A DNA stretch of 64,000 bases from Podarcis pityusensis (lineage: Eukaryota). Under the pieces are notes generated by a model, which searched no databases, was not told the origin of the DNA, and saw only the letters and a program-made list of their open reading frames with translations. The position numbers were made by a program, and so were the translations under genes. This document shows, piece by piece, positions 1-64,000 of the stretch; positions within the stretch are counted from its first letter, which is position 1, and each line of letters begins with the position of its first letter. Location: assembly GCA_964106645.2 (NCBI GenBank), contig OZ067042.1; one strand, 5' to 3'.

Positions 1-454
1 AGAATTCATAATAAATAACTGTTTGGGTATTTCAAAGATATTTTAATGTACAACTATCATCCCCCCCCCTTTTCTTCAGAAAGATAACTTTTTTTGTACC
101 CCATGCAACTTTTTGAAGAGCCAAAGAGCATAAACATCAAATTCCTTTAAAAGATAGGACTGTCCACCTGGTATTTTTATTATTTTAACCATTTATGGGC
201 TCTGCTCTGTATTAAGATGGGCTGTGAGTATATTTAGCAGAGTAACCTTTCAAGAAAAACTCACACCCCAAATAACAACTTACCCATTCAGTGGATACAT
301 TTGAAAGACAGATGAAAAGGACCAGCCAACACAGACAAACCTCAATCAGAAAAAGTTGTGTAGCTTTCATGAGGATGCTGTTTTGCATGTTGCTGTATTT
401 TTTAATTATTGTAATGAGGTATGATTGTCTATTGGTTACCCACAATACTTCTTG

Positions 455-834
455 NNNNNNNNNNNNNNNNNNNNNNNNNNNNNNNNNNNNNNNNNNNNNN
501 NNNNNNNNNNNNNNNNNNNNNNNNNNNNNNNNNNNNNNNNNNNNNNNNNNNNNNNNNNNNNNNNNNNNNNNNNNNNNNNNNNNNNNNNNNNNNNNNNNNN
601 NNNNNNNNNNNNNNNNNNNNNNNNNNNNNNNNNNNNNNNNNNNNNNNNNNNNNNNNNNNNNNNNNNNNNNNNNNNNNNNNNNNNNNNNNNNNNNNNNNNN
701 NNNNNNNNNNNNNNNNNNNNNNNNNNNNNNNNNNNNNNNNNNNNNNNNNNNNNNNNNNNNNNNNNNNNNNNNNNNNNNNNNNNNNNNNNNNNNNNNNNNN
801 NNNNNNNNNNNNNNNNNNNNNNNNNNNNNNNNNN
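455..834. other. Assembly gap (380 N)
   Basis: Run of N; ORF-track entries spanning it are artefacts. Confidence 0.99.
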
Positions 835-984
835 TCCGTGCTGTACAATCCCCAAGATTTTTGTTCTGATCAAATGAGAATAAAGCTTACTGTGCAGAGA
901 AAGAGAGAGAGAGAAATTTAAAATGCCAAAAATACATACCCCTGGTTTTTTACTCATTCTTTTCCCCTCCCCCCATCTTTCTAG

Positions 985-1071
985 GCAAGGTCAACCAGTC
1001 TATCCAATCACAACAGGGGGATTCCGACATCCCTACCCAACCGCTTTGACTGTCAATGCTTCCATGTCAAG
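985..1071 (+). CDS. TCF7L2: TCF7L2 exon 8 (87 nt), QGQPVYPITTGGFRHPYPTALTVNASMS
   Basis: Polypyrimidine tract, then ctag|GCAAGG; ends TCAAG|gtgagt. Peptide matches the TCF7L2 context-dependent regulatory region. Not in the ORF track. Confidence 0.97.
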
Positions 1072-3565
1072 GTGAGTTCAAAGTACTCAGGTCCAGAAGT
1101 AGGGGCATCTGCTACTTCTGTTTATCACTCTCTATAGGGCAGTGAAGCTTTGCTTAAAAAATGCCTTGATTTAGTTATGCAATGATCTTTGTTTTAGTTT
1201 GGGGGGGTGTGGGGAACCCTCACATCATTCCCAGTGACAAAGCCTTGTCATATAGGTCCATTCTTGAAGATCAGTGCTTTTGAACTGCATTTATTTTAAT
1301 TCTTAACTAGAGGGAGGCATCATTGTAACCCTATGATATTGAGAAGCCTGGAGATTATGCTGTTGCAAGTTTTGCTTTCTCCATGGCTCTCATTTCAAGC
1401 AGGGTTTTCTATGAAGAACAGGGTCTGTCTGCTTTTATTATGCAAGCAGACTTAGAAGGAGGGGTGTTGCATTTTCTTCTCATTCCCAAGCTCAAATTAT
1501 TTTTAGTTGACATAAAAAGACCCACCTGATCCTCTAAAGGGCTTAGAAGTATATATTTTCTCTCTCTCTGCCCCAACCTCCAATTAATTCCAGCTAATTT
1601 TCCAAGGGCTGCTAGTTTTATTTACAAACTGCTTGGCAGCACTATGTTTAAGTAATCACTAATTGCTCCTAATGATAGTTTTATTCTCTGTTCATCTGAT
1701 TTTCAGTCTAGTTAATTAAATCGGTGGAGGTTTAGACTTTCCTGATGGGCTGAAACAGCTAATCCATTTTGATGATGGTACATAATTAAATTAGCATGCA
1801 TTACATAGCAAGGTTCCACATTTCCCCCTCAACTCCCTCCCCCTCCTGGACCTTTCCAATCCCTGCAGTTAATACGTGAAGGTTAGATTACAGAGGAGGA
1901 AGGGTTTGAGGAAGCAAAGGGCATGGAGAAGCTAAAGGAAACTTCATGGCTAGCAGATAACTCTTCTCTTATACAGTTGCAGAACGAGGCAGCAAACCAA
2001 TTCTGCACACGCAAATATAATTAAAACCCAGATTCCCTAATGCTAACCTTTCTGCTAATATTGCACATTTGTGAAAAAGACTGGCAAGCTGAGAAAGGGC
2101 AATAAAAACGAATCTGAGTTCATCTTAATTATTATTAAGGCTGTTCTATTTATCTGTTTAGTTTTTTGCAAGGGGCAGGAATGAGTGAGAGAAAGAGAGA
2201 GATCAGTTCTATCCCTTAGATATGCCTTTATGAAAGGGATCTAGTTAAAAAGGGTATACAGCAAATTAAATACATTATTGTGGTAATGGGACGACAGAAG
2301 TACAAGTCTATTATACTTACAACAGTTATAGGAATTGTATGCTCCTTGCCCTGTTCTAGCACATCCTTTGATATTCATTCTATTCAGCAGCAGGGCCAGG
2401 ACTTCTCAGAATTAAGTGATGGGTCATTATACTTTAAACACCATGGAGAAGCCAAGATTGGCAATTAAACAGCACTTGCTGACACTCGCTTGTGCCACTC
2501 TGTGACCCCCTTTAGATTGAGATGTTGGAGCTCGGGGCCCTCAGCCTGCTAAATTGGTAGCAGGCACTTCTCCTGACGAGGGCTGGCTCTGAAATCTGCC
2601 GGCTTCAAAGGGAGCAAGATCATGTATAAACCATAATATGGGTGCACCGTGGCTCAAAAAAAGGAGGAAAAAAAGGGGGGGAGGCAGGAATAGATGAAAT
2701 GTTACAAGTGCAAGGGGAAAATGAGGGAATAATGACAAATCTAATGCAACTCAAAGCAGAATTGTTGCACGAAAAAATGCATCCCACTGCTTGTGCATAA
2801 AATCAAGGCAGGCAGATGACATCCAGTTAACAGAAACATGTCAACAGTGAAGTAAAGTGAGAGTGAGTAAGAGAGAAGCCCCTGAGACAGCCAGGAACAA
2901 AAAATTAGTTGTCCTTAACAAGTTACGGCTCATCATTATATTCTGGCTTGGAGCCATAAAAGCAGACAGGGGTATATAATGAGCTGCTTAGAATTTTTTA
3001 GGGTGTTTATTGCAATTCATAGAATACTTGTCTGCGGAAAGGAATTTCTCAGTCAAAGAAGGGTGTGTGTCCTTTATATGTGATAGCACACTATGCAAAC
3101 AAACACGCAGAAAAAAGGGGGGGTAGCGTTTAAAAAATAATCCACATGTGCATGCACATGGCATGTGTGTGCACAATGAAACATGTTCTCCATGTTTAAT
3201 GGACAAAAATGCATTAAAATGTACAATGTGTGCTTTTATTTCATATGTGAAAATTTCAACTTTAAGACCTACTGTGTGATGAATAGTGTTATTAAGCATT
3301 TTTGCTGACATGCAGTTTCTTACATTGCTAAATATGCTCTGTGTAATTGAACATGCACCACATTCATATGTTTATGCTTGTCCTCTTTTGACATGCATGA
3401 GTGCAGGACATGTGCCTTTTATAATCATGCCCCGTTGTATTGAATAGGTGGTTTGATTTAATATTTAATTATATTTATTTAATAATAATAATATAAAAAG
3501 ATGTTAGATTCCCCCCCTTCACACAGACCCAGAATTAAACACTAAAGTAGATTATCTTCTGTCTC

Positions 3566-3570
<5 letters not shown>

Positions 3571-3620
<50 letters not shown>
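3571..3620. repeat. Compound (CT)n(CA)n microsatellite
   Basis: Direct reading. Confidence 0.95.
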
Positions 3621-3752
3621 TCACAGCTCTCTGTCAAATTCTGAAATTGGGCATCAACTCATATTTTACACCTCTCTACTGTTGAACATATAACTTTGCC
3701 CACTTCTTTTATGCCCTGCTACACCCCAAAGACGTAGCAAATGTTTATGGCT

Positions 3753-3814
3753 TGCATTGCAGGCGTTTGGACTAGATGACCCTTGTAGTCTCTTTCGATT
3801 CTATGATTCTGTGA
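3753..3814 (+). mobile_element. CR1 LINE 3' terminal fragment
   Basis: tgcattgcagg...ttggactagatgaccc...ttctatgattctgtga, a typical CR1 end with (TTCTATGA)-type tail. Sister copy at ~52899-52970. Confidence 0.65.
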
Positions 3815-3947
3815 CCATGTATTTTACAGCTGAACATAAAGTTTGAGTCTGGATAATTACCTTTGTAGTTATAATCAGAAATCCCATGCAGTTGTTGTTG
3901 TTTTTTTTTAAAAAAATACAAACAAATTTGAGGGTAGTCTTCTATTA

Positions 3948-4032
3948 TGTTTTATTCAGAGTACATCCATTGAAATTAATAAGCATGATCAAGTTTGGTC
4001 ATTGATCTTAATAGGTCTACTCTGAGTAAAAC
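3948..4032. mobile_element. Degenerate palindromic MITE-like element
   Basis: gttttattcagagta(c) ... tactctgagtaaaac form inverted arms. Confidence 0.5.
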
Positions 4033-6819
4033 TTAGTTGACTACCACTCTGAGCTTTTGTATGGTGGAGTCTGTTTTCTCAGATGCCAGAAGTAGTATCT
4101 TCTTTACTGCTTGATGTTTCTTTTTTAAGTTCTCTGCTTTTTCTTTGGCATACTCCTCAATTTTATTTACCTTCCCTCCCAACCTCCAGAAATTAAATGT
4201 TAGTTAAAGTAGAATAATAATGAGATTTCCATCCTGGTGTTCCATAGGTTGTTTATTGTGTTATTTTGTAACAAGGTTTACAATTGTATGCAGTAGCTTT
4301 GCCGCAACCTTTTCCATGGTAAAGTGAAGAATATTACATACCTTAAAAATCTGCATTGGGGGGAAAATGTGGTTCTCATATTATCTCTGTGATGCAGGAA
4401 GTTTCCCATTCTTTTCCCATGGGAAGAAACTCCTTCACACAAATTCTTCTCCATATGAAATTATGATAGACTGTTGATGCTTCACTGCATCAAAAAACAA
4501 TGTACAAACTGGTGCTGAAAATGACATTTTGACAAGTCAACACAGCCCCTTTTGTAGTGTAGTACACCTGGTTTCTCACCTTGTCTTCTCTTCTTCTATC
4601 ACAAAACCAAACCAAAGTTAATACAATATCTCCTTTCCTTGTCCCTGTCACAATTCATAGTTCCGCCTCCATAGTCATTCTCAATAATGATTTGCAAACT
4701 TATCTTGGAAATGAAAACACCTCTCTGCTCCTGTTTATAAGCACTTCTGGCTATTAAATAGAACTTCCCCTCCCTGTCCTTTCTCTGCATGGCCCCTAAA
4801 TCTGCTCTGGAGGCTTAGGACGGGGGAACCCAGAACATATTTAGGGGACGTGTGGGAAGGTTACATTGTTCTAGCAGAAACCCAAGCTTTCCCACCCAAT
4901 AAATTATTTTGGGGAACGGAGGAACAGAATGGACATTGACCGTTCGCATCTTCTCTGTGCCCCTATATTATGTCACTCTGCTTTTCCCTTCTCATACAAG
5001 GAAAACAATCAGCTAAGGGCTAGAAGACCAATTGTATGCATATCCCAATTTGGGTGAAAACCAGTTTCCATAATTAGAATGCGATAACAGCCTACCAATT
5101 TGAAGGCTAGGGTTGGTTATACTGAGGAGTGGCAAGTCTTTTTTCTTTCCCATTCTCATTGCTTCACCCCCTTCTAACCCCTTCCTTTCTCATTTGATGC
5201 TACACCTGTCCCAAGTGCCGAATCCAACATGAATAAGGGAAGGAAGTGAGTTAGTGATGAATATATCCATGCCAGGAATGAAAGGATTTGAAGTGTTTAA
5301 GGCATCCATTCCCTGGGGTCATCAGGAGAGGCAAAGTGAGACTACATTCTGCAGCCAGTGGAAGTCAGTGGGAGCCGTGTCTAGGGCAGGAGCAGGTATT
5401 ATACCTCCACCTGATACCCAGACACTTCACACACTGGTCACGAGACTGCAACCTTCATACCTAGTCCTATTTAACTAAGTGGAGGCCAAGATGACACAAC
5501 CCTACCAATATCTGCAAAGCTTTATTCCTTCCCAGGAACAGCTTGCGAGGTGGGATGGAGCCACTACACTAGCTTCCTGGCTGGTAGTTGAGTGTGTTGC
5601 TCCTGGGAGCAGCAGGAATGAGGTGGTGGGGAGGTTGGTCAGGGGCAACCAGCCAGGATCTTCAGATTGGCTCTGCTGCTGCATTTGCATCAAGCAGATG
5701 TCTCCAGTGCCTTGCTCCTGCCCCTTCCAGTAAGCAATAGCGGCCCACCTGTTGGGAAGCTAGCACAGGTGATCTGCTTGTCCTCACCTACTGAGCTGCT
5801 TCTGGCACTAGCATATGCCATTGTTGTTGTCTGTAGCTTGGTTATGCTAGATTAGAATATGGCAAAGAATGACAAAAAGATGAGAGGGACCTGTGCAATT
5901 TTGCATGTGGATTGAGGTGAAGGACTCTACTTCTTCTCCCATCTCTCTTTGGTTCAGCACACACGTACACACCCCTTCTAGAGTAGCGTTTTAGGATTGA
6001 AGGGAAATAGCCTAGTCAACTTTAATGTTGCTGCTACTTACTCTGAGTACACTTGAACACCATTCATTAATCAGTGTATTGTTTTGCCACTAGAAAGCAT
6101 ATTTATTGATTCTTGTTTAGTGAAAGATGGCTATATGAACATAGGTACAACACCAGTACATGATTCAAAATTTATTTGACTGTACATTTGGATCTTACCA
6201 CTTACATCTCCCATTTTCCTTTCAAATGTTTCCTGTTTTCCCTCTAAGACGTCCCTGCTTTTAAATCTCAAGTCAATTTCAAATTTCATTTCCTGTGCCA
6301 TGGAGTTATAAGACAATGATTAAAAAATAACAAACCCCCCAATTTTCTTACGCTCCATTTTAAGAGACTATAGCTAATAAGGTGAAGAATTGCATGTAAA
6401 TCAAGGTTCCACAAACACTTGCTATTTATAACAATGAAATAAAGAGCCATTTTGTAATCCTCAGCCTGATTTGATGTTCGTATTAAAAGTTCAAATCCCC
6501 AGAGGCTGTTTCCCCATAATTTTATATGAGTAGGACCTGCACTTTACAATGAAGAAGGAGTGGTCAAATTTCTATTTTTTTTAAACCATGAACTGAACTG
6601 AACTATTATTGTTGTTGTTGTTATTGTTACTATTATTATTATTTAAAAAGTTGTTATTTCTGTTAGTAGAAGAATTATGATGTTTAAAGTATCATTTATT
6701 GTTGCTGTCAGTTTTCATATATGCTTGTCTAGAGTTTGTTTGCTTTTTATATGCCTTTTATTATATGCGTGTACACACCCCTCCCCATTCATTCATTTTT
6801 ATTCTGACGATTTACACAG

Positions 6820-6960
6820 CTTTCTCTCCTCTAGGTTCCCTCCACACATGGTCCCTCCACATCATAGTTTACATACGACTGGGATCCCTCATCCGGCCAT
6901 AGTCACCCCAACAGTCAAACAAGAATCTTCCCAGAATGATGTCGGCTCACTCCACAGCTC
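6820..6960 (+). CDS. TCF7L2: TCF7L2 exon 9; long form from 6820 (adds SFLSS), short form from 6835; (SFLSS)[43 protein letters not shown]
   Basis: Two acceptors 15 nt apart (cacag|C at 6820, ctag|G at 6835); donor gtaagt at 6961. Contains the VKQE SUMO consensus. Confidence 0.97.
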
Positions 6961-7498
6961 GTAAGTATTTTTTTAATATTAAAATCTACAAACTTTTATT
7001 TAATGTTGCTTATTGTAGAAGGTGTGGAATATTGATAGCTGCCTTATGACAAACAAAGTAAAGACCATTGGACCATGCAAGCTCAATATTACACATATTG
7101 GCAATAGTTTTCCAGGGTTTCAGACAGGGAAGTATTGTGGATCAAGTGTACTACCTTCTACAAGCAAAGCATACACCTCTATCACTAAACAACAGCCCTT
7201 TTCCTAGGGGATGGGCGTGCTGGGATTTACAAGCACCTAGACTGTGATTACAATCTCTTAACTTTCATTAGCCTTTGAGTTGTTCAGGGTGAATTGATGT
7301 CAAAGAGACATGAGCCTGCCCACCCCAGACCTGAGAAAATCCCAAGTCCCCTTTCCTTCATTTGGAGAGTGCCTGTATAGATATATATGAAGTCTATGGT
7401 TTTTGAACGAGTCAAGATAGTGAACAAATGTGTGTATTTGAAGCACTCGGGAATTCCTTATCTTTTTATTTATGGGTTTCTAATAGCTAAGTATTTAT

Positions 7499-7915
7499 GG
7501 GACGTGGGTGGCAACGGGACACGGGTGGTGCTGTGGGTTAAACCATTGAGCCTCTTGGGCTTGCCTATTGAAAGCTCGGCAGTTCTAATCCCCGTGACGG
7601 GGTGAACTCCCGTTGTTCCAGCTCCTGCCGTTGTTCCAGCTCCCGTTGTCCCAGCTCCTGCCAACCTAGCAGTTCAAAAGCACGCCAGTGCAAGTAGATA
7701 AATAGGTACCATTCCGGCGGGAAGGTAAACGGCGTTTCCGTGCGCTGCTGTGGTTCTGCCAGAAGCAGATTAGTCATGCTGGCCACATGACCCGGAAAAA
7801 CTGTCTGCGGAAGCGGACAAATGCCAGCTCCCTTGGCCTTTAAAGCGAGATAAGCGTTGCAACCCCAGAGTCGTTTGCGACTGGACTTAATTGTCAGGGG
7901 TCCTTTACCTTTACC
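7499..7915 (+). mobile_element. Sauria SINE, full length
   Basis: tRNA-like head gggacacgggtggtgctgtgggttaaacc, internal aagtagataaataggtacc, (ACCTTT)n tail. TSD ctaatagc(t/a)aagtat at 7480-7494 and 7915-7929. Confidence 0.9.
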
Positions 7916-8589
7916 TAATAGCAAAGTATGCAGCTTCTGAAATAACTTCAGTTATTTGTTTCCAAAGCAATTGCCAAAAATTCTGGCTAAACCCAGTGTA
8001 TGTGATCCCATGTAAAGTCTGTTGTTTCTAGTAAGACTTGGAGAGAAGTATTGCCCCACAGATATTTTGCACATTCATATGCTGTATATTAAATAGGGGC
8101 CATAATTTAGTATATGTGCTGCCAAAGCGAGCACAAATAGGGGCCCTAATTTTATTGGCCAAGATTATTATTAACCAAATAAGCATTTTGAATGGTTAAC
8201 CCGGGGCCCAATTTTTCATCCACCCAGACATTGCGTTAAACCTCCCGCCTTCAGAGTCATCACAATTGGCTCAGTTGGTTTTAGAAAAGCAAACGCATTT
8301 CAGAGCCACATGGTGGGGATAAGCATCAGGAAGGGGCAATCGCCTTCACACACTGCTTGGCACCTGGCTGGCTACTGCTGGAAACCAGATGTACAGCATT
8401 GTTCTGATCTTGGAAGGCTCTTCTTGCATTCTCATGAGCAGGTTCACTCGCACAGGCTTTGATTTCCCATTCTCCAACAGTTTGGATACCTGTCTCTTCG
8501 TCATCCTTTACCCTAATTGCTTCATATCTCAGCACCTATTGCTAGGCAAGAAAATTAAGACCTGGGGTTTGAAGGCTGTCTACTGCCTT

Positions 8590-8775
8590 GGGGAGAGTGG
8601 TTATAACCCAGCAGAGTAACACCTACTTTATGCCCCAGGTCCACTCTCTGGCATCTCCAGTAGCTGATTAGATTGGAGAAGACCTGCCTGCTGGAGACTT
8701 TGGAGAGCTGCTGCCAATACTGGGCTAGTTAGACCAATGGTCAGGTTCACTATAAGTCAGCTTCTTCACACGTTC
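8590..8775 (+). mobile_element. Degenerate tRNA-derived SINE (Squam3-like)
   Basis: ggcatctccagt...ttggagagctgctgcca...gaccaatggtc; similar to the copy at 55331. Confidence 0.55.
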
Positions 8776-9360
8776 ACTGTGTAAATTATTAGATGCCTGT
8801 GTTACTTGACAATCCACAGGGGAAGTTACAGGTGGGGAAGAGAAGAAAATTGTTGGAAGTGTTTATAAATATCCTGGGCAGCGGGGAGGACCCCTTTACT
8901 GTGAGGGCAGTAAAATGGCTCCTTGCTACCTCTGCATCTTATGAGAGTTCACCTCAAAGCTCATATTTGCTTCAGAGTCAGGTACTCAAAACTGATGGCT
9001 ATGTATATTTTGGTGCACAGAACCCTAGGTTTGCCCATGTAGATATGGCAAAAGGTTAAAAATCTGAGTAAATAAATTTTCCTGATGTAAAAAAAATACA
9101 TGGAGTAGTGTACTGTAATCTCATGAAGCAATATTATCTATCGAAGTTTTAATAATATATTGGATGTGCACCAAGGGCAGCTCTCTCCCGTACATGGCTG
9201 CTGGTATGATGCTTTACAGCTAGTTTCAGGGTTTTTTTGAGTTTTTCTTTGCTCCCCTCAATATGGTTTTAATGATGGAGGCAAAGATTGGGATAAGTGC
9301 ACAGAAGTATTTTGACAATGTTGTACAAGCTCCTTCTGTCTGTTCTTGTCAACCATCCAG

Positions 9361-9520
9361 AAAACATCAGGACTCCAAAAAAGAAGAGGAGAAAAAGAAG
9401 CCACACATAAAGAAACCTCTTAATGCATTTATGTTGTATATGAAGGAAATGAGAGCAAAAGTTGTAGCAGAATGCACATTGAAGGAGAGTGCAGCCATCA
9501 ATCAAATCCTTGGTCGAAGG
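9361..9520 (+). CDS. TCF7L2: TCF7L2 exon 10 (160 nt), HMG box N-terminal half [53 protein letters not shown]
   Basis: ccatccag|A ... CGAAGG|gtaggt; TCF/LEF HMG signature. Confidence 0.99.
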
Positions 9521-11020
9521 GTAGGTAACTAGTCAGGATATGTATATGCAAGTTTGCATGTGGGATAGAATGAGAGTGTGATACATGTCTGAAATGAAAG
9601 GGCACAATCCACAATGTTATTTTAAGTGTGATTATAGCATTTGGCTGCCCAGTGGAACTTCCAAGATTTCTGGTTGAATACTTGTGCTTTGAAACTTCCT
9701 TGCATTCTAGTTACACAGACAAGGAAATAAAGTTACATTTTCACCAAATGCATGTGCACCTGCACAGCATAATTATATGCTACATACTTTTATCCAGAAG
9801 ATGCATTTCTTTTTCTGTCAGTATGACCCCGCTTTGATGTAGACCTTGCCTTTTCAACTCCATCCACCTCTCCATCAGTGCTTGGGCATCACCATACCTT
9901 GGTTGCTCTGCCCCTTAATTCTGAGACATGTCTTAGGAACCTCAGCATTCTTACGTCTCTCTGTAAAGTATCTCTAAACACACCACTGTAGCCTATTAGT
10001 GAAGAACTCTGTACTTAGAAGGCTGTAGAAGCTTTTACTTGAAGTTTGATTCTCCATTCTCTGGATGTAGGAACCTTAAGTCTGGATGTTGTATGAACTG
10101 TAGGCCTCTGTTCACGAGTCCCAGGTGAAGCTATAGTAATTTATGTAACTGGTAGCAGATAAATAATAGTAAAAATAAACTTCTTACATAGGGAAGGTGG
10201 AGTTGTATCTTAAAGCAGGCCTTCGCAACTTGTGGCAAAGCATAGTTCTGAAGACAGGTAGCAAATTCAAGATTTATTGGCTTCCCAGCAAGCTACAGCT
10301 TGTAGGTTCCATTTTACTTGTTCTGTCACACATTGTGCAGGCCTGCCTTACAGGCATTAAAAACAGGTATTTGATTAATGTATGTCATTATTATTATTTG
10401 GAGGAGGCTGGTTTACCAGAGTGACAAATTGTGACAAGTGGGGAAGGGAGAGGCAAATTTAAAGTATGGTCTACTTTATGGGCATTTCTTGCATGTCTTG
10501 TTCAAATGAATGCTGGTTAAAGGGGAATAGCTGTTGGCGGCTGGTCCATCAGGGTGAGTGGGGCTCTGTCCCATCAAGACCTCACCTGCCTGCCTTCTTA
10601 CTTACAACCATTCCTGGGATGGCACCGCCTGTCATTTTCCACCTCCTTAGTCTCAGTGCTGCCCTTTCACAACACAGCAAAGAGGATGTTGGCAACAAAG
10701 CTGGAATTAGTTGATTCTGCCTGCCATTGGCTCCTGCTTCTACTACTGTTGGTCTTCCAATGGGCACCATCTACCACTGGTAAAAGTACTTGAAGAATTA
10801 CACTATTCCATTTTCAAAAGTGAAAGACTCCATCGGTATAACCCAGCTTAAGCAAACCTGGATAAAACAGAGTTCTTAAGAATAAATAAATAGTCTGCAT
10901 CAGTTGATATGCTTTAATTGGCTGCCATTTTCCAAAGTTTGAATGTGAATGCACATTGTACACACACTGTATTACTGACGTTCTGTTGTGCTTGTGGTTT
11001 TGTTTTCTTTCTCTCTGCAG

Positions 11021-11128
11021 TGGCATGCATTATCCAGAGAAGAACAAGCTAAATATTATGAACTAGCCAGAAAGGAACGACAGCTCCACATGCAGCTTTA
11101 CCCCGGCTGGTCCGCACGGGATAACTAT
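11021..11128 (+). CDS. TCF7L2: TCF7L2 exon 11 (108 nt), HMG box C-terminal half [36 protein letters not shown]
   Basis: ctctgcag|TGG ... AACTAT|gtaggt. A second identical donor lies at 11141. Confidence 0.99.
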
Positions 11129-14100
11129 GTAGGTGGCTATGTAGGTGGAATTTTTTTCAGTAGTAGAGCTTGTAGACAAGTACTGCTGTAATCTGCTGAA
11201 GTACACCCACACACGGAAGACAAGCACTACCAATCCAGTAATTCTAGCGGATGTTTTGGTTTTGTCGCCAACCCATTTGGATACAATTGGCACCCATTCA
11301 ACTGAGGTGTGTCAGTAGAGCTCTGAGGGGGGGCGGGGAAATCTGGCCGTGTGTCTTCCATCAGGGCACCAGCTTTTGTGCAGTTTACAAAAAAAGAAAA
11401 TAATAAAACAAGAAAGAGCTCCCTCTCTATTATCACCCTCATCTCCTTCCCTTACCCCCCAAATTAGTGCCTTGTTGCATACCTGTGTGAGAGTATAGTG
11501 GAAAGTGGAAGAATGACTTACCCTAGCTTCAGAGAAGGACTGGCAAAGACTTGTTGGAGGTCTTGCTCTCAAGTGGGGCTAAATAAATTATTCCACCCTC
11601 TACTTTTTTATATTATTGTACTGTTGTCTGTCATGGTCACAATTTTTTCATAAATGCTTTCAATTCATGATGTCTTTACCAAACATCTTGGTGCTAGCTA
11701 TTGGTGAACTATTCCTGTGCAATTCTCATTTGCCACACTTTTCTTCCATTGAGTTATTCTAACTGTGGCTGCTTGGTTTCAGAGATCAGTGTCTCGATTT
11801 AACAAGAGAGAGATGTGCGTGGAAGCTGCCTTTTGCATGCATGACAAACCCTGCCTTTGTGCTGGCAATGCAGATGCATTGTGAATGAGCATTGGACACT
11901 AAAATGTTCATTCAAACCCTGATGAAGTGGCTGGCTTCATCTTTAGATGTGAAGGGGATGCAAACCTGCATAAATCTACCAATTAATACGCATGACTGTT
12001 TGGTCACAGCTATGGCTGAATTGCAGCCAAAATCCCATAGGCAGGAAATAAGCATAGCATGTACATTCAGAAGGAAGTAATAGCTCACTGATAAGTATTT
12101 CCAAGTTTACAGATTGTACCTAATAGAAATTGGTAAAATCTCTAAAGCTTCCCAGACATAATTAATTAATCACTGAAAGGCACCAATCATGTAAGGGAAA
12201 ATTTAAATAGAGGCCAGATGTCAACAGTATCAAGACATTGTTGCAAGATCACAAGTGGAAGGGGGGTAATCAATTTATTTCATTTAAAAACATTGCTCCT
12301 CTGCTTTTGCCACAGATACTTTTGAGCTGTTTCACAGAATTAGAATAATATACAAGATGACATAAAAGCTGAAATACACCCACACAGCCCCAACATATTA
12401 GACCCTACCAAACAGATGTTTAAGCCAAGTCTTGCAAGCACTATGGAAAAGTTAATACAAGTAGGCTTTGACAGACCTCCTGTACAGCTGGTTCTACAAA
12501 GTCCTATAATTGAGAAGGGTGTGCTTTATATCTGGTAGGATGACCAGATCCTGTAGCTTTAAGGGTTATATTGTAGAGGTTTCACCTTAACATGAGAAGC
12601 TGGACCTCTGAAATTCCTTCTTCATACAGGTATAATAGGTACAGGATACCTGACCTCCTTTGCCACTGGTCATTGTATTGTTCCTGCCAATCTTACCTCT
12701 CTTATTGCAGACAATCTGATATGCATTAGCAATTTTGTTGAATCTGCTGTCTTGATTATTTCTTTAGACTGCAGTCCTGTGCACACTTTCCTGGGAGTAA
12801 GCTCCATAGAACTCAGTGAGTCTTAGATCTAAGTGTGCAGGTGTGGGTGTGCGGGTATAGTTTTGTTTTGTTTTGCAAAGGCAGGAATTTGTTCTTCTGT
12901 AAATTAGGTAACCTATGTTCTTATGCAGCTGCACATATTTGCATGCAGAAGCCTGTAGCCTTACATGGAGAGGAGAGGCACATTAATATGCTACCAAGCA
13001 ACATTTTATTAATTCCATTTATTGAGAGAAAACAAAGACAGCATCTTAGTTTAGTATTTTGGCTCCTAAAGATGAAGTGTTGTTTAAAACTTATAATCAA
13101 CACCTGTGGTATCAAAATCCTCACATTATCCTTCCCTAGTTCTTATTTCTTCACATGCATAAGAGAGTATCTGTATACCCTCTTTTGAGGTGATTTCCCT
13201 TACAAACCAGGAGCTGTCGCCGACCATTTTTGCCACCACCAAATTCATAGCCCACATTTTGTGCCATGAACGGAGTGGAATGAAGCTGTCAGACCACAGG
13301 GCCGATTCATTCCTGGTACTCTGCAGTCTGATTCCTCTTGGGAGTTCCTGGGGGAGTAGCGCTGGGATGTGCCGTAATGCTTGAAAGATTTCCAGGAAAC
13401 ATTTCCTCTGCTTTAGTGACTGTGTCACTGACAGATGGGCATGTACTGTGTCTTAAATGTTTAGGACCTTTACATTTGTCCTCAGCGTGTGAGCACTGAA
13501 AATCCCTTTCTTCTCAAGCTAAAAAGGACAGGATAAGAAAGCTGATACGTCCCCAGCAGCTTGAGGCTCTATCCCCACCTGACCTTCAGGGGGAACCTTA
13601 CTACAGTAGGAGAACTCAATAGCTTTGGATCACACAAGCACATGATCTACAAGGCTTTTACTTTTTTCTGCATAACACTCAGAATTTCTGGAGTCTGTCC
13701 TCTTCCACGTGCTTTCTTTGGACAACAGTCTTTCTACAGATATAGAAAGGAAATGGGGACTGCACTGTATGTAGTGACTAGATGACCCTCTGTGTCCTTT
13801 TCATCTTGTATTTATGTCTCACACACATGATAGTGTCTGCCATACCTAATGAAGTTTTGGAGGCCTCTGTGCACATATCTTAATTTTTTCACAACTTCAA
13901 GCAAAATTAAATATCGGAAGCTAAGTCCTTGGTTCCAACTGTCCAGTCAAAATTTAAGTATTGAATTTAGGGTTCATATTTTTATTTAAGCAGCATGTCA
14001 ACCAGGATAAGACTTTTGTATACTTGAACGATATTTTTAAAAAAACACTCCCTGAAGACAGATTAAAAGTTGTTATACAAAAACATGACTTTTCATTTTA

Positions 14101-14567
14101 AAAATAATCTCAGAAGTTCAATTTCAGTCCCAGGATGGATGGATTCAATTTACAATACCCTTGCTATTCAGTCTCCATGGGACTACAAAAAATTATTTTG
14201 ATGAGCAAGACACAAATGTACAGTACTAATAAATTGACAGCTGGCTCACACGTGATCTTGGCCCTACCCCAAGATCACTTAGATCACACAAGGTCTCACC
14301 ACCAACTCACATCTAATCTATGCTTATATAAATTCTCTTGTTTGTGGGAGCTGGCGCATCTCTGCAGGATGCGTATATATCAGAGGTCTAAGGTTTTTGA
14401 ACTTGTACCAATATGGAAATTGTAGAGGTTTCATATGCTACACCCACATAGAAGCATCAGTTCACTGTGACATGACATGAAGATGGCCCAGCTATAGTTA
14501 CTTGTAATTTTAAATTAAAAGGTATAAGGTTAAATAAATAAATCAGTAAAACAACAGAGTAGAAAGA

Positions 14568-14648
14568 TTAGCCGCTCTGAGCCCGGCTTCGGCTGGGGAG
14601 GGCGGGATATACCGGTAAATAATTTATTATTATTATTATTATTATTAC
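14568..14648 (+). mobile_element. 3' tail of an L2-type LINE/SINE with (TTA)n tail
   Basis: ttagccgctctgagccc...gggcgggatata followed by (tta)n. Confidence 0.55.
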
Positions 14649-14799
14649 TAAAGCTACTTACAAAAATCACAAAAATACCTAGGGAGCTATGGGTTCAGAG
14701 TGGAGAGCTCACTAAAAGTACCTGTTTCACCAGTGAAAAATAAAAATTCAGTGTTATGAAATACTAAAGACGGACTGAAATTATCAAATAAAAGTATGA

Positions 14800-15295
14800 T
14801 CACTCTGAATACTATGTACATTTCTGGTCCTCTCTCTCAAAGAGTATGCCAGTTTGCTGAAAGAGCAACAGTCTTTGGGGATTATTAGTCTGGAAAATAT
14901 AAAACTAAGGAGGGATATAATAAGGATTTATAAAACCACACATTTTTATCAAGTGAATGATGAGGGAGAACAATAGAGTAGAGCTTAGCAGTGTAAGGTT
15001 TAGAAGTCAAAAGGGAAGCACTTAAACATGCAATGCCTTATTAACATTTATTATGGCGAGATATAATGTCTCTTAGCTTAGATTGCTTTTAATTAATCAA
15101 TAATTAGTCAATGGCTATTAGCCATGTCATAGCATCTCCATCTTCAGAGGCTCTAGGTCTCTGGGGACCAAACTCTGGGGACAAGCAGTGGAACAGAGTT
15201 TCTTGGTTTTAAGCCATCTAGAAGCATCCAACTGTCTGTTATTGGGGAATTAATATTAAGTGTAGGTAAATATTGGGCTGATCCAGTAAGACAAT
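14800..15295 (+). mobile_element. Old degenerate CR1 LINE 3' region
   Basis: gaatactatgtacatttctggtc, ttagtctggaaaa...aggaggggatat-like and tcaatggctattagccatg motifs; boundaries approximate. Confidence 0.5.
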
Positions 15296-18200
15296 GCATT
15301 TGAAGACTGTAAAATGTAGCAATTTTGAGAGACAGCTACATTTTTTCCATTCATTTTCAAGATACCATATAACATGATATCATAAGTTCCCATGCTGAAT
15401 GGACCTGTTGTGTAACATTTACTAATATTAGGTTATGTGTTTTTATATTATAAAACTCCCTGTGATGCTCGGGTGAGGGGCAATGTATAAATTTAATTGT
15501 TATTAACACCAGTGATGAAGAACCTGTGGTCCACCACATGTTCTTGGACTGCAGCACCCATCATCCCTGACTATGAGCCAATACAGGCTTGGGTTGACAA
15601 TATGTAGAGAGCCACACATTCCCTATCCTTGCCTTAGGCACTGGAAATGTCTATATGGTGGCTCAATAAACAAAAAGAGGTTTGCCAGTCCATCTAATTA
15701 TAGCTGTTAGACATCATGTGTAGGAGCTTGTGAATGCTGCATATTCTATAGTGAAAAGTACGCATCTCTTCCAGAATGCCAGGATTCTAATAGAAACAAA
15801 ACATCTTTATACTGTTTCTCTTCCCACAACATTGCCACTTATTTAATATTATGCACTGGGTTCAGAAACTTGTTTTTGAGGAAATATGGAAGGGCCTTCG
15901 TCAAGTTCATCTATATTAACACAGATTTTCTAGCTTGGTTTGAAAAGTCAACAAAACTATCTGAAGTGAAAAGATGCACTTGTCAGGTATTTTTGATGGA
16001 TTACTTTCGAAGGGGAGAATAGTTTTTCTAAAATACTTATTACGGTGTCAGATTAAATGATAGGAATTTACTTTTCAACTAGCTATCTTGTTATCTGATG
16101 GTAAAGGAAGCTGGTCAAGTAGAAACTTATAATTGCTTGACTTTTATGTGGGGAGGGGGAATTGAATTTCCCACCTCTTCCTCTAGAAGGATTAATTCAG
16201 TTCTACCTGTTTTGCTCCAGTCCTTTTCATGCAAAATAATAAACCCTCCATGAAAGATGTTGTTTACTAGTTCACTATCCTTGTCACTTTTGTTGGTAAA
16301 ATAAAATCTATATATTTTATACCATAAATTTAAAACTGTTTCAATAATATTGTGTAAAAAAATTTGATCCTTAATTATGCAGTACACCATTGAAATGTCT
16401 GAGTTGTTTTGGTCCCCTCTGTGGAATTATTTATGGAAAGGCTATGAAACATTAATCTTTGTGGATTGTGAGTATGGTAGTACTATATAGCTGAGATACT
16501 AGTTCCATTCTGGAAATCACCTTATATGTGGTAGAGATTAAGTTGAGGCTTAAGTTGGGTAATTACTCAGTTTCTGTAGTAGTGCCACAAAATTCCCAGC
16601 AGGTGCATTAAATCTGAACAAAACAAGCAAGCACAGACACAGCCTTCCATCAGCAAAAGTTCACCTGAACAAGACTTTATTTGTCACATCCAAATCGGCA
16701 GGGTAGCAGTTTACAACCAGAATGAGCAAGGAGGAACAAGTTCAAAGACCTTATGCCTGGAGACCTGCATGAGCTACATTTTCAAAAGGAACGTTCACAT
16801 CTCCTCTTCTTACTGGTACATTCCAGGGAACATAAACATCATAGTGGACATGCTGAGTTGAAACCCAAAATGAATCGCTGAAGTGGGAACTAGACCAAGC
16901 TATTGAAGAGAAGACATCACAGGTCTAGGAAAGCCTCTCGCCCACCTACCTTAGGGTTGTAGCCAAATCTTCACTAAGCCCAAAGCTTTCTCGTTCCGAG
17001 AGCATGCTTTCAGTTTACCCGCTGATGAACAGAGATCTAGTCTCTGTTACTCCCTTGTGAATTTCCATTAATATCTCCTTATTAGAAGCAGAACATGCAA
17101 GTAACCACCAGGCTAACCACACTACGCAGAGCCAATAAAGCAAGGTGAGACTGAGCAGCCTTTTAATGTTTGCTCAGCATTGCCCGTTCTGTTGTAGGGA
17201 AAGCAAATTTACTGAACATAGACACGAGCCCTATTCAGGCCTTACACTAATGAGGGATGTGAGAGGGCAGATGGGTGTGAGCATGCTAGCTTTACTTCAC
17301 ATACACCCACAAGGTTGCTCTCCGTGACTAATTGCAGCAGGGAACTGGCTTCTGCTTGTGATAAAAGTGAGCTCTGCATCATGGAGGAATCCTAACCAAG
17401 TGGGAAAAACCTCCCCGCAGACCGTTGCAGTCAGCTTGTGAGGGGCAATGGCAACAGTGATGGGGTCGAGCCTAGCATGTTCACCCCCATCTTCCTTCTC
17501 AGGTGTTTTATTTCCTTACTAGTATAATACTTGGATAGGACTGCTGTTCTTCTCATTTCTTGGCGTATTAAAAATAAGAATGATGCTTCCTTAAGGTTCA
17601 TGGGGAAGTTGAGCCTTATTTCTAATACGTACGTCTTTGTTTGTTTGTTTGTTTGTTTGTTTAAATTTATATACCCCCCTTCATCATAAGATCTCAGGGT
17701 GGTTTACAAAATGAAATACAGGATAAAAACACAAGTAAATAATTAAAACTGTTGACAGGAAAAGGTTTCCTGCTGAATGCAAGTTTGCAATCCATTTTTA
17801 ACTTTATTTGTTCATGCGATTTTGTCAGACATTGTAGAGCATATTTTAGGTACAATATTTTCCCACCCATCCGCAGTCCCATTTGTTCTGACTGGATGAA
17901 GAGCAGAAGTATGTAATGGTAATTTATGTAACACAAACAGAGTCTTGATTGCTGGCCAGTTTTGGATTCTTTATGGGAAGTGTTGACATTAAATGCTCTG
18001 ACACGGTTTTATCCAATAGTAGTAGTCTATATTAGTAGTCTTCAGCGCTTCAGATCCAAGACCCACCTTTAACCCAAACACACATTTGGCAACTGATTTA
18101 TTTTATCATACATTTATGTGCTGCTCTTTGTACACGATGTAAGTTATACTCTTAGGAGTTGTGAAGTGTCGCTATGACTAGAATGAAATGTTAAGTAGAA

Positions 18201-18363
18201 AGTGGGCAATTTGAGATGCTGAAAAGCGTTGTGTTGCCACAGACATTGAAATGTTTTCAAATATGTACAATTCTAGCAAGCTTTGCAGAACGTTCCTTTC
18301 CTCTTGCCTCTTTTTGAAAGTAGGTTCTGTAACAACCCTTTCATGTATTTGTGTTTCATTCAG

Positions 18364-18412
18364 GGCAAAAAGAAGAAAAGGAAAAGGGACAAACAGCCAG
18401 GAGAGACCAATG
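18364..18412 (+). CDS. TCF7L2: TCF7L2 exon 12 (49 nt), basic tail/NLS GKKKKRKRDKQPGETN
   Basis: ttcattcag|GGC ... AATG|gtaagt. Confidence 0.98.
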
Positions 18413-18943
18413 GTAAGTAAAATGGAATGTTTCACGTATTCCTTAGTGGAACAATGAAGGCCATAAGTTACTAATACTGTGCATAAGAAGAAAGTTTGAA
18501 ATCTCCCAACCTTCTTGCCACAGGGCCATTACTACATCCAGCTTTTTCCTGTTGGATTTTAAGTACAGTTAAATTCTTATTGCTCGCCTTTTAAAACTAG
18601 TAGCCACGTAAATGCATGAATAGCATATTATAATGGTAGTTATGTTTGTCCTTAATAACTGCAGAGCTACTCACTGTAGAGCCATAGTTTGTTAATGCCT
18701 GTGCCATTATTACCAAAGGTGTGTGTGAGAGAGAGAGTTTGGTATTAATCTGGGCTGTTTCTGTGTGAACTGATGCATGCCTTTACAGTGGTAAATTGCA
18801 GCCATTTTTTTTAAATTAAGGAGGTTTGCCATTCTTTCTAGAAAATTAGAAATACTGCATAGGCAATCTCATAGTCAATTTTGAAAAAGCCCTGATTAAT
18901 TTTTTTCTTTGAAGCCTTTGTATAATTTGTTCTTTTTTTTCAG

Positions 18944-18994
18944 AACACAGCGAATGTTTCCTAAATCCTTGCCTTTCACTTCCTCCGATTACAG
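18944..18994 (+). CDS. TCF7L2: TCF7L2 alternative exon 13 (51 nt), EHSECFLNPCLSLPPIT
   Basis: ttttttttcag|AACAC ... ACAG|gtgcta; known cassette exon peptide. Confidence 0.96.
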
Positions 18995-19808
18995 GTGCTA
19001 ATGTCATTTTCAGCCATTTAAAATAGTTTGTAAATTGCTCTTTTTTTTATCCTGCCATTTTAGATTTTATTAACATTTAAACACTGACATTAAAAATAAA
19101 TTTATCATTCACACGTTTGTAGCGTATATATATGTGCTATGGTTAGTTTTTTTTCTTTGTTTCTGATTTGTTATTCATTACAGTTGCTATTAAACAGTAA
19201 TGCAGTAAAAATAACTCATTTGTACTAACTGTGCAAATTGAATATGCAGTATTTCTTTAAAGAGACTGATATAAAAAGCTTAATAATGAACCTCCTTAAT
19301 CTAATGGCATTTTATGCGGCACCCACTAAGTCTTCTCATGCCTGCATGCGATATATATATCTGTATAGAGAGATATATATAGACATATGCCTTTCTACTC
19401 AAACATATCCATTGCTATTCACCTGCTTTACCTGCATACCACTTGCTTCCATGCTTCTGATCATTTTATTTCTGGCTGAAACTAACATATCCATTTTGCT
19501 ATCTGCTTATTCTGAGCCATTTCTTTTTTTCTTTTTTAAATTATTTTTTAAAAAATACAAATTGAATGTTTATTCCCAAAGCTGCATTATCCCCCCCCCA
19601 AGAAGAAAGCATGTTAGCTATTTCTATACTAAGTTCCTTGTCTCCCCCCCACACACCTTTTTCCCCTATAGAAATAAATATTTCTATATCAAAAGAGAAG
19701 TCCACCAAATAGTGTTCTTCACAAACCCGCTGCATTTCTTGGGGGCTTGTGCAGAAACAGTAGACGGGTTGTGCCTCCAATGCCTCTTGAATCAATTGCA
19801 ATTCTTCC

Positions 19809-19844
<36 letters not shown>

Positions 19845-19971
19845 ACAGTCCTTTCCAAAGGGATACTGCAGCTTTAATTGCAACAGCTAATTTCAAAAGT
19901 TTGATAGATGTGACAATCACTATTTAAAGAAAATAAAACAATCAAAAGTTGATATTTTGCAGTTAATAATG

Positions 19972-20100
19972 NNNNNNNNNNNNNNNNNNNNNNNNNNNNN
20001 NNNNNNNNNNNNNNNNNNNNNNNNNNNNNNNNNNNNNNNNNNNNNNNNNNNNNNNNNNNNNNNNNNNNNNNNNNNNNNNNNNNNNNNNNNNNNNNNNNNN
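19972..20100. other. Assembly gap (129 N), ending 15 nt before exon 14
   Basis: Run of N. Confidence 0.99.
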
Positions 20101-20115
20101 CTTGACCTCATTCAG

Positions 20116-20188
20116 ACCTGAGCGCTCCTAAGAAATGCCGAGCGCGCTTTGGCCTTGATCAACAGAATAACTGGTGCGGCCCCTGCAG
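20116..20188 (+). CDS. TCF7L2: TCF7L2 alternative exon 14 (73 nt), C-clamp [24 protein letters not shown]
   Basis: ttcag|ACCTG ... TGCAG|gtgtgt; CRARF motif. Confidence 0.98.
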
Positions 20189-20520
20189 GTGTGTATAGTC
20201 TCCCCACCCCCACCCCGACTTGCTATGGCTGGTTTTGCAGCTGGTTTATTTGGTACTTCCCCCTTCCCCTCCCTCTCCTCCTGCTTTGTTGCTTTGTAGC
20301 TCTGTGTTGTGATCTAGAAGACACAAGGGAGTGGGACGCTGCCGTGAATGATCATCTCTTTCTGTTTAAAGGATTTCGCTCTCTTCCGCCGCCCCCCCCC
20401 CCCATTTTTGTTTCCTCCACCCACCTGCACACTGCCGCTAGCTGGAAAATTCCCACTGTAAGACAGCATCAGCCTAGGCTTGCACACACAATCCCACCCT
20501 CCTCTCTGGAAAGTTCCATA

Positions 20521-20522
<2 letters not shown>

Positions 20523-20572
<50 letters not shown>
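20523..20572. repeat. (TA)n(CA)n microsatellite between exons 14 and 15
   Basis: Direct reading. Confidence 0.95.
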
Positions 20573-20573
<1 letters not shown>

Positions 20574-20826
20574 TTGCTAAACATCCTTTGATACCACAGT
20601 GCAGAGTTCAGCAGAGAAGACACAGGGCTAAGTGAGAGAATGCACAGCAGGCTTAGGCATTGTAAGTGTGTGTCGCCTTGTGGAGATCCTCTTTCTTTCT
20701 TGCCCTTTGGTCTGCGAGATTGCCAAATGAACGGGGAGAAATGTTAGCTGTAGCTAAGATTTCGCATCCAACTGAGCTCTATCCACCATTGTGTTGTATT
20801 TTTTTGTGTTTACCTTGTGCTAACAG

Positions 20827-20899
20827 ATGCAAATACTCCAAAGAAGTGTCGGGCATTGTTCGGGCTTGACCGACAGAGTTTATGGTGCAAACCGTGCAG
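20827..20899 (+). CDS. TCF7L2: TCF7L2 alternative exon 15 (73 nt), C-clamp variant [24 protein letters not shown]
   Basis: gctaacag|ATGCA ... TGCAG|gtatac; CRALF motif, paralogous to exon 14. Confidence 0.97.
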
Positions 20900-21692
20900 G
20901 TATACTACCCATTAGGCCTTTGGGAACTAAAAGCATTCTGTCATCTTAGTATTAAATGTATGGTTTATTTTTAACCCCTCCCCTTCCACTTCTCGCCTTC
21001 CTTGCTTCTACGACATTGATTGCTAATCAATTTTTGATCTTCAGAATTCTTTGCTAATTCAATGCAAATTTCTTTTCCTTCTTGACCAATAACCTCTCTT
21101 TTGGTAGTAGAACTGGGAGTTGGTACACACATCCCCAAGATGCAGAAACTAACATTTTCTTGGTCAAACAAGTGTGTTAAGTGGACATCCGTACAAGTGT
21201 CTATGTGTATGCTCTCAGTCTCCAAAGGATATTTGCAGCACTGGTATTTTCACTGTGATGAAAGAGGATACAAATTAGAATTTCTGCTTGGATCTAAGTT
21301 AATAATATATTGGGAGTCTATATAACAAATTCTTCTGTATATTTTTGAATCAATCTTGTGTGCTTATGAAAGCTCAACTAAAATTCATATTAGGCACATT
21401 CATAAGGTGCCTGGCAAAAAAAATTGCAGTAGTCCATTTGTCGCTGGCTTGTTAAGTTGACATTTGCTTGGCAAGTTGTTTTGGGATTTTAATCAAATTA
21501 CAGGACATTGTTCTGCATTGTTCAGCTTAATGGCACCGAAGACCAAAACATTTGAAACAACCCATGTTCTACTGCAGGATAAATTCAGTATGCACTTGTT
21601 TCTTGGTGAAGGGAAGCAAACTATCTCTTGTTGCATTCTTTTTTCCCCTTAATATGGTTAAATTTGTTATTTCTCTGTTCCGATCCAAGCAG

Positions 21693-21717
21693 TCTTTGAA
21701 TTTGGAATATTATGATG
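21693..21717 (+). CDS. TCF7L2: TCF7L2 alternative microexon 16 (25 nt, stop-containing)
   Basis: ccaagcag|TCTTTGAATTTGGAATATTATGATG|gtaggt; matches my recollection of the 25-nt mammalian exon 16 (13b). Confidence 0.88.
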
Positions 21718-24700
21718 GTAGGTATCTCAGTCCAACACACACTCTTTTCTGTATGTAGTGCTCCCCCTCCTCACCTTTCCCTCTGATTCACACCCATACC
21801 ATGTGCTTCATTCTGTTTTTTTAGACAATAGAGCAGTTATTCATATTATATGCATGCCAATTCTGTTAGTTTTGTGATTCCGAGCTATACACATGGCTTG
21901 AAAACGTACTGTACATCTAATTGTTAGATAAAGTTCATGCATTGTCCTTTAAGGACAGCATTCCACCTAAACTCTGTAACTTCCCATCAGATGCATGCGT
22001 AAGCACTGTGATTGTGTGACAGAAGCAGCAAAATACACAGGTCATTGTCAATGCAGATTATTGAATACCTTTCGGAAATTACAAGTTCAAGAAACATTTG
22101 AACAGCCAGATTACAACTTTAGCTTTCTAAAAATGAGACAACTCATTTAGAGAGCAAAATTCCTCTTAACACTACTAAGCTTATCTGGCAGTTATTCTAG
22201 TACATAGAGACATAGGCGGCCATTTTTATATTTGTCAAAACTAGAATGCTGATGGAAGGTAGGAATTATTCTCTAAATCCCTTATCAGTAAAGGGACTAT
22301 TTTGAACTGAGATAGAGGCCAGCAATGTTGGCTCCACACGTCTGGTCACTGCAACATAAGCAAAGGCATCCCTAGCCATCTGTCTTGAAGGCTATACAGT
22401 AATAAATACTTTGTCAAAGGCTTCGTTTGGGGCACCTCAGGTGCTCACTGCCATATTCACCTGTGACTTTGTTTGTGCACGGGTCTGAAATTCTCTTTGC
22501 CCTGGGAGGAAAATGAGATTAAAGACCATCTTTGTATGTGTCTTGGTTTGGTCGAAAGTGGCCAAGGTGCCTAATTGTGCATGGGAAGGAGGTTGGGATC
22601 AAGGGAGCCAGATAGGATGTCTTATGAGGATCAGATTTGGCTCTAGCTGCCTGTCTCCAGCATCTGCCTCTTTTATTACCTTTTTACTACAGCCAGTATT
22701 TTATTGCTTTAAAACTACATTTAACTGTTTTCAAGTCATATTTAAAGAGGATCTGCTACATGATCAGTAGTATTTTCAGTCAAATGATTGTTGAATTGTG
22801 TGTGGAAAGAAACAAACTCTTTTTTCTAATACAAAATAGCATTTTCAGCTTAACATAATTTCAGTTTAGTTCTAAAAGCTTTGCGGTAGGATCTTTAAAA
22901 TGTCATTCTTGAAGCTACAGAGCATGCATATTAACACTGCCAAATTTTTTTTAAAACAAACTGTTACAATAAACTTTAACTTGAAACTCTGTAGGTCATC
23001 ACTTTCTCTCTTTCTCTCCCTCACTCTTTCTGCTTGACTCCAGTGTTTTGATAGATGATACATTGCAGAGTTCAGTAAAGGAGCAAATACTGGACGTGAT
23101 CGGGTGAGGGCATCCCACAAACCCAAGATAATTTTTTGATTTCTGATAGCAAAACTCTACTGAGAGTAAAATGAGGACAGTTGGGACAATATTAGTATTA
23201 ATTAGTACTTAATATTCCAAATATGCATTAGCCTGTGAGGATAGGTAAGTATCATGGCCCACACTTCATGTGTGTATCATACCTAGGGCAGTACTGTCTA
23301 GAACATAGAGTTAAATACTTTAAAGGTCAGTTAAATTAGGTATAATGCTTTTAGATAGATATTTGGTTTTCTATAGCTGTTACCAGTGCCATCATAACTA
23401 GCCGAACAATAAAGTGCTTTTGGGTTTCAGTTCCAGTATTTGCTTCATGGTATGTCATCTACACTATATTAAAGCATATATGTACGAGACATTTACCACT
23501 GGGCTCAGGGACACCTTAATTATTCAATTAATTAATCTAAACATGCTTTGGAGCTAAAAAAATTGCCCATAATCCACTAGGTCTAAAGTGCAAAGAGAGA
23601 GAGAGCGTGAGAGAGACAGCTTTGCATGTTCCATGACTTATTAGTGCTGTGTTCATATTTCACAGTTCTGTGGCTGCTCTGCGTAAGCACAGAAACTTTT
23701 GTTGAGTGCTGAATTAAAAAGTTGTAAGATAATTTTTTTAAAAAATCAAGTTCCTGGACCTTATGGTCAGGAAAATCACTGCCAACATTTTGAATTTCCA
23801 AATGTTGAACAGAGAAGGAAAATACATTTATGGCTTGCATAGCACTTTGTCCCTTGCCATAACTCACAAAATAAATTGTTCAGGATAAGAAAATAGGTCT
23901 GTATTTATTAGTGATTATAGAATTCAGCTTTTCTCAATACTGAATTATTTTTTTTTACATACTACCCTGGGCTTACTACTTGTTTTCTACAAGCCTCATG
24001 CTGATGACCTACTGTTTACTCAGCTATAAATCTGTACCCGATGCAACACTAAACACACACGTCCTAAGAAACATCAGTTTCTCTTGTCCTTTATATAAAA
24101 CTGATTTGCATGAACCATACGAGACTGATTCTGATTTTGAAGTGATTTCTGTAAATGAACGGCAGCAAACAGTAACAACCGAAACACCACTTTCAGTAAT
24201 GACGCTACATTTTGCCATCGCATGTTCTGGGTTTTCTTGGCCCGATGCTGTAGGGAAACCCTTTAGTTGTAAAGAAGAGTGGGTGTCAGGGAGGTGGAGG
24301 AAACTGAATTTGGGCACTGATCCCAATCCTATTAGGGACAACACTGGTAATGCAGTCATGTATAGTTCTCTTCAGCACCTCAGAACAAGAACCCATCTTG
24401 AAGCTTGTTGGCTTCTTTATGGGCTTACCATTGCAGGCTATGTCTGTAATGACCAAATCCTTGAGCAAGGAGGTGCATCTGTGAAGTTGAGTTTGGTGGG
24501 AGGGGTTAGCATCTAGAGATCCTATCCATTGATCCATGAAGTGTATGCATGCACACACATGCTCCTCTACCCTTTGTCCTGCATGGCCTGCCAGAGCCTC
24601 CCACTGCCTCCCACCAACAGCATGGCGACTGATTCAGAAGGTCCCCATGGCACTGACAGGTAGAGCTCTGTGTGCTATTTGGAAAACGCTGATCTGTAAG

Positions 24701-25528
24701 GCAAGATAATAGTACCTTGCATGCCGATGTGGAACATATAATGGGATCTCCTAAATATTAGCACCACTCTGTTAATATAATCTTGCTTATTTCCCATGGG
24801 TTGGTAAAAAAAAAAAAAATGCTGCTTTGAACTGTGGATATGGTAACATTGCCTCCTTTCTGCCTGAAGGGACTAATTAAAGAGTAAGACATAAAGAACA
24901 TGAAATAGTTCAGGGCAGTGAACTACATCAATTTCTTGCTAATAGATTTCCAGTTTTTATTACTTTAGGTAGGAGGCTTCTAGCAAGGTTCTGTTTAGAG
25001 CCCACCAATTACTCTTTTTTATCTTCTAACTTGCCTTAATAAAGCATGGTTTGCTGTTGCCTGCCATCTTGCACTTTCTCTTTCCTTTTATTTTCTGCTC
25101 TGTGCTTTGTGACTTTAATTCATAAGGTTTTACATGCATGGCTGTCTTAGTTTTTAGCATGTATTGATCAGCAGGCTAATGTGGTTGAAATTCTCCACTG
25201 CCCTAACAATTGACTTTGCTGTGTGGAACGTTGGGCAGAACCTTAATCTCATTTTTTTGGGGGGGGGGGAGGGGAAAATTATTAATCTGTTCTGTTCCAG
25301 AAAACTTTAGGAATTGACAAGAGCAAGTTGCTTGGGTTTCCTAGCTAATCCTTTCTAAAATGTGACCCATTCTAATTATTTATTATAAAAATATTTATAT
25401 ACCACTAAATCCTAAGAGCATATCAAAGCAGTTTACAGCATTAAATTTTTTTTTAAAAAAACATACCATAAAAGCATAAAAGGTTAAAAACAATTCAAAG
25501 GGGGGGGGGGGATAAGAGCTAAATTTGG

Positions 25529-25650
25529 AAGCTGCCTTATACAATTTGCTCCATTTTGACCAGTATTGTTTACACTGCCTGGCAGCAGCTTCCAGACAGA
25601 GGTCTCTCCTAGTCCTACCTGGAGATACCAGGGATTGAACCTGGGACCTC
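25529..25650 (-). mobile_element. Squam3-like SINE fragment
   Basis: ggcagcagcttccaga...cctggagataccagggattgaacctgggacc, the reverse of a tRNA B-box-like head. Confidence 0.6.
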
Positions 25651-26682
25651 ATAAAATAAAGTGCAAATGTATCATTAAAGGTGCAGTGACAGAGCATCAG
25701 TGAAGTGAAATGGAGATTGTGACATGAAACTAATGCTGGGTGGAATGCCCTCTGAAGTGGACATAGTCCACTCACTTGGATTTGAAAGTGTTAACTCTCA
25801 GGTTACAGATGACTGGGTGATAGTGTCACTTTACTGGACTTTTATAATTACACCAGTGGAAAATTGTCCAGCTGACCTTTATAATTCTACATATGGGTCA
25901 GCTTGGAATCAATCACCCTGACACCTGATGGGGCCGTTGGTCAGTTTCAACATAGGGTCAACTGGCCACATACGATACTTGCCTTTCAGCCTCAGCTGAG
26001 AGTCTCATGCTAACAGACGTGAACTTCAGTTGAGAAAGGTGTCTTGTATTACTCCAACATGAGTGCAAAAAAGAAAAAGATCAAAACGTTGTGTTTGCTG
26101 TGACCGGTTTTTAGAATCCGTTTGCCCTGTGGGAATCTGCTCCAGAGGACGCATTCATTGTACGCCTAATATTTTTGTTCTGCCACTAGACATGTCTTCT
26201 GAATATTAGGCAGTAGGTGCAATGCATAGATGTCATTCTTTATGTAAGTTGGATAAGCCAGGGTGCATAGTGGCCTGATTTAATAGCATTGATAACTTTT
26301 GTGAAATTCTTAACCGTTTTCTGATTGTTTCTCTTTACAATGATACCTGTTGTTGCTTTGTTTGTGCACTCCACGCCTAACCAAGATTTAAGTTTTCTTT
26401 TGAAGTTCTTTTAATTTCTATAAATTAAAGTAGAAGCCAAACAATTCCTTCTCCCACCCCACCCTTTATGAAATAAAATAAAATAAATGAATGTGTGATA
26501 ATCCACAACCTGCAGGTTATACAACCAGTTATTCTTGTTAATTTGGACGGTATTTCTGTTCATCTTCCTTTTCCTTCATTTCCCACTTTTATTCTTCCTG
26601 TTACTCTTTCCTCTTTTTTGTGTCTGTGTGACGTTGATTTTTTTTGTTTGTTTTTGTTTTCACACGGTGTGGTTCTAAACAG

Positions 26683-26727
26683 AAACAAGCAGGAGTGGTA
26701 GATCCTCGGCTACAGTTGGTCGCAAAG
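26683..26727 (+). other. TCF7L2: Candidate additional 45-nt cassette exon of TCF7L2
   Basis: 152-nt AG-free pyrimidine-rich tract, then aaacag|A ... AAAG|gtgggg; open phase-1 frame ETSRSGRSSATVGRK. Predicted from sequence only. Confidence 0.5.
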
Positions 26728-27135
26728 GTGGGGTTTCTTCCAAGGCAGGCAGGGAGATATTCCAGAAGCGAGACTCCAGAGTCAGTCTTACAGAATGCTT
26801 GGTGCCAACTGAGAGGAAGTATCTGCCATATTTTGGTTTGTAGGGGAACTAATGTAAACAGCTAAGAATGAATTCACTTGGTGCTAAAAGAACACAAAAC
26901 CGATTTTAAAATAATAATAAAAATTGCCTAAATGGGACAAAGAGCAAATTCCGCTAGTTAGCAGAAAGACGGATTCCTTAATCGTTGTCCAGAGGTAGCC
27001 AGCACCATTATAATAATTGGGTATAGCTAAACAGAGCCCGGCATAGTTGGTTGATGGCTCTTTGTTTTAGGGTTATTATTTTCCCCTCCAAATAGCGTCT
27101 TTGCCCTTCACAGATTGCTCTCTCCCTATTTCTAG

Positions 27136-27574
27136 GAGAAAAAAAAAGTGCGTTCGCTACATACAAGGTGAAGGCAGCTGCATCAGCCCACCCTCTTCAG
27201 ATGGAAGCCTACTAGACTCTCCACCGTCTTCTCCCAACATGCTAGCCTCCCCCACAAGAGACTCAAAACCACAGACTGAACAAACCCAACCTCTCTCGCT
27301 CACATTGAAACCCGACCCACTCTCACACCTCTCGATGATGCCGCCCCCGCCGTCCTCCATAGCCCTGACTGAAAGCTCCACTAGCAAATCCAGCGGTCTG
27401 CCTGCTAGTAATTGTCAGAACGGGGCACTGGACCATCAGTCTGCCACTTTACCGCAGTCCGCGCCGTCCTCCTCTTCGCTAGCGCAACCCTCGACATCCT
27501 CCTTGCATTCCCATAATTCTTTGGCTGGGACACAGCCTCAGCCACTGTCACTCGTCACCAAGTCTTTAGAATAG
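27136..27574 (+). CDS. TCF7L2: TCF7L2 terminal exon 17 coding part (E-tail RRKKKCVRYIQGEG...PLSLVTKSLE*; M-frame GEKKSAFATYKVKAAASAHPLQMEAY* stops at 27215)
   Basis: tttctag|GAG; (A)9 at 27139-27147; CtBP-type motifs PLSLT (27290-27304) and PLSLV (27542-27556); TAG at 27572-27574. Confidence 0.98.
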
Positions 27575-29360
27575 CTTTAGCCTCTTGTAGCCGTTTTTAA
27601 ATTTTATTTCATTTCTTTTTGTGTCAAGATTTCTCCCCTCCCCCCTTTTTTCCGTTTATATATTTTTTAAAAATTTGTGCCATATGGCTGGCTACATTAG
27701 TTGATGTGTATCGAGTTCATTGGTCAATATTTGACCCATCCTTATTTCAATTTTTTTTTTCCTTTTTAAATATGTAGATGGAGAAAAAAAAAAGCCTCAT
27801 GATTCTGCCAAAATTTTTATCAACAGCTGTTTAAAGTCTTTGTAGCGTTTAAAATATATATATATATAAATATATATATACATAACTGTTATGTAGTTCC
27901 AATAGCTTAGTTTCAAAGACTGATTTTAAAAATGAAAAAAAGAAGCAATTTTGAAGCAGCCCTTGCCGAAGGCGTTGGTTCTTTATTATTTGTATTAAAT
28001 ACGAGCTTGCGAACCAATCATTTTACATCTGGTTTTTAAAACTTTTTAAGGGCACAATGAATGCAGTGCCGCTATTTTTTTCCCATTTTTTTTTCCTTTG
28101 TGTGATATTAACTTTTCTTGTGATGTTACTTGTTATTGTTTAAATGTACAGAAACAAAGGGTTAAAATGTGTTAATATACCTTGTTCCATGGTGTTGTTC
28201 TTTTTTGGGGGAGGGAACGCTACTCAACAATTAAAAAGTATCACAACGCTATTGGACCAGTAGTATTTATTGCTTTAGAGATTGCTTGTTGTATCTGTAT
28301 GTTTGTCCATTTTTTAAAAGAAATGCTTTCCTTTCTTTTTTTTCCTTGAAACATTGTGTAAAGGTCTTTTTTTTCTCCCCTTAGTGTAAGCAACATATAT
28401 ATAACAACTCATTTGTACAAGGTTTTTAAGTTTATATATAAATGTGTATATATATATTTTTGTTGGCTTCTTTTTTTATTTTGTTTTAATTTCTTCCTTT
28501 TTTCTGTCACACAGTTGCCACCAAATGGACATTTGCAGATGGATCAATAGTGTAAAAAAAAAAAAAAGCTTTAAAAGCCATTACATGAAATAAGACTTGA
28601 AAATTTAGCACGGGACTTTTTATCAGTGCTGTTGGAAAAACAGCAGACTTTCCCATTCAGAACTGCAGATGACTTCCCCTGCCACTTGTAGGCTGTGAGC
28701 AAAAAATGTTATGTGCCAAAATTCTCAGTGATTTTCTCCTTTCCCAACAATTTTTATGCTGTATTTTTTTTTTTTTTTTGTTCATCCTGTTTTGCTGTGA
28801 TGTTACATAGGTAGATATGTATGTAGTTTTTAATGTCACCTATTACAGACGTGTTTGGTAGCAGATTGTCCAGAAAGCATTTTAAAATGAAGAGGTATAA
28901 ACCCTAAAGGGCCAAATTCTGTATATTAGATTATTCATAAAATGAAAAATCAGACTGCCACTTTTATGTACACTTACTACATACAGGTAGGTAGCAAACT
29001 TAAAAAAAAAAAACCTAGGCATGTTGATGTTGCAAATTTTTTAAAAGAAGATAAATGCTGTATAAAGCTGAAAAAAATGTTCATCTGTTCATCCAGTGCC
29101 ATTGTAGTTGACATGAAGCGATTGTAAAACTGTCTCCAGTTTTCTTCTCTGGTTTATTAAGATGCTAACTATGACATTTTTTGTGAATCCTTTGAATGTT
29201 TCCTAACAGTTGTGATGTTACTGTTCCGTTTTATTGCTCTTATTCCGATTTTTCATTTCTAATGGTTTGGAAGCCATTTTTGTAATGAATAAATGTCCAT
29301 GCTGTACAGTATCTGTAGCATGCAGTTCTGGATTAATAAAAGCAACTTAGTACGTGCAGA
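27575..29360 (+). other. TCF7L2: TCF7L2 3' UTR (end approximate)
   Basis: AU/U-rich and free of TEs from the stop codon to the polyadenylation signals. Confidence 0.8.
29288..29340 (+). terminator. TCF7L2: Tandem polyadenylation signals AATAAA (29288-29293 and 29335-29340)
   Basis: Two canonical hexamers at the end of the UTR, with TGTA (CFIm) motifs nearby. Confidence 0.8.
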
Positions 29361-32300
29361 TGGACTTGCAGCTCATTTACCTAGAGGTTTTATTTAACCC
29401 CCAGCACCTCTGCCAAGAAGGCTTTTGACAGGACGTGTTTTTATCTGTTTCAGGAAAAGCAGCTTTAAAAAATGCTGAATAAACCAACATAGAGGTTGGG
29501 CAGGTTGCTAAGTATTTTGTGACTGCCTAGTCCTGAGGTTATTTTATAATGTTTCAGATCAGAGGAGCATAGGATTGACTCAAGACCATTTGGACACTGT
29601 GTTTATTCACCAAACACAGATAGGTAATATTCACTGAGAGATTGTGTCTCACCCAAAATACACAATCTGAACTAAATTTGGATACTTTAGCCTCTAGGCC
29701 AGGAGCAGCCAACTCACGTTCTCATCTTGGCCACTGGCCATGCAACAACCTCTGGAGGGCATCCATGGTGGTTCTCTCTGCTCTAGACTAAGCATAGGGC
29801 AACCATAATCTGAAAAGGGGTAGAGCTTCTGTTGCTGTAAGAGATCTGAAGAGAACCCAGATGCCTCTTGGCAGCTTTCAAGAAGCATCTTAGAGGGAAA
29901 GCACAACCACACTTAGGATCCCGCTTTCCATGGTTCCTTACAGTATGCAAACAAAAGAACAAAAAAGGGAGACGTGTAAGCTTCAGATGAACATGGAGCT
30001 TATGTATTTCTTAGATGGAGTAGCGTTCCCTTTTCTTATATTACAAGGAGCAGGAGAAAGTAAATGAGAGAAAACATGCTGAGATGCTCTTCAGTGCCTC
30101 TTGAAATGTACATAATATCCCACAATGTTGCAAGAATATGGAAAAAATGATAATGCCATTCTACTCCTTCATACAGCTCTTGAAAAGAAGTCCATCAGGA
30201 ATCCTGTCTCTCTCTTTTTTTGAAATTTGGACACCCTTTTCACCCACAGTTCTTCCCCACTGCAGTAAATTCTGTTGTCAAAAACTTGGAGCAAATCTCT
30301 TTCTCCCATCTTTGCAGACAAGATCATCTCTAGAATTCCGCTGCCATTCATTTGAGGATTTTAATTATTGGTACAACCATACGTCTTCCTATGCCTGTTG
30401 AATGGAATCTCCAGCTTCCCTCCTCTGCAAGGACAGAATGCATTTGAAGCACATACAGTGCTAAGAATTATTGCAGCCAGGAATTTGTAGATACTTAGTA
30501 GGCTAAATTCAGCTTACATTTTGTGCATTTCAATTCTTCTGACACATGCTTTCCCATCAACTAAAACGCATGTGGCTCCTCAGTTCTAAGAGCTCCCCAA
30601 CTTTGGACACTGTTGTTTGGAGAACAGCACACATTTGAATAATGTACATATCCTTTACTTGGCAGTATGTTGTGTTTTCTTCTTAATGTTGCATTATCTG
30701 CATGACATTATTTTCTCAATAAAAAGGATTACTGTATCTTTTTTGCAACTTGTAGCCATCTGTGAACACCAATAACTCATGTAGCTGAGAGAAGATCTAT
30801 TTGAGACATTAGAATTGCCATATTGTTTGAGAGCAAAAAATGTACTGAGGGAAACACTGGAACATCTTGTACTGGATATTTCTCTCTCATTTCTTAGTCT
30901 TGCACCTTTTTTTGCAGATCAACAATAGATTAAATGGTAGAGGAATGGTGGGATGAAAAAAAGGTATTAATCTCATGTTTTTCCTCCCAATCAGAAACTA
31001 TTAAAACATATAAGGAAGAATAATTTCTGTCCCATATTTCTTACTGCCCTATACTGAAAGCTCAAACAAGTAAGGATATAAAACAAAATAAAATTTAAAA
31101 AATCACCTCTAAACTAAATCAGACAAACCTATATAAATTGGACACACATACATACTTTTACAAATATTATTCTGTTTGTGCTATGTTGTATAGTTTGTTT
31201 CATATTATCTCATTTTGCTTGGCAGGGATGCCATACCTATTATTATTGTTGTTGTTGCTGCTGCTGCTGCTGTTTTAACAATCGTTTTATACAAAAAAGT
31301 AGATTTCAGAGTGCCTTGATTAAATTTCCATAGTGGTATGCCTGGCAAAAATGTAGCAGGCACAACATTTGCTATATCTTTTAAGTGGGAAAAGCTTTAC
31401 TTGATAAACCTCTGCTCTACACAGTTTTTAAAAGCACAGGGCCCTGCCAGGAAATTGTGGTGGCCGTGTTTTGTTGGAGCTTTGAGACCAATAAAAGTGC
31501 AACTAGAACAAAGTTAAGTTCACATAGTGGCTATTTCTAAACATTATGTGAAATTCAGCCCCTTAAGGTTGTTAAGTTGCAAAGACAGCTAAAGCCACCC
31601 TGTTATCTGCTGGTCCACAGCCCAAATCCTCTTCCAACATCCTTTAATTTTGCTTTTTCTACCTGCTTCCGGACTTTATCCCCAACCCTGCTTCTGCTTT
31701 TGCAGGCCGAGGACCACACTGGCCCAAAGTCAACTCTCCAGTGACATTTTTTTCCCCTCCAATAGGGCACAAAAAACTTGTTCATTGCTTACTCTGCACT
31801 CTTCCACTACCTTGCCTTTTTTCCCTTGCCCAGTGGAGTAATTTTATCATATTAAGATGTAAAGGACTAGGGCTGTCCTCACCCACATCTCTAAGGCTGA
31901 TCTTGCACAAGCCACCTGAATCGGGCTGCAGTATTTAATTGATTAATCAATACACACCTTTTATGATGCCCCCAATTAACCAGGCAGTAGATTTTTACAA
32001 ATGGCAAATTATTTTTATTCCAAGTATTTCTAAAAACTGCAGAAGGCAAACTTCATCTTAAAAAAGGCTCCCTGTCTTACATTGTGGGTGCTGCCTCTCC
32101 TAAGATGATACCTGCTACATGCAACAATTTATCTGAGAACAACAAAAGTATGCTCCTCAATTTAAGTATACTGCGTCTGCATTTACGCATATGTAATTGC
32201 TCAGCTGAACTTCACAAGATTAGTTAAAACGTAATCAGGTTGCAGCCCTACTTTTGAGCCACTCTCCTGATTCTGGTATGCGTGTGGTAAAAATTCAGTC

Positions 32301-32905
32301 TTAACTGCAGTAGTGTTAGGCTCTTCTGTCACTTACTGCCAATTGAAGAAGCAGATGTGTACATTTCAACTTTCCTGGATTATTGTTTAAGCTATGAATA
32401 TATGCACTCTTATCTGAAGCAGAGCAATAGGAGTCATTCTTCAGCAAAGGCTAGTAAAGGAATGGTTTTTCTGCACCAGTTAGAGGAGATGTGGTGACAT
32501 TTAAAATATAATGGGAAAGGGGAAATCTTAAAAAGGCATTAACAGACACTTGACAGGTTGGGGTTTTAGTAAAAAAAATCATTAGAAGCCTCTTTTGCCT
32601 CTCATTGCTCACTGGATTCCTTCCACCCCTTGCAGTATAAGGGGGGCACATGAGGATCAGGTTGGATTACTGAGGTGTCCTGCCTCAGTTACAAATTGTT
32701 ACACCAGCTGCCTCCAAACTGCATTTCCTAGCCATGGTCACAGCCCAATTGCTCACCTTGACTTGTGGCAGTGTGGAATTAAGTCAATTGATGGTAGTGG
32801 GTCTGAGGAGTAAATTTTTTTGGGGGGGAGACTGTTTGGCTTGTTCCATAGGTTGCAACCAACACGGGGGGGAGGGGCTTGAGTAGGGAGTCCAGAAGGT
32901 ATTTA

Positions 32906-33136
32906 CAGTGGTACCTCAGGTTAAGAACTTAATTCATTCCGGAGGTCCGTTCTTAACCTGAAACTGTTCTTAACCTGAGGTACCACTTTAGCTAAAGGGG
33001 CCTCCCGCTGCTGCCGCTTGATTTCTGTTTTCATCCTGAAGCAAAGTTCTTAACCCGAGGTACTATTTCTGGGTTAGCGGAGTCTGTAACCTGAAGCATC
33101 TGTAACCTGAAGCGTCTGTAACCCGAGGTACCACTG
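32906..33136. mobile_element. Tc1/mariner (pogo/Tigger-like) MITE
   Basis: TIRs cagtggtacctc.ggtta / taacccgaggtaccactg with TA on both sides. Second copy at 49051. Confidence 0.92.
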
Positions 33137-33439
33137 TATTTATGCATTTATTTATAAGAGTTATTCTCCGCTTTCTGGAAAAAACCCTCCACAAGATACC
33201 TTACAACATTTTGAAATGCAAATCTACTTTCATAAAACCATTTAAAGCCCCTAGTCATCAGCAATAATTGGGGGGGGGGAGGGGTGGCTAGCACAAAACA
33301 ATAATAACTGAGCTATATCCCTAGTCTCATTTATAACCCCAAATTAAAAGCTTTCGAGAACTAACAGGCTTTAAAATCTGCCTTCTTAAAAGACCCGAGA
33401 CATGTAGCCCACCTTATCTTTGTAGGGATTGCAGGTGTT

Positions 33440-33790
33440 CGGGGCTTTAAAGGTAAAAATCAGCATTGTGAACGGGGCCCAGAAATGCAGTTGGTGTGGC
33501 ATATTTTGACTGCCTGCTTCCCACCAATAGCCCAGGAGCCATATTTTGTTGAAGCTTCTGAAACATCTTCCATGGCAACCCTACACAGAGCACATTACAG
33601 TACGCCTGGTGTGGTTTGAAACTGAGGTGAGATTTGAATTCTTCAGTCAGGACTCCCAAGTAGCATACCAATCTAAGCTGGTAAAAGGCACTCCTGGCTA
33701 CCATTGTCACCTGAGGTTTCTCAGCCAGCACCACCAAATGTTAAACTTAATCCTTCAAGGGGAGTACAACCTCATCAAGGACGGATTGAA
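33440..33790 (-). mobile_element. Old L2-clade LINE ORF2 fragment
   Basis: Translation ARSAFYQLRLV...YCNVLCVGLPWKMFQKLQ resembles the L2 copy at 52098. Confidence 0.75.
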
Positions 33791-35063
33791 ATCCTTCCAG
33801 ATTTGCCAGATCTCCCACTCAAAGTATCTTGGATGAAGCAGTCTCCTAGCCCTTCTAGAAGCTTCCTGATGTTGACTGTCCATGCCTTTCAGAACAAAGA
33901 TCAGTCACATGTTGGAGCTTAGCGTAGAGTCACCTGTACAAGTCAAACGGCGAAAGACATTTTACTCATTTGTTAAATGTATATACCACCCACATGCCCT
34001 GGCTCTCTGACCAATTTAAAGTCTCCTCGCTCTCATATTTGCACCAGAGTTGTCTTTAAATTAATAATGGTGAAGATTAAACATGTAAATTAATAGTTAT
34101 ATGACCCATAGCTGACCTACTCACAGTCTCTCTCATGTCTTAATTCCAGGAGTGTGGCAGGAATGCAATTTTTGCCAACCCAATAGTTTACATTTAGTGG
34201 GTTTTTTCCAGTTCATTCAGCGGACTAAATTCCTGTCTAATGTTCACTTGGGGAAATAGTGTTTTTCCCCCCAACAGTGGTCAGTGATTTTGTAGTGGGG
34301 TTTAGAATGGAAGCTGGGAAAACAATGTTGTTTCAGAAAAACTCACAGGCAGCTGCTAACCTATAAGATCCAACTATGATCTGAGTCAATCAGAAGATAT
34401 TGATGCCAGAGTTAATTGATCTCTCAGGTTTGGCAAGTTGGCTTCTATATATGAACTTGGAAACCATTGTTTGTTTAAACTACTTTGTGAGGACAAGCCA
34501 GGAGCAAACTGGTTTAAAAACTTGGCTTTGTTCATTATTTAGAGTTTTGAAGCCACTTCCGTAGCTCTGCAAGCACCTACAGCTAACTCTTATTTTCTGC
34601 AGGTCTCTCTTCTTCCTGTGGGCCAATGAGGCTCAGTGGTACTTTGAGTTGCTTAGTAAGGAAAAGTTTCTTCTGCTTTACTTCTGTAGGTTTGCTTTGT
34701 AAGCTTGTCAGCAGCAAATATTCCTATCAGATGGGAAACTGAAAATAAAACACTGAAGCAAAAGATGGACAAGCTAGGACAGTTGTGTTTTAATGAAGCT
34801 TTGAGTTGAAAGGTGCTTTGAGATTAAAGGAAAAGGGTGTAAAATGTTAAATAACTAAAGAAATGCATATAAATCAATATCATATTTGGTTCATGCTGAT
34901 GATGCAGTAGTCAACAGAGGAACAGAGGAAAGCTGGAGAACACTATCATTAGCTATCAGCATTACAATTATCTAAAAGTCACAAGCCCACAATGGACAAA
35001 ACAAGTGAGATTGGAGATGTTCCCGTATCAGGTCTGAGAAACTGAAATGGTTGTAGTACCAAG

Positions 35064-35207
35064 CAGTGGTTTTTTTCTGGGGGGACACATATCCCTAAAT
35101 ATTTTGGGAAGCTAAGTTTGGCCTCATTGAGGGGCAGCATTTCAAGATGAGTAGGAAAATGAGAGTACCCCTAAACATTTATTTATTTTTTGGGGGGGAA
35201 AGCACCG
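35064..35207. mobile_element. hAT-superfamily MITE
   Basis: Termini cagtggttt / aaagcaccg; perfect 8-bp TSD gtaccaag (35056-35063, 35208-35215). Confidence 0.8.
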
Positions 35208-37020
35208 GTACCAAGTGTCAGTGGGGCTTTAGAGAAGTGCTTTGACACTGAGCTGACAATGTCAATGGGGAGGCAATCAGATACAGAGAATAATAAAAGG
35301 GAGATCTAATGATTAGTGGGAACCAAAATTTTCCTACTTACGAGTGTCTTAATGAAAGCATATTGGGGGCATACCAGCAGAGAACTGAAACCTAGCACAG
35401 GAGCCATTTTGAGATCACCTGTAGTTTAGGTGTCAGGTGAAGTTTGTGCCATTCACATCTCCTGTGGCACTGACATCTGCTTGAGGGCTTCCCAGAGGCA
35501 TCTGGTTGGCCACTCTGGGAAATAGGATCCTTGAATGATAGGCCTTTCTCTTATGGCATCATTTACCAGAGTAAACGTTGCAGTGGAGTCAAGTTGTTGC
35601 AAGAGAACTGGAGGAATGAAAACAAACATGACGGCACACTGCTCTCCTTATACTCTCATGTTTCTGTTTCATGAGCCATGCAAAGTTTGCAACAAACAAT
35701 ATTATAATAAGAAGTTTCTTACACCAGGAGTATTTTTCCTTTATATACTAATTTTATCTCCACATCTGATTTATGCCACATAATGGAAATTTTGTTCTGA
35801 CATAAACCACAACAAATCTAAAATATCAAAATAAAATAAAATGCAAAACAGTACTTATGAATCACATTTTTAATCCAAATGCTTTTAAAATAAAATAAAC
35901 AGATGCAATTTGTAACGTATGATGGAGAGTAAATAGGAATTTTAAATTCATTACTTCTGCTCCAGTTACAAAGTGATCTGGTCCAGACTATTAGTTTAAA
36001 CTTCTGTTTAAACTGTTCATTTATAGACATCCAAAATATAAGCATTGGGCAACAATCAGTTAATTGCTTAGTCACATTTTCTGGCAATGAGTTCAGTTGC
36101 ACACACTGGTTCATTGGATAGGACAGGGCCAGAGACAATATAAATAAGCTGCTATCACCAGGACAAAGAGAGAAAAGAGGAATGTTCAGGATGAACTACT
36201 TCTGAAATTTCTCTAATGCTTAAAATAAAATGAGGTCCTTGTCTGATGAGAGAGAAAGATCCAGGCGGTGGGGGGAGAAAAACTATAGCTCTCCCCAGTT
36301 TTATGGAATTAGGGTATGACTCTGACTTTTTAAAATTTAGTCTCATTCCTATCTGCCATTGACTCTCCCTAGCTTTCCACCTCCTTGCAAATATCCCTCT
36401 TCCTTTGCCACTTTAAAGCAATCAAGTAGTGGTGGAAAGTCCATAGTTGTAAAGATAGAACCCATTAAAAGATTTGGTACCTCAAGAAAGTTCTATTTTC
36501 TTATAATCACTTAAATTTGTGATTCATTCTTGGTTTATTAAGGGAGCAGAGTAACCATATACACCAAGAAAACCAGACAAACCCTTTGAAACAAGCTAAA
36601 AAATATGCATTGCCTAAGCATCAGATGAACAAAAGACAGCTTGCCTTAAAACCATGAGTGTGTAGTCTCAAGAAACACTTTTATTCAATAAAAAGGCAAT
36701 TGTCATAGAATTCCAGAAAAAGTAAATTAAACACAGTATCTGGCTTTAAAAAAAATCAAAATCACGTATCCTTTATATGGTAGTGATTTGGGTTGTACCC
36801 AGCCATTTTCTGTTTGTTTCAGAGTGAAGAGGTTTAATAACATCTGGGGGTTGTTTTCAAAGACTTTTTGGAGAAGGAAAAATTGGTTCCAAAAATAGTG
36901 TTCACAAAGAAAACCCCAGCAGTTATGCTTCATATCTCCTAAGAATGTGTTGAAAATAACAGGCAATCTATTGACATCACTTCTGCAGACCAATTAAACT
37001 GCAAAAAGGGTTCCAATGCC

Positions 37021-37063
37021 TTTCCTTTGGCGATCACTTGCAGCCGAGTCAGAATGTCTTCCC
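37021..37063 (-). mobile_element. Very short RTE LINE 3' tail
   Basis: ttggcgatcacttgcagccgagtcagaatgtcttcc resembles the tail at 39062-39100. Confidence 0.55.
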
Positions 37064-37989
37064 ATTGAGTCCACTGGGAAGTTCCGTAGCTGGCATACTT
37101 TCTGTCCTGTTCTGGGGCTATGTCAGCAGAATGGACTGAATTCCAATGGATCCAAAGTATCCCCTGATCCACCCCAGAATGCCTCCTTTCCCCCCACTGC
37201 ACCACCTGGGCACTGACAGTGGAGGAGGAGCAGCTACAGAGGTTTCCACAGAAGGATGCCTTGGTGAGTGAGTGTCCTGGTCAGCCTTTAGAGAGGGAGG
37301 TCCATACTATTCTATGGCCTATGGAGAGCTGTCACAGGGACATGGTTGGACTTTGGTAATATGGCGCCTGTAGCAATAATTCCTTCTGGTGCAGTTTACT
37401 TGTATATTTACCCACATAAATCTAGGTTTTGCTGTTGTTGTCATGTGCCCCTTTGGCTCAGTGCCTTATGTAGGGGACTGTCCCCCACCACCCTAAATCT
37501 GGTGCTGACAGGGACCATGGGATTGCAGCCTTAAGAAGTTGGACTTACTGTGGGTATAGGTCTCCTTTAAGAGGTAGGCTGGGAGAAATAATAGGTAATT
37601 ATAGATAATGATGTCAGCAATTTCCAGGTGTTCCACCTCCACCTGCTGTCATTTTGTGATTGGTGGGCTCCAGTAATTTCCAACCCTTTCAACTGGGTCC
37701 TGGCAATAGAAAATTAGAGAAACTCCGCTTTACAGAAACCATTTTTGACAAAGGACTGAAATATTTTGTTAGCGGTGCACAGTTTTACAGGGAATTTCAA
37801 ACCGAACACGGCAGCACAACCAAATATGATTACTGAAAGTGTGGTAGCTCAGTTGGAATGGGTTACAAAACAACATGCTCATTTTGTTTGTCGTGTCGGA
37901 TAATGTACCACCTATATTAGAATTTGAGTGCTTGGCTTAATCAAAAGAATGTACTCAGTGGAGGAGGAAACACCTGGTAACATGGAATT

Positions 37990-38375
37990 GTTTCATTGAT
38001 TTCACAGGGGAGTTGGTAAACTAAAAATGGAATATGATATACAACTGACTACACCAAATAGACCAAACATACATACCCCCATATATGTTACTCTAGTATT
38101 GCCAAATCTTTCAAAGCAAACTGGATAAATTGGTGGACTTTCAAATTACTGGAAATTACTTTATTACTCTTTGGTGATAAAACTAAGGAGGAAAAAGGAT
38201 CTGTGTCTATATCTCAAACAGTTAAATCTATATGGAGAGAGAACATTTTTCCATTTCCCAGCAGAGAAGAAATCTTGAGTGCGATGGCAGGTGCAAACTA
38301 TTTCACTACTTTGGATTTCTCATGTGGATTTTGGCAGGTCCTCTCACAGACTGCAGTTCATGATTATGCACTTTA
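37990..38375 (+). mobile_element. Decayed Gypsy/Ty3 LTR-retrotransposon pol (RT) remnant
   Basis: 38248-38340 translates FPFPSREEILSAMAGANYFTTLDFSCGFWQV (RT motif ..FS.LD...GFWQ); upstream GVGKLKMEYDIQL; frameshifted. Confidence 0.8.
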
Positions 38376-39046
38376 AAATTCTTTATTATTCATATTTTAT
38401 TCCAATTTTTTAACAGTAGGTGTTGATTACAAACTACTGTTTTCTTGTCCCACAACTGTCTCTCTTATCTCCAGTTGTTACAGTTTTGTATTAAGCATTT
38501 TTGCTTAGTGGAAATTGCTTGTGTACAATGTGGGCTTTTTTTAGAAAGTGGAAAAAAGAAAAAAGAGAAAGTAAGATGGGAAGAAAGAGAAAGGTAAAGG
38601 AGATGAAAGAGAATGGAAAGGAAGCGTAAGAAGGAAGTCAATATTGTTTTATTACACATGCTGTGCCAAGATGTCTAATTCCACCCCCACCCTATTTTTA
38701 AAATTTGAAATAGCACATATTTTTGTGGGCTGCTAATACTAGGAGTCATAGATGCAAGTATCCATTCTCAGGATGAACTTTGCTTCCCAGATTTGCAAGA
38801 TGATACACTGGCTCTAGACTTCCTTTTGCCCATCTAATAAGTTTGAGTAGATGGCCCACTGGGGTATTACATCCTTCACACACCATTGAAAGGTGCTGTT
38901 TTTTCATATTACTATTTGGCTTAAAGTTTCTCCCCAAATCATTCCATAGAAAAATGCAATTGCTTGAGGTCACAGAAAAGACAAAACTGATATCTTCATC
39001 TGGTGTAAGACCCTGGAAGGACATGATCAGAAACTACAAAGAAGAC

Positions 39047-39376
39047 TTATTCTTCTTTTTTCTTTGGCGATCATTCATAGGTTAGTAAGATTGTCTTCCA
39101 TGAACACAGTCTTAACAGTGAGTCCGCAAGTGACTGTGGAGGCCAATTCTGGATCCACATGCTCTTCCACAGTGGGGACATAGGTTTCCAGGTGGGAGTT
39201 GATCATGGTTTGCCAAATGTGCCTTCCTCTTAGCACGTTTCTCCCTTTCGTCCTGAGTTTGAGTGTCTTCAAAGTCCATGACACCTTTGGTAAAGTCTGT
39301 TCTCCAATTGGAATGCTTGCAGGCCAGTGATTCCCAATTGTCGGTGTTTATACTACTTTTTAAAGATTTGCCTTGA
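39047..39376 (-). mobile_element. RTE-clade LINE 3' end with C-terminal C2H2 finger
   Basis: Minus-strand translation ...NWESLACKHSNWRTDFTKGVMDFED...NLCPHCGRACGSRIGLHSHLRTHC*, then a short 3' UTR and (GAA)-like tail. Confidence 0.8.
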
Positions 39377-42069
39377 CATAGTCTTCTGTAGCTATTATAG
39401 TCTCATTTTTTGCCATATGGAAAGAATCTCAGAGGACAGTTTGAACCAACAGCATTCCACCCATTAGATCCCACTGACTTAAGATAAAGAATGCAGTGTG
39501 TTTTTCCTCTATATTTTGCCTTACTTTCTCCCTTCCACCCCCAAAAACCACAAATACAATAAAATGTAAACATATTGACAAGTTTGTATTGCCTGTGTAT
39601 CAGATCAATGCCAATCCATCTCTATTGTGTGATCCCACAGTGTCTTAAATGCTGCAGAGTGTAGTTGTGTTACACCATGACCTCTCACAATCATTACTAC
39701 AAACCGAGAGTCTATTTTGTCTGATTTTATCCTCCCCAGAGCAGGAGGCTGGTACCTTACTTTGTGTGTGTGTTGACATAGAGAAGTAAAATACAAACTC
39801 ATGTAATTATATCATTTTGTACATTTAAATTATCCCAGTTTGTGCAATAAAAATTGCTCTTTGACTATGCTAATTGGCATTGACAATAAAAAGGAATTCA
39901 TAGGAACTTTTTCTGCAGCCTGAATTGCCTTGCCACTTCCATGCCAAAAATAAGGGATGCTGTGGAGCTATTATATCAATTCTATATAGTCAACATAGTG
40001 TGTTGGATGAAAGGGCTGTTGGTTTTCCTGTGCCCCAGTCCCAGCAATTGACCTGTGGAGCACTGCTGGCCTGCAAACTGATGGAGGATGAAGAAGCCAG
40101 GTTACAGTCCTACTTCTAAATTGAAAGCCGCCCTCTTTCTTTCCTCCTGCAGCAAGCCAAAGAGATCAGTTGCTATTGGATGTGAAGCTGCTGGTGCTAA
40201 CAAGTTGGTCCCTTTTGCCTCACTTAGCTTGGTGACTGCAGTACAGTGGCCTGGCAGCCCTGGCCTCATGGGTCTCAGGTAGCTGGCACACTAAAGTGTG
40301 AATTTAAGTTGGCCCATATAGTAAAAGCATTTAAACGAGACAAAACCTGTGCAGGACATCCAGGTGAATGTTTTGCCCATGATCAACTTTATGTTTAAAA
40401 ACCATTAATCTACTGCGTGTGTGCATTTGTATGTGTTTGTGCATATATATATATATATTCTGTGACCTATGGGTTTTGGAAGAAGGGACAACAATATTTG
40501 ACTATGATTGAACCTCAGCTTGTAGAGATATATATATATCTATATTGGACTGTGGGATAGTAAATTATGGAATTCTTTAGACTTGTTCATTTGGAGGAAA
40601 TTCAGCTTTCTGTGCAGCGAAGCCCCAGGACTCTTCATGGTTCTGTAGCAAAGTCAATAACACCGCTTGGTGTCATCCACGCAGGCAAGAGCCAGTTGGA
40701 TTAAAATACACACTCTGCTGTGTGGTGTAACGTTAGTGAGCCTATTCATATTTGTGGAGCATTTACAAGATGTGGCTCTGTGTGTGTTATGTCTTGTTTG
40801 GCTGCAAACCTTTTCCCCTATATATATATTTTTCTGGTCGATGAGCAAGGCAGGAAAGCACTGAGAAAACATCGCTATCTTATTTGCAAGACAATCCCAT
40901 TTATTGCTGCTGGATGCCAGGTTTTGCCAGATAACTTTGTTATCTTCCCTTGTCAACAGGCTGCTGTTTCCCACTCAAGTCCCAATTGTACCTTTTAAAG
41001 ATGCTCTCTTCACTTTCAAATGCGTCAAGTACAAAAGATCCAGGCAGGTGGTAGTTTTAAAACACAGTGAGTTGGCATTTTTAGGTAGGTGGGGACTAAG
41101 TTTGGAATGGAAACACGCAGCTTTTGAGCCTCTCTCCCTCTTCCTATGAATAGCTGTCGTTGTTCTCTCAGGCCTTAAGCACCGGTTTCAAGACCACCTT
41201 CAGTCAGCCAATCAGCACTCTGTTATTTAATTATAACAAAATTCTTAGCTGTGTCTGCTGCTGCTGCTATAGCTTCTGCATGGGCAAGTGGGGGGTACTG
41301 GATTGACTTTTGGAGCCAGGAAGGCTTGCCAACAATAATTTTCCTTGTCCCAGAGGGCCTACGAAGCCTGGAGCAGGTTCCAAGTTCCTCCTAAACTGGC
41401 TGTTCAATTTCGGCTCTTTACCAGGGGGCTTGAAAAGGGTTATAGAAAGGCAGATAAATGCACTTCTTGTTGCAAGCGTCCCTGACAAACCAGGCCTCAA
41501 TAACAGTGATCTCATTTCTCCCTCATTATTAGTAGGGCCAGATTTTTTCCATTAACAGGTAATTGAGTAGAAACTAAAATAAGCAAACTTTGTTTCATCC
41601 AGGGCATTTTCTTGCTTGCATGCAAAGGCAAAACACTTTTCGGAGGAGTTTGTTCAGGGAAAACATTTCTTTTCCTCACAATTCATCTCTTCTGGTATGT
41701 GATTGAAACCATAGCAAGGGTTTGGTTTGTTGCTTAGATGTCGGTGCCTTAAAAACAAACAATACTATTCTTCCAAAACAAACTTGCTAATGGAATTATG
41801 ATTGTGGCATGAGTCTCATGCATGTGCACATACACACACACGCCAGTCATGGGTCTGGGTTTGGTTCATGATTCAGAAGGAAAGAAGGCAGCCTCAGAGC
41901 TTGGATAAACCTGCATTCACATTTCAGGTGTGGAGAGGAGGGTAAAGGGTACTGAAGGTCCAAGCAGGTTTATCAGGAATTCATGAGATTCTAGGATACT
42001 TAGCCTTCCTTCTGCCAGGGTGCTGGGATTTAGAATTAGAGGTCTGAGGCACTTGACTCAGTATATATG

Positions 42070-42093
42070 TACACACCACACACACACACACAC

Positions 42094-42131
<38 letters not shown>
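42070..42131. repeat. (CA)n(GA)n microsatellite
   Basis: Direct reading. Confidence 0.95.
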
Positions 42132-42134
<3 letters not shown>

Positions 42135-42899
42135 AACAGTTGGAGAACAGCTGTGGCCAGAGAGAACTGCTTGGGCCATCCAATCCAGAAGTTTGCAGTG
42201 ATTTCAAATATTTATATGCCACTAAAAATAGTTTCCAAAATGGCTATAGGGGAGTGATTTAGGCATGCGTTCCCTTCTGGGAATCAGATGAATGAGATCA
42301 GTTGGAATTGCATCAATGGTGCAGCTCCTCTGCAGCATCATTGTGCACCTGTACAAGCGTGCAGGTGCTAATCTTGCCTTTGCCTTTCTTTGAGCCAGGC
42401 TGCTCTTTAAACAAAGTAAGTAAAGCCATGCACTCCCTTCACGTCCGAGCCCATTTGGAAAGCTTTTCTCTGCAGCCAGACAGATTGGCAGCAGGATGAA
42501 ATTATACTGACTCGAGGCTGGATGGAGGTAGTAAAAACAATTTGGGCTTGGATTTTATTTTTTTTAAGGGATGTCAGTGGAATTTATTTTCCTTCTCAGA
42601 GGCTTTCTGTGGTAAGTGTAGGTGGTAAAACCTCCAGGTTCTTAAAAAAAATGCAGTTGAAATGGAGAACGGTTTAATTTCGCAAGGATTGCACAAGTTC
42701 TGGCCTACGTTAAAATCCATGACCATTGGCCACTAACCCAGCCACCGCCACATCCTAGATGTTTTGGTACTTGGCGTAGTGAGACAAAAAGCAGTTGGCC
42801 CACATTGACATGGTACCTGTGCCTGGGCTGAGCCCTAGCATGAAAAGCAAGTTTGTGGCTGAGTGCTGGTCCTACTGGGCTTGCTGTTAGATACATCCT

Positions 42900-43072
42900 G
42901 GAGGAAACCGGTTCACTTCCCTACTCAGCTGTGAAGCTCAGTGGGTGACCTTGGGTGAACCTCTCCATTCAACCTACATCCTATAGTTGTTATGAGAATA
43001 AAATGGAAGGGCACAATATATGCTGCCTTGAGCTTTTTAGAGGAGTGGCAGGGTTAAAAACTGTAATAAATG
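42900..43072 (+). mobile_element. Degenerate CORE/MIR-like squamate SINE
   Basis: gggtgaccttggg...gttgttatgagaataaaatgg...tgctgccttgagc...aataaa. Confidence 0.55.
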
Positions 43073-43146
43073 AAGCTCTGCCTTGACAGTAGCGGTGTGT
43101 GTGATGGGGTGGAGCCACCCTCCTGGCACAGAGACTGCTGCAGCTT

Positions 43147-43528
43147 GTTGTTGTTGTTGTTGTTGTTGTTTAGTCGTTTAGTTGTGTCCGACTCTTCGTG
43201 ACCCCATGGACCAGAGCACGCCAGGCACTCCTGTCTTCCACTGCCTCCTGCAGTGTGGTCAGACTCATGTTTGTAGCTTCAAGAACACTGTCCAACCATC
43301 TCGTCCTCTGTCGTCCCCTTCTCCTGTGCCCTCCATCTTTCCCGACATCAGGAAGTCTTTTCCAGGGAGTCTTCTCTTCTCATGAGGTGGCCAAAGTATT
43401 GGAGCCTCAGCTTCATGATCTGTCCTTCCAGTGAGCACTCAGGGCTGATTTCCTTAAGAATGGATGCGTTTGATCTTCTTGCAGTCCATGGGACTCTCCA
43501 GAGTCTCCTCCAGCACCATAATTCAAAA
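43147..43528 (-). mobile_element. RTE-BovB LINE, 5'-truncated 3' end
   Basis: Homologous to 63032-63385; (CAA)n tail read as (ttg)n; perfect 10-bp TSD gctgcagctt (43137-43146, 43529-43538). Confidence 0.93.
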
Positions 43529-46412
43529 GCTGCAGCTTACCTTGATCCAGTTGTGGTGGGGTGGAAGCAAAGGTGAGGCAGCAGCAAGGGTGGGGTCAAT
43601 ATCTGTACCCACTGCAATAGAACATGGATATTGTGAGAGATTCATGCAGCCAAACATGACTCTGCATAATTGCTAGTCAATAAGGGGTTAAGGATCACAG
43701 AGTTCTTAATTGCTAAAGAAGGCTTGGATTTATCAAGATCCCTCAGCTGCAGAGACGAAGGAAGAAAAAATTCCTCTTCCTGTTCTTTTCCGCTCTCTTC
43801 TCTTTGAACCATGCAGCTGACGTCTGTGGATGGGCTTCCAGGCTCTGACTGCATGTTTGGGACTAACTTCTGTATTTTCTAACCAAGAACACCTTGCCTG
43901 TGTTGTTTCTGCTATAGCCTTGAACGAGGGTTGAGAACTTTGATTACTGTAAGTAAAGCATTTAAACTTACTTTAGGTTGTAATTTATTCACTCTGAGGG
44001 GTAGAGGTGGGGGAGCACAATTGTGAGTGCTTAATACTGGGATATTTAAAGGTCTAACAACCTATATTTCCCATGCTTTACAAATGCTGCACGTATTTCT
44101 GTTTTAAACTCCGTCGGGGGCCCTTTTGGCTAGGGAGTGAGTCAATTTTTTAATTCAGGCAGTCAGACATTTTTTTTTCTGTATTTCCCACGCATGTATT
44201 CCCCAGTTATTTCCTAACAAACCTTACATTACTTTTCAAGTGGTCAAAAATACCCTGTAACATAGTCAATATTATTATTTCTATCTTGCAACATTTTGCC
44301 TAGGGCCATTCTGCGAGTTCATTATGAGGTGGAATTTGGGAGTGCTCACATTGTTAGCAACACAACTCTTTTTTATTAGTCTCCACCCTGCTCCACCATA
44401 CTATCAATCATTTCTAGCATTCTCATTGATCAGGCATAGAATCACTTAGGTGTTATCCTATGTCTCTGTTTTCACAATTTTAAACCGACCCTCCTCTCCT
44501 CCTCCTCCTTGTTGTTGTCCTGTGTGCTCTATACACAAGCATATTTGCACTTTAGCTGATGTGACTCTAAGCATCCTTCCTTTGACCAGCAACACCAGTC
44601 AGTTAACATACATGACATCTTTAAACTTTAATACATTTCCTCACTATAAACGCCACCAGTCAGCTTCCGTGTAGGTAGGCTTCCATTGTTCGTTGTCAAA
44701 GTCCTCTTGAGTGGATTTCCCACTGTGTCGCTTTTGTGTGAGTCAAATCAAGATTATAGGTAACAGAGAAGAAAAAGAAGAAGAAGAGAAGGTTAGACCC
44801 TCATTTTAGAGTTTAAGAAAAATCTGCCAGCAGGTTGCAGTTCAAGTTGGTAATATACATGAAAGGAAGAGTCCAAGCTGTGTCACCAGTGTCACTATAT
44901 TAGGCTTTCAGGAGAAAGCATACAAAACACATATTGTAGTGGTCACACACAGAGACATAAATTTAGGAACAAGATCTGCCTTAGCTTGAACATAGTTGGC
45001 TCTGATAATAAGGAACAAGGAACAGAGGCTATTATGAAACGAAACCCAGGTGCTTGAATGGATTGAGCTTTGAGTTGAGTTCTCCCAGGAATGGAAAATA
45101 CAGTCATACCCACCATTCTAATCTTTGGCACGGGTTGGATTCTGTCCTCAGTTTTTTCTGTTCATTTGCCCATCTCCAGGTATAAAAGATCACAGGCTTT
45201 ATTTATGGATCAGTTTTCTGTTATGTGATCTGCTGATCTGGATGAAAACAATTTACTAGTTTAGATGCTGCTTAATTTCATCAAGGTGTAGTATGGTACC
45301 ATTTTGTCTCCAAAATAAGTCCCTATGTGCAAATACTTTACAATATTCACTGTATTTAGGAGGCCTAGATGATTTCACAGCAATATTCTGTTATAACTTG
45401 TATGTCAGGCAGCTTGAGACCAACCAAAAAACAAGATTTTCTTCAGAAGGGGATTATGGCCCTTTGCCAGTTTTTGTGTGTGTTTCCCACTGCATAGAAT
45501 CAGATCTGCCTCACCGTATGCAGAAAACAGCCTTCTGCAACCTTGGGCCCTCTAGATGTTCTGGAATTGTAGTCCAAAACATCCAAAGCTGATGAAAGTT
45601 GGCATAAAGATGGGAATGTATGTGCCACAATGATAACATTTTTGTATAAGGACATGAGAAGAGACCTTCTGAATCAGAATATGGGTCCATCTAGTATAGC
45701 GTTCTGTAGCTCATCATGACCAACCAGATTCCACCATAAAGACACGAAGGCAGAAACTCTCCTATAGCTTTGACCTCAATAACTGGCTTTCAGCCACAAT
45801 ACTGCTTCTGGACTTGTAGCCTCCATAACATCCATCAGGACTACAACCAGCTCACAGCCTCTCCACAGTGGGCCACATTTGCACCCCAGCTCGGAGGGGG
45901 CCGGAGGCAGCTAGCTGAGTCTGGGTGGGCCACCTTCAAGCTGTAGCTCAGACCAGACCTGGCCCTTTCAGGAGCCAATAGGTGGTCCTAGTTGGCTCCT
46001 TGGGTGGCGCCTATGGGGAAGCCTGCTTCTGCACTCATTCTCTGAGGACTGGCCTTCACTGCGGGTGCTGCAATGCATTCAGTGTTGCCAGCTTACTCAC
46101 TCAACCCTTACTATGAGCAGCATTGATTGCTAGCTAGCAGATAGAAGAGGGCATTCTTTTCATGGCCTCAGTTGGCTGGTGAGGTCCCCCCGCCCTTCTT
46201 CATAGCAAGGCTGTGAGTGTATCTGTTCATTGACTATATCAATCTCTCACAAGTTTTCCATTGATGAGTGCGGGCATTGGGCAGGATCTATTGCCTATGA
46301 GGGATGCCCATAAAGAGTCACAGAGTCGCACTGAAAAACGGGTGGTGGGGGAGGTGAGCTGGAAACCATGGTCCCAGATTATTTGAGGACCATCATGCCC
46401 GGCCTGCACCAT

Positions 46413-46890
46413 GATAATAATAATAATAATAATCCAACCAAATATTAAAATACAGTAATACATCAAACATTAAAAGCTTCCCTAAACAGGGCTGCCTTCA
46501 GATGTCTTCTAAAAGTTTGGTAGTTGTTGTTCTCTTTGACATCTGGTGGGAGGGCATTCCAGAGGGTGGGTGCCACTACTGAGAAGGGCCTCTGCCTGGT
46601 TCCCTGTTACTTGGCTTCTCGCAGCGAGGGAGCCGCCAGAAGGCCCTCGGCACTGGACCTCAGTGTCTGGGTAGAACGATGGGGGTGGAGACACTCCTTC
46701 AGATATACTGGACTGAGGCCATTTAGGGATTTAAAGGTCAGCACCAACACGTTGAATTGTGCTCGGAAACGTACTGGGAGCCAATGTAGGTCTTTCAAGA
46801 CCGGTGTTATGTGGTCTTGGCAGCTCCTCCCAGTCACCAGTCTACCTGCATTCTGGATTAGTTGTAGTTTCCGGGTCACCTTCAAAGGTA
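46413..46890 (-). mobile_element. L2-clade LINE 3' fragment
   Basis: KLQLIQNAGRLVTG...HITPVLKDLHWLPVRFRAQF...LRSS; (TAT)n tail. Confidence 0.9.
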
Positions 46891-47762
46891 TCTGGCAGTT
46901 CGCTTATCTGTGGTCTCTTCTCTCCCCTGGCTCACACTGTATCAGCAGCAGTTCTTGCCCTAGTGTTGGAGCATATTGTAAAAAAGAAACTGCCATGGGT
47001 GAACATGACAAGAAGGTTTCGCCCGATTGTAACTCATGGTTCACTGCTGCCCCTCGTTGTGCAGCCAGCACAACTGTCCCAGGAAGCAGAAGCAGCTCTT
47101 CATACCTTTATTTTACCAACTAGTTTTCTTGATATGCGATTAATGTTTCTATTGATGCTATTGCTGCAGCATTATGCTTTAATGGTGTCGTCTGCCATCT
47201 TATTTTTGTATGAAAGTGCAGTTTAACAAACAAACAAACAAAGAGGCATGAATATCCAGCTGAGCCAGACTGATTTTCCATGGCTGGTGGACTTGGCTTG
47301 GAAAGAGGTGGTGCAAGTCATCCAGCAGCCCTTGTTCCCCCGGCTGGTGACAGAGGCCAGAGTGTGCTTCCCTTCAGCTCTGTAGACCCAGGGCAACTGG
47401 CAGCTGGAGCAGAGTCTACTTCCTGGCAGGGAAGAGAACTTCCTGCAGCTGCTCCTTCTTAGGCAGATGGATGGAGCCGAGCTTGTCTTCCCCTACCTGT
47501 GATGCAAGGAGCAGAGAGAGACCAGTAGGCAGTTCCTGTGGAAATCAAGGTTATGTGTCATATTATGAGACAGCATCCAATGTCAGGTGCAAAACTATTT
47601 GGCGAATTGGCCAGTGCCAAGAGCAAGGAAGGGCAGGGGTGCTTTGTTCTACATTGTACCAGCTGGCACATAAGGTGGTGGCATTGAAACCAGGAAGAGC
47701 ATCATGTCAGCCTTAGCCACTACACAAGCTCTGTCACTAATTACAGATTAAACAATATAAAG

Positions 47763-47881
47763 GTGTGCATGCACATGAAAGCCACTAACAAACTTAGTTG
47801 GTCTCTAAGGTGCTACTGGAAGGATTTTTTGTTTATTTGTTTGTTTCGACTAAGGCAGACCAACACGGCTACCTACCTGTA
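47763..47881 (+). mobile_element. Penelope-like element terminal fragment with partial hammerhead core
   Basis: gtgtgcatgcacat-GAAAgc...ttagttggtctctaaggtgctactgg...gcagaccaacacggctacc; 9-bp direct repeat aatataaag on both flanks. Confidence 0.7.
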
Positions 47882-49050
47882 AATATAAAGATGGTGAGTC
47901 TAGAAGCAGTAAGCAGCCAGATGACTTTGATCTATTGAAAGAAAGACAGCCAAGTGGTTTGAAAGGGTAAGCACATTTGTTCAGGTAATCAACAGAAAAC
48001 ATCGTGCTGGATTTACTCATTTCTCTTTCCTAAGAAAGGCAGGAGGGGCCAAATCTAATCTGTCAAGTGCCCCAGATGATGTTGCCGTTACTTTTTCCTA
48101 TCCTTTCTTTCATTTTAATGGCAGGACCTGCATTGACTACAGTAATTAGTTTGATTATATATTGTTTTATAGAAATAAATGGAAACACTGTTAACATAGA
48201 AGAGTATATAACATAGGAGGGCACACCATAATCTTGATCTAGGCACATGTTCACCAAAATATCTAGGAATATTGCTTATGATGTCTCTTTAGATGTTTGA
48301 AAAGGGGGCCTCCATAGACTGCTTTTCTGACTCCATAATTGATCAAGTAAACTTTATAAATCAGCTCTGGGTTTGTCAGATTATTGGTTCCCTGGATCAA
48401 TACATAACTTTTTAAAAAGAGAAACAGTTATTCTCTGTTGCCAGCAATGGAGAGAAATGCCCTGCATACATACATCTATACTTTGTACCTTAGTCTTAAA
48501 TAATAAGAGCAATTTAAAGAGCATACATTCCATTAAGTCCTTGAGCCCTGTTGGGATTCTCTCTATCTGGCAGAAGACTGGATCTCGGATATGGAGACAT
48601 CATGTAGAGAGGCAAAATTTTGTAAGAACATTCATAATGATGTCCCTAGATTGCTCCTGCTGTGGAAATGCTACCTCTTCATCTCATTACTGTTTGGTAC
48701 CACAATGGTATCGTGATGGGCTCAGAGAAATTAACAAGAACCAGGTGTGGAGGCTCAAAAATGGCTGCAAGCCTGTTGAAATGCTTAACTGTTCTGTGAC
48801 TTTAACTAATGTCCTTTGCAGGCCTTTCTGGAAATTCTCCTTATCAAAATACACCAGCAATACTGATCAGATGTGGAAAATAACAGGACAAACAGCACTG
48901 TGGGTGTTTTCTGACCTATGCAGACAACAGATTGAAGAAGCCCTAGAGGTTGCCCCTGCTCCGTTTGGAAAGGACAAGAGTCATAAATCCCAACCTCAGT
49001 CTCATCACTGTTTGCAGTATGGAGCACAGGAAGTGCATCTAGGCAATACA

Positions 49051-49291
49051 CAGTGGTACCTCGGGTTAAGAACTTAATTTGTTCTGAGGTCCGTTCTTAA
49101 CCTGAAACTGTTCTTAACCTGAAGCACCACTTTAACTAATGGGGCCTCTCGCTGCCGCCACGCCGCCAGAGCACGATTTCTGTTCTCATCCTGAAGCAAA
49201 GTTCTTAACCCAAGGTACTATTTCTGGGTTAGCAGAGTCTGTAACCTGAAGCGTCTGTAACCTGAAGCATCTGTAACCCAAGGTACCACTG
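49051..49291. mobile_element. Tc1/mariner (pogo/Tigger-like) MITE, same family as 32906
   Basis: cagtggtacctcgggtta ... taacccaaggtaccactg|ta; highly similar interior. Confidence 0.92.
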
Positions 49292-49355
49292 TAATTCACC
49301 ATTGTGCTGTAGTTTCTTCCCCTTTGCAGTCCCATGGCTGAGTGACCTAACATTA

Positions 49356-49539
49356 AGGATATGTACACATCACACCTTCAAAGCACATTATTTTCCCTCA
49401 AAGAATTTGGGGCACTGTAGTTCGTTCAGGGTTGCTGGGAATGGTAACTCTGTGAGGGATAAGCTACATTGTCCAGAATTCATTGAGTGAAAGACTATGC
49501 TTTTAATGTGCTTTGAAAGGTATGGTGTGTACACAGCCT
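49356..49539. mobile_element. MITE with ~30-bp imperfect TIRs
   Basis: tgtacacatcacaccttcaaagcacatt / aatgtgctttgaaaggtatggtgtgtaca. Confidence 0.7.
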
Positions 49540-49716
49540 CCTTCCTGATATCATCAAACTCTCTTCCATCTCAGCATGGAGACCCCATGGCTGAATTGTT
49601 ACAACTTGTGCATCAAATGGGTGTCAAAGCAGAGGACACCAACCATCTATTGGGTGGACACACTGCTGCACATTGGGAAATCTTTGGATCGGGGCCACTC
49701 ACTTGTAGATTTAGCA

Positions 49717-49966
49717 CAGGGGTCAGCAAACTTTTTCTGCAGGGGGCCAGTCCACTGTCCCTCAGACCTTGTGGGGGGCCAGACTATATTTTGGAAAAAA
49801 TAATGAATGAATTCCTAGGCCCCACAAATAACCCAGAGATGCATTTTAAATAAAAGGACACATTCTACTCATGTAAAAACTCGCTGATTCCTGGACCATC
49901 TGTGGGCCAGATTGAGAAGGCGATTGGGCCGGATCCAGCCCCCAGGCCTCATTTTGCCTACCTATG
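49717..49966. mobile_element. hAT-Charlie-like MITE
   Basis: Termini caggggtcagcaaa / tttgcctacctatg; 8-bp TSD atttagca / gtttagca. Confidence 0.85.
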
Positions 49967-50499
49967 GTTTAGCACATTACCTTTAGCAGTGCCAAATACT
50001 GTCCTCCACTGCCACAATACACATAATATTACCTCTTTCCCACCATACAGTAATAAGCCTTGGCTGCTTTAAGAATGTTCCATACGGTGGAACAAAGCAG
50101 CTGAAAACAGAATTCCCCCTATTAAATGTCTCAGTTTACAAGGATACTCCAAAACATCTCAGCTGCATTATTTAGTGTTATGGCTCTTGTGAGAGTTTAA
50201 GTTTAAAGCAGCCAGCTGTTTATTTTATGTATTCATTGATTAATCAATAAGAGCATTCCTTGTTGGAAATTGCTTAAGGTTACTTTCCTGCACATTTTAA
50301 CAGCAAGATGGCATCCTCCACATATACTACATAGGAGAATGCTAATCCCACTTTCCAAGGCTGCCCACTTGCCTTTTCAGAGGAGTAATCTAAAAAGGAC
50401 CAGACCATCTCCAATACATTCTCCTTGGCTGAGCCTATAATTCCACATCAAATGGCACCGAGCACACTTAGTAGTCATGGGATATGAGGACAGGTCCTC

Positions 50500-51930
50500 T
50501 TAAGGATTAGTAACTGGTTAAACAACAAGAAACAGAGGGTTTTAGTAAATGGACAGTTCTCACAATGGGAAACTCCTGTGAGACCTTCCAAAGACTTGTA
50601 TATATTTGATTAACCAATGGTATTTAATTACTCATAATGATCACAACTTGGGGTGAACAGCAAACTGATCAAATTTTGGATAGCATAACGTTTCTCAGAA
50701 TGGTATTACTTACTGTATTTTTCCGTGTATAAGACGCCCCCATGTATAAGATGCCACCTATTTTGGGGGACTCCAAATTAAGAAACCACCCCTCAGCACT
50801 ACCCGTGTATAAGACGAGCCCCAATTTCAAACCTATTTTTTTGGTTAAAAAGCAACGAATCTTATACACAGAAAAATACAGTGTTATTTTGTTATATTTA
50901 TCAGTCATCTCACCTGAAGAGCTTCTACGCAGGTCATGTACAGTACAATAGAAAGCAAATAGTAAAACATAGCAAAATACCAGCCAAATAATGCAGCCAA
51001 CCAACAAGAGAAAACAAGTATCAACGTTGACACCATCATATAAAGACGAAAACTCCAAATACTAGGAAGTTTGAGATGTTAGAATAACATTAACGTATTA
51101 AAAGACTCAAGCAGAATGTGAAGAGCCTCATAAGGACCTCTCCAAACTGATTGAATGGCAACAAAATGGGAAATATGTTTCAGTCTAAGTAAATCTAATG
51201 TGATACACATGGGGGGGGGGCATCCCAACTTCACATATACACTAATGAGGTCTAAATTGGCAGTTATGAAGTGAAGAAGAGAACCTGGGGCCATGACTCA
51301 CTGAAAATATCAGCTCAGCAGTGGTGGGTAAAAAGACTAATTCTGTGTAGGATGGCTAGGAAAGGTACTGAAAATAAGATTACCAGTATAGTATAATATA
51401 AATGAATGTTTTGGCCACATCCGGACCACTTTGCATTTCTCATCACTTCATCTCAAGAAGGATATTGTACAACTTCAAAAGGTACAGAAAATAGCAACCA
51501 AAAGAATTTAAGGACTGGAGGACCCACCTTACAAGGAAGCGTTCAAGTATTGGGGACTTTTCAATTTAGAGAAAAGGTTATTAAAAACTGGGGAGGAGTA
51601 TGATACAGTTTTATCAAATGATGGGGGGAAGAAAGTGAGAAAAACTTTTCCCCTCCCCTATTTTCTTTTATTGCATATTTTAATAATGTATTTTTATCTA
51701 TATTGTTGTGGAATTGGTTTTATACTTGTAAACCACTTAGAAGAGGCAATTATGTGGTATATAAATTAAGAAATCAATAATACTAGAATTCTTCAATGAA
51801 ATTGATTGGTGGGAGATTTAGCACAGACAAAAATCACAACATAACATATAATTAAAGGAATTTGCTATTACAGGATGTGGTGGTGACCCTTTCATTGGCT
51901 TTAAAGAGGACAAGGCTATCAATGGCTATT
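50500..51930 (+). mobile_element. Old CR1 LINE RT/3' remnant interrupted by younger insertions
   Basis: aactggttaa...aacagagggt...gtaaatggacagttctcacaatgg; aggacctctccaaactg; aatgtgatacacatggg; atcaatggctat. Boundaries approximate. Confidence 0.7.
50713..50881. mobile_element. Tc1/mariner-superfamily (Tc2/pogo-like) MITE nested in CR1
   Basis: 22/23-bp inverted repeat actgtatttttc(c/t)gtgtataaga; TA on the left, TG on the right. Confidence 0.85.
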
Positions 51931-52097
51931 TGCATGCAGTCGAAAGGATCTGGGATCAGCCGAGTGTGAGTTTAACATACCCACAACATAACTGATGACA
52001 GAACATCCCCAGTTTGCGCAGTATAGATCAAGGATTGGACAGCCCATTTGCTGGCTGGAAAACCAATGAAGTTGGCATGCTGGTCATTTTCACTATG

Positions 52098-52523
52098 GTT
52101 GGAGGATGGATGGCAGCTAACAGATTGAGGTTAAATCCTGACAAGACAGAAGTACAGTTTTTGGGGGACAGGAGGCGGGCAGGTGTGGAGGACTCCCTGG
52201 TCCTGAATGGGGTAACTGTGCCCCTGAAGGACCAGGTGCGCAGCCTGGGAGTCATTGTGGACTCACAGCTGTCCATGGAGGCACAGGTCAAATCTGTGTC
52301 CAGGGCAGCTGTTTACCAGCTCCATATGGTACGCAGGCTGAGACCCTATCTGCCTGCGGACTGCCTCGCCAGAGTGGTGCATGCTCTGGTTATCTCCCGC
52401 TTGGATTACTGCAATGTGCTCTACGTAGGGCTACCGTTGAAGGTGACCCAAAAACTACAACTAATCCAGAATGCCCAGCCAGATGGGCGGGGTATAAATA
52501 ATAAATTATTATTATTATTATTA
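52098..52523 (+). mobile_element. L2-clade LINE RT fragment, internally deleted and joined to its 3' tail
   Basis: WMAANRLRLNPDKTEV...VRSLGVIVDSQLSMEAQV...LVISRLDYCN...KLQLIQNA, then cccagccagatgggcggggtata and (tta)n. Confidence 0.92.
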
Positions 52524-55330
52524 TACGGGATTGTAGGCATGAACGTGATGAGGTACCCTTTTTGAATTGATTACATGAATATACCACACATATCTGCTTT
52601 GAAGCTGGCTGTGTGTTAATGCGCAAGGATATTCTTGGGAACTTGCAGATGGAGAGAGAGAGAGAGAGAGAGGATGGAACTAGTTCGATAACATTTGCCC
52701 AGAAGGGCAAACAGAGCTAAGCTAGTTCTTTTTTTCTTTTTGGTCCCTTTCCTTCTGCTAAGGTGAGAGCCGGGGGGGGGGGCAGAGAGGGTCTGGCAGT
52801 GCCCAGAGAAATGGAACAAAGTTTAGCTGGCTGCTTCATTCTCCCAGTGGGCTGGAAATGGGGAGGGAGCACTGAGGAGGCTTTGCTGAAAATGAATGCT
52901 GCATTGCAAGGGGTTGGACTAGATGACCCTCGGGGTCCCTTCCAACTCTTCAGTTCTAGGAGTCTGTGATCCTCTGAATCAGGGGTTGGGCTAGCTCCCA
53001 GTCTGATTAATTGCAAGTCTGGAAGATGGGTCTAAGCAATGTGCTTAGAGTTGTTTAGGGATATGGAAAAATATTTACCTCACCCTTGCACAATTTATTA
53101 CTTATTGTTTGACAGAGTTGATTCCTTTTTTGTGCCAACAGCTATCATCCTGGGAAACACAGTGGAGTGCAGCAATGATATTAAACACGATGCATTCTGC
53201 TAGGATAAATGGATATTGCGGTGCCCCAGCAAAGCTAGCCAAAAACCACACGTTAAAACCATTTATTTGAAAGGGTAACATGTCTCAACATTTATCATCA
53301 GAAAATGAGCAAGTATTATTGGCTAAGCTGAATGATTCAGGCAGTCCTGGCTCAACTTCTTCGAATCTGCAGTTCGCCTTTGATAACGGCTCACTAACAC
53401 ATGCAAAAATATATGAACTATTCCAATGAGTAAATGCTATAGTCAGCTTTATTTCCCAACTGAAAATTACGTTTTGTTGCATGGCTTTAAAGAGGTGCTA
53501 TGTCCTTTGATCAATTTATTTCCAGGTTCCTGAAATGAAGACCTGAGAGAGAATCTAAGAAATAATGCAGGGAATCTGCTATAGTTTGGCATATCCAAGC
53601 AGAGCTGCCCCAGCCATCAGGCACAATGGCAGTGGGGAACCCTTTCCTGAGGGCCACACTGCCTTCTGGGAAGCTTTGTGAGGGCCACATGCCAGTGTTG
53701 GGAGGCAAAGGTGAGCAGAGCAATGAATATATATATATATTACCTTTGCACAGTGGCCTGGTTTACACATTCATACATATATTGACACACCCATCTCCAT
53801 CCTCCATGCAGGCAAACAAGAGGCATTCACAATGTTCAATAACACATTCCAGCCAGACAAAAACACTTAGAGAGGGTATAAACAGAACCAGTGAGGGGAG
53901 TTGCCAGGAAGGAGTCCCAGTGGTCCTAGAGGCCTGGAGGACCTATGGGCCTGAGGAGACCCATCTGTGAGCTAGAGTAAGGCACTCATCTCAGGCAGCA
54001 GAACTGAGTTCCCTTGGGCATCCCCTCGGGGGGAGGGGGGCAGAGCTGAGTGTGCAATGTGGCCAGCCTCGTGTTCCTGGCTGCCCTCAGTTTCAGCTGG
54101 CAATATGGCTGGCTTTTGTACATGAAATGGGGACCCATCTTTCACTTCCCATAAGCCTTAGGCATCAGACATTTCTCTCAGACAGAGGGTGGGATTCCCC
54201 TAACAAGCTCCATCTGTGAAAACTCTGTGCAAGGACTGCCACTTTCATCATGGGACTCTCCCACCTCTTCCTTGTCTTGAGGGGTTCAGGATAACCCCCC
54301 TCCAAAAAAAAATAGCATGCATGGTGTGGGGAGGGGGACCATTCTGTCTGGCAAACTGCAATGCCTGCTTCGATGGAACATTAATCACAGCACAGCATTG
54401 AATCCTCCCAAGAATCATTAAGAACAGCTTATGAAGCTCCAAATAAGGAGCTGCAACCACAAGAACATCATGCTAAATTCTAAAGGACTTTGAAATTTGC
54501 CACAATTTCTGCAGCCTGTTATCTTTACTTGAAAGTTGGGACCCTGGAGTTCAAGTGGGGCTTGCTCTCGAATAATTGTTCATAGCGCTGCAGCCTTACC
54601 CTATTTGTTCCGTTGTTTTAACAATAGAAATCACAAAATAGGAGGCGAATTCCATAGTCCTATTGAGAAATGCATAACTGTGTAAGGCAGTTTATCATTC
54701 CTTCACCTGAGCACATCAAGCTTACAATGCAGTGAGCTGGTATTTATTCATTTCCCCAACAGAATGAATAAATGCAGGGCAAAGCAAGGCAGAAAGGCTA
54801 ACCAATGCAGCCTAACATAGCATTCATATTTCTAGTCAACTGCTGGTCATTCAACATGGTAGACTCCCAGCATTCCAGCTCAAAGCCTTGGTGGCCTCCA
54901 GAGAGTGCTTGGAGGTCCAGCTGGACAGAGACTTCACTCTTCAATTTCCATGTTGGAGGCAGCTCTGTGTGGGCATAAAGATCAAAAGCTCCATGGGTGC
55001 ACTGGCCCAGGATAAATATGTAGTCCCCTTGGTATCGTTGCAGCCAAAGCCATCTAATTACAGTGATGCCCAAATAATGTTTGTTTGTTTTATGTGATTA
55101 AAACATTTCTATGCTGCCTTTCAGCAAAAGCTTCCTAGGTGGCTTTAGGTTATTCGTTTGGCAGCACCCAATCTCATATTTTGCTGTCTTGAGGATTGTA
55201 GCAAATACTGGATCATTTAAGCCATTTGGAAAGGTCGAACTAGGTCTGTTCTGTACTTAGGTTATCTGTCAAGAGGGGATGCAAATCTATGGATCAGGTT
55301 TCCTTTCTCGTTGCTACACTTTGCCCTGTC

Positions 55331-55516
55331 TGTAGCTCAGCCGTAGAGCATCTGCTTTGCTTGTAGAAAGTCCCTGGCTCAATTCCCTACATCTCCACGT
55401 AGGACTGGAGGAGACCCCTGTCTGAAATCCAGAAAAGCTCTAGCGAAATAAATCCAGAGTAGGCACTGAGCTAGATGGACCTATGGTCTGCATCTGTACA
55501 AGGTAGCTTCCAATGT
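55331..55516 (+). mobile_element. tRNA-derived SINE (Squam3-like)
   Basis: A-box-like tgtagctcagccgtagagca, B-box-like ggctcaattccc, tail gagctagatggacc. Confidence 0.7.
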
Positions 55517-58331
55517 ATATTGTGTGCTGTACTGACTTGTAAAACAAATATGTAATCATGGAGTGGTGCTGTGCTGAGATTCACTTTCCACTGGTGGCTG
55601 CAGATGCAAGGTGAACATCTGTAGGGAAGAGGGCTTTGCTTATGTAGCTGAATGCATGAAGGCTTTCATGCAATGTGAAACCCTAAGCACCTGGGGTTTC
55701 AGACCTGTGGAACCCGTTGCACATACAGCTGTCTGATCTTAGGTACAGATGCCAGGAAAGGTGCTGTTCAGCAGGACGCCACTCACATATTGGTTTTATC
55801 CTCAACTCTGATGCCTGTAGAGAACTGAAATGGCTTCCATTAAATGAGCTGCAAGCCTTCCTCTAAACATGGCCTCCCACTCTTGTTATTTTCCCTGTGA
55901 CTCTGCTGCTTCCAGCCTTGGTTTCTCCACTGCTTCAAGCACTACTACTTTGTCTTTTATGGATATTCACAGGCAGATCCAACCCCACTTATTATTTCTA
56001 ATACAGCACATTTGCCGTCGATCCCCCAGCCCATGCTTTCCTAGGGCAGAAAGATGAACCTTTATCTGACAGAATCCATTTCCCCTCAAAGATTTTTCCT
56101 CCACTCTCTTTTGCACTTGGGAGGAGGCTTCCCTATAAAAGTGTGTGCAGTCATGACCCCCGTCTTTCATTCATCTGGTACGTTTTATCCCAAAGGCTTT
56201 CCAAAGTGTCTTGTGGAGCAGGGAACAGTGGCACCTGTCACCCATCTTTGGAATGTCACCATTATGCTGACACTGACGCAGAATGACAAGATTTCAGGGT
56301 TGTGATATTTAAATTTCCTGAGCATTTTTTACAAAAAGGAATGTGACCATTTTGGTTTACCACATGATCAGCACCCAGCATGAAATAAACAACGTTGCAA
56401 CGCAGCCCTGACACCCTTGGAGTGAGTCTAAACCTTTTATCCAGTCTCTTGGCCCAGTTTAGTACAGAACAGTCACTGGGACTGATTTCCATATTGATAT
56501 TGCACACCGATGGCTACAGCCTCTTAAGAACATGCACTACAGAAAAAGAACATAGGAAATATTAGGAACGGGAAAAGACTATTCACCACATTGATGCCTG
56601 TCTCCTGTATTACAGCATTTCCCCCAGGACAGCATCTAATTGCTTCTTGAACGAACCCACTGCCTTTTCCTCAACAACCTTGCCCAGTAGGCCATTCCAA
56701 ACATTTATTATTCTTTGAGTGACAAGACAAGTCTCCTCTGAATTTGTTGTTTGAACTTCCATTTATGCCCCCAATCCTGTCATGTATCCACATGGTATCA
56801 AAAGTAACATGCATTGATTTTATGCATTCACCTATGGTTTTTGTATACTGCTAGACCCCCTTAGACAGTTGTTTTTTTCCTCCCTCTAAGTTGAACAGAT
56901 ATCTTCTTTTCAAAACTAGTCGGTTAACTCTTCTCCCATTTTAATGGGGTAAGAAAATGTCTGTGGATGCCTGAGCAGGGGGCAGGGGAGGAATTTGGAT
57001 TGGTGTCTGTCTACCCAGTTCAGCTGGTCTCCACTGGATTACAGAGAGATGCCAGTGTCCCTATGCTGACGTGGAACTTCCCATTCGGCCTCAAAATGTG
57101 TGGGCAGATGAAAGTGCCACCAGCAGTTGCTGCTGCTGCTGCTAGCCCTTAAAAAAAACCAAAACAGGTTGGGGAGGAGCTGAGCTGGGCAAGGGTCTGA
57201 GCCAGCTTCACTGTGATCATGAAATGGCATCAGGCCTGATCTGGTCTTGATTTCTTGCCCCCATCACCACCTTCTTCTTCAGGTGGTATACATAGCTGCG
57301 GATGCAATGGTTGTCCTGCTGCTCCATTAAGCCCCGCTGCTCCTCAGGTAACTGTGCCCAGAATGGTATCGAAAGACCTTTGACTAGATTGTGCCTTAGT
57401 GTTTATATAGCATTCCTCAAGTACTTGAATACTCTTCTCACATGTATCCTAGTTATGCCTAAGAAGAGTCTAAAGTAACTCAGAATGAGATATAATGGCT
57501 CACCTAAGCCCACCCACTAAGTTCATAAATGACACCTACATTGTGTATGTCATTCCTTACATAGCTAAATGGCACCACTTATGCAAAAGTGGAAGGTATC
57601 AACAGGCTTAGGAGAACCAGGCGTGTTATTATGCTAACCCTGAAGATTGCAGATCTTCCTCCCCAATTATGTTTCTAGCCATGGCTATAGATTCAGCTCA
57701 AGTTAAGCCTCTGTGTTTCTTCCCAACATCTGCACAAGACAAGACAAGACTGTTCCCTGGCCTATTGTTCTCCTACATCCATGTGAGGGTGGAGGGTCTG
57801 CCTCCATCTTCTGGAAGCATCATTAGCTACTAATTTCTATGGCAGCATGCCAGTACCTGGACAATTCCTATTGTCATGCAGAGAAATACTTAATGAATAG
57901 AGCCATTAATTTAACAAAGAGACTGGTTTAAGGAATTCATTTTTCTGCAGAATCCCATCACAAAGGCATAACACCACATACTAGGAGGGGACCCAAAGAT
58001 GACATCTCAGCTACCACCTCCATCCTATAACAGGACTTTCCCACCCACGATCCCTAGCAAATGGCATTCAGAGGCATAGTGAGATAACATTATATACACA
58101 CCATAGAGTGGAAAATAGCTAGTCCCTAGTAAAAAGGTTAGCTAAGGAGGAGAGCTTTGATTTCTTCCTAAAGCACTATTCAAATTTATAAGCAACAGCA
58201 TTGAGAACATCAGTATTAAAAAGAAACACATGCAAGATAGTCAGAACCTTCTGCTTTAATGTCCTGACCTCTGTAATAATCCATTTGCTGCTCTCCTTTA
58301 CATATATTGTTGTGGACATCGATGGGTCAGT

Positions 58332-58661
58332 CAGGAGTGGGGAACCTTTTTCAGCTGAAGGACCACATTCACTCTTGAGTAACCTTCCAGGGGGCACCTG
58401 GTAGACAGAGCTAGAGGCAAAGGTTGGTGAAGCAACTAATGTAAATTTCACCTTTGTACAGCAGGCCAGTTTCTACACATCCAAACCCTTTCTATTCCCC
58501 ACCAGAGTTGAAGGACACTTTCTAGCTTGGCAAAAAGACCCTAGGATGGTGTGAAGCAGGACTACTGAAGTGTGTGGCTGGAGAGGGTCTGGCCTGGGGA
58601 AGTGTCCCAAGAGGCCTGAAGGCCTTCATTCAGCTCCTGGGCCCGAGGTTCCCCATCCCTG
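58332..58661. mobile_element. hAT-Charlie-like non-autonomous element
   Basis: TIRs caggagtggggaacct / aggttccccatccctg; related decayed copy at ~53630-53945; TSD not recognisable. Confidence 0.7.
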
Positions 58662-60157
58662 AGGTAAAAGTTCTGCTGGGGGTCAAAGTCTTGCCAGACC
58701 AGATGAAAACAGACCTTGGATTGTTTGCAAGTGTTTTCTTTTCTTCTGGCCAGAGCTCATCTGATCGTCAGAGTAATTTGTCCTCTCAGACCTACCAGAG
58801 TTCATTGGCACTGATTGCTTTCAGGTGCTTATACAGCCACATCTCTTAAGCCAAGTTGGGCACTATATTGTGCTTGGCTTCGTCCTTAGACTTTATGAAT
58901 TTATGTGCTTCTTTTTCAATGAGCCTTGCTTGGTTGGACAAGGAACCAAATATTGAGAGTTCTCATTGGGAGTTTTGTCTTTGTAGCTTTCGGAGTTTCC
59001 TTCACGGATATTAGTTTGAGAGCCAAATTATGCATTTGGAGATATGCCAGCACAGGGAGAGCTCCTGGGGTGCTGTACATCAGGATGTTTTATCTGTGAC
59101 GGCCTTTGTGCCAGAAGTGAAAGGTGGTGTGGAGTTCTATCGACATAGACCAGTGACAAATAATCTTTTGATAGTGAGGGGCTATTTGCAAAGATTTGGC
59201 ACCCTTAAACTGTCTCTAAAAGGCTTAAAATAACACTTAAAATAGTTGTGTTGGTGAATTCTTTCATTGTTTGTTACATTTACCCTTAGCTTCTAGCAAT
59301 GACTTGTTTGCATGTCTTGTTTCAGCTCTTGACAGTATCTGTCAAGGAGAAATGGCTCTTCAGCTTCTGAAGAATGAATGCCATTGGAAGAAGCAACACG
59401 TAACTTTTCATAAACCAACGTGGCTTAAAAACAACAACAAGGAAATCCTTGAGCTAATTGCATTCTTTCAAACTAGATACCTCACTTCAGAACCAAGGGT
59501 CAACTGAATGATGATGTGATTCAGATGCTAAACAATCTACTCAACTGAATGAAAATTAGGCTCTTCAAGATGGTGTTGTCTTGTGAAGAAGCATTAATTT
59601 CAGCGTTGCAGGTTTCCTCCAAACACTTCATCTTGATTTAGTTACATTGCATTCCGAATGTAGACCTTTTGGAATAAGAGTATGTAAGGCCACTTGTGAA
59701 GGGAAATAAAGAAACAACTCACCGCGTTAGATTGTCTCTTTGACTAAGTTTGTGAGATGTGCCGGGAAGACTTCAAACGCAGCATAAATGCCTCCTCTTG
59801 TCAAAGTTCATTTTTTGCCCAAATTTCAGTTCTCAATACAGGCACATTTGTGGATTATCAAAAAGAGAGGCCACAAAAATGGGGAAGAGTATTTTGAAAA
59901 GAAAACATAGGAACATAGGAAGTTGTCTATGGGTTTCTTCATGCAGCTCAGCATTGTCTATTCTGAAAAGAAGTGGCTGTGTTTTAGACAGGGGTCTCTC
60001 TTAGCCCTGGGGTCTCTCCCAAAAGAGGGAGAGGAGAGTGGAGGAAAACCTGGATAAAAGAGAAAGCAGAACAGGAAAAATAATGAAACAGGCAAATAAA
60101 AGCAAAAGCAAAGAAGAAACATTTAAAGGGAGAAATAAGGGGATAAACAGAATGCCT

Positions 60158-60469
60158 GAAGGAGCGTCTCCACACCCATCATTCAACCCGGACACTGAGG
60201 TCCAGCTTCGAGGGCCTTCTGGCAGTTCCCTCACTGCGAGAAGTAATGTTACAGGGAACCAGGCAGAGGGCCTTCTCGGTAGTGGCGCCTGCCCAGTGGA
60301 ATGCCCTCCCATCAGTTGTCAAGGAAATAAACAACTATCTGACTTTTAGAAGACATGAGAAGGCAGCCCTGTTTATGGAAGTTTTTAATGTTTAATGCTG
60401 TATTGTGCTTTTAACATTAGGCTGGGAGTTGCCCAGAGTGGCTGGGGAAACCCAGCCAGATGGGCGGGA

Positions 60470-60505
<36 letters not shown>
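60158..60505 (+). mobile_element. L2-clade LINE 3' end with (TAT)n tail
   Basis: Reverse-complement similarity to 46413-46700. Confidence 0.88.
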
Positions 60506-61871
60506 CATGGCTTGTCCTGTCCTCATACTGGGAAGGAAGGAGAGCACTGTAACATGCAAGCAAATGAGGAGGCAAAGGAAGGTGTGTAGCCCAAGGCACA
60601 GTCTAAGTTTTTCATATATTAGCAAACCACGGTTTAGTGTTGCATGTGACAAATCCCAAAGAATGAAAGGAGTTAGGCATCCTAATCTTTGTGCTGATTA
60701 AGATATATAGAACTATATTTTCCAAATTACATATTGCTTCATGATTGCTTATTGAAATAATCAACATACCAGTTTTCATTGACTCACATGAATTAGTAGT
60801 AAGTATCAAGCACTCCAATCAACCACAATGTTTCCAGTCCTAATATTCTATTTCCTTCATATTGTCAACCATTTCATTGTATAAAGGAATAGAGTCACTG
60901 CAAAGCCAGCAAGTAATTTGTTCAAGGGTTGCCTTCCTATCTAAGTATGTAAAACTGGTTTTATCTCACATTTAAATTTGTCTTTTGCCTGCTATGATTG
61001 GTTTTGCAACATCAAAAAGCTTCCAGCGTCTTCAAAAAATCGAGAACAAACTCCTGGAAATATGAAATAAAATTTGAAAAAGGAACTCTACTTAATACAG
61101 CCTGCTTCTCAGTGTCGCTTTAAAAAAAATGAACAGATCCACCTGGGATACTGGTGACTAACAACTGTGATAATAAGAATCCTTTTTGATCTCAAGGCCC
61201 AACATTATTCATATTTTTTTCCTTAGCCTCAAACAATGTCTTTAGATAGCCCAGGTAAAGGCAAGTCAGAAACAAAACAACATCACAAAGCACTCCTTTA
61301 TGCAGACACTTTCAGCTGCGCTACACAGCTCACATTGTCTTTGAACCCTGTGTAATGAGAGAAATTTTTTAGACTCCAGGGACTACTCTGGGTTATGTTT
61401 TTACCTCGGCATACAGAGTGAATTTTGAGTTCCTCAGCTTAAGAGAGATGCTTGGCATTTTTTCTGCAACTCTTTCCTTTTCAGTGATTACTCCTCTAAA
61501 GGCCCAGAAGTGAGGGGAGCAAGTGAACGAACCCTCCAGTTGTCGTTAAAAGGCTGGTGTTATCTAACGTGGAAAACCTTGGACCTGGGCTCCACCCAAT
61601 CCTTGTGTGGCCCTGAACATTATGGGCTGCAGTTTCTTAAGCCTCAGTATCCCCATCTGGAACACATTGTAATATTGATGTATCATCTTCAAGGGTTACG
61701 GCATCAATCTACAATGTCATTATGAAGGAAATCGTATGCGGATATGTAAAGCGAATTGGATGTATTGAGAAACAAATTCCGATCTGCCATCAAATTCAAT
61801 GTGGAACATTTCATTTGGTTGATCTCCACACTCAGCGTGCAGGACAGGAACTCTTTCCTCTTAGGCACTTA

Positions 61872-62236
61872 AAAAGGTAAAGTTAAAAGACCCCTGACAG
61901 TTAGTTCAGTCGCAAACGACTCTGGGGTTGCGGCGCTCGTCTCGCTTTACTGGCTGAGGGAGCCAGCATTTGTCCGCAGACAGTTTTTCCGGGTCATGTG
62001 GCCAGCATGACTAAGCCGCTTCTGGCGATACCAGAGCAGCGCATGGAAATGCCGTTTACCTTGCTGCCGGAGCGGTACCTGTTTATCTACTTGAACTTTG
62101 ACATGCTTTTGAACTGCTAGGTTGGCAGGAGCTGGGGCCGAGCAACGGGAGCTCACGCCGTTGCGGGGATTCGAACTGCCAGCCTTCCAATCGGCAATCC
62201 CTAGGCTCAGTGGTTTAGACCACAGTGCCACCCGCG
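61872..62236 (-). mobile_element. Sauria SINE
   Basis: Reverse-complement homolog of 7516-7915; aaaggtaaag tail. Confidence 0.9.
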
Positions 62237-62360
62237 CTTACTTCCTTCTATATCACTACACAGTACAACTACTGGGATCCCCTTCCCTCCCCCCGTTCTC
62301 CCACTGGTGCACCCACATGGCCCCAACCCCACCGTCACCCTACCTGAAGCCCATCCACTA

Positions 62361-62633
62361 ATAATTTATTTATACCCTGCCCATCTGGTTGGGTTTCCCC
62401 AGCCACTCAGGGCGGCTTCCAATAAAACATTAAAATACAATAATCCATCAGATATTAAAAGCTTCCCTAAACAGGGCTGCATTCTGATGTCTTTAATTTC
62501 TTTGACATCTGATGGGAGGGTGTTCCACAGGGCGGGCGCCACTACCGAGAAGGCCCTCTGCCTGGTTCCCTGTAACTTTGCTTCTCGCAGTGAGGGAACC
62601 ACTAGAAGGCTCTCAGCGCTGGACCTCAGTGTC
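62361..62633 (-). mobile_element. L2-clade LINE 3' end
   Basis: LRSSAESLLVVPSLREAKLQGTRQRAFSVVAPALWNTLP; same family as 46413 and 60158. Confidence 0.88.
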
Positions 62634-62837
62634 GGATTCCAGTGCTGGAAAGAAGGTTTGGTCGCTCTGTCCCAATGCATGTGCCACTACTGAGGGGGAA
62701 TCCCCAGGGCTCTTATAACGCAGTTAGGCAGTTCTGCCACCCAATGGTGCACAGATCTGTCATGCAAATTCATCTTTAGGAGGAAGGGTGGAATATAAAA
62801 TATATTTGTTGATTTGTAAAATATATTTTTATAAGCC

Positions 62838-63385
62838 TGTTGTTTTTGTCCATGGAGTTTTCTTGGCAGGGATACTGAAGTGGCTTGCCAGTTCCTGTTC
62901 CAGGTGGATCACGTTTAGTCAAAACTCTCCACTATGACTTGTCCATCTTGGGTGGCCCTGCGTGGCATAGCTCATAGCTTCTCTGAGTTATTCAAGCCCC
63001 TTCGCCACAACAAGGCAGTGATCCATGAAGGAGCTGGAGGAGACTCTTGAGAGTCCCATGGAATGCAAGAAGATCAAACCTATTCATTCTTAAGGAAATC
63101 AGCCCTGAGTGCTCACTGGAAGGACAGATCGTGAAGCTGAGGCTCCAAGACTTTGGCCACCTCATGAGAAGAGAAGACTCCCTGGAAAAGACCCTGATGT
63201 TGGGAAAGATTGAGGGCACAAGGAGAAGGGGACGACAGAGAATGAGATGGTTGGACAGTGTTCTTGAAGCTACCAGCATGAGTCTGACCAAACTGCGGGA
63301 GGCAGTGGAAGACAGGAGTGCCTGGCATGCTCTGGTCCATGGGGTCACGAAGAGTCGGACGCGACTAAATGACTAAACAACAACA
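62838..63385 (+). mobile_element. RTE-BovB insertion: inverted 5' segment (62838-63031, minus) plus 3' end (63032-63385, plus)
   Basis: LRVPWNARRSN..ILKEISPECSLEGQIVKLRL..FGHLMRREDSLEKTLMLGKIEG.RRRGRQRMRWLD; (CAA)n tail; 18/19-bp flanking direct repeat. Confidence 0.9.
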
Positions 63386-64000
63386 AAAATATATTTGTTT
63401 ATTTAACAAATAAAACTGTAGGGGGAAAATCCCAATAAGATGAACAAAATAGCCTACTCCCATTCACCTTCTCTGATCTTCCTAAAAATAAAACAAAATA
63501 ATAGTATGCAGCTCTTTTATGGACTTAAATAAAATAGGTCAATTCATTCCCAGAGAATAAAGTACACATTCTAGAGATGGTGCAGCACAATGTTGTTCTA
63601 TTACATTTATATCCCTCCTTTGCCCCTTACATTACAGAGCTAAAGGTGATATAGAGAGGCTACTGGTTTCACCCACTATCTTTATCCTCTGCTCAGGAAA
63701 ACGGACATGGGGTTTGCTCTTCTAAATTATGGGGTGGAACAATAGGCTAACGTGATAGTGATACACACAATTACACCTATTTGCATGTCAGGCAGTGCCA
63801 GATCACCAGAATAATTCTGCAAAAGCAGAACCCCTGCTATAGACCAGCACCGTATGTGCCTACTCCACCCAACCTTGCATTTCATCCACTCGGATCTGCC
63901 AGGCCTTGCATTCTATGGAACATCCTTTATGAGCATACTGTACATTTATTTTCTGAAGTAAACCCACAGTGGGATCTAATTTCAGACCTATGGAGGCTGA

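What the first reader, a model, noticed from the sequence alone, without database searches (positions are those of the whole stretch)
11125..11148. Exact 12-nt tandem duplication of the HMG-exon splice donor, giving a potential VGGY-insertion isoform
Seen: CTATGTAGGTGG occurs twice head to tail (11125-11136, 11137-11148). This creates two donors identical from -4 to +8 (CTAT|GTAGGTGG), with GT at 11129 and 11141. Using the second donor adds GTA GGT GGC TAT in frame: ...[19 protein letters not shown]. Known: in TCF/LEF the basic tail right after the HMG box contacts DNA, aids bending and is the NLS, and this junction is normally invariant. Inference: a lineage-specific new alternative 5' splice site altering the DNA-binding module, possibly heavily used because both sites are equally strong. 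I do not recall it in mammals.
Basis: partly seen in the sequence, partly recalled or inferred. Interest (0 to 1): 0.8.

Follow-up and report, generated by a model that had tools for sequence, protein, structure and literature searches.

The report
Old duplicated splice donor in lizard TCF7L2
The 12-base duplication at the end of the TCF7L2 DNA-binding exon is real and is shared by several lizard lineages, so it is old and fixed, but whether the second splice site is used to add four amino acids (VGGY) could not be tested and is more likely a minor event than a major one.

Summary
Observation confirmed. CTATGTAGGTGG stands twice at 11125-11148, the only exact 9-15-nt tandem duplication in the window. 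It gives two donors identical from -4 to +8. The second adds VGGY in frame before GKKKKRKR.

It is not an assembly artefact. The same 24 bases occur in Phrynosoma platyrhinos. An Anolis carolinensis TCF7L2 model reads VGGYVGG. Three unidentified Logan contigs carry diverged copies (VGSY, VRGY). A whale TCF7L2 model has one copy, so the duplication is derived and old.

One GenBank model (Phrynosoma JD844_006836) splices NY-VGGY-GKKKK, but it is a flawed MAKER/AUGUSTUS model that may have been steered by the Anolis read-through protein. A Podarcis model reads NY-GKKKK.

Evidence against a constrained coding insert:
- All three changes in the 12 bases fall at first or second codon positions. The exon has 0 of 72 such changes.
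- One lineage has donor 2 weakened (GTT).
- Published work favours the upstream site among equal donors flanked by long introns.

Best reading: donor 1 is the main site and donor 2 is minor or silent. This is a new member of the known class of tandem donors. Interest is modest.

The parts
9361..9520 (+). TCF7L2 exon encoding the first half of the HMG box.
   Evidence: Boundaries.
11021..11128 (+). TCF7L2 exon encoding the second half of the HMG box (WHAL...RDNY), ending in phase 0 at donor 1
   Evidence: Translation. Pfam HMG_box positions 39-69. Identical peptide in named TCF7L2 proteins P0124, P0165 and P0213.
11125..11136 (+). Repeat copy 1 (CTATGTAGGTGG). Donor 1 GT is at 11129-11130.
11137..11148 (+). 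Repeat copy 2 (CTATGTAGGTGG). Donor 2 GT is at 11141-11142.
11129..11140 (+). The 12 nt that would become coding (VGGY) if donor 2 is used
   Evidence: Translation. The Phrynosoma model P0165 reads NY-VGGY-GKKKK.
11151..11157 (+). U-run just after copy 2, at +11 from donor 2 and +23 from donor 1. It is kept in all five lizard-type loci.
   Evidence: A role as a splicing enhancer is inference only.
18364..18412 (+). Next exon, encoding the basic tail and nuclear localisation signal (GKKKKRKRDKQPGETN)

Best explanation
A 12-nt tandem duplication copied the 5' splice site of the second HMG-box exon of TCF7L2 in an ancestor of several lizard lineages, and it became fixed. It left two equally weak donors (UAU|GUAGGU) 12 nt apart, in frame: a delta-12 tandem donor. 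I think the upstream donor (GT at 11129) is the main site and yields the canonical NY|GKKKKRKR protein. The downstream donor (GT at 11141) is probably used little or not at all. If it is used, it yields a stable in-frame isoform with VGGY between helix 3 of the HMG box and the basic tail. Shown here: the duplication, its phase, its presence in other taxa and its derived state. Inferred: which donor is used and how much. My sub-odds for donor 2: a minor share of about 1-30% of transcripts, 0.4; essentially silent, 0.3.
For: The duplication is real and unique in the window. The identical 24 nt occur in Phrynosoma (L009). The same read-through peptide occurs in A. carolinensis XP_003230746.2 (P0124). 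Diverged copies occur in Logan contigs L001, L010 and L002. A single copy in whale TCF7L2 (P0167) shows the duplication is derived.

Evidence that donor 1 is the main site:
- Donor 1 keeps GT and +5G in all five loci. Donor 2 has +3 A->T in L010.
- Among the five loci, exon 11 differs only at third codon positions (0 of 72 first/second positions). All three changes inside the 12 nt are at first or second positions (G->S, G->R).
- The Podarcis muralis TCF7L2 model reads NY|GKKKK (P0213).
- Carranza et al. 2022 (PMC9225289) report that equal-strength competing 5' sites flanked by long introns favour the upstream site. It was the major site in 60% of all equal-strength pairs, with the long-intron class sharing that preference, and was used exclusively in minigenes. 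Here the flanking introns are 1.5 kb and 7.2 kb.
Against: No RNA reads could be examined, so donor use is not measured. One public gene model (Phrynosoma JD844_006836, P0165) splices from donor 2. Donor 2 keeps the ancestral spacing to the conserved U-run, and it is intact from -4 to +7 in four of five loci despite saturated divergence of the surrounding intron in L002. In L002 donor 1 carries +4C and pairs less well with U1 than donor 2 does (-2.3 against -6.1 kcal/mol in a crude duplex estimate). The minigene data in the literature used larger spacings than 12 nt.
Confidence: 0.65

Rival explanations
1. Donor 2 is used heavily or mainly. Lizard TCF7L2 then commonly carries a four-residue insert (VGGY, VGSY or VRGY) between the HMG box and the basic tail, as a lineage-specific change of the DNA-binding module.
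For: The two donors are identical from -4 to +8. Donor 2 keeps the ancestral intron context, including the U-run. The frame is open and the 12-nt spacing is kept in all five loci. Phrynosoma model P0165 uses donor 2. Spacers of 2-5 residues occur naturally at this junction in other TCFs, so an insert should be tolerated.
Against: P0165 is a poor AUGUSTUS model: its start is intronic, an exon is missing and its end runs into an intron. It was built with A. carolinensis NCBI proteins as hints (PMC8848323), and those may have included the read-through model XP_003230746.2, which would pull the exon past donor 1. There is no codon-type constraint on the 12 nt. Donor 2 is weakened to GTT in L010. 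Upstream sites are preferred in long-intron contexts.
Confidence: 0.22
2. The second copy is never a splice site. It persists as part of the strongly conserved intron start, for example as a U1 decoy or enhancer, as spacing for the U-run, or as one arm of the hairpin that the two copies can form.
For: The first ~50 nt of this intron are conserved in general. Lizard VGG[IN]FFSS resembles whale VGGSFFSG when read through. The repeat unit is quasi-palindromic, and the two copies fold into an 8-bp hairpin of -7.5 kcal/mol in the window and in Phrynosoma.
Against: The hairpin is not kept by compensating changes. It weakens to -3.9 kcal/mol in L010 and -4.6 in L002. The 126-nt fold is not unusual for its composition (z -1.3). 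A site identical to a used donor and 12 nt away is unlikely to be wholly ignored.
Confidence: 0.12
3. The duplication is an assembly artefact or a private variant of the sequenced animal.
For: None beyond the general possibility.
Against: The same duplication is in an independent Phrynosoma assembly, in an A. carolinensis protein model and, in diverged form, in three Logan contigs from other runs.
Confidence: 0.01

Closest known systems
Tandem alternative 5' splice sites 2-12 nt apart (TassDB2 class, delta-12 donors)
   Same: Two GT donors 12 nt apart, in frame, which would give a four-residue insertion or deletion without nonsense-mediated decay. TassDB2 lists 46,654 human delta-12 donor motifs, of which 267 (0.6%) have both forms confirmed (PMC2878309).
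   Different: Here the two sites are exact copies made by a tandem duplication, not a chance GT near a real donor, so their intrinsic strengths are equal. Use of both forms has not been shown.
WT1 +/-KTS (delta-9 tandem donor)
   Same: Alternative donors a few nucleotides apart insert residues between DNA-contacting modules of a transcription factor. It is named as a delta-9 donor in TassDB2. That it changes DNA binding is from my own knowledge.
   Different: WT1 +/-KTS is experimentally established, conserved across vertebrates and kept at a regulated ratio. For TCF7L2 VGGY there is no transcript evidence beyond one gene model.
Known TCF7L2 alternative splicing (exon 4, LVPQ/SFLSS alternative sites at exons 7 and 9, exons 13-16)
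   Same: Same gene. The LVPQ and SFLSS variants also arise from nearby alternative donor and acceptor sites (Weise et al., PMC2847248). The SFLSS alternative acceptor is visible in this window at 6820/6835.
   Different: None of the described events lies at the donor of the HMG-box exon. The described events leave the HMG box and basic tail untouched.
Natural spacer variation between the HMG box and the basic tail in other TCFs
   Same: Invertebrate TCFs read NY-AQQG/ATHT/GYGS/AQS-KKKK, a teleost TCF7L2 model reads NY-ACNQQ-GKKKK, and a snake TCF7 model carries a 33-residue insert at the same junction.
   Different: The invertebrate spacers are constitutive sequence. The two vertebrate models, by my reading, use a different route (an alternative acceptor or an extra exon). 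None comes from a duplicated donor.

Membership tests
TCF7L2 (TCF/LEF HMG-box transcription factor gene) | HMG box split over two exons | tested here: met
   Pfam PF00505 on both exon peptides: E 1.5e-10 and 1.5e-06
TCF7L2 (TCF/LEF HMG-box transcription factor gene) | Basic tail GKKKKRKR directly after the HMG box, encoded by the next exon | tested here: met
   Exon at 18364-18412. Aligns to residues 77-86 of LEF-1 in PDB 2LEF.
TCF7L2 (TCF/LEF HMG-box transcription factor gene) | TCF7L2-specific flanking exons and identity to named orthologues | tested here: met
   PPHH...[29 protein letters not shown] and the ...LSLVTKSLE stop are all in order on the + strand. Exon peptides are identical to A. 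carolinensis, Phrynosoma and Podarcis TCF7L2 entries.
Tandem alternative 5' splice sites (delta-12) | Two GT/GC dinucleotides 2-12 nt apart at an annotated donor | tested here: met
   GT at 11129 and 11141
Tandem alternative 5' splice sites (delta-12) | Both sites have donor-like context | tested here: met
   Identical from -4 to +8. Crude U1 duplex estimate is -6.2 kcal/mol for each, against -14.0 for the consensus. Both are weak but equal.
Tandem alternative 5' splice sites (delta-12) | Both splice forms seen in transcripts | not testable with these tools
Only gene models exist: donor 2 in P0165, the canonical junction in P0213.
Tandem alternative 5' splice sites (delta-12) | Tandem motif conserved between species | tested here: met
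   Both GTs are present in all five lizard-type loci. Donor 2 is weakened at +3 in L010.
Described TCF7L2 splice variants (Weise et al. 2010) | The event lies at exon 4, at the exon 7/9 alternative sites or at exons 13-16 | tested here: not met
   The site is the donor of the second HMG-box exon. It is not among the events listed in PMC2847248.

The most novel reading that the evidence does not exclude
The duplicated donor has been kept for a very long time across lizards because both sites are used. Squamates would then make, alongside the canonical protein, a TCF7L2 isoform with four extra residues between the HMG box and the basic tail/NLS. That would change DNA bending, affinity or nuclear import: a WT1 +/-KTS-like switch in a Wnt effector.
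Probability: 0.15. Interest if true: 0.55.

Novelty: new member of a known kind. Interest (0 to 1): 0.3.

Why it matters
TCF7L2 is a main nuclear effector of Wnt signalling, and its HMG box plus basic tail is one of the most conserved DNA-binding modules in animals. An in-frame insert exactly at their junction, made by a duplicated splice donor and present across lizard families, would be a natural experiment on how much spacing the basic tail tolerates. It is also a clean case of how tandem duplication creates an alternative splice site. If the second donor is silent or rare, as I think more likely, it is only a small curiosity of intron evolution. It is also a trap for gene predictors: two public models already read into or through it.

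Tried and rejected
No read-level check of the duplication or of junction use was therefore possible.
P0124 was searched by id with region 92-131 only. P0165 was looked up by id. Both proteins contain the homologous peptide of that stretch. Of locus L009 only the surroundings of exon 11 were read, in local scripts.
4. An exact look-up of the window's 67-aa genomic ORF found nothing on record.
5. A paper search for the SRA run numbers of L001, L002, L007 and L008 found nothing. The run of L010 was not searched for. The species behind L001, L010 and L002 stay unknown.
6. ENA metagenome scaffolds L003-L006 (P0010) carry a mammal-like single-copy form and could be host DNA, possibly human. After one look at the donor I set them aside and did not compare or search them further. 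The many 'VSF*' forms were likewise left alone.
7. L007 and L008 (VGGP forms) were not used, because their orthology is unclear; the upstream intron in L007 is short.
8. I did not build a joined spliced model. The donor-2 junction was examined only through the natural database protein P0165.
9. The large representative-protein search was not run. It is costly, it holds only 50%-identity representatives (a four-residue isoform would be hidden), and my claims do not rest on absence.
10. All three word searches are length-limited, so full-length (over 324 aa) lizard TCF7L2 isoforms were never seen.
11. The hairpin idea was tested across taxa and is not supported by covariation.
12. The search of earlier findings gave nothing relevant.

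Full report
**The observation.** The window reads GATAA CTATGTAGGTGG CTATGTAGGTGG AATTTTTTTC at 11120-11158. Tandem Repeats Finder reports period 12, two copies and 100% match at 11125-11148. A scan for exact non-simple tandem duplications with units of 9-15 nt finds only this one in the 64 kb. GT dinucleotides sit at 11129 and 11141, each preceded by CTAT and followed by AGGTGG. Two further GTs, at 11133 and 11145, would shift the frame.

**The gene.** The + strand carries the 3' half of TCF7L2:
- 6835-6960, with an alternative acceptor at 6820 that adds SFLSS
- 9361-9520, the first half of the HMG box
- 11021-11128, the second half (WHAL...RDNY)
- 18364-18412, GKKKKRKRDKQPGETN
- 18944-18994, EHSECF...
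- 20116-20188, the CRARF C-clamp part
- a last exon ending ...LSLVTKSLE

Pfam places both HMG halves. Exon 11 ends in phase 0, so donor 2 would add GTA GGT GGC TAT = VGGY in frame. The only solved relative is LEF-1 in 2LEF. There the insert falls between ...RDN/Y and GKKKKRKREK. The basic tail contributes to DNA binding and bending (review PMC4999783).

**Other taxa.** I searched with the genomic ORF that runs through exon 11 into the intron (window:10988-11188). The protein collection holds many such ORFs called on raw contigs.

| Source | First 12 nt after the exon | Next bases | Reads as |
|---|---|---|---|
| Window | GTAGGTGGCTAT | GTAGGTGGAA | VGGY-VGG |
| Phrynosoma platyrhinos, L009 (GCA_020142125.1) | GTAGGTGGCTAT | GTAGGTGGAA | VGGY-VGG |
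| L001 (Logan SRR29757214) | GTAGGTTCCTAT | GTAGGTGG | VGSY-VGG |
| L010 (Logan SRR33727727) | GTAGGTTCCTAT | GTTGGTGG | VGSY-VGG |
| L002 (Logan SRR2980434) | GTACGTGGCTAT | GTAGGTGA | VRGY-VGD |

The Phrynosoma exon differs from the window at 1 of 108 positions.

NCBI XP_003230746.2, a partial TCF7L2 model of Anolis carolinensis, reads through the donor as [20 protein letters not shown]... It matches the window's own read-through at 50 of 58 residues, so the window comes from a close relative of A. carolinensis.

A gray whale TCF7L2 model reads NY-VGGSFFSGL, a single copy. The duplication is therefore derived, fixed, and older than the split of the Anolis and Phrynosoma families.

L001/L010 and L002 are much more diverged in the flanking intron. 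K is about 0.27-0.8 for L001/L010 and saturated for L002, against 0.07-0.27 for Phrynosoma. The duplication is thus probably far older, but their species are unknown. An assembly artefact is excluded.

**Is donor 2 used?**

*For use:*
- The sites are identical.
- Donor 2 keeps the ancestral distance to the conserved U-run.
- The 12-nt spacing and open frame are kept in all five loci.
- GenBank protein JD844_006836 of Phrynosoma (P0165) reads ...[24 protein letters not shown]....

*Against use:*
- P0165 is a weak witness. It starts in an intron, lacks an exon and ends in an intron. It came from MAKER/AUGUSTUS with a Trinity assembly and all A. carolinensis NCBI proteins as hints (PMC8848323). 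The read-through Anolis model could by itself have pulled the exon past donor 1.
- The Podarcis muralis model P0213 has the canonical NY-GKKKK. I do not know whether Podarcis has the duplication.
- Among the five loci, exon 11 differs only at third codon positions (up to 15 of 36, and 0 of 72 elsewhere). The three changes inside the 12 nt are all at first or second positions (G->S, G->R). That is not how the neighbouring codons behave.
- L010 has donor 2 as GTT, a poor +3 base. Donor 1 keeps GT and +5G everywhere, although L002 has +4C.
- Carranza et al. 2022 report that 5' sites of near-equal strength flanked by long introns favour the upstream site. Identical sites in exon-defined minigenes used the upstream site exclusively (PMC9225289). 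Here the flanking introns are 1.5 and 7.2 kb.

Both donors are weak: -6.2 kcal/mol in a crude U1 duplex estimate, against -14.0 for the consensus and about -11 for the neighbouring exons' donors.

**Side test.** The repeat unit is quasi-palindromic, so the two copies pair into an 8-bp hairpin. It is -7.5 kcal/mol in the window and Phrynosoma, -6.8 in L001, -3.9 in L010 and -4.6 in L002. There is no compensating change and the wider fold is unremarkable (z -1.3). I treat it as a by-product.

**Would the insert be tolerated?** Among the proteins fetched, the spacer between NY and the lysine run is:
- G in vertebrates (48 cases)
- 2-4 residues in invertebrate TCFs (AQS, AQQG, ATHT, GYGS and others)
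- ACNQQG in a teleost TCF7L2 model

A snake TCF7 model has a 33-residue insert at the same place. The junction is thus not invariant, and a four-residue insert is within natural range.

**Comparison with what is known.** The arrangement is a delta-12 tandem donor. TassDB2 lists 46,654 such human motifs, with 0.6% confirmed (PMC2878309). WT1 +/-KTS is the classic functional parallel. The described TCF7L2 splice events (exon 4, LVPQ/SFLSS, exons 13-16) do not include this site (PMC2847248).

**Verdict.**
- Donor 1 is most likely the main site and donor 2 minor or silent (0.65).
- Heavy use of donor 2 remains possible (0.22).
- This is a new member of a known kind, of modest interest until junction reads are counted.

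**Limits.**
- I built no joined spliced model.
- Metagenome scaffolds L003-L006, which might be human host DNA, were set aside after a first look.
- The large representative search was not run.

Noticed in passing
window 11464-11550: An 87-nt conserved non-coding element in the intron after exon 11. It is 97% identical in Phrynosoma, 93% in L001 and 91% in L010, and partly alignable in L002, while the sequence around it has diverged.
   Followed up: partly
window 11125-11148: The repeat unit is quasi-palindromic (CUAUGUAG pairs with itself). The two donors can therefore pair with each other in an 8-bp hairpin of -7.5 kcal/mol. The hairpin is weaker in L010 and L002, with no compensating changes.
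   Followed up: yes
window 6820-6835: Two acceptors 15 nt apart in front of the RFPPHM exon give the known SFLSS variant of TCF7L2. This is the described alternative site of the gene.
   Followed up: partly
window 11133 and 11145: Each repeat copy also holds a delta-4 GT (UAG|GUGG). Its use would shift the frame. The ancestral GTAGGT donor is itself a GTNNGT tandem motif.
   Followed up: no
P0124 (NCBI XP_003230746.2, Anolis carolinensis) and P0165 (Phrynosoma JD844_006836): Two public gene models are affected by this site. The Anolis model runs through both donors into the intron. The Phrynosoma model splices from donor 2, starts in an intron and lacks an exon.
   Followed up: yes
P0203 (JGI, teleost-type TCF7L2) and P0190 (Ahaetulla prasina TCF7 isoform X3): Other predicted in-frame inserts lie at exactly the NY|GKKKK junction. 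ACNQQ ends in a codon that could be CAG, so it looks like an upstream alternative acceptor. The other is a 33-residue insert in a snake TCF7 model.
   Followed up: no
window 19972-20100: An N run ends 15 nt before the C-clamp exon at 20116-20188. The acceptor region of that exon is therefore only partly readable. It was left as it is.
   Followed up: no
window 9521-9529: The donor of the first HMG-box exon is also GTAGGT (AGG|GTAGGTAAC), but with far better U1 complementarity than the exon-11 donors: -11.3 against -6.2 kcal/mol.
   Followed up: no

Follow-up and report, generated by a model that had tools for sequence, protein, structure and literature searches.

In this analysis we describe a candidate 45-nt exon, here called exon X, in the last intron of TCF7L2 from Podarcis pityusensis. 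Our best explanation, to which we give a probability of roughly 0.4, is that X is a real minor cassette exon, likely to be mostly skipped because a predicted hairpin would bury its acceptor. A masked exon of this kind explains both the odd anatomy of the stretch and its absence from annotation. The hairpin, which comes from folding predictions, is new relative to the sequence-only reading of this DNA, which missed it. In favour of a minor exon we count the joint filter on zone, donor and frame, the rank of the donor, the precedent of a long zone before exon 2, the hairpin controls and the single copy of the sequence. Against regular use we count its absence from all 145 informative isoforms among those listed, an acceptor that scores under nine true ones, filters that were chosen post hoc, and the observation that pairing of the AG is common at true acceptors.

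The candidate exon and its predicted products

The window, meaning the whole 64-kb stretch of DNA analysed here (contig positions 49476001-49540000), carries the 3' part of TCF7L2 on its + strand. We identify the gene as TCF7L2 because the protein encoded by exon 17 with the E-tail is identical to that of Podarcis muralis RefSeq in 144 of 145 residues; in the same protein search Lacerta agilis shares 141 residues and a rattlesnake 134. With exons numbered after PMC2847248, the window contains, all on the + strand, exon 12 with the basic tail (18364-18412, 49 nt), exon 13 (18944-18994, 51 nt), exon 14 with CRARF (20116-20188, 73 nt), exon 15 with CRALF (20827-20899, 73 nt), exon 16 (21693-21717, 25 nt) and exon 17, whose coding part runs to the E-tail stop (27136-27574). 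The choice among exons 13 to 17 sets whether the C-clamp and the CtBP sites are retained, and hence which Wnt targets are activated, and at the Axin2 and Cdx1 promoters the E forms are stronger activators than the M and S classes, as described in the available text of PMC2847248.

Exon X occupies 26683-26727 on the + strand, and 28 of its 45 bases are purines. It is preceded by the candidate acceptor CAG (26680-26682), whose proximal pyrimidine tract is weak, and is closed by the candidate donor AAG/GTGGGG (26725-26733, GT at 26728), so that the intron from X to exon 17 would measure 408 nt. These positions had been proposed by the sequence-only reading together with an AG-free zone at 26529-26680 and an in-frame TAG at 26699-26701, and all of them hold. 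Its predictions for the products were likewise borne out by in-silico splicing. In the orders 12-X-17 and 12-13-X-17 the frame is open and 15 residues are added ahead of the M tail. With exon 14 or 15 upstream, the product ends in RNKQEW at the TAG and has neither a complete C-clamp nor a PLSL motif. When X follows exon 16, the protein has already stopped upstream. Transcripts carrying a stop less than about 50-55 nt upstream of the last junction escape decay, and escape is expected for 14-X and 15-X because their stop ends 26 nt before it.

The two splice sites are of very different quality when scored with a frequency matrix. At 4.9 the donor is equalled by 0.52% of the 11642 GTs on the sense strand of the gene and outscores 9 of 14 true TCF7L2 donors; no GT within 300 nt of the acceptor scores better, the next best reaching -0.1. 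The proximal acceptor, at -2.6, falls under all nine true acceptors scored (0.7 to 9.5, with two left out), and 24% of 13157 AGs reach its score. We also considered the downstream AGs at 26688, 26691, 26694 and 26700, which lie outside the stem described below or at its edge and would give exons of 38, 35, 32 and 26 nt; the peptides would contain the same 5-mers and are absent from the isoforms listed. Reading through X as a terminal exon, with a frame open to 26843, is equally unsupported among those isoforms. A transposon origin was rejected as well: in two genome searches, in which very common words were skipped, the only match of X was itself. As far as the search shows, X is apparently present in a single copy.

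The AG-free zone and its pyrimidine tracts

The zone upstream of X (26529-26680, + strand) is 152 nt long and 74% pyrimidine (113/152). The + strand of the window has 4302 AG gaps, of which this is the sole N-free one of at least 150 nt. A gap reaching 152 nt arose in 1, 5 and 4 of 100 dinucleotide shuffles of the whole region, of 1000-nt blocks and of 400-nt blocks, respectively. For a broader background we added 200 kb on either side of the window, giving 464 kb (928 kb of strand). This set contains three zones of at least 150 nt on the + strand and five on the - strand, and six of the eight are at least 70% pyrimidine. One of the three + zones precedes a true exon, TCF7L2 exon 2, and two of the five - zones lie antisense inside TCF7L2. 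With eight such zones in 464 kb, length alone is weak evidence, modestly beyond chance. The zone before exon 2, which lies 174 kb upstream of the window, is 164 nt long, 81% pyrimidine and ends in AAG.

The combination of features is much rarer than the length. Among 160 AG-free zones of at least 60 nt and at least 70% pyrimidine on both strands of the 464 kb, two are followed by a YAG, a donor and a symmetric open frame, and the number stays at two of 160 with the looser donor cut-off of 2.9. When the set is restricted to the 24 zones of at least 100 nt, X alone passes. The exon-like anatomy is thus rare in the surrounding 464 kb, as counted with filters that were picked after X had been seen. 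The other zone that passes lies at window coordinate 109685 (contig near 49585685) and consists of 62 AG-free nucleotides before a 63-nt open, symmetric candidate.

Branch points commonly follow the motif yUnAy, and the zone contains matches to it. A candidate distant branch point, TTAAT (26538-26542), places its A at 26541, 141 nt before the end of the acceptor. It is followed by a CU-rich tract (26553-26618, 89% pyrimidine), and TCTT occurs five times in the zone, compared with about one expected per 152 nt of the last intron. A second candidate, TTGAT (26634-26638, A at 26637, position -45), stands directly before a U-rich tract with T at 20 of 23 positions (26638-26660), and a further branch-point-like motif, TTCAC, is found at -20. 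Since only 8 of the 16 bases from -20 to -5 are pyrimidines, the pyrimidine tracts sit upstream of the acceptor rather than next to it. This layout, with TTAAT at -141 and TTGAT at -45, fits a displaced branch point, of which it is no proof. Motif scans found no YGCY in the zone, and no RBFOX site in the zone or in the 200 nt downstream.

The sequence-only reading had taken long AG-exclusion zones to mark regulated exons. This is overstated. The zones studied in PMC1431707 were measured upstream of verified exons: 165 of at least 150 nt are reported among 67,334 verified human exons, and for those of at least 100 nt only an estimated one-half to one-fifth indicate a distant branch point. The part of that paper available to us contains no statement that a long zone predicts an exon.

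A predicted hairpin over the acceptor

The U-rich tract is predicted to form a 19-bp stem with the acceptor itself. The 5' arm (26641-26659) and the 3' arm (26677-26695), which covers the acceptor CAG and runs 13 nt into X, are complementary over 19 bases without interruption, through 14 Watson-Crick and five G-U pairs. All five non-Watson-Crick pairs are G-U on the sense strand, and the three G of the U tract are in register with three C of the 3' arm. The stem is part of a longer, imperfect predicted hairpin (26610-26733) in which the donor is paired too. The segment 26610-26740 folds as one long hairpin of -41.3 kcal/mol (z -4.36), and none of 200 shuffles was as strong. The core, 26630-26705, has a z of -3.41 on the sense strand versus -0.81 on the antisense strand.

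Because purine-rich sequence is an easy partner for a U tract, we also shuffled the halves and blocks separately. The fold energy was reached in 0 of 500 shuffles in three designs (halves, four blocks) and in 2 of 500 for the core, and a 19-bp stem arose in 0, 0, 3 and 1 of 500. Among 380 U-rich tracts, X included, three have a stem of at least 19 bp; of the other two, one is an (ATT)n repeat and one a pairing of purine with pyrimidine sequence that lies upstream of the start codon. Pairing of the AG by itself is common, as seven of eight true acceptors have the A of the AG predicted as paired at 0.5 or above, with windows that fold only at -12.7 to -29.4 kcal/mol. Along the gene, 5 of 312 windows fold more strongly than the X hairpin, and the wider 301-nt region folds unremarkably (z -0.87).

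Two known kinds of structure were considered for the stem. An RNA thermosensor at a 3' splice site, of the yeast APE2 type cited in PMC9198270, is not supported, since the AG is predicted to be paired at 0.99 or above from 10 to 55 C and the stem would therefore stay shut. A search of Rfam gave five matches at E up to 5, all sub-threshold, the best over the stem scoring 21.9 bits where the gathering score is 95. Other inverted repeats exist nearby: a perfect one of 60 bp or more, its arms 59 nt apart, lies at contig near 49672042 (window coordinate 196042), and shorter ones of 19-22 bp, belonging to one family, recur in the 464 kb, one of them at window position 32907.

These predictions suggest how a masked exon might work. 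The U2 snRNP would use the branch point at -141 or at -45, and with the nearer U tract and the AG locked in the stem, U2AF would lack access to them and X would be skipped by default. For X to be included, some protein would have to bind the U-rich or CU-rich tract and keep the stem open. Included after exon 12 or 13, X would lengthen the M-type tail by its 15 residues, and after exon 14 or 15 the product would be of the S type, with its C-clamp broken and the CtBP motifs missing, like the one made with exon 16.

Exon X among annotated isoforms

We searched for X in 446 proteins gathered by protein searches and cluster look-ups, with at most 15 members per cluster and 15 of the 27 members of the main Podarcis/Lacerta cluster. 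The sample includes 49 proteins without an anchor motif, 16 without exon 12, 11 with other tails and 225 of the E type, which were left out of the count since inclusion of X would mostly not yield an E-type protein. Of the remaining 145 M and S isoforms, 83 are non-mammalian, 30 squamate and 15 lacertid by a hand count from their source names. X is in none of the 75 M-tail and none of the 70 S-tail isoforms among those listed: in all 75 M isoforms exon 12 or 13 is joined straight to the M tail, and no S isoform has the ending predicted with X. Nor is there a 5-mer common to any of the three frames of X and the 446 proteins. The suggestion of the sequence-only reading that X may already exist in automated annotations thus found no support among these isoforms (0/145). 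Annotations do record rare variants, for example an acceptor in intron 14 of P. muralis, and a well-included X would therefore probably have appeared. The P. muralis accessions, arranged by falling length, seem to leave no free slot for X forms of 506, 495 or 489 residues, and one of 478 residues would be possible.

Wider searches were also negative. The 54-residue genomic frame of X gave 12 candidates among longer proteins and none at E up to 10, in a search where a match of 15 residues is too short to pass, and the 75-residue second frame had no match among 1.84 billion representatives. Exon 17, searched in metagenome contigs (28 of 64 parts), matched three loci at 44-47% identity, none of them a vertebrate orthologue by that identity. 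A run search with 26674-26733 (three words) returned 24 runs, 18 of them matching, with four organism labels and no RNA run on record among the holders listed; having fewer than five words, it is silent on expression or conservation. No published description of X or its peptides was found in the openly available literature searched.

The sequence-only reading had further suggested that X might be ancestral and lost in mammals. A point of interest here is zebrafish tcf7l2, for which the available text of PMC6908431 describes an alternative exon 15 that has two 5' ends, each of which introduces a premature stop. Among the isoforms listed, those of carp, Denticeps and sole have a longer 5' form of the exon-16 ending in SL or SSL. 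Fish isoforms compared with the frames of X gave best local scores of 21-27, where the self scores are 71-78, and show no similarity. As the fish isoforms listed end in short or long exon-16 endings, we rejected zebrafish exon 15 as an orthologue of X; it is likely the orthologue of exon 16, which leaves an ancestral origin unsupported. The hand count points the same way, with X absent from the 53 M and S isoforms listed for birds, turtles, crocodilians, amphibians and fish. In addition, the chordate gene model in the available part of PMC9303524 has a single named exon between XII' and XIV, and the part of its supplement on reptile-specific exons lists one turtle exon, as exon 4. Candidate X is probably limited to lizards or to a narrower group.

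Alternative explanations

It is quite possible that X is a silent look-alike, a low-complexity pyrimidine stretch with a chance AG and GT that is never measurably spliced. On this reading its hairpin would be either a side effect of a U-rich tract lying next to purine-rich sequence or the product of an inverted duplication that is small and old. The missing M and S isoforms and the weak proximal acceptor are what such a stretch would show, and AG-free zones of at least 150 nt are also found antisense to the gene, twice within it. Long zones unrelated to splicing are mentioned in the available text of PMC1431707, unused intronic splice sites can be silenced by RNA stems (PMC1935003, available part), and the apparent lack of a slot in the P. 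muralis accession series would fit as well. What such a look-alike leaves to coincidence is the meeting of zone, donor, frame and stem, of which the donor and the stem each occur at about 1% or more rarely, and the position of X in the one 9-kb part of the 200-kb gene where the known cassettes cluster. A further explanation, which we consider improbable, is that the hairpin itself works and the exon is incidental, the hairpin serving as a substrate for editing, as a microRNA-like precursor, or as a decoy to which splicing factors bind, tuning the use of exons 16 and 17 while X itself stays out of the mRNA. The fold is strand-specific, survives the block shuffles and has only G-U pairs as exceptions on the sense strand, all of which would suit a working RNA. 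However, the Rfam matches are sub-threshold, the 5' arm is nearly all U, and the good donor and open symmetric frame would be left unexplained.

The reading from which this analysis started, a fifth, well-used 3' cassette exon that was ancestral in vertebrates and lost in mammals, now appears highly improbable. The exon-like anatomy and the zebrafish alternative exon at about the position of X (PMC6908431, available text) could be taken to favour it, but the zebrafish exon, with its two 5' ends and premature stop, is more likely exon 16, no trace is found in the 53 isoforms listed from non-mammals other than squamates, and one exon only is named in this interval in the accessible part of PMC9303524. 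A bolder form of our own explanation is that X is a lizard-specific, structure-gated fifth 3' cassette exon near its birth, on which a tract-binding protein would act as a tissue switch from E-type to S-type and lengthened M-type proteins. We find this rather doubtful. It would have one event giving rise to both the splice site and its repressing hairpin, because the acceptor and the first bases of X are a near-inverted copy of the upstream pyrimidine tract. The mostly skipped minor exon with a masked acceptor remains the explanation that we prefer.

Relation to known systems

A close counterpart of X as a candidate minor exon is TCF7L2 exon 16, which corresponds to exon XIII of PMC9303524 and is a brain-enriched cassette giving the TCF4S isoforms (PMC2847248; both as described in the text available). 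Both are small and lie between the C-clamp exons and the last exon, and after exon 14 or 15 both lead to a stop just past WCxPC, with three of the four cysteines and no CtBP motifs. Exon 16, however, is 25 nt long, changes the frame and appears in annotations of fish through to mammals, whereas X has 45 nt, is in frame after exon 12 or 13 and occurs in no isoform among those listed. X also resembles the exons with distant branch points described in the available text of PMC1431707 (PTB exon 11, alpha-tropomyosin, alpha-actinin), which have a zone of at least 150 nt, a branch-point-like motif near its 5' end, a long CU-rich tract and a poor tract at the AG. Those exons are verified and some of their branch points are mapped, whereas X is a candidate with a second candidate branch point at -45.

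Control of exons by hairpins is known from TNNT2 exon 5, where MBNL1 competes with U2AF65, and from chicken beta-tropomyosin exon 6B, both covered in the available part of PMC9198270. As would be the case for X, a stem there stands against the access of splicing factors to the tract or exon. In X the stem is predicted, the tract would pair directly with the AG and the start of the exon, and the zone has no YGCY. The structure-silenced pseudoexons of ATM and CFTR are similar in that usable intronic sites stay unused inside RNA stems. They are activated by patient mutations and concern donors, whereas X is a wild-type sequence with the stronger predicted masking at its acceptor (PMC1935003, available part).

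If X is real, it offers one more route to the S form, the weaker one, and also a slightly lengthened M form. For Wnt biology this would be a modest gain, since the products of X fall in the known M and S classes. The mechanistic value would be greater, as X would be a compact case, open to testing, in which a pyrimidine tract masks its own acceptor, and might also show how an exon is born by inverted duplication. A silent X would be a good example of a convincing pseudo-exon.

Other splice variation at the locus

Several other variants were noticed in the same part of the gene. The acceptor within intron 14 (about 20441-20480) leads to a tail beginning SWKIPTVRQHQP in one P. muralis isoform. 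An eagle isoform ends in SQKPTVKQHQP, and this S-type variant may be common to lizards and birds; its support in annotation is greater than that of X. Exon 16 has a tandem acceptor, AAG CAG, at 21688-21692, and the endings SL and SSL are found in 26 and 10 of the 70 S isoforms listed. In exon 11, two identical donors at 11129 and 11141 are separated by 12 nt. Use of the second inserts VGGY ahead of the basic tail, and VGGY or a variant of it (VGSY, VRGY) occurs in isoforms annotated for squamates, turtles, birds and frogs, among others. When translated, the first part of intron 11 (11129-11290) is almost identical to the read-through tail of an Anolis model, and intron 11 is therefore well conserved across squamates.
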